Shown here: piece after piece, positions 1 through 54,237 of the stretch | Numbering within the stretch: position 1 is the first letter of the stretch | Layout: each line of letters opens with the position of its first letter | Source: Bigelowiella natans CCMP2755 | Lineage: Eukaryota; Protista; Cercozoa | Direction: 5' to 3' | Length of the DNA stretch: 54,237 bases | NCBI GenBank assembly: GCA_000320545.1 | Contig: ADNK01003260.1 | Span: forward strand, 1 to 54,237 | Translations under genes and position numbers: made by a program | The notes under the pieces: model-generated | Told to the model about the DNA's origin: nothing | Seen by the model: the letters and a program-made list of their open reading frames with translations, nothing else | Databases searched by the model: none

Positions 1-269
1 TTTTTTGCGGGGGGGGTTCATTTTTAGGGGGGGCCGGCCAAATATTTTCACAACCCCACCCCGGACTCGAGGTATTTTTTTAACCTCCCTTTTCTGCAGG
101 GATTCCAAACTTTTTTTTTACGGACAACCCCCCAACAAAATCATTGTTTTTTTTTTCAACCCCCCCACTTTTTTTAGTAAGGGTTTCTGCCGGCCAAGCG
201 GGGTCAGAATTTGGGGGGGGAGCACTTGGAACACCCGGCGGACACCGGGGGTTTGGGGGGGGGGAGGAA

Positions 270-587
270 GATCAGCCACGCAGCGCGGTGGAAAAGGAAA
301 GCGTGCTGCCTGTTAGCGCTCATCACTACACCACAAGGCATCACGTCGCCGCTCTATCTGTTTCCTCACCCCTGCATTTTCAAAGGAGACTGCAGGGTGC
401 TGTAGGAGCTCCACCACCAAACCAAGAACGCGCTTCCAAGGCAGGCTCGCCCCGGTATCAATGGCGGAGCTCAGCGCTGTTGCTTCATCTCGGATGTCGG
501 AGATAACCTAACATCGTCGTAGCGAGTAACAATACGGGTATGACTAGGAACAGCCAAATCATGCAAGCTAGCCAAACTCGCGCGCGA

Positions 588-623
<36 letters not shown>

Positions 624-2320
624 ACGCACACACACCACCATCATCCATCATTTGTGAAATCATCCTCCTCCCACCACCACCATCACCCCTCACCTCAAGA
701 ACAGCGTTTACAAACACACTCGTCTGCGGCCAGGTGGTCTTTTTGAGCAGATCCACGAGCTTGGGCAGCAGCTCATGCGGAGTAGCCAAGTCTCTCGTCA
801 TATCACGGGCAGCGCTGCAGATAGCTTGTCGTCCAACCTAAACAGCATTGCCAAGATTTCCGTCATCACTCGAGTAAATGACAGTAAATAAATTATGATG
901 CCACCTCCCAACAGTCGACAATCGTGCTATATAATATTCATTCCCCAGCCGATTGCCTATGCATCGAAAGGCACGTACGCGCCCCCCCCCCCCCCCCCCC
1001 TCCTTTCTCTTTCTCTCACACACACACACGCACATACACACTAGCAGCCTAATCTTACTGCATCCCGAAAGCACCCACACGCGCCGCATTATTATTTTCC
1101 GTTCTTTTTCCTTCTGGATTGATTCTCACCTCATCCTGCATGTCGAGGTACGCCGCTGTTGCTATAAGATGACGCGCACGCTGCACGTGTGCCTCCCCCG
1201 CATCTTCAGCTTCGAAAAGGAACTTCGAGTCCAGCAGGCGGCAAAACTTGACAGCATCGGGCAAAATACCTTCAGCATCGCCCCGGGTCTCAAATTGATG
1301 CCTACACATCATGTGCCACAGAAGCGCCATCTCCAAACTCAACTTAGAGTTTGCGGAGACCAATAATGATGCGACTGGCCTTTCTTTCTCGAGGGGCTGC
1401 CAGCCATACGCAAGAAGAGATTCCACCAGCAGTTCACACTCAGCAGCGTATTCTATGGGACCGAAGCCCTTGAGCAGACCGATTATGGAGCCCTTCTCTT
1501 CTTCCAACCAGGACAGGCACAACTCCGTGCAAGCGTTCTTACAAACTTGGGATCGATCCTTGAGGCCGAATCGAAGGAGCTCAATTTTGTGCTGCATCGA
1601 GAGTACTCTTAATGGAACCTTTTCCTTGATCGTCTTGTATGCCATGACCCGCACCTGGTCGGACACATCCCGGGCTTTTCGCACGACGACAGGCAAAGTA
1701 TTGGTTGCGTGGATTCCAACGATCTTCAGTGCCGCAAGCCTCACATCCTTACTCGAATCGTCTTCAATGGCCCGAATAATGGCCTGTGTCACGATATCCT
1801 TCGAGTCATTTGGGTTCTGAAGGCGTGCAAGACCGCTCATGGAGGCGGTCCGCACCGACGCGACCTGGTCAATTGATCGAGAACATAGCGCCTCTGCCAT
1901 CTTCTCAAAAATATCAGCGTCACTGCTATCATCATTTAGATCAAAGTCATCTGGCATAGCGTGAAGAATAGACGTTAGTAGCCTCGTTGCCCGGAGCCTG
2001 ACGTTTTTGTCCTTAGCCCGTGTCCTTTCAAGGCAATGTCTCACGATTTTCATCGCGAGTTTACGGGTTAGCTGCGGGTATTTGCGCGCATTTTTGCACG
2101 AAATATTTGCAACAAGGCGGATGAGGCGATCGAATATTGCAGGGCTGTTATCCGGGTGAGCAAATATGTAGTCCAAAAACTTCACGAGGACAGCTGGAAA
2201 ATCGTCTTCAGCCTTTCTGTACGACTTCCAGAGGTTCCTTACGCATCTGTTATGGTTGGCTACAGTCTTCTGGCCGTCGTCAAAAGCACTTTGAATTGCT
2301 TCGACCACTGCAGTTGACAT
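270..2320 (-). CDS. NCAPG: Condensin I non-SMC subunit CAP-G (Cnd3/Ycg1), 3' part truncated at window start
   Basis: ATG at 2320. Exons are 2320-1130, 837-694 and 507 to about 424, joined by GT-AG introns. The HEAT-repeat N-terminus has CAP-G-typical segments (AKDKNVRLRATRLL, DQVASVR, DDSSKDVRLAAL, KARDVSDQVR, GLKDRS..C), and splicing gives MQDE|VGRQ and LE|VISDIRD. The lower boundary is approximate because the sequence below about 270 is degraded. Confidence 0.88.
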
Positions 2321-2715
2321 GGAAACAACGATGTAGAGGTTCGCGGAGGGGGGGGGAAGGTTGGCGGGTCGGTGTTTGTTTGTTGGCTCCAGGCGACCGT
2401 TGCGACAACCCAGATCAACGCGAAAAAATATTTGTATTATACAAGATAGAAAACGAAGAGAATTCCATCTTGCGACTTCAAAAATTACGCCTAAGCCAGG
2501 GCCGTCTCCCCTAATGTTCTCGCAGTAAGATTCTCTGTTATCATTTCTTATTCTACGAAACATAGGTAACCCAAATGTTAAATTTAATTACGACATGGAA
2601 TATAACTCTATATTTAGTTATAATGAAGGTGATGGAGGAAGGATGCTGTTTGATAAGGGCTGAAAATCGTCGGAGTTCCAGAATCGCTCGAGGAGGAAGA
2701 CCACGAAAAGGAGGC

Positions 2716-3174
2716 ATGTCAGGCAAGGGCGCTAGTGCGAAAAAGAAAGAGGAGAGTTCCTCCAAAGGAACCGAGGAGAAAAAAAATCTTGTCCAAGATA
2801 TTCTTGACGAGGATGATGAGTTTGAAGAGTTTCCCAGAGAAAGTAAAGAACCCCTCGAACGCCATCCTATCAATGCATGATTGCGGTCTTTTGATGCGTT
2901 TTGGTCTGGAGTAAGTAGAAGTTTGAAGTCAACTATGCAGCGGAAAATTTGAATTTGGAAGATAGTTAATGTTAATTGTTGTTGTTTAAAATTAGATTGG
3001 GAGAAGAAGGATGAGGACCAACAAGATGAGAAGTTGTGGGAAGACAATTGGGATGACGATGACGTAGATGCACAATTTAGCGAGCAGCTTAGAAAAGAGA
3101 TTCAGAAAGGTATTTCTATATTCGATTATCCACTGTTGAATCTGACCAAATGCATTTTTCCAGGAAATAAATAG
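2716..3174 (+). CDS. SEM1: DSS1/SEM1 small acidic protein (proteasome lid, BRCA2 and TREX-2 partner)
   Basis: Exons 2716-2842, 2996-3109 and 3164-3174 translate to ...ILDEDDEFEEFPRENW...LWEDNWDDDDVDAQFSEQLRKEIQKGNK*, which contains both DSS1 signature blocks. Confidence 0.95.
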
Positions 3175-3601
3175 GTATGGCTTAGCAAAGAGGAAATTAA
3201 ATAAGATGAGCAGCGACGTACGTCCTGCTTCCGTTTCCAACGTCAATATAGTTAGAAAATTCGGCTGAAGAGCACTTATTTGGTGAGCGCAGTCGTGCAA
3301 TCTTCTAGGAAACAACACATTACACATTGTCAGTAGAGAAATTATGCAAGGGTTAATCCTTATGTCTTATTTGCCGTGGAGCAGTTCAGAATTTAAGAAA
3401 AAATCGTGTGCTTTTGTTGCCAAACATCTGCACGCCGAAGTCAGCTGCAGCAAGAGCGGCTGCTTTAGTGCATTTGCTATAAAATGCATCGAATTCATTT
3501 CTATCTAACAATGCCTAAATGCACGGTCTGTAGGTATGCTACGATAGGTGTGTCTAGTGTGTCTAGGTGTGTTGTGCGTTGCGTGTGTATATCTAGATAC
3601 A

Positions 3602-3604
<3 letters not shown>

Positions 3605-3643
<39 letters not shown>
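3605..3643. repeat. (TG)n microsatellite
   Basis: Directly visible dinucleotide run, one of many in the window. Confidence 0.95.
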
Positions 3644-3646
<3 letters not shown>

Positions 3647-4489
3647 GTGAGTGAGAAAGTGAGCGTGCTGCTGCTACTGCTTCTCTTGTATGCGTACGGT
3701 GCGAGTTCATGTCTTAAAATTTTGCTTTAAGTTTGCGGGCAAATAATGATGCTAATCGTAACTTCTAGACTAACTAGCTAGTCTAACAGTAGAGCGTATG
3801 CGGTGCCTACATGGTAGCATGTAGCTGCAGCGCTAGAGCGCGTGGCCGCTATATGTGCTGGTAGTGATACGCATCGGAGAAGGCGCTCCAACGACATGTC
3901 TAGATGTGTACGTGTGATGGCTAGATGGGTACGTATGTTGTTACGCGTTTATGATGTGCAATTTAGCAATATGCACTTGAATATTAAGAATAAAGTAATA
4001 ATTTTATTGTTCTAGTATATATAGATTTAAGTATTATTAGTCAACACTAGTACACAAGACACATTACACACGACATCTTTGCTCAATGATGTTTAGATGC
4101 ATGCCGAGTGATGACGTGATCTATCTGCTCTTAGTTTAGCGTATATTAACGCATGCGCACGGCACGGAATAGCTTCACTTGCGTGCTACGACGATACTAC
4201 ATCGTAGCTTCCCTCCCGCGTATATTTGACAAGTGTTAACTATTACGACGTGAGCCGCGTTGCTTTCAAGATAGTATTGTAGGGCACCAACCCGTAATTA
4301 TTTATTAAGATAGAGCTAAGTCCAGCTCGCACTGTGTGCTTTCGTTAAATAGTTCGCCCGACTGAGCTCTTTTTGCCTGCTGTTCCGTCTGAACATATGA
4401 CGCTACCCTGAGCATCATAGATGTCATATTTAAACTGTAATTGTGTGCGCAGTCATATATACACATATATATTATGTATATAATGTGAG

Positions 4490-4523
<34 letters not shown>

Positions 4524-4795
4524 AATTGTACCTTCAGTGTAAGGAGGCTGTGACGCATCTCTTCTTCGGATCGATCCCACATGGATATAGTTTGATCTAA
4601 GTCAACCTGAGGCGGAGAAAATTTTGGCGTTAGGGCATTCAATTATCCATATAAGTAGCACCATCTTCGCTACCACTGCAGCCATCACTACTCTACAATT
4701 AAGAATCAAATGCCCAAGACAACCGCTAAGTTGTGCTGTGGTACTTTCTGGAAGGCTGTTCCTTATGTGGAGCCGCCAATCGCCTTACCCTCCTC

Positions 4796-7700
4796 CTACC
4801 CTTCTTCATCCTCCCTCATTACTTTTCGGATGAGTTGCGGAGACGATTGAACCGTTGACGAATTTGGTCGGGCCGTCCGATATGTAGAAGCGCTCATGCA
4901 CCTTCTTCTCCTTCTCCTGCAGCCTTCTCTATCGTTTACGTTCCTATTGTGTTGTTCTGGGATCGTCTTTGTCATCGCATTTGTGCTCTGTGAAGGAGGT
5001 TTGGCTTGGCGCGGAGGATACTGCAAGGAGGTGGATGGTAGCAACGACGATGACAACGATGGTGGTGGTAAGGGAACTCTGTTGCCCTCTGATTTGCTAC
5101 GCCTCCCATGATACAACATTGCTTTCTGTATTGCTGCTGCTGCTGCTGCTGCTGCTTGCCCTTTCTCTAAGCTACTAACATTGGGTGATGGTATAGATGA
5201 TGCCGCTAGCGTTGCCCCGCTATCCAAGGGCAATTGTGATAGTTTCCGTTCGGTATTCTTCACGTCGCTTTCATTTTCATGGAGACCACGGTTCTCATGC
5301 GTTTCACCACCTCTACATGCACCATCATCCTCGCTGGCTTCCTCGCCGGCCTCTTTCGCCGCCGCCTCCTCGTTAATATTGCTTGCGGTAGCAGGGGGGT
5401 TGCTAATGAGATAAGCTGGCCACATCGTCGCCGCCGTCACTCCCTTCTCATTCGAAGATTTAGACGACGCCGATGCTGGCGATATAAGTGATAGCGATGA
5501 AGCTGATGGATCAAAAAAGTAGTCTGGCGAATGGAGTTGAGACCTTTCCGGAGGAGATGATGGCCAGCGCACTGCTGCCGCGACCTCCGCATCTCTGCCT
5601 CCTCCTCCAGCTTCTGCTGATGATGCGGCTGTTGATGTTTTTGACTCCGGAGATTTGAGGTAATCCAGGAGGGACGATTCGAGAGTCTGATTATGACCAC
5701 GAGCGTCTTCGTGCTGCAATGGCGACGTGGGCCGTGAGGACACAGGAAGGGATAATCGTGGTCGCCGACGGTGTTGTGGCACTGTCTTAATATCGTCTAA
5801 AGAGCAAAAGGTGCGCTGAACAGGATGATCCTCCTCTTCCTCCTTTTGCTGCTGTTGGTGGTGGTAGAGATGGTCGTGGAAAAGGTGTCCCAGAGAAAAT
5901 GGAGAGCCTCGATGATGAAGTTCTGCAGACAACGGCGACCCTGGATCTCTCTCCATTGATCTAAAAACGAGTAGGAATGGCAGCAGCAGCAGCAGCATTA
6001 TTAGCAGTAATATCAAAGTCTGAGCTGAGGAACTACCAACAAGCGTGATGTCGAAGTCTCAGTGGTGGTAGTTCGGCAGCTAACCCATCTGTTAAAACTG
6101 ACAACATGAGCTTGCAGCGATTCGATTCTCTCCTCCAAATCATGTTTCTCCTTTTGCACCTGACGTAGATGATGCTCGTGGGTCTCACTATATCATTGCT
6201 CACTATATCATTGATACCATAACAGCAACCATTTTCTCCCATCTTTTAAGTGTCGTCATCTAATGATAAAGGACTACACGCTTCACCACCATCACCACCA
6301 CCACCACCACTAGCAGCAGCAGCAAAGTTTCATGTAGACTTAAGCATGTGTTTGTATACCGCCATGAGTCGAGCTCGCAAGCTGCTGTTTTCTCCAGCAA
6401 GCAAGTGGATGTGCTCCCTGGAATCCATCAATTGCCTTTGCAGCAGTTCTATGCGCCTCTCGGAGTCCATGAACTGGCGCTCTAAGAGGCTGTTCTCGTT
6501 CTTGCCCTGTAGCATAAGTAGCAGGGTGATAAGTTGTTTCACATCGAGGATGGAAGTTGATGAGGCATGGTATGCCGACTCTGAATAGAAAATATCCTAC
6601 ATTCCAGCATCACCTGTCACACCGCGGTGTATTTACGCGTAACTATTGCCGATTTAAGCAGCAACTGTGATAATCATCATCTAAAACACAACCACCGCCA
6701 CCTACTTCATCACGGACGCACGCTCCTTCTCCCTCCCCTCATCCTTCCTCCTCCCCAAACCAACCTCTTCTGACTGCCGCTGTTGATGATCAACCCTTGT
6801 TTCTTCTGTCAGGAGCGTCTTCTCTGGTGATTGAAAAACACATACGAACGCATGCAACATCCAGACCAACAACTACATTATCACCCCTGCTTAATACAAC
6901 CCTAGCAACAACAGCAGCAGCAGCAGAAATGTTTATGTCTCAATTCCTCAGGAAGCAAGTAATGCATCACACTACCACGAATATTTTTTGCCTTTTTCTG
7001 CTGCTTTTCCGGGCACTGAGCCAGCTCCCTGTCTTCCCGTATAACGGCTACACCTCTCGTATTGTTGATTGCTGTCATATCTTCTTCAGCGCCAGTATTG
7101 ACATGATTTGTTGAAGTAGCGACGGAGCTAGAAATCATCTCAATCATGGCGTCAGGGGGCACCTTTGTGATGGAAGGAAAGGCCAGCATTAATTTCTTCC
7201 TCTTCTCATTGTTCCCCTTCTTCTTCATTTTCTTCTTCTTCTTCTTCTTCCTCTATATGTCCATCATCACTATCATAATTGAGGTGCTGATTTACTCATC
7301 ATGCTTCCTCTACATGCATGTAGGAACTGATGCAAGAAGAGATGACGTCATCGAAGTTAGAGGGGTAAAGGATAATGAATTAATGGCCGGTATTGTAATA
7401 GTAGGGGCAGTAGTAGAGTGATAATGAAGAGATTTCACCCACAAGTTCGGACGATAGCTTACCTTGATTGTGGGCTCTTTGGATTTGCAATGGACACCCC
7501 GGGTATTGCTAGGCTCCGTGGAAAGTAGAATCTCCGCTACTGCTGTATGTCCTTTTGTAGATGCAAGAGAACCTGCCGTCCATCCACACTTTGCAAAATA
7601 GTATCCAAAATTATATATATACATATATATATGTGTGTACGGAATATTCAGCTAGATTTAAAGGAGGAAAGGTAAGAGAAAACTGCTCTTCCTCGCTCAC

Positions 7701-8345
7701 TTTCGAAATTGATTGAATGTCCGCTTTGTGCTCCAGAAGAAGTTTAACCGTGTCGAAGGATCCCCAATATGCTGCCCAGATCAGTGCTGTATCGCCATGC
7801 TGTTCCAAGAAGACATAATTCAGAATGGAAATTCAAAGATAATGAAAACATGATGCTTGTGCTGCACTAATAATGATAATGATCACGATGAATGACCTTT
7901 TGTTTGACCATCAGGACAACAGAGTATGCAATGCCAAAAGACAACCAACCTTATCCTTTGCTTTCACATCAGCACCTTTGTTAATCAAATCGTTTATCCA
8001 CTGGAACTGCTTCCCCTTAGCTGCATCCACGAGTTCGCACCCTTATTTAATAGCTTGCATTACAACGCGGACTAGGTTTGACAAGTTTTTACGAGCGAAA
8101 CCATATGCAGACACCGAGCTACAGTAACTTTTCAATAAATTTTGGAAGCTGTTGTCATGAAGTTGCACATTCAGAAGCTGTCGTAAACCTTTTTGCGGGC
8201 ATGGCGGAGGGGGGGGTGGGGATACTGGCGGCGGGGGGGATGCCATTTCTGAACCCTGCGATGCGTGACAAGTGCCGCCATATTTTGGAGGACTTTCGTT
8301 GGTATCGAAGTAGCCGGGGCGGGAGGTAGTCATCGCATCATCCAT
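4796..8345 (-). CDS. Ankyrin-repeat protein with a central coiled coil and a long Ser/Pro-rich disordered C-terminus
   Basis: Exons at about 8042-7950 (LVDAA..LINKGADVKAKDK), 7799-7701 (HGDTALIWAAYWGSFDTVKLLLEHKADI) and 7587-7462 (GWTAGSLASTKGHTAVAEILL) form about 3 ankyrin repeats. A coiled-coil-like ORF lies at 6330-6542 and a low-complexity ORF at 4796 to about 5960. Extra 3' exons down to about 4300 are possible, and both ends are uncertain. Confidence 0.7.
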
Positions 8346-8795
8346 TTAAGATGTGATGCGGCACCGCTCCGGAAGTAGGGGGGAACGGAAGGAGGGACGC
8401 CACGTGGACTACTGCACTGATCCGTTGTGGGAAAACAACAAAAATACAGGGAGAATCACAGGCGCGACATCAATATGAATTCGCGACGTACTGCACAATG
8501 TCGGAGAATTTCCTCTTATAACCTTCCCATTTGCCCTCTGCGACAAGGCCAAAAAGGCAAAGCACTTTTCCCCGGACAGAATATTCGCACCGTTCTTTGC
8601 TTCCTACCCTGGCGATTACCGCTTGAAGCTGTAGTTCAGAGTGGTAAAGATGTAAAAATAGGCCCTATTTTTTGTCTTACCCTATCAAAAAAGGTCACAC
8701 AGTTTGAGCTTTATGTCCGAATTTGCGCTTGGAATTCATGGAAATCGGAAACTCTCGACAATTTTTGATGGCGCCCGCGCCTTGACGCACGGCTG

Positions 8796-11768
8796 ATGGA
8801 TCGTCGTCCTCCAGGCCGGCAAGGCCAAGAAGATGGGCGAGCCTATCAATCCAGAGATCCTAGACTTGGAGATTCCTCTTACTACGATGGGTTGAACCCT
8901 ACCCTGCACCACCAGCATGTCGACGGTGCCAACGACGGGAGGAGAGGCGAAAGTGTAGAGGGTATGCAGGCAAACCGCTACGCCCCCATGGCAGCACCCA
9001 CATATCAACAGGTTATAGAAATTTATGTTTATTTGTGCTATACAAACGGAGATGATCTGATCCTGTCGTGTCGGGGATATTTTGAACGCATGACAATGGA
9101 GCAAGTAATGACTCGGAGGAACTGAACCACCACCCAAGATAAAATATCCTTTTCTCAGGAGCATGAGGCCCTGCCAAGGTCTCACTGGAACTCATCCCAG
9201 CAATCAAATGCCAGCCGCACCGACGTCGGGGGGAAGCGCAAGGTTGTAATTGTTGCCGAAAAAGCAACGTTATGATGATTGCTCTCCTGGCTCTTATGCC
9301 TCGTAATAATGCGTAACAAATGTACTCTTAGGTGGTTACAATGAGTTCAAGTAACCGAGGTGAATACAGTTGAATAGTAATCTATATTCACACATTGGAA
9401 GTGAAGAGACTGAGTTGCTTGTTTTGCAAGCATCACTTGCCTCACCCCGACAACATTTTCATCATTCTACGCCTCCCCCTTTCCCTTTCATTTCTCTCCT
9501 CATGGGCCTTGCCATCATCATTCTGTATAATATATATATGATGTTTTTAAGTAATATTAGTTTAATATCACGTCTACTACAGGACGACCCATGCCGGGCA
9601 AGCGTTATCGGTCCTCCACCGAGTCGCATGCTCTTCCAAATCAGCAGACTCCTATCGCCTCGGTACAACTTGTCAGCAGTAGTGGCAGAACCAAATGAGA
9701 GGCCGGTGCGGGCGGCATACTGAAATTTCATTCTTTCTTATTATTATTTTTTAAACTGACATAATCATGACCATTGTTTCTTTTTTTTGTTCTTGCTTTA
9801 TCCTTTCCGTTCACTTCGAACATAGCTGCCAAAACGCAAACTACCGCAGGAACCTTCCCCCTATTCAATTCCTCTACAGCGTCGCACCAACTCCCTGCTC
9901 CCACCGTTGTCTGATTCCTTTGATGACCTGCACGAGACCAAGGGAGATCAAGATGCCGATAGTCGCCAGAAGGGAAGCAACAGCAACAAGGACGGGGCCA
10001 GCTCCGACGTCGTGGACGACGAAGAGCTGACTGAAGACGAGGAGATATCTGATAAAAGCACTGCGATTTTCATAGGAAAGTCGCGGTACTTCGTGCCGCG
10101 AGACCGGCTGGAGATCCAAGCGGACTACGCCTCGGACGGGTTTGGCTTACCCCCCCTCGGCAGCTGTGTCTTCGACTTCAAACACTCCTCGAGCGCAGGG
10201 CCGGCGAAGCGGTCGTCACTTCCCAGTCAGATGATGATCCAGGCCTCAGATATCGTAGGAGTCGGTGCTGGGGAGCAGTCGCAATACAACAGCTCTCAAG
10301 CGGCTGCTATGGCCATCCAAGACACTCTTAATTTACCGCGAGCCTTCCGGACGACACCGCATCTACTCATCCCATCGCCGGAATGGCGACGGGTATGGAG
10401 CTTGCTAGGCTCAAAGCTGATCCCAAAAGAAGTGAGGAGGCTTCAGGGCGTGAGGACGAGCCGAGAGAGCCAGAGGAGGCGCGTCGGGCAGAGCATCGTG
10501 AAGCACCTGCGAAAGCTGGCTGAGAAAAACTTCCGCGGACTGCGGGACGCCGGTCTACGTGCTCGTCGGCTGGTGCGTGATATGCAGGTATTCTGGCGGA
10601 AGCATGAGAAGGAGCTCACGGAGGCTCGGAAGAAGGCCGAGAAGGTCAATGTCGAGAAGCGGCGCACCGACCTGGAGCGTCTCGAGAGGGAGCGGCAGCA
10701 GAAGAAGCTAGAGTTTCTCCTGACGCAGACGGAGCTCTTCTCCCACTTCATTGGGAAGAAGATGGGTATCCTCCCCCCCGACTCGAAGAAGGCGGCACCG
10801 GATCAGGAACAGCAATCAACGCAGCAGCAGCAGCAGCAGCAGCATGACACCAAAAGCTCCTCGCCTTCTTCGCCGATAATGTCAGAAGCCGAGCGCGTCC
10901 AGAGCCTCAAGAGGAAGAGGGAATCAGAGGCGAAAGAGGAGTGCGTAGCGGCCACGCGACAGATGCTGTCGCAGCACTATCAGCGCACCGCACAGTTTGA
11001 TCACGAATTCTCACAAACACAGGCTGGGAAGACCAACGGCAAAGGAGGAGGAAGAGGAAAGGCCGTTGGAGCAGGAGCAGGAGAGGGCGTCAAGACCGAG
11101 TGCGTAGAGTATATCCATGTTGTCGCCATGTTATTTAAGTATTTTGTGGTGTAGTAGTAGTAGTAGTAGTAGTAGTAGTGAATATGTATATTCTTGCGTC
11201 TTTCCGTCTATCTCTCTCTCTGTGTGTGTGTGTGTGTGTGTGCGCGCGGGGGGGGGGGGCCGGGGGGATGGGGAACGACATGACTTTCCTGCTTGAGTAG
11301 CCGGCAGGAGGCCGCACAGCCGTACTGAGTGTTGTTCTTACGATTGGTGCTCTCTCACGCTGCTGTTCCTTCTGATCGTACAGATACGCTATCGACATGG
11401 GGCTGCTGGAGCCCTCAACGATGCCGGTCAACGCAATGCAGGTCACGGAGCCGACGATCTTCCGCGGGAAGCTCAAATCCTACCAGCTGAAAGGGCTGAA
11501 CTGGCTCGCAAACCTGTATGAGCAGGGCATCAACGGCATTTTGGCAGACGAGATGGGGCTCGGGAAGACGATTCAGTCGATCGGCTTCATGGCTCACCTG
11601 GCGAAGAACAAGGGCATATGGGGACCGTTCCTGGTGATCGCGCCCAACTCGACGCTGCACCAGTGGAGGTCGGAGATCGGGAAGTTCTGCCCCAAGCTCA
11701 AGGTGCTGCCCTACTGGGGGACGCAGAAGGAGCGCAAGATCATCCGGAAGTGAGTAGCAGTCGAAGTT

Positions 11769-11799
<31 letters not shown>

Positions 11800-12440
11800 A
11801 AGAGGAAGAAGAAGAAAAAGCTTAGTACGTGCGTCCTTGACTCTCACTTGTTTGGCGATTTCCATGCTGTCTCACACAAACATTCATATCGCCTCCTCCT
11901 CCTCAGATACTGGAAGGGGGAGCTACTGTACAGGGAGGAGGCTGTCTTCCATGTCCTCGTCACCAGCTATCATGTCGTCGTCGCCGATGAAAAGTAGGGA
12001 ACGCCTTTTTCGATGATCCATGCCTACACGATAAGATATCAGCGTCCATCGCATTCTATCCGCAGCAGCAGCAGAAGAAGAAGTTGAAGATGATGATGAT
12101 GATGATGATGATGGTGTGCTTGATAATTCCATATGCTAGTTATGAACGCCATCATAATCATCGTCATCACCATCATTTTTGCTACTATTACAAAAATATA
12201 ACCAAACTCATTTTAGGTACTTCTCACGCATAAAATGGCACTACATGATACTGGACGAGGCCCAGGCCATCAAAAACTCGAGCAGCCTTCGATGGAAGTC
12301 ATTGCTGAACCTGAAGTGCCGCAACCGGCTGCTTCTGACCGGCACTCCTATCCAAAATAGCATGGCAGAGCTATGGGCTTTGCTCCACTTCATCATGCCG
12401 GACTTCTTCGACTCGCACGACGAATTCAATCAATGGTTGT

Positions 12441-12478
<38 letters not shown>

Positions 12479-14902
12479 TAACAACAGTAGTAGTAGTAGT
12501 AGTAGTTGTTGTTGTTGTTGAAGAAGAAGAAGAAGGAGGAGGAGGAGGAGGAGGAGGGGGAGGAGCTGTGTGATGATTATGATGATTCTCCAAGGACATC
12601 CAGGAGCACGCGCAGGGGGATAAGAAAACGTTGGACGCACATCAACTGCGACGTCTCCACATGATTTTGAAGCCGTTTATGCTGCGGCGTGTGAAGAAGG
12701 ACGTGGAGCACGAGATGGCGCCAAAGATCGAAGTCCAGGTGAATTGCCCTCTGAGCCTCCGACAGCGCAAACTCTATAGCGGGCTGAAGAACAAGCTGAA
12801 GCGCAAGGGCCTTCTTTCCGCTACGACGGAGGGCCTCATGAACATCGTCATGCAGTTCCGAAAGGTGTGCAACCACCCGGAGATGTACCAGCGCCGCGCA
12901 GTCGAGGAACCGTTCTTCTTCGTCGCCCCGCAGTCCTTCCTCCACAAATACGACTTCCAGCGGTTGGTCATCCAGCCAGAGGGGTAAGTAGCAGCAGTAG
13001 TGGCAGTAGAGGATTGGTGTCGCACTATGGTCTTTCTCGCTGCTTTCTGCTTGCAAAGCATCGAAGGGCAGGGAGAGAGGGAGGGCGGGCGGGAGGGTGG
13101 TGGGGGGGCAGATCAGGCGAGTGCAAGGCGGTGATAACATAACTAATTCATCACCAAATAGCAGCTTTTGAAGCGTGTTTCCCCCAAATAGGTACAAATT
13201 CGGGGCAAACCCTCTCTCATTTAGCTGGCCCAGGCTAATCGCGAACGCAGCGCCCGCGCTCCGCCGCTGCCGCGCCCCCGCCGTCTTCAGCATCTTCCAC
13301 GCGCACTACATCTACACCTCCGCTATGTGCAGCGACGAACGGGGATGTAATAGCTTCGTCAAAGGGATAGGGAAGGGAATGAACCAGGAGGACAACAATA
13401 GAGCAGCAGCAGCAGCCTCATCCTCACGTTGCTCCTCCTCCTGCTTCGCGTTCCTTCGGTTTATCGATCTGACGGCGGCAGAGTGCGCTTATATAGCAGG
13501 CGTGGACAGTGTTCACCAGTGGATAGTAGCCGCCATATCAGAGAGAAGGCGCGCCGAAGATCTCCATCACGTCCTCACATTCTCCTCCGTCGGGGAGGGG
13601 GGGGGGGGGGATAGTAGTAGTAGTAGCAGCAGTAGTAGCGGAAGCAAGAAGAGAAACAGAGCGACGGATCAGCAGCAACATGGTTATCGCGAGCAGACGC
13701 GGCCCCCCCTTCCAGACTTGACCAGGAGAGCTTTGGTGTCGCGGTCTTTATTCCTCGTCGCCAAGCTGAGAATGGTGTCACTCTCCAGTTTCACCACTAG
13801 GCGCTTTCCCCCACATATTAGCCTCCCTAAAGAAGGGACGACGACCGGGGGTGGGGACGGAGAAGGGAGCAGCCAGCCTAACCCCTCTGCCCCTTCACTC
13901 GTACCGCAGCCAATTGCAGCAGCAGGGGGAGGAGGAGGAGGAGGAGAGATGCTGCCACCGTTAATGCTCACCCATGCGGGACGACTGCAAGGCATCGTGC
14001 AAATGCTTCTCCAGATGCTATGCTGCTTTGAGCGTGCTGCCGCACCCCCGATTGTACCCGTAGTCGCCGGGCTGCCGCAGCAGCGTTGGTCGGAGCGAGT
14101 CCTCAAGAAGCACTCCATGGCCAAGAGAATGCTGCTTGGAGGATGGCCGAACCTGCTCGTTGGGGGCGACGGGGGAGGGAGCGTCGCGCCGGGTAAGCTA
14201 TGGCATGGCAAGGCATTGCATCGCATGCAGGAGAGAGAGAAGGGGGGGGGGGGGGGGAGCAAGGGAAAAAAAAAAATGGGAGAGAGACGACGACTGAGCA
14301 GCTACACCACCACCTCCCCCAAACGTACCTCTTCTTCTACTCACACGACTCATCTAAATGCTGAATTCTTCTGATGTCTCATCATATGTTATGCATATAC
14401 TTCTCTTCCTCCTCTCCCTTCTTCCCCAAATGCGTGCTCGCATCAATACACACAGGCACACAAGCGTTCTCCCCGTCGTCGTACTGCCTTGCTTCGCCCT
14501 CCTCCTCCCCCTCCTCCTCGGCAGCTATGCAAATACCGTTCTCTTTCGGGATATCTCTTGATCGAGAGGGGCTGCCTTCTTACTCACGCCGCTTCTGCTT
14601 GATCCCCCCCGTGCATTTGAACGATCTCTGCCTCACCACGCCCTCTCGCCCGGTGTGGGAGGCACTGGGGTCTAGCACCGGCAATGTCATGGTCCCTTCC
14701 ATACGAAGACTCCTCGTCGATTCTGGAAAGCTCAGTACGCTGGACGCGCTGCTCAGACGGTGGGAGAACGACGGGAGGAAAACCAAGCGAGGAAGAAAAA
14801 GAAGAAGAAGAAGAAGAAGAAGAGGGGCACGAATGATTTTTATGTTGATGATGTCAGCTGTAGAATGTGTACATAGTACACACGCGCACACACGTTCATG
14901 TG

Positions 14903-14968
<66 letters not shown>

Positions 14969-16046
14969 ATGCGTGCTGTGGTCGATTCACTCCCTTCCCT
15001 CCCCCTCCTTCATAACAGGCTGCGCGCCGAGCAACACCGAGTCCTGATCTTCTCGCAAATGACGAAGATGATCGACATTCTGGAGGACTTCATGCGCTTC
15101 CGAAAGATCAAATTCTTCCGCCTAGACGGCCAAACGTCGCTGGCCGCCCGGCGAGACATGGTAAGCGAGTTCCAAACCAACCCGGAGTACTTCGTCTTCC
15201 TGCTCAGCACGCGAGCAGGCGGCCTTGGGATCAATCTCACCTCGGCGGATACGGTGATCTTCTATGACAACGATTGGAACCCGACGATGGACGCGCAAGC
15301 CATGGATCGTGTGCATCGCATTGGCCAGACGAAACAGGTGAAAGAATAGAGGAAAGGAGAGGGGGAGGGGGGAGGTGAGGAGGTGAGGGGGTCTTGCTCC
15401 CCCGCCCTTCATCGTTTTTGATGTTTTCATCCGAGAGAGGAGAAGGAAAAGGCGCATTCATCAACACACGTGAGCTACCTATATCCCAGAGTGCGGGGCA
15501 CTGCGACATGCTTGCACGCACGCTCCCACTCAGCAAATTCACCACCACGTACAAAAATGTTAGGTGACGATCTACAGGCTCGTGTGCAAGAACACGGTGG
15601 AGGAGCGCATCCTCAAGCGCGCGCAGATCAAAGACACGATCCAGAAGACCGTTTACTCCGGGGAATTCAAGATGCAAAAGAAGAAGCACAAGACGGGTAA
15701 GGGGAGGACAGGGGGCAAAACGCAGAAGCAACAGAAGCAAAGGCGGCAGCAAAATGAGGATGACGATGAAGACGATGAGGCAGTTGCAGCAGCGGCAAGT
15801 ACGGGTTCCATCTTCAGGGCCAATGAGTTGCGAGAATTAGTTCTTTCTGATGAAGAGGATGAGGGAAAGGAAATCAGTGCGGTGACAGTGAAGGACGGAG
15901 ATTCCATGAGGGACATGAGGGGGGGTGGAGAAACAGCGAAAGCAAAACAGCATCCACAATCAGCAGCAGAAACTACCGCATCATCAAAAGGGACAGCGAC
16001 AATGGCTCAGGAGCCAAATAGGAAGAGACCGAGGATCGGTTTGTAG
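8796..16046 (+). CDS. INO80: INO80 chromatin-remodelling ATPase
   Basis: About 12 exons. It has a DBINO/HSA-type region ([12 protein letters not shown]...[23 protein letters not shown]), SNF2 motifs ([45 protein letters not shown]), the long split-ATPase insertion, and a helicase C domain ([46 protein letters not shown]|VTIYRL). The 5' exons (8796-9011, 9159-9242, 9332-9359, 9583-9662) splice in frame but are less certain. Confidence 0.95.
12439..12585. repeat. Compound trinucleotide tract (GCA)n(GTA)n(GTT)n(GAA)n(GGA)n(GAT)n in an INO80 intron
   Basis: Directly visible and makes up almost the whole intron. Confidence 0.9.
14906..14968. repeat. (TA)n(TG)n compound microsatellite in an INO80 intron
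   Basis: Directly visible. Confidence 0.95.
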
Positions 16047-16932
16047 CATATCTAGATTTTCAGCAGACGCATAATGAAGTCTAAAAGCGCTGTATTTCTC
16101 CATTCCTTTTACTACAAACAATGCATGCAGAGATACAAAGTGTGAATGCATGCGTGATTGAGATTCATGCTATGGCGACATTATGGCTCTCTAGGTAGCT
16201 GTGTTTTAGATGCTAGATGTCTATATGTCCGGCATCGTATACATCACGTTGCCAGCATTTGTACCTCACACATCTAGATATCTAGATATGTAGACACATC
16301 TAGCTATACTGCAGCGTCTAGATATCATCGATGTGCGAGACGGAACTGCAATGAAATTATTATCTTTTTGATTGTCATGCGCTTTCTAGCTTTGCTAGAT
16401 TGTATGCATATGACTATTGCTAGCTCAGAGCTAGCTTGTAGGTAGGTAGGCGTGCTGCGTGCGCGTGTATGTCGTACGCGCGTAGCTACGTGCCTAGCTA
16501 GCTAGCTAGACGGCCGTGCTAGCGTGTCTATAGCGGTAGCTAAACCAGTAAAAGCTGTGCGTATCGTAGTCATAGCTTGCATGGCAAGACCACTACTCGA
16601 TCTAGCACTGCTGGCAAAGCTATTTTTTGCGCTACGCTACGGGATATAATAACATGACGTCATATAACGACGATGCAGCGCATATACGTAACTAGCCAAG
16701 CTATAAAGCTAGCATGTGCATCCCAAGACTATGACTCCGCTAGCATAGTCCGCCGTTTTCACGTCACACCGCGATGAGCTACACTAGCTAGCTACTACGT
16801 GACATGACTAGCTAGATGAGCTAGATACGATAATAAGGCCACTACGTACGCTCAGCGCCGCTCTCTCTCTGGGTGCAACACCAGAACGAGTAGATATGAC
16901 ATCTATAGAAAACCGGCTAGTCTCCCTCTCCC

Positions 16933-16984
<52 letters not shown>

Positions 16985-17226
16985 ACACATCTAGTCGGTC
17001 TATCGGTGCAAGGTAACCGACTAATTTCATCTAGATATGTGCAACAAACAGTACTATTTTTTCGGTACACCTGTGTTAACTTACAATGCAATAGCACGCT
17101 GACATCATTACATTCATTCCTTTTTTTTGCGTGCCCCGACCTATGATCATTGGACTGAGGTGTATGGCGAATGAGCGTGCCGCGAGTAAAAAAATCATGC
17201 TTGCTATGAAATCCCTACTTTTTATT

Positions 17227-19412
17227 CTAATCTTCTTCCATTTTCTGTTGTGTCTTCCATTTCCGAGCCATCTCGAGAAGTTTGAAATTGGTTTGCTGCT
17301 TTTGGTCTTCATCCGGAAAGATGTAGTCGTAGTACTCCTCCCAGTATGCATCCGAGCCATCCTCCGCCTTGATAAGTCGCTTGTTCCTGACGCGACGTGG
17401 CAGCATATCCTTGACTTTCTGCACGGTCTTATTGGAACCGCGATTTGTCTCGAATTCCAGCCATGTTTCAACCAGCATGACACGTTCTTCCTTGAGGGAT
17501 GCTGCCGAGTCGTCCTCGCTGCCGCTCTTGAAGTAATCATTCGCTTCCTCGAACACGCCCCTGGCTCGTTTGATGTCGTTGATCGAGGTTTCAAATTGGG
17601 CAAAGCTAATCCATACACGCACATGTTTGGTGCGCTTGAGCAGCCTCCGATAGAGCTCGCGGACCCTGTCAAACTGCTTCAGTCTGATTTCAAAGTCTAT
17701 GTACGCTTTCCACAGCATCTCAGGCATGTCTAAGACTTCTTGGTTGACCGCCATCTCAAATATAGCTCGAGCACGCTCGCTCTCTTGGAGTGTTCCTTCC
17801 AGCTCTCCGTACTTTTTCCAAGCTTGGCAGTTCTCCGGCATGAACTCGAGGTACTTCTCGTAGATTTTGCGGCATCTGTCTATCTCAGCCAGCCTAAACT
17901 CAAGTTCTATGTAGCCCTTGAAAAGCTTTTCCTTCGGACACTTGCCCAGCGCGGTGCCTAATAGCTGCCGTGCTGCTTTCAAGTCGCGCTGCCGCACCTC
18001 GAATCGCGCGGCCATGAGCCACACTTTTGCGAAAGTGAATACTTTGTGCGGTATGTTCTGAAGACAGGCGCGCCACACCATTCGGGCGCGCTCGACGTCC
18101 TTCGCATCCAGCTCCTCAAATACAGCGTAGTTGATCCACAGGAATACATACCTTTTCCAAAATCGTTTTTCTTGCACAGGGGGCTTATTCGAGATTGCAC
18201 GCTCATAGACCTCTCTGATACGATCCTTCTTCCCTTTGGCTTCCTCTAAACGAATGTAGTCGAACCATGCGTCATAGTTCAGTGGGTTGTCCCTTATCTC
18301 TTCTTCGTACTGAAATCTTCTCTTACTTAAGATCACGTCCTCTACCGTTTCCCGTGTTCCATGTTTCTTCTCGAAAGCACTGTACATCTCATATAACCGC
18401 TTCGCTTCCTCTTTCGGTACGTTGTCGAGAGCGTATTTGTAAATCACGCGAGCGCGATCAAATTCCTTGCACGCCTCTTCGAATTTTGCGAAAGCAACGA
18501 ATAGTTCCTCTCTGTGAGCATCTTCCCCTAATTCTTTCAGAGCTCGTTCGTACACCAATCTACCATACTCCTTCTTACCATGCTTGACCTCAAATTTGGC
18601 AAACTTTAAATACGTCTCCAGCTCATTATGGGTTATCAGCATTCTCTCATAGACAGAGCGTGCTCTGGGGATGTTTCGTCGTCGCACTTCGAATTTTATG
18701 TACGTGTTCCAAGCATTTGGACCCGGAGCCCATTTCATCCATCGCTCGAAAATTTGACGCGCACCGGCGACGTTTCCCAGCATCTCCTCCATGTACGAAA
18801 ATTTATACCAAAATTGATCCACGCGAGGCAATAGTGTGACTGCACGGTCCCATACGTTTCGGGCATGATTAACAAAGCGGTTTTTCATCTCCATTTCTGC
18901 GTATTTGAGCCAGATGCTCTGATTCTTGTAGTCAACATCTATTGCCCTCTCGAAAACAGACCTAGCACGTTCGAACTCCTTTTGTGAAGCTTCCCACAGA
19001 GCATACTGTGCCCATACGCCCATGTTTGTACGTGATCGTCGGATCGTGTCCTCATATTCTTTACGTTTCTGAAGCCGCAATTCGGCCAGTTCTTGATGAT
19101 CCGTGATGACCCGCTTCGGTGGCCTGAAAGTTTGGTCCGCTCCACCACGCTCCATGGACTCGCGGAGCATTTGCTCCGCGGTAATTTGACGATCCGCAGC
19201 GGATTTGTTCTTGACCACCGTCTTCCTCCCTCCAATCTGTCGGCCAAGAACTGCAATACAATACATCGGGTTACACGATTTCACCTTTATTGCAACTATG
19301 GTAGGAGATACGGGGTGCGTGTGGCGGCACATGACATCATGACCCACAGATAACTCAAAAATGCTTTCCCAAACAAACACTTACCATTGTCCCCATCGCC
19401 GTCTGCACTCAT
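17227..19412 (-). CDS. CRNKL1: Crooked neck / Clf1 / Syf3 HAT-repeat pre-mRNA splicing factor
   Basis: Exon 19412-19385 (MSADGDGDN), a GT-AG intron at 19384-19251, then exon 19250-17227. Motifs include VKNKSAADRQITAEQMLRE, ERARSVFERA, NHARNVWDRAVTLLPRVDQFWYK, NPLNYDAWFDY and WEEYYDYIFP. Confidence 0.97.
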
Positions 19413-20154
19413 CTTTCTTTTAGGGTCCAGGCGCAGTGCAAGCTCCTCGCCCCAAGTGGTGGTAATCCGTTTCAGCCTTTTATTGAAAGATAGTTTTCTA
19501 CCTTATGAGCAAAAACTATGTATAATCAGATATCGCGACAAAGATTCGTGCGCTGTTGAACACTGTCCAGAGAAATATAGCAGATCCGCGAAACATTCAA
19601 TAATCTGAATATTAAACCTTTCAGTCCCCTATCGAGCCGATAAGAAGGTTTTCTATAGAGGAATGTAGTTTAATTTAATACTAAAATAATTATTAAGGTT
19701 GTCTCTTACTTTTTTATCTCTGCATTCCATCCCGAATTGATTCTTTCTACAACTGAATCCTTTTTGCGTGAAGGTTATCCACTCAAAAGGCGGCAAAATG
19801 CTCGGTCACAGCTCAATAATTGAATAATTGTGCTGCCATTTTCTACTTCAATTTCATCGAGCATTTTACATGACCGACATGCATTTGTAAACGTTTCGTA
19901 TGCTCGATTTTCTCACTCCTGTAAAAATTCTCGTATTTTGCTGGAGTTTTCAATCAAATTTGAGGTTGAAGGGATCATTAGTGTACGTCCTTAAAATTCA
20001 TAAATAGATGATATTTATATATTAAAATAAGTAATTATGTTGACGCTTTATTATAATTACTGATTTCTATTGCGCGAGAAATCAGAAAAACGGTGCACGT
20101 ATTTTGGTTCTTGATCTGTTGACGTAAACCAGAATTGTCATATGTTTTAAATAA

Positions 20155-20171
20155 TTTGGCGCATTTGGCGC
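20155..20171 (+). promoter_or_regulatory. Two tandem E2F-consensus sites (TTTGGCGC) upstream of RUVBL2
   Basis: TTTGGCGC occurs at 20155-20162 and 20164-20171, about 25 bp before the ATG. Both match the TTTSSCGC consensus, and function is inferred. Confidence 0.4.
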
Positions 20172-20196
20172 CAGAACTCAAAAAGCTATTTCCACC

Positions 20197-22178
<1,982 letters not shown>

Positions 22179-23179
22179 GGTGTGACGACCGAGTACTGTG
22201 GTTGGTGTGCAGATCCAAGTCGAAAAGATTAAACAAAGAACATAGTCAAAATTCGTGGTGTAGGCATACCGTCTATCATGTTATCTGAAATGTACGCGGT
22301 GCAGCTTGCTATGAATTATCTCGCCATTCGTTACCCATGCCATCAAGCGCTCGGTTTTCCGCAGCAGCAGACATACTATCTAGCTATGTGGAACACATCA
22401 TCATATGTACGATACCGTGTACAGTGGTTGGTTTATACATTTATTAGCGCACAACAATGAACGTTTTATTAATAATTTGATTCGCGTGCTGCCATGCTAG
22501 CTAGCTAGCATGTGCGCGCTCTAGCGCTATCAATCACTGGTAGTGTGGATTGGGACTGGCGTAGATAATATTGCACGCATTGGACCGCGCACGCACACGA
22601 ATAGCCGTGTGGCTAGATATTTACATAGTGTCTACATGCAAAGCTAGCAAGCTAGCTGGAATGGCCATTCTAGCATTTTAGCATTGCAAAAAAATACAAT
22701 TGTATTCCACATTGCGTGCATTCGCGTCCTATCTACCTAGCTACCTAGCTAGCTAGCTATACAATACACTTGTAATCTTTCTATATGCCGCAATTGTACT
22801 CATTAAGAAGCGCGCGTACATGCTAGCATGTTTAGCAGACTAGCAGATCCATGACATGTCAGCCTCATACATGCTAGCATGTAGCGTCCACGGCATGTAG
22901 TTCGTCACAGCTAGACAGCTAGCACAGCACACAGCATACGCTCACACGCTAGGGCGGCTCGCATTGTGACCAGCATCGATCGCAATCTGTAATGTGGTCA
23001 GCACCATACGCTCGCAGGCTAATTTTGCTTCATGTAGTACACAAAGGAGCATCTCTGATGGTAGGCGTACGTGTGGCCTAGTCCGCTGTCATCGCATTGC
23101 TTCCAATTTTGTTGTCGCTCCATATAGGTTACACCACATGCACGCCTGTCAGCTGTTGATGGCTAAAATTACACACACA

Positions 23180-23213
<34 letters not shown>

Positions 23214-23360
23214 CATGCACACACATCTGGTAACAGATTACATGGTTCCCCTTCACATGATGCACAACTCCAGAACTAGCTGCAGAGATCGAGTCACATT
23301 GCGAGAAGAGCCTGTAGATGTAGCTTTGCCTCTTGGCGGTCGTCGCTAGCACTAGAAGAG

Positions 23361-26291
23361 CTAACCAAGTGGTGTAAGGAAAGCCGAACTCGACATTGTT
23401 GCCTCTATGTCCTCACTGACCAGCATAGCCACAACCTTGTCCATATCGCCATTAAATTCATTCAAAAGTTTTAATAAGTTGAGTCTTGTATTCTTAAATC
23501 CCATCTCTCTCAGTTCCTTCAGCTGTGCTGTAAACACCCGCACCCCGCGTCTTTCGGCAATTTTCCGCCGTCGCCGTGTGCTTTGATCCGTCCTAGACGA
23601 CTCTAGGTTGCAAGAGATTTGATTGGGTTGATTTTTGGTATCGGAATCTGTCTTCCCAGACTTGCCTCTATCATCATCATCATCACCACCATCTGTAACC
23701 TCTTTCTTCTCAGGCTGAGATATAGCAGCCTTCCTTGTAGGCGCAGTAGTAGTAGTAGTAGTAGTAGTAGCAGCAGCAGTAGTAATATCGACATTCTTTG
23801 GTGCTACGCCGTTAGAGGACGGGGGGGCATTCGGAGATGAAAGCATGGTCATTGCCGGGGAGAGAGTGGTAGAGGTCACCGAATCGGACGCATTGTCGAT
23901 TCTTTTAGCGTCGTGTTGCTGTTGCTGTTGTTGCGAGGAGGAGGAGGAGGAGGAGGAGGAGGAGGAGGAGGACGCGGTGAATGGGTGCAGATAGTCCCCG
24001 TTTTTTGCGTTTTTCTTCTTTTCCTTCCCCGCTATCGTAACCTTGGCGGTACTACTTACAGCAGCAGCAGCAGCAGCAGCAGCAGGCTCTTTATCAAGCA
24101 GGGGACTCGTCTTCCTCCTCTTCTCCTTCTGTATCGTAGCTCCAGCACCAGCACTTTCTGCTGCTGCTGCTCCATTCGACCTCTCGCTCACTTTTTCTTC
24201 CGCGGTGCCACCTACTCCTTCCCCAGATTCGCCGGTATTATTACCATCGTCATTGCCGCCGTGTATCTGGTGCTCACGCTTCCTCTTAGCGTTTCTTTCG
24301 GCCAGGTTAGAAGCTGCACCCTTTGTTTCGAGGTTGCTATTGACTCCCAAACCGATAGGATTGTGCTCCTGCTGCTGCTCCTGCCGCTGGCTTCCTTCCG
24401 CTGCTGTTGCTGCTGCAGCGACTGAGGGGGGGGGCGCTGTTTTCTTTTCCTTAAAAACTGCTGCACGAGATGACGCGGAACTCCCTTCGACTCGTTCCCC
24501 AGGAGGATATAGAAGATTTTTATATATCCCTCTTGAATTGCTTACGGCTGCTGCTGCTGCTGCTGCTGTTGCTGCTACCGATGCTACTGTTGTAGGAGGT
24601 GATGAAGATGGAACAGAAGACGAAGAAGAAACAGAAGAGAGATTGTGCGTTTTTGCATGCTGTGCTTGTTGCTGCATCTCTCTCAATTTCCTGCTCTCCA
24701 AAGCTATTCGATTCAATTGGCGCTGTTTCTCTCGCTGCTCCATCAGATATTTTTGGTGTCTTTGGATTTCCAATTGCTTCTTGTTCTGGAGTTTAATTTT
24801 GATATTCCTCAGCCATTCCATATACCTATACGCAACAAAGTCAAGAAATGCTGTGGCGGAAGGACAACTGAAAAACCGGCATCGGTTCACTACTAATGAC
24901 GTACACGGGGCAATTTGCTCGGTGTCTGTCTCTCTAATAGCATCTTCACCACCCCCGGGCACTTCCCGTCGTTTCCAAATTTTATTCATTGTGGGCAGCA
25001 GTGCCCGTCTTTCCCTCCTCCCTCCTCGCTAGCTAACGATTGAAACTTACTGGTGTAACTGTTTGTTGCAGTCCTGGATATGTCTCCATCTCCCATTCAA
25101 ATATTCACTCAATTGTGACAGCTGTGTTGGATTTAGGGGCTGCTGTTTCAGGACCTCAAGTTGCTGCTCCATCCCTTGCAGTTCCACCTCGAACCGCTGG
25201 CTGTAATATGTTGCTTGATTGAACCCGTCACTAAAGTTTTTACAGAGTTGACGATCGTTTAAGGATGTCATCTGCCTCATCTGCCTCACTATTTCTTTTT
25301 CTACTTCTTTTCTAATTTGCCACAATTCTCTGAAATTCTTGGCCTTAATTTCTTGGAAGACTTTTAAATAGTTAAGCGAATCTGTGTAATACTTCCAGGG
25401 AATGGAAGGCACTCGACTCCGTTCCTGCCGAATCGAAAATCAACAGGTTTCATTCTCATAAATGAAAGAAGAAAGACAGTAAAAGGCGTAGTGGTTCATA
25501 AGGTGAAAAAGCTGTTGTAATTACGTGATTTGTTCTAGTCTTTGCGTCGTCGCCATCAGAAATGTATTCTTCGTCATCATCTTCGGTATTTGGGTCGATA
25601 TCTTCATCGGCATCGCTGCCCCCAGTATCGCTTTCATCAGGTTGATCAATCTCTTTCAACGCATTTAGGTCGATGTCAGCAGGATCAAAGCCTGCCTTAC
25701 GCGGCTGTTTCTTACGGACATTGTTGAAAAGTGAAGGGAACGACGACGGCAACCAAAATAAAGAAGAAAAATCACGACAACAACAATGACAACAGTAACA
25801 ACAAAGTTTAAAAATAAAAGGAGATTAACTCTAATGAGAGCCACCACCAGCCAAGTTGTACTATGACTATAACTAGACAGCAGTAGTGGAGGCGTTTCCA
25901 AGAGGCAGCAGCAGTGGCAACTTGGAGTCGATTTCGTCGATATGATATGATGTAGTCTTGTTTCAAAATATATGTTATTTGAATATTTCACCATCATCCT
26001 TCTACTGCATCATCCCGCGCTATCATCATCATCACCACCATCACCACCACCACCATCATCATCATCGTCATCATCAACTCACAACCTTTTTTTTTTTTCT
26101 GTTCTCTTTCTCTTCAGGCTTATTCTCTTGGATGAATTTCTGGTACTCGTTCTTGTTTTCCTCGATCACCTAGCAAGCCGTGGAGGAGGAGGGGGGGCGA
26201 GGAGGAGGAGGAGGAGGAGGAGGAGGGAGAGTCGGTTCTCACTAAGTGATGGAGGTGATGAAGCCGGTGATACAGCAGAACGACAGCAGAA

Positions 26292-26322
<31 letters not shown>

Positions 26323-28175
26323 TATGGATTGTTACTACCGTATCGAGTTCCTTATTTTCCTTCTTCTCCTCATACCATTTTATGCATTCCTTACTACACA
26401 ACACGTGAATGGTGTTGCTGGCAGAAGGGTACCCGAGAGCTTCGTAAATCCTGAGGACAATTGAATGCAGCGCGTTCACGCGAGGGACGGGTGGGTGCGA
26501 TAAGAATTATCATCAAGGGATTGATATTGGAAATTTGATTCTTCCTCAGGAGCAGGGAGGACTGAGAAAAGAGAAGTGCTTTGGGAAAGAAGAGGAGGAG
26601 GAGCGCCAACGCCTCTCGTTTTCTGGTTGATGATTTCGTGTACTATTACTTATTATTGGAGAGAATTCTGGCGTCTTCACTCAAGTGGTCATCACAATGA
26701 GCCATAGGGCAGGCGACGCAGCGGAATAAAGCTCCTCCTACCGCACCGGCCTTCCGGTCACACACAATGCATCTATGATGAAGACAACCCCATTTCGCAA
26801 ACTCCTTCATTTTGGCCTTGTCCAGACCCAAGCACTCATGGTGGTACGCGCCAGGGCAGAAATCGCAGCAGAGCTAATTGTGTGACGCGAAGAGAAACAC
26901 CACACACAGACACACACACACACACACACACATAGAGAGAGAGAGAAGAGGACACACGGAAAGAAACCGACCCATGGAATTGTTGTTGCACAATAAGTAT
27001 CATCCTCACAATGTAGCGACAAGGAAATCGGCCTCACCATCAATAGAGCAAGACAATAAGCAATCAAAATGACCTACTACACATGGTGCTGGTGGTGTGT
27101 TTGTGATTATATATCTGATAATTCCTTCTTCTTTGTTCTCTTTGCTTTAACGAGAGGAAGTTGTCAATCGATAGCCAACATAAACGACGTCAGTATCATC
27201 ACCACCACGTCACCAACAATTAACCATCAATCAATTGACAACCAAGTCGCCGCCCTCCCAGCAATTTCCACAGACAGTGCTATTTGGGTAGTCTCTTCCG
27301 GCCTTCAACTTCCTTCTTCCAGGCCGCCGCTCCCTTTTCCCAGGTTTTATGGTGGGGAGAGAAGGACCATCAAATATTGTGTTTGATTTCTTCACAGAAA
27401 ACCCGTGAATATTATACACCGTTGGAATCCTCTTCCTACTACTTCTTCGGAGCCCATTATCTGCATTACTCCGACTGGAAGAAGGCTTTTCTTCTTCGTC
27501 TTTCATGTCTTCTCCTTTTCTTTGTTGTGCCGCTTCTCTGGTGCTCCCAGGCTCGTCGTCAGGAAGATTTTGTGGATAGTGCGCCTTCTTCTCAAGATCC
27601 CGTGGATAGTGCGTCTTCTCCCAGAGAAGCAAACCAAAGCAAACCAAAGCAAACCAAAGCATATGCGTCAATTGTCAAAATAATGATTGGTATAGCGATC
27701 TACTACTGCTCCTTCTGCTACTATTACTACTACTGACTACTACTACTACTACTACTACTACTACGCTACTAGAACTGACTCCTTCAAAATCTCTCGCACT
27801 CATCAGCTTTTTGAATGCGTCGAAGTTTCTGGCATTTAGCTCGTGTCTTTCAAGGAAGCTGGTGGGACGAATGCTGGATGGACCATCGTCGTCTTTATGC
27901 TCATGATGGCGCCGCCTTGTTTGTTGAGCCCTTTGTTCTTCCTCTTCGGATCGGAGATGACGGGTCCTATCAATGATCTCGTCGAGGTCCTCGTCTCTGA
28001 CCTCTTTGGCGGGGTGGAAGATGGCGTTGGCTCCAAATTTGAGTTGTGCTAGCATGTCATTCTTCGCGTCCTTCGAGGAGTAGCAGCAGCAGCAGTAGTA
28101 GTAGTAGTAGTAGTAGTAGTAGAAGCATCATAAGAGAAGATAATTTGCTTCATTTGAGTGCTAATGTGGATGTGT

Positions 28176-28211
<36 letters not shown>

Positions 28212-28496
28212 GTGTGTGTGTGTGCGCATCCATTTTATGCTGCTGATGTCGTGATGAAGCGAGGATGTATGTATCTACTCCATCGAGTTTCTTGATTTCG
28301 TTGGCTGTCGCAGTGGAGTCCCGCATGAGATTCTTTTCCATTGAAAGCTTCAGGTGTTGCTTCTGTATTATGAGCTCCTCGACCGACCCCTTTCGTAAGT
28401 GGGCGGTGTGTGTGGGTGGGGGAGAGGTGGGAGGGGGGAGGAGGGGGAAAGCAATGGAGAGCGCCGAATATGAATATAGAATCCTTCGCGTCCATC

Positions 28497-28542
<46 letters not shown>

Positions 28543-29545
28543 CAGAACTGCGGTGTTATCACTTAATCACCTGTGTGACAAGACGGTATACATGAACGAC
28601 TTTCTGTTGGCCTAAGCGATGCACGCGAGCCATGGCCTGGAGATCTTGTTGGGGGTTCCAGTCCGAATCAAACAATATTACCGTATCAGCACTCTGGAGA
28701 TTAATGCCGATGCCGCCTTTTAGGTGGAAGAAGATAGAGCATAGCAATTGTCACGAACATGATGATGGCGTGTGTGTGCATCTACGCGGAGCCTTCTGGG
28801 GAAAACACTGTATTTCGAAAGCAACTAAGATGCTAGTCTGTCTGCTTTTCCTCTCCTTACGCACATCACTAATACTACTTTTTCTTCCGTTTTCCTATGT
28901 GCTACTGCTGCTGCTGCTGCTGCTGTTTATGTATTTTTGCTAATATCCATACTATCACCCAAGCAGCAGCAACAAAAACGCAAAAATGATCTTGATCGCC
29001 TACCAGCACGAGTCTGGAGCACAAAAGCATGGTACTCCGAATCTGGTGCATTAAAGCGGCGTATATTGACCACACGTTGGACCCTATTCGTCCGACCGTC
29101 CAGGCGGAGATGCTTAATCTTCTCCAACGTGAGAAAACGGCCAAGGAGATCGAGAGTCGCTATAAACTGTGAGAATATCAGTACCCTATGGCCTGCACCG
29201 CGGAGTTTCATCAGCAGCCTTTGCAGTAGCCTCATCTTGCCCGAGCTCGTGACGAGCTCCAAGTCCTGCTGCTCCTCGCTCCCGCCCTCCCCCGTCTTCC
29301 TGTCATCGCTGCGAATCTGTTCTAGTTTTTCTTCGTTCAACATGTACGGGTGGTTGCAGCACTTTCGCAGCTGCATAACTAGGCCTTGTGCCTGTCTTGT
29401 GGTCGGCCTAGAGCCTGGTGAGGGATATGATGATGATGATGATGATGATAATGATGATGACATAAAACAGCTATCAATGGTGTTAGGAGGATGAGGTGTG
29501 TATACGAATGGCGCATATGATATAATCACCATCGTCGTCGTCAAG

Positions 29546-29585
<40 letters not shown>

Positions 29586-30646
29586 CTCTTTCTCGCTTGA
29601 AACCCAGCTACTCCCCAAAGCTACTGCTACGACATATGTTTCACCCTTATAATTTTCCTTTTTCTGAAGTTCCAGACGGTCGATGATGGCCCTTCCGTTG
29701 AGCAGGATCTTCTTATACTCATGCCGCTGCGCTTCTGAAAGGCTGATCATGATGTTGGTCTCAACTTTAGCGGGCAGCTCGGTAACCTGTTTAGTGGCGA
29801 GGGAAAGAAGAAGAAGAACGCAACATTTCTCAAAACTTCTAACATTTTGAATTGTTGAAATTTTTGGTCGAATAAATCTGGCGTACTAAGATTCTATAGA
29901 TAATATCAACCCCCGTCTCCCTCTTTCCTCCATCACTCTTTTCGGTGTATTTCTTCCTATGCTATTGATTATTATTGTTGCTATCTTGTCTAAAGGAGCA
30001 TAGGATCCAAAGGAGCGCCAGTAGCAGCTCAGGCTTTTTCTCAATTAACTAGTACAAACCTATGCGGAAACGACGACGACGACGACGACGACGACGACAC
30101 ACTTTCCCGGTGCAACTACTGATACTATTACAGATACCCACTCCCGCTAGTATCCGCTGTCGCTGCTATGAATACGAATGCTATTGCTACCTCTTCCTTC
30201 AGACGGCGGAGCAAGAAGTGATGCAGTAAGATGTGGGCCTTCTCCATGCGGACTTTATCAACCCTGGCATTTGCGCCGTTGATTATAAACGCGCTCTCAA
30301 ACAACTCTGGATCGCGGAAGACTCCCGGAGCTAGAAACGATAGAATGGCCCAGCATTCGCGCATGTTGTTCTGTAGGGGTGTCCCTGTTAGCACAATGGC
30401 GCCCACCCGTCTAATCTTGTTGATCCTTTTGCTCAACTTTGTCTCCGCACTCTTAAGTGTTATTGATTCACAGGATATTATTAGTCCCTTTCTCACTTCG
30501 TTCACTTCTCCTCTTCCTTCCTCGTGTCCCCTTCTCTCGCTCGCCAACCAATACTTTTCATTGTTGCTTTGGCAGCATGTAAAAACAAGGGAATCCTTCC
30601 TCATTTTTCGATTTTTGGTGCTGTTCCTCTTTGCTGCACCCAAAAG

Positions 30647-30681
<35 letters not shown>

Positions 30682-31988
30682 TAGCATCATTATCATCATC
30701 ACCACCACCTCCCCACCATGAGCTCGGTATCACTACCTTTATTCTGTGGCCTTCATCCAAAACAACGTAGTGCCAGTGAACTATTCTGCCCCGTATCATC
30801 TTCTCAGTCTTAATCGTCTCGTAGGTTGTCACACACACATCGTAGTCGCGGACATGCCGCAACCTCTTCATTATACGACGCCTTTCATTCCTATCTGAGC
30901 TTTGCAGCTTGATCACACGCAGCCTTGGGCTCCACTTCTCAAATTCCTGTGATTCATCATCACCATCATCATCATCATCGTCATCACCCTAATTTACCAC
31001 CACCACCCCCACCATCACCGCCATACTTAAAACCAACTATCTATTTAAGAATCGAGATAAATAAAGAATGGTCGTTGGCAGCACCAACCTTGCACCAGTT
31101 TTCTATGACGCTAAGTGGGCACACGATGAGACAAGGTCCTCCTCCTACTCCTATCTTTTCCATCAACCCCCGTTCTCCCTGATTGGAGGAGGAGGTGCTG
31201 CTGCTACTACTACCACAGTTATTTGATAATATAGTCGAGTCTTGGCTGAACTTCAGATACGATATAAATGCAATGACTTGCAACGTCTTTCCGAGGCCCA
31301 TTTCGTCGGCCAATATCGGTGATATTCCATGCAAATGCTTTTCCAGGAGCCATCGCACACCTGGAAGGTACAGACACACATGCGTTAATCTCATCATCTC
31401 ACCATCATCGTTGCCCATTCATTCCTATCCTCATGCAATATCAATGACGCTATCTTTGCCGGCTTCCACTACAATTTTACTTCCCAGAAGTTAAGCACCC
31501 ACACCGCCACCAAGCAACGCTAATTCTGCCTCACTACCTTCTAATTGATAAGACCGCATCTTTCCTGTGATATAGTGTGGCTGGGTCAAGAATGCGCCTC
31601 CAATTTCTCTTTCTTCCATACGATTATTTTGCGCTTTAAGACTGGCCACGTCTTTTTCCTTCATGAAATCCTTAAAGATATGGATGTTCCTTCGCAAATG
31701 TTGTTGTCTTAGTTTTTCGAAAACCTCTTTCATATCTTTCATCCTTTTCGACGTCTCCCTCAAACAGGAAACTACTTCCTTCTTTTTTTGACTTATTTTT
31801 TGCTCCACATGATCTTTATCTTCATCCTGTGGACTTTCTGAAAGTGTGTAAGTACTGTCAAGTTCAGTATCCGAACCCGAACCCGAACTCGAAACATCCT
31901 CTACGATGAGAGGTTTGGACGACAAGGCGTCGTCATTCACCTTATCATCATGATATTCATCAGGAAACTCATGATTATCATCGACATA

Positions 31989-32021
<33 letters not shown>

Positions 32022-32892
32022 CTCGAATTCGTTGCTGTCTTGACTTTCGACCATTTGGGCCATGCGGGGTGTAAACCCAGCACTGAGCTCATCACCATCA
32101 TCATCATGAAAGTCCATTTTCCTCTTCCGGGCTCTTGTTTGTTTGTATAGTAGTGCTATTGTGCTGTTGCTGCATTTTCCATTAGTAGAGTCGAGTGTAA
32201 ACCCAGTACTGTGAGGGGGAGAGAGGAGGGAGAGGAAGGCCTTCAAAACAAGTTATCAGAAGTAAGTCAGTATCTCGGGGTATGGGTAAAGTTTGGAGAA
32301 AAAAATGAGGAGAAAACAAGGCGATTTTGAAAACGAATGCCATTTTGTTAACATCTTCTCCTTGGTTGCTCGGTTGCCGAAGTTTTCTCAGTAAATCCGA
32401 GGAGAAGATGATACCAAAATGCATAAATTCAGTACCGGTATTCTTTTCGGAAGTATCGTACCATCGTATAGAGTGTTCATGACATACGACAGATGTGATT
32501 ATTGTTGTCGATGTGTATCTAGATCTACCAGCATACAAGCAAGAATAAATTTCCATGGATTATTTCCACACCAGCAGGAGATGGATCTCGGCGGAGAGGG
32601 TGAGAGATCTACTGGAATTAATTGTTTATTTTTTTTTTAAAAAACCTTGTCGCAAACTCCAAGTGCATGATGTGGATCTTTCAGCCCGTGGTGTCTTCTC
32701 TTCCATTGAGAATTTTCTTGGTAGCGCATCAAACTCTCCATGCGAGTCTTGGATAATTAAAGTCGCAAATGTGAATTGTGACTGCGTCAGCTGTTCAAAG
32801 GACAACGTATCTACTACGATAAGCTGGAAAGCTTCCCAAACCCGGATGCTCGGGTACGCTGCCTGCATGTGGGCCCATTTATCTTGCGACAT
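23361..32892 (-). CDS. Large SNF2-family (ISWI/CHD-like) ATPase with PHD plus C5HCH zinc fingers, a coiled coil and a C-terminal UBA-like domain
   Basis: ATPase motifs are [70 protein letters not shown] and LKFGANAIF. The zinc fingers read [51 protein letters not shown]. In-frame splicing continues through exons at about 26452-26340, 26169-26083, 25703-25525, 25424-25051 and 24825-23361, ending [27 protein letters not shown]. The 5' exons from 32892 are tentative, and an alternative ATG lies at 32117. Confidence 0.82.
27628..27661. repeat. 10-bp tandem repeat (AGCAAACCAA) x3
   Basis: Directly visible, and forms the pyrimidine-rich 3' end of an intron on the minus strand. Confidence 0.9.
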
Positions 32893-33116
32893 AATAATTG
32901 ATTTATTTATGATTGCAATTCTAGAGCGTTTGCTCCAGCAGGAATTTGAAATACATGCATTTATGTCTAAATGTCGGTCTTTTAACTCGCTGCGATTGCA
33001 AAGGTAATACGTCCTCTGCGGTTGCCTCAGAGGTGGGCATCGACCCAAACATTTATTCTACCTAAAAGTTACGGCAGAGCTTTCTCATGACCAGAGGCAA
33101 TTAGGAATCTTTCACA

Positions 33117-36100
33117 ATGAAGTCTAGAGGTAAGGGGTTTGTATTATTTTCAGGCGCGGCAGCGATGTGAATCGGTGTGTTCAAAGGCAGCACGTTGATG
33201 TCATCATGTTTAATAATACAGAAGAAGCCGAGGGGGCAAGTTTGCCTACATACTCCATGATCCTAGGCGAAATTCAGCTCCTTATGACAGTCATGCGCCG
33301 AAATCAAAAGTGGAAGACAGACCCTCTGGCTCTCAGCGTAAGTCGATAGCAGTACGAGTTTATTAAGCTAGAATTTCGCTTTATTTCGCACCTTGGCTGC
33401 GCATAAGCAACCCCGAATCTGTACGATCCCCTGTACTAATCAAATCGTTGCCCTGCTTCACAGAAGACCCAGGGATTCAACGCCAATACGTTTATTAAGA
33501 CATTGCAGAAGCTGCGTTGGTCAATGTCACCAGGCAACGAAGGTCTTTGAAATTCTGGCACAAAAACTTCTAATCCTGAGTCCCTATTCCCGGTTTCTAA
33601 AAATGTCTTTTAATTTTCTTATTTCGACTAGACCTCCATCCGGTGACGGTTGTGAGACCCTTTGTAGAAATCATTAAGGCAGAGGACACAACGGGGTTGG
33701 CAACCGGGCTTGCAATTGCATCTTTGCAGAAGCTTCTCAAAAGGGGCTTCTTCGAGGTTAAGGGTAGATCGGATAAGTACAGAGATAGCTTGGTGGAAGC
33801 CCTGGTATCGGTCGTGGATGCGTTAACGCATTGCCGATTCGAATCTACCGATTCAAGGAGAGATGAACTCGTTCTAATGAAAATGCTTCAGGTCCGACGC
33901 CTGTCTAGTGAATTAGGAAAGCCTGAAAATCCCTTTCCTTCAAACATGAATTCTTCGGCTTATTTTACTGTCTCGCGGTATCCGCAAGTACCCAAAAGGA
34001 AATAGAAATCGATTCTACATTTAATAAGGCAACTGCGCGTAAGCACTCATATCCCTCATTCTTCCCTCCTCCCCCTTTTTGCTTTCTGCTTCTTCCTCCT
34101 CTCGCCCCAAATAGGCTCTCTCTGCCTGTCTTGGGTGTTCAGCTGGGATGTACCTACCGGACGAAGATGTTTGGTGTATGATCCAGACGTGCTATAGAGT
34201 ATACAAAGTAATGCGCCCTCCCGACTACTCTGACCTGCTATGCGAGGCAGCGGAATCCATCCTGAAGGAGATGGTAGCAATAGTATTCACAAAAGGCCAC
34301 CTGACTAGCACCCCTGCCCTTTCTAGCCCAAATGCTATCGTCCAACCCCAGGCAGTTGAGGAGAAGGAACAGGTTGAGGGTGATACTAAAACGACTACTT
34401 CGGACAGCAAACGTGTACGGCCCTCCTACTCCTCCTCCTCCTCCTCCTCCTCCTCCTCCTCTCGCTTTGGAATAGACTGTGCAGTCCGTGTGATGGAGCT
34501 CGTGTGCTCCTTATGCAAGACTCGCAGGCATGTTGGGAGCAAAGCTGCCACAAACGACGCACAGACCCTCGGCTGCCAGCTTCTCCTCAGCGTGCTAGAA
34601 TCCAACGCGGAGAGAATCTCGCAGATTCCACGACTAATGTCTCTGATCGAGGACGATGTGAGCTTCTTCCTCGTATCAAACTCGGCAGCAGCAGGCAATC
34701 CACTTATCTTTAGTTTCACAGTGAGAATAATATACCTTCTTTACACGAGCATGCGTAGAAAACTCAAGACCCAGGTCGAGATATTCATCTCCCAGCTCTA
34801 TATGCGGCTACTCGTGGAGCAGCAGCAGCACCAAAAACAACAACAACAACAGCAACAACAGCAGCTAGTTATACCTTATGAGATTCGAGAAACTCTCCTG
34901 GAAAGCATGCTTGATTTTGCGCGGATTCCATGGTTCTTTCAGGACCTCTTCATCAACTTCGATTGCCAGCCGCACTGCGAGAATCTGTGCAACGACTTGC
35001 TCGCCCTGGTGTGCAAGGCTGCTAGGCCCACTGATACTGTGTTCCTCACAACCAATCATGTCGTCGCACTTAACACTCTTGTGGAGGTGCTGGAGTCAAT
35101 AGCTTTACGTTGCTGCTGCCCCAGCAGCGATGACGCTAGTAACAGTCAGCAAGAAACGAGGAGCCTGCTGCTTGAGGAGGTGAAGGAGGAGGCAAAAAAG
35201 AAAACAGACAACGACGAACTCAAATCCAAGCCCACTGGTGACAAAGACGAGGAAAAGAAAAAGGCAATCACTGCTGCCGCAGCCCACTCGTCGTCACTTT
35301 CTGGGTGGCAGGGAGGCACTCTCTCTACCAAGAATGCCCTTAATGCTTGTGTGCTCGAGTGGAATAAGAAGCCAAAGAAGGGCATAATGATGATGGTGGA
35401 GCAGGGCTTCCTCTCTGGGGCTCTCCGAAGCCAAAAGGACCAGCGTGCCGACAAGGAATTCGCCGCATATCTAAAGGAGCTCGGAAAGTACCAGAAAAAG
35501 GCTTACAACGTCAAGTACAAGCTCAGAAAGCAGCGCAAGTCGCAGCGGGAGAGCCTGATGCAACAGCAGGGAATGACGCGAGAGGAAGCGGAAGCAAAAC
35601 TCGGTCCCCTGGAGATACCGAAGGATGAGAACCCGCCGCCGACTCCTGTTGCGAGCTCTTATTTCATGCAACGACAGGCACGGATCGAGCCAGAGGCAAA
35701 AAAGCTCGCGTGCATACTTCGGAAAAACCCCAACGTTGACCTGAATGTGCTAGGGGAATTCCTTGGAGAGCCGCTCCAACTCAACCACCTTGTGCGCGAG
35801 TCTTTTGTGTCAACCTTCAACTTCCGCGGGCTGAGCATCGATGCCGCCCTCCGCACCTTCTTGGAATCCTTCCGCCTACCGAAGGAGGCGCAGCAGATTG
35901 ACCGGTGTCTCCAGTCGTTCTCTTCCTCCTTCCATGAGCAGAACCCCAGTTACATGGAGAGTGAGGACGGCGTCTACACGCTCGTCTTTTCGTTGATTAT
36001 GCTGACCACCGACCTCCATAACCCCCTTGTCCCGAAGAAAATGAGCTTGGATCAGTACCTCGTAAACACGAGGAATATCGACGACGGTGATGATGTGCCC

Positions 36101-39100
36101 AGGGAGGAGCTCGAGAGGCTGTATAAGGACATCTCCGAGCGCGAGATAGTGATGTCGGGCCGTGGCTCAGGGATTGAGGTAGCGTCCACCAGATATCATC
36201 ACCATATAACTGTTCCTACTACTCTGCCTCTGTATTAGAATTAGCGTGTGGTCGTTTCATTTCTTTCTTCCTCTCCTCCTTTCTCGCTGATCTAGTTCGA
36301 CGTTCAAGACAAAGCACTTCTTCTTCACATCTGACTCACTCACTCACTGACTGACTGACTGACTGACTGAATGATATTAGGTGGGCTACGAGCTGTGGAA
36401 GGACATCATTCACCGTTCTCGCATCTTCGAGGCTCCTCCCTACAACGTCGTCGCCGAGAGCCACCACCCCCCTTTGCTGGTAGATAAGGAAATCTTCTCG
36501 CGGATCTGGGGGGAGCTGCTCTCCGTCCTCTCCAGCGTGTACAGCAAGGCGAGGCAGGAGCACGTGATCAAGCTCGTGGAGAGGGCCTACAAGCTTATTG
36601 CAGAACTTGGTGCTGCATTCAATCAGCAGGATGCGTTGGAGTCTGCTGTGCTGGCCCTGGGTAGGCACACCGCCCTCCTCGTACTTGGTGGTAGTAACGG
36701 CGCAACCAAGGAAAAGAAGGGGTCGGGGCAAGCTAGTAGTAGCAGTAGTAGTAGCAGTAGTGGTAGTAGTAGTAATAGTGGTAGTGATAGCAACAATATT
36801 AATGGTGGTAGCAGTAGTAGTAGTAATAGTAGTAGTAGTAGCTTTAAAGGCGTAAATGGTAACAGTAGTAGCAGCGGTAGCTCCTCACCGCAACAGCACG
36901 ACATAGTTCGCTTTGCATCGAATCCTAGCTCGCTCCGCGCAGTCAAGATCTTCTTTGGAATGATCGTGCAGTACGGTGGGGCGCTTTCTGAGTCCGTGTG
37001 GGGTGACATCCTCATCTGCCTGCTGCAGCTCCACCTCATGGATGTGCTCCCCAAGAACATTGCGACAATCAATGATTTCGTCTCGGGTCCGCGCTCGCGC
37101 AACGACACCCTGACCCTGACACCGATTAAATTCTCGGAGCCGCAGGAGGGGGAGGCCGGCAGCATGGTCTCATCCCTGCTCTACACGATGAGTTCATACT
37201 TCTCGCCCTCCCCCGTCCAGGATACGCGAGAGCAGCAAAACCGCAGAGAGAAGCTCCTCTCCGTCGCCAAGGGCTGCCTTCAGGAGTGCCAGGCAGATCT
37301 AGTCCTCTCTCAGACGAAGAGAATCAGCCTTGAGGCCCTCCACGGTCTCATGAACTGGATGCGAACGCGTTGTGACGCGGTGAGGCTGTCCGAAAAGCTC
37401 TGTGCTATGTGCTGGCACAATACCGTCTACGTTTCCACGCGGAGGAAGCATGCTCAACAGCTCTTCAGGGCCAGGGCAGCAAGAAGACATGGTGTCAAGA
37501 GAGCGACCTCAGCCCCCTCGATGAGGAGGATGATGATGACCAATGGAGAAAGCAGCAGCAGTGGTTTAATCGCTGAGAACACCACGAGTAGCGGCAGCCT
37601 CGTGATGAAGCACAACGACAAGGCTGGAAATAAGCTGAGGGCTGCCACAGACAGCAGCGCTGCTTCTCCTTCTGATCGGCATCACAAGGAGGAAAAGAAG
37701 AATATGGCACAGTCTCCAGCTCAGAATACCAGCAGCAGTAGCAGCAGCGGCAACAGTAAGTCCGCAACTGGGCTGCTGCAGCAGCGCAGCATGGAGGAAG
37801 AGAGGGACGTCGTTTTGCGAACTCTCTCTGTACAAGAAGCCCAGAATCAACAGCAGATACTAGAGGTATTGCGGTGATCTCCTGCGACATCGATGCCACA
37901 TCCACACACTCACACACACACACACATACACACGCATAAATGCATACATGCACATGCAGTACTGTAGCAAAGAAAGTAAATTCTAACTCCTCGCCCCTTT
38001 CTTCCCCAGCTAAATCTCCAGGAGGAGAAGAAGTACCTCCAGGATTGGATGGAACTCAAGCGACAGCAAGGCTGGCAAGCGGATGGCAGCAGCTTATATG
38101 AATCTTCGTCATCATCATCATCCTCCACCTCGTCCTCGGAGAAGGGAAGGCGGTGGAGCTGGGGCTCTCATGGCTGGCTGCCGGAATCTCTTAGGTCGCA
38201 GCTCCTTTTCATCCACTTCTTCACCCAAATCACGCTGCACAATAGCCATCGCTTCGAGCCCCTGTACCCACTTATACGGCAGTTTCTCACTGACCTCATC
38301 GTTGGACGGGGGGGGGACAAAAAACACCGAAAGATGGCCAAAGAGAAAGGCCACCATGATGGTTCCTACCAAGTCCCAGCCTCGATAGTTGAGAGCGCGG
38401 TTGTCTCGCTGATCGTCATTTCATCGCAGATGCTCGACAAACCGGAAAGCTTCCGGTTCGGCTTGGAATTGCTGGAGATACTGCGAAAGACTGACGAAAA
38501 AAGGAGCATTCTCATCGCCGAGCAATTGGCCTACGGTGTCCTCTTTCTCATACATGAATATCGGAAAGTGATCGAAGATGCTTCAACGTGGCAGTGCATC
38601 TTAGATCTGGTGGGGCGGAGTGTCAAGCACCCTGCAACAGCGTTTGCAGGCGCGAAAACGCTGACGTTAATTCTCACCGACCCGCTGTGTCCCTTCCTGT
38701 CGCTTGCCACCTTTCATCAGACAACCTCGGTTGTGTTTCGATACGCACTCGCGGTGAGGGACAAATGCATTAACCTGCTGCATGTGCTCTTCCGCCGCCT
38801 CGTCGCGCTGCTCAAGAAACATACCAAGAAGGGCTGCGTGGTGGCGCTGCCCAAAGAGATGCAGAAGCAAGTTACTGCCGCTGCCGCCGCCGCCGCCTCC
38901 ACCGATGATGAAGGATTGTATTCTTCTTCAGTATCAGGTCTTACGACTGAGGATCTTGTTGTGTGGAAATCATGCTGGAAACCCCTTCTTAATGCCATAT
39001 GCTCCCTGTGTTGGCGACTCAAAGCGCCCCACAGCACCCAGGCTCTAAATGTGTTGCAGCAGCTGCTCCTGTCTCCGGACCTTCCAGGAGGAGCTACCAG

Positions 39101-39758
39101 TTATGCCAACCACGAGGTGGAGGACGGGGGGGAGACTGATAGCAAGGAGGGGGGGGATGTTGCAGCCGAAGGGGGAGGAAGTAGGGTAAGGCGTAGCACT
39201 AGCACTAGCATCTCAGCAGCTGCGAGCCATTTTTGGCAGAGCTGCATCAACGACATCATGGTTCCGAACTTGAAGCAGCTAGGCTCCAAAAGAGTGGATG
39301 AGGCCAGGCCGCTCAACCAACTCCGCCAGCGCGGACTCGGCTTGCTGGTGAAGATATTCCTGCAAAAGCTGCACACCATGCTGCCCCTCAAAAATTTCCA
39401 CGTTATCCTCGTTAATGTAATTGACACCATACAACAGTACGTTACGCTCGGAAAGGACTCCACTTTGGGTGAGATGGCCCTCGAGGCGCTGAAGAATCTG
39501 ATGCTTGTGATGTCCTCCACCGGTGCCTTTTCACCCGAGCAGAATCCGACTGGGAAAGAGTTATGCGACCTTGCATGGGCGCATATCGAGCCAGTTTGTC
39601 CGGGGCTGAGGGAAGCCTTAACCCCTAGTAAAAAAGATGAGGTTCCAGGGAAAGTGGAATCCGATATTGGAAATGACAATCTTAATAATAATGCAGTTGC
39701 CTCCACCCCTCCGCATCAGCAACAACCGCAGAGCAAGAGTAGCGATGATGCGTCGTAA
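33117..39758 (+). CDS. GBF1: Large Sec7-domain ARF guanine-nucleotide exchange factor, GBF1/GNOM/Gea class
   Basis: The DCB region reads MILGEIQLLMTVMRRNQKW, PFVEIIKAEDTTG and CRFESTD..DELVLMKMLQ. The HUS box reads LFINFDCQPHCENL. The Sec7 domain reads LGEFLGE, LRTFLESFRLPKEAQQIDR and FSLIMLTTDLHNP, followed by C-terminal HDS-like helices (EALKNLMLVM). Confidence 0.92.
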
Positions 39759-40099
39759 TGTTAATTGATATAAGTTTCCGAGCCAGCGAGCCGTATTAAT
39801 AGATCATTAATTCAAAATACGAAGGGCAAAGTCATATGGTTACATGTCTAGATGTAGAACTTCCATGTTTTTCCTTGCTGCTCCAACCGCATTATTTGTA
39901 TGTGTATCGCATCGCACGCGAAGCCGTCGTCTAGTTGTATAGAGACAGATGCGCCAGCAGAGCACATCGAATAGCTGTGGAATTAGAGCGCACGATCTAG
40001 ATAATTGACATTGATGAATAGTAGATCTATACGATGTCTTATTGTGCTTTGTTTTACATTAGCATCACAATCACTGCGAGCAATAATGCGATACACTGG

Positions 40100-40170
40100 C
40101 TAGCTGGATCACATTAGCTACGTGCTAGCGTGCTTACCTAGCCACCATAGCATTAGTCATCCACCAGCAG
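40100..40170 (-). promoter_or_regulatory. Candidate (atypical) SECIS element in the MsrA 3' UTR
   Basis: The minus strand reads GCTGG-tgg-ATGAC-taatgctatg-gtg-gctag-gtaagcacg-ctagc-a-cgtagctaatg-TGAT-CCAGC. This gives a lower helix, an AUGA/UGA core and an upper helix. The unpaired AA is not at the canonical 11-12 nt spacing. Confidence 0.35.
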
Positions 40171-40494
40171 TCGACACCTTCTAGCCTTCTCATTTTTCAT
40201 CATGTAGCCACTATGATTTGTAAGTAAGCAACAAGGGCAATAAATACACTTGTTTCATGATCTAGCCGAATTTTTCCCAATGCAATTTTAGGAGTCTAGA
40301 AATGTTGTATAATCATAACAACTAGACAACACCCATCACATGCTAGCATGTGCGTAGCTTCTGATAATAGAGCTTGAGTCATTTCTACAGGATCCACAAC
40401 TGTAGAATGAACAAATTCAACCCTTCGCACGTAGCAAATAGGAACGAAGCTTGCTAGTTCCTCTGAATGCTTTGTGACTTTCATACGAAGAGCT

Positions 40495-41495
40495 TCAGAT
40501 ATCTCGATCATTATTGGCTACGCAGTTCGTGCAGGGTTTGTTCAAATTTCGTCTAGAAGTTCTCCGCACTCTTCTGAGACTGATTTTTTTCCTTTCGAAT
40601 GCTATCTGAAAGTAGATGACGAGGTGATGTTTTTAATTTAGACACTAGCAGATTGAGTTCGGTGAACCTTCGCAATTTTTAGGCGGAACTTTTGTTTGTA
40701 TTTCTAGAAAATACATTAGACATCTCTTCCATCATTACTCAATTAGTGCTAACACGAACAACTTACTTGATGATATTCCTCTGCCACATAGAATTCTTTA
40801 AGGGGAGCTACAATGGTCGTCACCTAGTTAAAGTTTGCGTTTCATAAGTAGTAGACTACTTTATTTCGAGGGGTAGCAATTAGTTACCGCTTTATTTTCT
40901 TCCTTCAATTGCTTAATCTACCGTATTATATCATTTCACACGATAAAAAGTGAATCATCTTGATAAGACCTTGTTAAGAAGGATATCTCTTTGCTCCTCA
41001 GACTGGTGCCACGCCCCTGATCTGGAGATGCGATTTAAGTGTGAGGGTGTGACTTTTGCCCTGCGACCGCCACTAGCACAACCTGTACTTGGAGCCAGAT
41101 TTGAGTGCAAAGTCGTGATTAGAAAAAAAGATATCAACCAAATTTCGATAGGATTCCATCGACGGATCAAACGTAACCTATTGGTCGTCCCGTCATGTAT
41201 ATTTCATCATCGCGATATCTATGTCAGAAATTGAAATATTACCTGCACCACCTCCGTATGGTCTGCTAAGGACTTGTAACTAGGATCCTTTTTCTCTCCT
41301 CCCTTATGTTTGCAAACACAGGTCGGCGGAATTCGACAGTCATTTTCTTATTGTTACCGTATAGCCAACCCGCGTAGAGACGACTCCTGGGCGCCTGGAA
41401 GGTGAGAACAGGTCCTCTGCGCCCCAAAATCATCCCATACCGAACGTACATGTGTTGGGAGGTGTTTCTCTCAAGCGGTTGTTATTCTTCTTCAT
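40495..41495 (-). CDS. MSRA: Peptide methionine sulfoxide reductase A, probable selenoprotein (UGA at the catalytic Cys position)
   Basis: Exons 41495-41358, 41302-41243, 41177-41083, 41021-40970, 40917-40888, 40823-40767, 40703-40668 and probably 40605-40495, all with GT-AG introns. Translation: MKKNNNRLRETPPNTCTFGMG*FWGAEDLF..PGVVSTRVGYT|GGEKKDPSYKSLADHTEVVQ|VTFDPSMESYRNLVDIFFSNHD..KYR|SGAWHQSEEQ..|VTTIVAPLKEFYVAEEYHQ|KYKQK. The TGA is codon 22 (41432-41430). The last exon is uncertain, with an alternative stop near 40638. Confidence 0.93.
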
Positions 41496-41807
41496 GCACG
41501 CGTTCCTTCACTCCCCACTCGGAAATAGCAATAAAGACAGATGATGCTGTGACGTTGTTTGGTCGAGTTGGGTGTCGAGGCATCGGGAATCCATCCCATT
41601 TGAGAGCTAACAAGGATGCAACCTGGGAACGTTCTCATGGGTTTTGGCCTGGGTTCTCACATATTTCATCGCCAGTACCCAGTCGCAGATCAAAATTAGA
41701 AACAATTATTGAGCTGGATAGCGTTGTTATTTGCTGCTATATATTTTGTGTTGTCGCTTCGAATAATTTCCCTGTATTTCTTACGCAATTTTGGTAGAGA
41801 ATCCCCC

Positions 41808-44800
41808 ATGTCGGGCCAACTCGCCCTCCTCCTCCTCGCCCCCTTCCTAATCACCGTCCCAGGTGCTCATGCTTTCAAATCAGCATCAAAAAGCCTCGAT
41901 TCATATCTAGGCTTCCCTGCACGTTCGCATCTCATAGGATGTGAAAATGATGGTCCGGTGCAGGCCATCGCGTGGGCGCAAGTGACTCGTGGAACACCGA
42001 GCGTGTGGTACTCTGTAGCGACGAGAAAGCGAGACGGCACTGATCATGGATTTAGCAAGCCCCTCATGATCGCAAATATAAGTGGAGATGCGGGTATGAG
42101 CGTGATGGGTCTTACTTTTGCCAGTAAAGATTGCGGTGATCTCCTGGTGACGTTCGGTCCGACTGCAGCTGCTAATCCTAATTCCGAGACCTGCGTTCCA
42201 AAGCCTTATGCCACGTACTTTGTTCAAGCAAATAAACCGGGGGAAATGATCAAGATTATTGATCTTGATGAGCTTCCTCAAGATGTGAATGTTGAGGCAG
42301 GAACACTGGATTACGTCGTAGATCATGGGTCCTATATAGTACATATTTGTAGTGTGATGACCTTTCTGAAATAAAGCTGTTATCATCATCCTCGTCGTCA
42401 TCATCATCAAAATCTTTATCAATTTTAATTGCTATTAATGTCATGATCACTATCATCTTTATTGTTCTCGTCAGTATAAGTAGTTGCAGCTGTGTAGCAC
42501 TAGAAGCTACGATAATGCTGTTGTTAACACATGCATGCATGTATGTATGTATATCACTCGAATTGCACTTCAAACACTCACTCACCACCACCACCCCTCA
42601 TTGCTTTGACAGTCCTGTAAGTTTCAACGGCAACGTTGGCCACATCGCGTCTGCCTCGCTCTTTCAAATAACAAAAAAACGGGTCAGCGGCGCTACGAAA
42701 CTGCTGAGCGTGAAGCAAGGCACAATTCGTGAGCTGGCGTGGTCTCCAGACGGCAGATGCCTTGCTTTCAGCAACAACAGGGGTACCCACGGCTTTATAG
42801 GGATCTGGAATCGCGATGATACAGAGATCACCTGGGTTGCTCCGAGTGTGGACACCGATATCTCCCCGGTCCCTTTGTATATCCACGTCGTCATTGGATT
42901 GTTGTTAGTGAATTTCGCGTTGTTTTCTCACCATCATTCCACTCGCGTTGATTTTTTAATTATTCGCGTCCATCCCTTTTGGCATCATCTAGGCGTTGCA
43001 ATTTTGGTGATTTTTCTCGTTTTTTTTTGTCGGGAAGGTATGGTCCAGCGATGGAAGCCAACTCGCATGGATACGTACGCTTGGGTCACAGAATGAATAT
43101 GACAGAGGTCAGTTACGTGTATTTGCCACTGCTCTATACATGATTTATGCATTTCCCAGTGGTTTGCACGGCTTTCCCACCTTTTCCTCCATACTCAGGG
43201 GAGATGGCAAAGGGCATAGATTTCTACCACACACGCACGCACCACACATGTTCCGATTTGTACACTCCCCGAGTCGTTCGGTTTCAGGCTGATAATACCA
43301 CAACCTTGACGACTCATAGGTCTCGGAGGGCAACGAGGTCCATCGTTTGAGGTATGGGTGGCTTCAATAAGCTCCTCTTCTTCTAATGGTGTGACAGGGC
43401 GCCGAGTCGTGAAATCGGCACGAAGAGTCTTCTCCGAATCAAAGTACGGTCTTGCTGACGACGGATCGGGTTATGGCAGCAGGCCGTTGCTGTGGGTCAA
43501 CAGTCACACACTTGTTGTTGGAAGTGAGGCCCACAGCGGTAGTGGTGGCAAACCTACTGAGAGCGACGGCTGGCTACATCCTGTCGCCATCGACCTGCGG
43601 CAGGACGCGGATGGTGGTCACGTGAGAGATCTCACCCCCGGCGCATTTGAGGTCAAACACTGGGTGTTGGGTCACCATGATGGAATGCTATATGTTGTCC
43701 ACAATGGAAGGGTCCGTGACGTCGCTGCGAAAGAAGAAGAAGAAGAAGAAGAAGAAGGCCTGCTCGAGACCCGCACGGTCTCGCGTATCGACCCAAGCAA
43801 TTCCTCCGATGTGTTACGCGTCATCGCTGCTGGGGGGGAACACGTAATCAATGGGATGTCAAACAGCGGCTCTGGCATTGTCCCTCTCAAGGGCATGATT
43901 GCGTACTTCTCCGCGGGTGTAGATCGCCCAGCTTCCGTTGCTGTGAGGAGGGCGGCTACTGCTGACGACGACGACGACAACGACGAAAATAGCAAGGACA
44001 ACGCAGCTTTCGGGCCTGAAGTCATCATCTCTGACCAGTCGTTCAGGCTCCCTAGCTTTGTTACTCCGAGAACACTGCGGTTTCCAAGTGAGGACGGGGC
44101 CTACATGCTTAGTGCACAGCTGTTTCTACCGCCCCAGGACAGCAAGTCTAAAAGCAACCACAGCGACGAGACTTCTGCTGATGCTGCAGCTGCTGCTGCG
44201 GTTCCTGGTGTGCTTTTTACTCACGGCGGCTCGCAGCGACAAATGTTTAGCGCATTTCACTTCTCCCCCGCCTACGCGGCGCTTTATGCGCTCAACCAGT
44301 ACCTTGCCTGCGAACTAGGGATGGCCATTCTCTCGGTCAACTACCGCAGCGGCATCGGTTACGGACATGATTTCCGCGTATGCAAGTCGTGTATGTGGAA
44401 GGGCGCTGCGGAGTATGGCGACGTGCGGGCCGCGGGGGCGCTCCTTGCGTCACTGAAGCAAGTGGACGGCTCTAAGATCGGCCTATATGGCCTCTCGTAC
44501 GGTGGGTTGAACACGATGCAGGGGCTGGTGCGAGACCCTGATCTCTTCAAGGCTGGGGTGGCTAATGCGCCAGTCTTCAACTGGATCTCCCAGGCACGGC
44601 GGGACGGCGCAAAATACGTAGACGTGCAGCCACAGTACAGGAGAGGATTCCACGCTCTGGAGACAGGACCACTTTCCGATGAGGCTAGCCCTGAGTGGCT
44701 GCAGCGCGCACTGGAAAACCAAGCAGAGGCTTATAAGAGTTCTCCTGCCTCTTTGATTCAAAACCTAAAGGGCCAGCTGCTCGTTATTCAGGGCGATGCA

Positions 44801-44986
44801 GATGATGAAGTCGCCTTCAGCGAAAGCATTGGGATCGTTCGAGCCCTGCGCAAAGCGGGATTGGGCCGATATGTGCAGACTTTGGTGTTTCCCGACGAAA
44901 CTCATGGCCTGGCTAAGTACAAATCCCAGCTTCAAGCTGCTGAAGCTACCGCAAGCTTTCTGCTGGAAACCCTTAATGCTTCTTAG
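41808..44986 (+). CDS. Secreted S9-family (prolyl oligopeptidase/dipeptidyl aminopeptidase-like) serine peptidase
   Basis: It begins with a signal-peptide-like sequence (MSGQLALLLLAPFLITVPGAHA) and has TolB/PD40-like propeller motifs (LAWSPDGRCLAF, VWSSDGSQLAW). The catalytic domain has HGGSQRQM, SVNYRSGIGYG, nucleophile GLSYGG, QGDADDEV and FPDETHG. Introns lie at about 42329-42612, 42869-43037 and 43108-43319. Confidence 0.9.
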
Positions 44987-45699
44987 TAAAGAAAACAAAT
45001 ATCAATGCCTCATAGTGGTACGATGTGCATTGGATTTGATCGCACAGCGGGTATATAGCAGGGACAAATTTGACTTTCATCAGTCTATGTAGCACAAGTT
45101 AATAGGCTAGTAGGGTGCATATGGGTCGCAAATTATGGTAATTGCATAAACATGTCCTAGCTCATTTCATTCATTAAAAAAGTACAGCATACGTCTAAAA
45201 CCATGGGCTTTTTACTTCAGCGCAAACACCGTTCTAATGGATGTTGCGTCTCGACGTGCGCATGTCTAGATGCATGTTAATACGTGATGAGCAACAATGC
45301 TCGTCGTAGTTTTTTTTATCTGCTATTTATGTCAGCGTCTATCTAGGCGTTTTCATGTCACAGTCATCCTAATTAGCTGTCAAAAATGATGATGTTGTGA
45401 GCACATTTGCAGCGCATATGCGTCTGTGCGCTGCTTGTTACTAGATTTGCCGGGCTACTCATTTGTGCCTTTTGCTGCGAAGAATGCCACATGACTGTCG
45501 TTTTATTAGCAGAGCATTTTTTAATTTAGTCTTACTGATGACCCCTTCGACATGCATGCTTTGTGTCTGTAGGTGTAAAGATGTATATCTCTATCTAGAT
45601 ATTCAGATATAGCATTCCAGCCAATTCTAAAATTACGACTGGCGGCTCATTTGAGTCTAAAAGTTAGCTTCTCTAACGTCGCAAGACATACACGCCACA

Positions 45700-45751
<52 letters not shown>

Positions 45752-45786
45752 GAGACACTTTGTGTAATAATAGCTGTTGCAGGTTT

Positions 45787-46561
45787 TCACGCCTCGCACA
45801 ACACCAAATATCCATTGAAAACCAGAAGCGCCAGGAACCTCAAGAAGACATCTTGAAAACGATGAAAACTGGCTTGATCATGCGAACAGGCGGCTGTAGC
45901 TTTGACTACCTTCTGCCGTACCCAATCGACGTTGACCTTTTATTATTGCAGGTATTAAACAAAAATAGTAAGATCAAATGATAGAGGGTTATTTCTGCGG
46001 TTTCTGCTCTCCCTGTTTCCGCTGTCATCACACCTTTTGAAAGGCAGGCTGGCAGCTTAAGAACATTGCCGCAGCGTGTAACTCAACAGGGATCGATACG
46101 TTTACCTGAGGAGGCCAAAGCACGGATGAAATACGAATGGGAAAACGAATATGGGAGGAGGGGAAGGAGAAGGGGAGAACACGCTTTTAGTCTTACATCG
46201 TGGGGCTTTAATCTGTGCTGTCACTACTCTATCTAACGCATTTGAGTTGTATGTTTTCACGAGTACAAACACTATCACCTTAAAATCGCTTCTAAAAGCT
46301 GGGCGGATCCCACTGACGGTGCGCACGGTAAACATCGACATCTTCTGCACACCTTCTCTGTGCTTTATCTTCACGTCCTTGTGCCCTACATCGTACACAT
46401 CGAGAATATCTAATATCACATACCGAGAGAAATGTTTAGTTGCCCTGAAAATAGCATATAAAGTCTTGGCCATAACCATATATCATTCCACCACCGCTGC
46501 AACTACTATATCATATACAAGCACGCGCGCGCGCGCGCGCACACACACACACACACACACA

Positions 46562-46601
<40 letters not shown>

Positions 46602-48037
46602 GCATATAACAGTCGTAGCTCGACGGCCACTATCATCATCATTATCATCATCATCACGATATTCACCTCCTACTACCAATAAATGCCATCGTCACAAGAG
46701 GGTTTCGTTGTAACAGCCCGGACATGAGAGATGGTACTGATGGTGATGAGGAGGAAGGGGATAGTACAGAGGATCCTGCATCCTTCCCTTTATCATTATC
46801 ATTATCATCATCCTCATTCTTTACATCCGCTTGTCGGCGCCGCTGCGTCTTTCCATTTTCTCCTTTTATCCCCCCCCCCCCAAACTCTTCGCTTGTTGGC
46901 CCTTTTGGCGGATTCAGGTGCTTCCAAACGGACTTTTCAACTCTCTCAAGCTGAAATGCCGCAGCCGACGCGCCGCCCCGTCTCGTCTAAAAAAAGCGAT
47001 GAAGGGCTAAATATAACTGACAGGTATTTTTATCTCCTTCTCCATGCACTAATCCTCTCCTCGCTCAAACTCGTCGTAACACTGAATCAAGAGGAAAAGT
47101 AATTACTACCCTCTTTCCCGTTGTCCCCCTCCCTTCTGTCACCTCCTCCACTTCTTCTTCTTCTTCTTCTGGGTCCTTAAAGAGTGTGAGCCACTTGCAG
47201 CGATTCTCCAGTAAGATAGCAGGAAACAAGAAGTGTGCGGTCGTGAGTGCTGAGACTGCCTGCTTAAAACCCTCGAGCATCTCGGTGAAACAACCGCCAA
47301 ATTTCTTCTTTCTATGCTCGTCGCAGCGCCCATCATCATCAGCAGCAGTAGCTGGGTTGGAAGAGCTAGAAGAATGAACAGTAGCAGCAGTAGTAGCATT
47401 GGTTGCGCTTTTGTAGTCATCATCGTTACTGAAAGGACTTGTCTGAATTCGTTTCCTCCACCTTCGTATGTGGTTGTTGGTGTTTGTTGTTGATGATGAA
47501 GAAGACGATGATGACGATGATTACGATGATGTACAAAACAACGCCATCAAGCCATGTAAATCACCAAGACGTTCATCATCCTGCCACTGCTACATCTGCT
47601 ATTTTACATTACCATTCGCTCCCCCCCCCCCTCCCTCACTCACTGACTCACTTGTCGTCGTAGCTCATAATAAAACCCCCAAGCCTGGAAGTGAGCAAGT
47701 CTCCCCAACGACCTTCGTGGGTAGGTGATGCGGATATCAGCATGAATTAATGGTTGAATGGATGTATAAAGACGCCAAAAGACAAATATCCCACATGATG
47801 ATACACGCGGAAGGAGGAGGAGGAGGAGGAACACACTTGCTTTGTCGTGAGAAGGTGTTGTTGCTACTTCTTAGAAAAAAAAAGGTTATCCTCGGCGTTT
47901 CTCTTAGAGAAATCATCATCATCATCATCATCGTCGTCGTCGTCATCATCATCACCACCGACTACCTGAATCTAGCGAGAAGTAAGCGAAAGACATTCCT
48001 CTGAGTCGTCGGGATTAATAGCCTCGACCTTCGTTTG

Positions 48038-48074
<37 letters not shown>

Positions 48075-48476
48075 CAGTAGTAGTAGCAGTAGTAGCAGTA
48101 GTAGCAGTTGTTATTGTTGTTGGTATCGAGGGAAGGATGAAAAGCAAGAGGAAATAGCGGAGAGAATAAGATGATGATGATGATGATTATTATGATGATG
48201 GTGGTGGTGGTGGGGAGAAGAAGGAGCAAAGCACCTTGTGCCACCAGCCAGCAGGCACGTATGCAATAGAGCTACAATGATGAAGAAGATGATGAGGACG
48301 ACGATAAGTAACATGGTAAGATGGTACATTTCACACTGGAAATATGCAAGGAAAAAGGAAATTAGGGAGAAAAAGAGGAAGATAGGGAGGAGAGGAGGAG
48401 GAGGAGACGAGGTTCCATGATCGTGCTGCTGCATTATTAGCGCTGTCTTTCCTACTTCCTCTGTCTATCTAGCTAG

Positions 48477-48519
<43 letters not shown>

Positions 48520-48936
48520 AGGCACCCTGGTCTCAGTGTGAAAGAGAATCTTTGCGACGATGATGGTGATGATGGGGAGCTGGACGAGGGGGGGGGAGAT
48601 TGGGGAGACGTTAGATGACCGTCGTGATAACCTTGATGAACCTAAGTTGAAGCAGCAGCATAAGGATGAGAAAGAAGTAGAGCAGATGATGGTGATGATG
48701 ATGATGAAGTACACACAAATCATTATGATTACAGTCTCCTCTATTTATCTTCCATTTCTCCTCTCCGTTTTTAAACTACCCACTGCTACTACTTGTTTTA
48801 AAACCACTTTGCGACCAATTGCAGAGGTTAGAACACCGAATCATGCTTTCGCACTCGGAATTTATATGTGTGGGGGGGGGGAGGTGGAGGCGACTTTGGC
48901 TACTTCACACAGTCATGAAATTTTACTCTTTATAAA

Positions 48937-49008
<72 letters not shown>

Positions 49009-49772
49009 GCAAGGCGTCATCTCTTTTTCGCTACCGCAAGGTTTGTGTGATGGGCCTTGATATTGACTGATTTGGGGTGCAGATTGGAGAGAGGGTTGTG
49101 GATTCCGCTGGACTCCACCTGACCACATCGCCAGCAGAACAAATAATTAGTAAATATCGGCGTATTATTTGCCTTCGCTGCTACTGTGTGGAAACACTAC
49201 TAATAGTAGTAGCTTCTTCAACGCGAGGAGGGGAGAAGTTATAGAAGTGGTGGTACTGCCGTACCGTCCAGAGCTTCTGGCCTTTAAGCTGAATGGTGAA
49301 GTTATGCTGACCATCAAAGTGCCATGGAGTGCTGTGCATACCCCGGACAGCGAATATCTTTTCCAAGAGAAACAGAAGGGGAGGGGGTGGGAGGGGGGGG
49401 GGTTGTTGGAAAAAAGAGGTCAATCAAGGCTGCGACAGTAAGAACAACTAGATAATCGTAACGCACTTCAAGGAAAAGCAAATGATAATTGATCTCATTG
49501 CACCTACTGCTACTACTACTACTACTACTACTACTGCTGCTGCAAATATACTATCAACACCATCACTACTACAACCTCTAAATCCCCTCCAAAGAAATTG
49601 TTGTCCTCATCATCATCCTCGTCGATGGCAGCAGCAGCAGCAGGATCTAACTTCATACCGAAGTTGAAGTGTAATTCCTCACACAGCCGACGTACCCACT
49701 TTTTTTGAAGCTGAGTAGTGAGTAGTGAGTAGTGAGTAGTGAGTAGTGAGTAGTAGTACTTAGTCTAGCAGC

Positions 49773-49804
<32 letters not shown>

Positions 49805-50542
49805 GTGTACCAAGCTCTTTCTAACAGCAGCATTCTCTTTCGATCTCAGAGTTGTTGTGTATTATTCCTTTTTCTTCTTCTTCTTCTTTCATTACTCTCA
49901 TCTTAGACAGAGGAAAACGAAAGCTACTCAACCTCTTCTGAAGGATTAAAATAGAGAGAATGTCCCGCAGAGAAGCAGCTCCATCCCACCTGTGTTGCCG
50001 CGGCATGGAGACACAATTAAATACTAGCAACAGCAGCAACATATATTGATATGTTTCGTCTCGCGAATATGGATGATTTTGTCGGCGTAATATCTCAGGG
50101 GCAAAAATTATCGATGTTTTGATTCATGCTACTGCTTCACGTTCTAGCAATATGAATGGTGTCTCATCATCATGGTCATCATCATCATCGTCAGCAGCAG
50201 CAGCAAAACCACGTACTTGCGGATTTGCCGAGAGATATTGCATCTCTCCATCCAAGTTTTTCATCCAAACGACGACCTTGACTGACTGTCGTTATTCGGT
50301 GTGGGAGGGGTAGGTCCAGGGGTTTTAAAATGAGGACAAGTGGCAACATCGTGATCATCATCATCATCACGATAAAGATGACGACGGCGATACCGTTGTT
50401 ATTGCTCTCTCTTCTTCGTTGTACTTGATTCAATACGCAACGAGTTGCTGATCATACCTCAGACAGCATGCGCTTCACGTTAAAGTCGAAGAAGTCCTCC
50501 TTAAGACTTAAGAGACGAGAGCCACTGCCTGTGGTGATGAAT

Positions 50543-50575
<33 letters not shown>

Positions 50576-51452
50576 TTCGTTAACAAGCAAAATTTGGCTC
50601 CGCAAAGTAGTATGTGCAATATTTTCCTCCAAATGACGAGGATGCAGTACTAGAAGCAGCAGCGGTAGCATTCTACTCACCATGTACCACAAAGGCCTTC
50701 TTATCAAATATCTGCGACAAAAACGAACGACATCCGACCGGCCATGCGTACGATTCCAAACCTCAAATAGCGTTGACCAAGAGGAATAGGGAGGAGGAGG
50801 AAGAGGAGAAGGAAGGGGGTAAAGGAGTAGTAGCATCATTAGCACAATAGCTAACAAACAACGAACATATATTCAATTAATTCTGTCGTTTTGATAGAAC
50901 GGTTATACTCTCCTCGTCATGATCATCATGATGATCATCATCATCATCTAAACAACATTGTTGTTGGCCTTATATTACAATCTTAATATTATTACCAGGC
51001 TCAAGAACTAGTGGATCCATCCGCGTTGTAGCATTTGGAAGAGGAGTATTCATGACTGCCTCTTTCGTAGTATGATGTCCCCCTCCCTTATGCTCCACAC
51101 TCCACCCCTTCGTCTCCATAGTAGCGGGGACTGTTATCGATGGAGGAGACCCCTTTCTTCGGTCAAAAACAATGTCGTACGCATAGAACTGGGATGAGTT
51201 TCCACCATGGCTACAATACGACGGCTTTAAGAGACGGACGAGAGAAGAGGGGACTCGAAATGGAGGGGAGCAAGTTGGGGCCTTTATGGCATTTTCCCCT
51301 CTGCTGCTGTTGTTGGTAACACTGTGGTCAGTGAGATTTCTACAGCGGTGTCGGCGCACGACGAGGGTGTATCTATTGCTGCAAAGCCAGTCAATTTCAA
51401 GCACCTCCCCTTGCTTGACAAGTCCGGGAAAGCTGAGTGGTGACGATGACAG

Positions 51453-51485
<33 letters not shown>

Positions 51486-52013
51486 CGATGATGAAATGGA
51501 TGATGATAGCAACACCAGTTACGTCGCTTGTCCCAAGGTATTGCAATCGTCATTAATACGACGCACTGTGATGATGGCACACTAACACATAATCTACATA
51601 CAGTCTACTTATATATATATATATATACTCATATTTTATTCTCTAGGCTACCTCTCCGTGACTACGGCACACCGATATAATGTGCACGTATCCATGGCTT
51701 TGAGGGCTTCGTCGTCAAGAACAAAGCTTGAGTTGGATGGATTCCCACCACCAGAGCACTTTCTGTCATCGCTCCTCTCTTCGACCCTTTTTTCTTCTTT
51801 GTCTTCTTCTTCTTCACCAATGTCGAAAGAGAAGAGGAAACCACCTTCTGAGTTCTCGCTTGCTCTCTCCTCGAACACCGACAGCGTTGACGAGCCATTA
51901 TTATTAGTATCATTCCCACGTGCTCTCTTCGAGCAGGCGTCTTTCCGCCTTGGAGTCGCATCTTCGACGGACGAGGACTCCGAGGAAGGGCATCGTTGCC
52001 GCCGCCGCCTCAT
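45787..52013 (-). CDS. JmjC-domain 2-oxoglutarate oxygenase, RIOX/NO66/MINA53/YcfD-like (apparent 1-nt frameshift)
   Basis: Spliced motifs are WPVGCRSFLSQIFDKKAFVVHG, TPWHFDGQHNFTIQLKGQKLW (HxD), TLRPG|SIAYVPAGWWHK|VEA (distal His), G|RWGDLLTSRL and a winged-helix-like end RFLALLVFNGYLVLCEA* (TGA at 45789-45787). Confidence 0.8.
46521..46597. repeat. (GC)n(AC)n(AT)n alternating purine-pyrimidine tract
   Basis: Directly visible in a JmjC-gene intron. Confidence 0.95.
49712..49755. repeat. Heptamer tandem repeat (TGAGTAG) x about 6
   Basis: Directly visible, intronic. Confidence 0.9.
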
Positions 52014-52192
52014 TGCCGTCTGCAAGTGGGCTTCCGACGACCCCGGCAGGATCAGTGACGAGGTTGGGTTTTATCCTCGAGACAATATGAAAATCTTGTC
52101 GTACTTTCGAAAACATCTGTGTTTAGATTGAAAATTGGACATTACCCGGGGGGTTTGTGAGTGGCCTCTCCTTCCCTTCCGGCTGGTCCGGA

Positions 52193-53049
52193 ATGGGGTC
52201 GATGAGGCTCCGTGTGCGGCTCGCTCTTGGGGTTCTACTCGCTTCTGTGCTCATCTGGTTTGTTATTGAATGTACCTATATCCCAAGTAGTTCTTTATAT
52301 TAGCCGAGAGTAAGCTTCCTCCTCCTCCTCCTCCTCTTCTACTTCTCTCCTCCAATGATCTCCCTTTTTAAAGGAGCAGGAACCTGGTGGAATCACCACA
52401 TCAACAGCCGGAACAAGAACACGACCTAAATTCTTTGACTACTCAATCTCAAGAAACTGTCATTAGTGACCCGCAGGCTTCATCACCGTCATCGTCATCG
52501 TCATCATCATCATCATCAAGTCGAATCCTATATTGAACTTAATCGACAGCTGATGAACATCTAACTGTCTCCCCTCTTTCTGCATAAATATTTGTGTGTG
52601 TGTGTGTGTGTGTAAAGGTGATTTGTCCATCGGTAGTGCTGAGGATGAGATGACAGTGGAGGAGTTTCCGTACCTGAGTATTGAGCCACTTAATGAGGAC
52701 GGGGAAATCACCAGCAGCAGCAGCAACAGCAATTTTAATGAGAATGTAAGGGCAAAGAAAGAAAATACGATATCAAAGATGAGGGAGAAAAGCAAGGGCG
52801 ATGGTTTTGGCCAGGAGAGTCCCCTAGGCATCCAACAAAAGGTGTATTACTTAACTAATCCACTTGCAGAAAGCAGCGCCATAACAACTTGAACGTAACA
52901 TGATGATCCATCCCACAGGATATTGCACTGTGCATCGCTGGAGGACGAGGGCGTTACATGGAAAGGTTCAAATTGGCCAAATATATCAAATACCAGGTTT
53001 GGAAGAATAGTTCCGTGACTTGCCACATACACGCAATACACAACCACGT

Positions 53050-53094
<45 letters not shown>

Positions 53095-53972
53095 TAGTGT
53101 AGGCATCATGCTCGGTTTGTATCTTTTGGCACCAATCTTCCTAAGATAATCTATATTCTCCTCATCTTAGGTGCTGGATCGGTTGGATGCCGACGTGTTC
53201 ATACACACAGATGCCCCCCCCGAGAAGCTAAGGTATTATTTGTGAAGAAACAAATGTAGTTATTCAGTCGAAACTCAAATACAGGAACTTTGAAACTGAT
53301 TTTTTTGGTTCTGAAGGGCCTTAGTAAGATTGTTACGATATTCATCATTGATGTTAATTATTGTTGTTGGTATGATGGTTATCCCATGGATGGTACATCA
53401 GAAACACGTTGAGGTGGCTAAAGCCTGTTCGCGCAACAAATGAAAGAATCTACTTCCCAAAAGGTGATGATGAATTATCGATCCCCACAGAACACCGATT
53501 ACAATTGTCGCAACTACACCGAATGTTGGTTGTCTACAATGAAATGGATATGGTGCTATAGGCGAGCATTTTAAAGAATTTCATCGAAAAGCAGGAAGTA
53601 AGTGAATTACATTAGCTAGATTCTACACATCGAGGAAATCAGACCGCTACATCATTGGTGTTGTTGGCATTTAAGAGAATATGGCCGTCACGTGGTGAAT
53701 ACAGCAACAAGAATATCATCATCTTCATCATCATCGTCATATGATGACCTTGTAACTCTCTCTCTCTCGCTTCAGGATCTGTGGAATATGTCGAAAGCAA
53801 ATATCCATATTATAAGCTCAAAGGAGGAGGGGGAGGAGGGTGGGATAGAAAAGCAGCGACAGATAATGCAACGAGCAGCGAGGTAGGTATGTATGTTGAT
53901 GGTAGCTGGGTGGTGGCAGTTGATTGACAATGGATAATAATGATAATAAACACATTCATAAATGCTACTACT

Positions 53973-54005
<33 letters not shown>

Positions 54006-54025
54006 TAGACGCAACAATGTGTGTA

Positions 54026-54079
<54 letters not shown>

Positions 54080-54237
54080 GACTGTTATGTTTCTTCACTA
54101 CCGTCTACAAAATATATGGAACATAGATGATCCGTCAATATATCTGTTGTTCTCTCTCTCTCTCTCTCTCTCTCGCTCTCTCACTCCTCTTCCTCACTCG
54201 TTTGCTTGTGCGATAACTCAGGAGTGACTGCTAAATG
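52193..54237 (+). CDS. Type II membrane protein of unknown function, possibly glycosyltransferase-like; incomplete
   Basis: ATG at 52193 starts a signal anchor (MGSMRLRVRLALGVLLASVLIWFVIE), followed by an acidic/Ser stem and exons giving DIALCIAGGRGRYMERF..Q|VLDRLDADVFIHTD. Later exons are unresolved. Confidence 0.5.

Follow-up and report, generated by a model that had tools for sequence, protein, structure and literature searches.

Structure of an MsrA gene on the minus strand

The window, meaning the whole 54,237-nucleotide stretch of DNA analyzed, is contig ADNK01003260.1 of the Bigelowiella natans nuclear genome, and coordinates given without a contig or locus name refer to it. A gene of eight exons for methionine sulfoxide reductase A (MsrA), an enzyme of protein repair, was found on its minus strand, running from 41495 to 40495. 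The coding part of exon 1 (41358 to 41495) extends from the ATG at 41495, the presumed start codon, to the residues VGYT and contains the G-U-FWG site, and its boundary is marked by an RNA joint at 41301/41357. Exon 2 (41243 to 41302) encodes GGEKKDPSY...HTEVVQ, exon 3 (41083 to 41177) encodes VTFDP...HD...KY and ends in phase 2, and exon 4 (40970 to 41021) completes YRS before continuing with SEEQ. These are followed by exon 5 (40888 to 40917), of only 30 nt, and by exon 6 (40767 to 40823), which ends in FYVAEEYHQ. Exons 2 to 6 are all bounded by RNA joints. Exon 7 (40668 to 40703) comprises 36 nt, is in frame, and is delimited by joints at 40605/40668 and 40703/40767, while the coding part of exon 8 (40495 to 40605) encodes a basic tail at the C terminus and ends in the reference strain's stop codon, TGA at 40497 to 40495.

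The seven introns measure 55, 65, 61, 52, 64, 63, and 62 nt and are bounded by GT..AG throughout. When joined, the exons give a frame of 579 nt, equal to 192 codons plus the stop, in which the motifs VGYTGG, HTEVVQVTFDP, HD, YRS, and FYVAEEYHQ are present. The sole internal stop is a TGA at codon 22 (41430 to 41432, minus strand) in the context GGA TGA TTT TGG GGC, at the column of the catalytic Cys in the GCFWG active site. An earlier sequence-only reading had placed an MsrA of seven to eight small exons, joined through GT-AG introns of 52 to 65 nt, at 40495 to 41495. This span proved to be exactly that of the coding sequence, with eight exons, seven introns, and every junction seen in RNA. 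The MsrA motifs listed in that reading (GY.GG, H.EVVQV.FDP, HD, YRS, and FY.AEEYHQ) were all located on the minus strand, and the single interruption it reported at codon 22 was borne out, with no other stop among the 192 codons.

The 5' untranslated region (UTR) spans 41496 to 41641 on the minus strand, with RNA contigs extending to 41592 (runs X1 and X6) and to 41641 (run X5). It holds an upstream open reading frame, in frame with the gene, from an ATG at 41594 to a TGA at 41513 to 41511, 5 codons short of the main ATG, and a 3-nt deletion at 41545 in the strain of run X6 falls within it. The 3' UTR occupies 40262 to 40494 on the same strand, RNA contigs ending at about 40262. At this end, a weak match to a C/D-box snoRNA (snoR126, 20.4 bits, E = 1.3) was observed at 40262 to 40324 on the minus strand and is probably due to chance.

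Assignment to the MsrA family

The Pfam PMSR profile (PF01625) matched exons 1, 3, and 6 in collinear order, at profile positions 9 to 30, 55 to 78, and 124 to 141. The exon scores of 16.6, 18.5, and 17.0 bits each lie below the cut-off of 23.7, and their rough sum lies above it. Local alignment with MsrA homologues extended from end to end at 36 to 57% identity and placed U at the position of the catalytic Cys. The active site reads GMG-U-FWG, and the substrate-binding motifs (VGYxGG, DHxE, YRS/YxS, and AEEYHQ) are all present and aligned. The gene product is a member of the PMSR (PF01625) family of MsrA proteins, for which Met-S-sulfoxide reductase activity is predicted.

Compared with classical MsrA, the gene has a shortened HD-to-YRS loop, a feature common to the whole subfamily to which the gene belongs, Cys-containing bacterial members included. 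Among the matches listed, the nearest Cys forms of this short-loop subfamily are bacterial-type proteins of 140 to 180 residues. In most relatives a Cys-Pro is conserved some 14 residues ahead of U. The Cys-Pro is missing from the window's copy, in which Cys16 is the only Cys near the active site.

Conservation of the in-frame TGA in paralogues and metagenome relatives

A PF01625 profile search of the genome contigs (91.4 Mb in 3,736 contigs) revealed further MsrA genes with a TGA at the same position. An intronless paralogue (G000:C3223:18894-19316, locus L007) has one internal TGA, in the context ...ETPANTATFGMG-TGA-FWGPEV..., giving a TFGMG-TGA-FWG site. At 57% identity to the window's model, it was the closest of the aligned set, the others being 36 to 54% identical. 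The two copies share the TFGMG-U-FWG site, the short loop, and a hairpin resembling a SECIS, the RNA element that signals selenocysteine (Sec) insertion, whose UGAN/UGAW core follows a pyrimidine. The paralogue differs in being intronless, in ending 9 residues after YHQ, and in having the upstream Cys-Pro. A third, multi-exon paralogue (L009 811-1668; G000:C2875, about 103681 to 104538, plus strand) reads ...ETPLHTATFGMG-TGA-FWH..., with an FGMG-TGA-FWH site. As judged from these sequences, the B. natans genome contains at least three Sec-MsrA paralogues, all within the short-loop subfamily. A genome-wide search with the pattern GGNTGATTYTGGGG gave seven further matches, which lacked MsrA coding and were attributed to chance. 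The intronless paralogue sits 2.3 kb from a GPx exon that also has an in-frame TGA (G000:C3223:16521-16637, L025) on the same strand, and the two may possibly form a selenoprotein gene cluster.

The part of the intronless paralogue downstream of its TGA was used as the query of a protein database, and the best 120 matches were listed. Among these, the closest proteins either were truncated at the N terminus or had W as the catalytic residue. For three such matches, all metagenome relatives (L027, L030, and L031), the underlying DNA was found to have an in-frame TGA in that same column. The residues upstream of the TGA (ETPxNTxTFGMG) are conserved in all three, and translation must therefore pass through the TGA. 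An alignment with orthologues, proposed as a check in the sequence-only reading, places U/TGA or Cys at the Cys column of GCFWG. TGA stands there in both paralogues and all three metagenome relatives, Cys in the other homologues.

The relative L027 (1396 to 2003 of a 32-kb marine metagenome contig) is an intronless Sec-MsrA gene, 54% identical to the window's model and, in the database search, 62% identical to the C3223 paralogue. It carries a textbook AUGA..AA..GA SECIS at 1951 to 2003, 94 nt past the stop. The gene adjoins an alginate-lyase-like gene, and its public protein is a cut version of 118 residues. The database entry for the C3223 paralogue is likewise a fragment (P0001), which starts directly after the TGA. 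The product of the window's gene was not found among the best 120 matches to the paralogue query, where its identity should place it. Both observations fit the earlier guess that gene callers would truncate or miss the gene.

Selenocysteine machinery and a SECIS-like hairpin

The organism had been supposed to possess selenocysteine (Sec) machinery, and several components of it were recovered. A tRNA-Sec scored 68.5 bits against a gathering cut-off of 47, with the anticodon TCA (ARAGORN), and collinear exons of SepSecS and of SelD were present. PSTK (KTI12 family) did not turn up in the exon-wise genome search; this blank is not evidence of absence, given exon-wise matching with short exons.

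A UGA/GA pairing scan of every UGA against every downstream GA placed one SECIS-like hairpin (40406 to 40512, minus strand) far ahead of other structures. Its helix I comprises 9 bp (40512-40508 with 40410-40406 and 40506-40503 with 40415-40412), the core consists of a 5' UGAA (40497-40494) and a 3' UGAA (40419-40416), and helix II comprises 12 bp (40493-40482 with 40431-40420), followed by an unpaired AAA (40481-40479) and then an upper stem. The UGA of the 5' core also serves as the reference-strain stop codon (40497-40495), an unusual overlap.

A strict generic filter, designed post hoc with the candidate already seen, was then applied. It required UGA-N, an ungapped helix II of 9 to 14 bp immediately followed by AA, a GA, and an inner energy no higher than -15 kcal/mol. 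Across both strands of the 54-kb window (108 kb), it returned a single match, at 40497-40416. A slightly looser filter applied to 26 other loci (162 kb, both strands counted) returned just one match, some 60 nt beyond the intronless paralogue's stop and on the right strand. The strict filter was passed in 4 of 2,000 dinucleotide shuffles of the 299-nt 3' region. In an unconstrained fold of 40514-40404, the minimum free energy structure equaled the centroid and had the same architecture, with a z score of only -1.7. The helix II sequences of the window's copy and the C3223 paralogue are unrelated, and both still pair.

The base that usually precedes a SECIS core UGA is A. In the window's hairpin it is C, and in those of the C3223 paralogue and of a loose candidate at L031 it is U. 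The hairpin resembles the canonical eukaryotic SECIS (PMC3753652) in its UGAN/KGAW core, which is the SECISearch3 core consensus, in its 12-bp helix II with unpaired A's directly after it, and in its extra upper helix (type 2). It is unlike the canonical element in having C before the UGA, in the identity of the core UGA with the stop codon, and in escaping recognition by Rfam. The Rfam SECIS models matched neither the locus nor the paralogue, and the hairpin searched by itself was blank as well. Genome-wide they gave a single weak match of 24.8 bits, despite at least 23 reported selenoprotein genes, and they were also blank on the textbook SECIS of L027, which served as a positive control. 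Since the control was missed and the whole genome yielded one weak match, the blank at this locus is uninformative. A scan of the 930 nt that follow the third paralogue's coding sequence showed no SECIS; none was identified for L030, and L031 gave only the loose candidate. Taken as a structural prediction, the candidate hairpin supports the presence of a SECIS element in the 3' region of the MsrA gene.

Other elements were considered and rejected. An AUGA at 40510 has no matching 3' GA, and a GUGA at 40339 forms only weak helices with several GA sites. A coding sequence ending at ...YHQVSCSC, with the SECIS in "intron 6," was ruled out by spliced RNA.

It is improbable that the UGA is instead read through by a near-cognate tRNA (for Cys or Trp) or that the true SECIS is a different element. 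Such readings could draw on the hairpin's CUGA in place of AUGA and on its overlap with the stop codon, and canonical core letters do occur elsewhere, at AUGA 40382-40379 with UGAU 40338-40335. The latter pair, however, has a helix II of 5 bp that is interrupted and an AA at the wrong distance, and it was discarded as a candidate. These readings are further opposed by a genome with dedicated Sec machinery and many selenoproteins and by the clear SECIS elements of relatives, such as that at 1951-2003 of L027.

Transcription, splicing, and strain differences

RNA contigs of runs from three studies (X1, X5, and X6) were aligned to 39700-42100. All seven junctions were visible as joints in the contigs, as CT..AC on the plus strand and hence GT..AG on the gene strand. 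One X6 contig of 907 nt represents the whole spliced mRNA, from 41592 to 40262, with introns 1 and 2 confirmed by X1 and introns 5, 6, and 7 by X5. In one X5 contig, exon 7 is skipped in frame (joint 40605/40767), giving an isoform whose tail is 12 residues shorter. First mates of the raw-read run X17 map to the minus strand at MsrA and to the plus strand over the adjacent plus-strand gene, an orientation that agrees with a minus-strand MsrA transcript.

The region 41357-41592 is covered by X1 and X6, from two studies, and the TGA at 41430-41432 is unchanged in both. Upstream of the ATG the transcript extends for at least 97 nt, and the UGA was spliced out in none of the contigs. RNA sequencing had been named in the sequence-only reading as the way to examine the junctions and the retention of the UGA, and both were seen. 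Of the findings it said would speak against recoding, TGT or TGC in reads and transcripts that start downstream of the UGA or splice it out did not appear in the X1 and X6 contigs, and a genome devoid of Sec machinery is contradicted by the components recovered.

The strain of run X6 bears the same species label and is slightly divergent, ten single-nucleotide polymorphisms (SNPs) and two indels being listed across 39700-42100. Within the catalytic domain there are two SNPs, both synonymous (N14 and F83), and a further SNP at 40412 disrupts one pair of helix I of the hairpin. A run of seven A's in exon 8 (40584 to 40590, minus strand) has that length in the reference, X1, and X5 and is A8 in X6. 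This shifts the exon 8 frame, giving a protein of 172 rather than 192 residues and a stop 55 nt upstream of the SECIS-like hairpin. Since X1 and X5 have the reference length, the polymorphism is apparently genuine. None of the relatives aligned has anything matching the basic tail that follows YHQKY; the tail's CxxC exists in the reference frame only, and the tail seems to be under little constraint.

These data also bear on the reading of the gene as an expressed pseudogene, in which a degenerating MsrA copy, stopped prematurely by the TGA, would yield only a 21-residue peptide. Decay would agree with a tail that is unconserved and frameshifted between strains, with an HD-to-YRS loop shorter than in classical MsrA, and with the lack of a match to curated SECIS models. 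Against this, the short loop characterizes the subfamily as a whole, with bacterial Cys forms among its members, both catalytic-domain SNPs are synonymous, the seven introns have canonical sites, and no other stop occurs in 192 codons. The same TGA is moreover found in two paralogues and three metagenome relatives at 41 to 57% identity, with conservation on both sides of it, and we regard this reading as highly improbable. An assembly or sequencing error concealing a true TGT or TGC is refuted, because the RNA contigs of two studies, assembled independently and one of them from a divergent strain, match the genome across the codon, and the paralogues likewise have TGA.

Three neighboring genes were noted, all on the plus strand. 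A large Sec7/GBF1-like gene (34148-39758) converges on MsrA, an expressed gene (41709-42374) is divergent from it and starts about 200 nt upstream of it, and a gene of the prolyl-oligopeptidase family (43358-44986) lies farther along the window.

Proposed function and relation to known selenoproteins

We consider it very likely that the locus is a functional nuclear MsrA gene of B. natans with Sec as its catalytic residue. The TGA at the active site almost certainly encodes Sec. The recoding of the UGA suggested by the sequence-only reading has gained support from the retained codon, the conserved column, the Sec machinery, and the SECIS-like hairpin, from which we infer Sec insertion itself.

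In the catalytic cycle of MsrA enzymes of this kind, the Met-S-sulfoxide is attacked, a selenenic acid intermediate is formed and resolved by a Cys, and the enzyme is reduced by a thiol system. Under the mechanism proposed here, the SECIS-type kink-turn hairpin (40512-40406) would recruit Sec-insertion factors, and Sec-tRNA(Sec) would then decode UGA-22. By analogy with general MsrA chemistry, the selenolate would attack the sulfoxide of Met-S-O to give the selenenic acid. A nearby Cys would resolve this intermediate, with Cys16 as the candidate in the window's copy, and the enzyme would be re-reduced by a thiol system.

Chlamydomonas was the source of the first Sec-MsrA to be described (reviewed in PMC9404770). 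The C. reinhardtii selenoprotein MsrA (AAN32904) is, like the proposed product of the window's gene, a eukaryotic algal MsrA with Sec in place of the catalytic Cys of GCFWG, its UGA being decoded with the aid of a SECIS in the 3' UTR. Compared with it by description, the window's gene differs in belonging to the subfamily with the short HD-YRS loop and in its unique basic C-terminal tail. Among algal Sec proteins, MSRA ranks with the most widespread (PMC7539508). The survey "The algal selenoproteomes" used the B. natans assembly ADNK01000001-ADNK01003736 (3,736 contigs) and reported 23 selenoprotein genes for the species (PMC7539508). The algal MSRA selenoproteins of that survey thus share family, organism, and assembly with the window's gene.

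Sec-MsrA in algae has been known since 2002 and is well established, and the B. natans selenoproteome was surveyed in 2020. The window's gene is a new or newly resolved Sec-MsrA, in which only the overlap of stop and SECIS and the three-paralogue subfamily go beyond the routine; general knowledge of selenoproteins is unchanged by it. The result puts right the reading of a gene that would be cut short or overlooked by ORF-based calling and by most automatic gene prediction.

More tentatively, and with somewhat less than even confidence, the genes may represent a distinct Sec-MsrA subfamily of B. natans and other marine protists, characterized by the short HD-YRS loop, a candidate resolving Cys within a Cys-Pro upstream of U, and pyrimidine-preceded SECIS cores, with three paralogues in this genome and, in the window's copy, a SECIS core UGA that doubles as the stop codon. 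If this is true, a ribosome that terminates there would be positioned on the very element responsible for recoding the UGA upstream, and the overlap of stop and SECIS would be removed by the natural A7/A8 indel in the X6 strain. A natural overlap of stop codon and SECIS core could be used to test how near translation may come to a SECIS.

A genome-wide palindrome in the 3' UTR

The transcribed 3' UTR of the MsrA gene also contains the 12-nt palindrome CATGCTAGCATG, at 40339 to 40350, about 80 nt before the mRNA end. It has the form of CTAG together with a copy of the adjoining 4 letters. There are 3,828 copies in the 91-Mb genome, compared with 7 for the reversed control. The window contains 4 copies (40339-40350, 22819-22830, 22870-22881, and 3810-3821) versus 0.24 expected, and further copies were seen at about 1154-1165 of L007 and about 2700 of L024. 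The palindrome is a genome-wide motif and no part of the selenoprotein signal.
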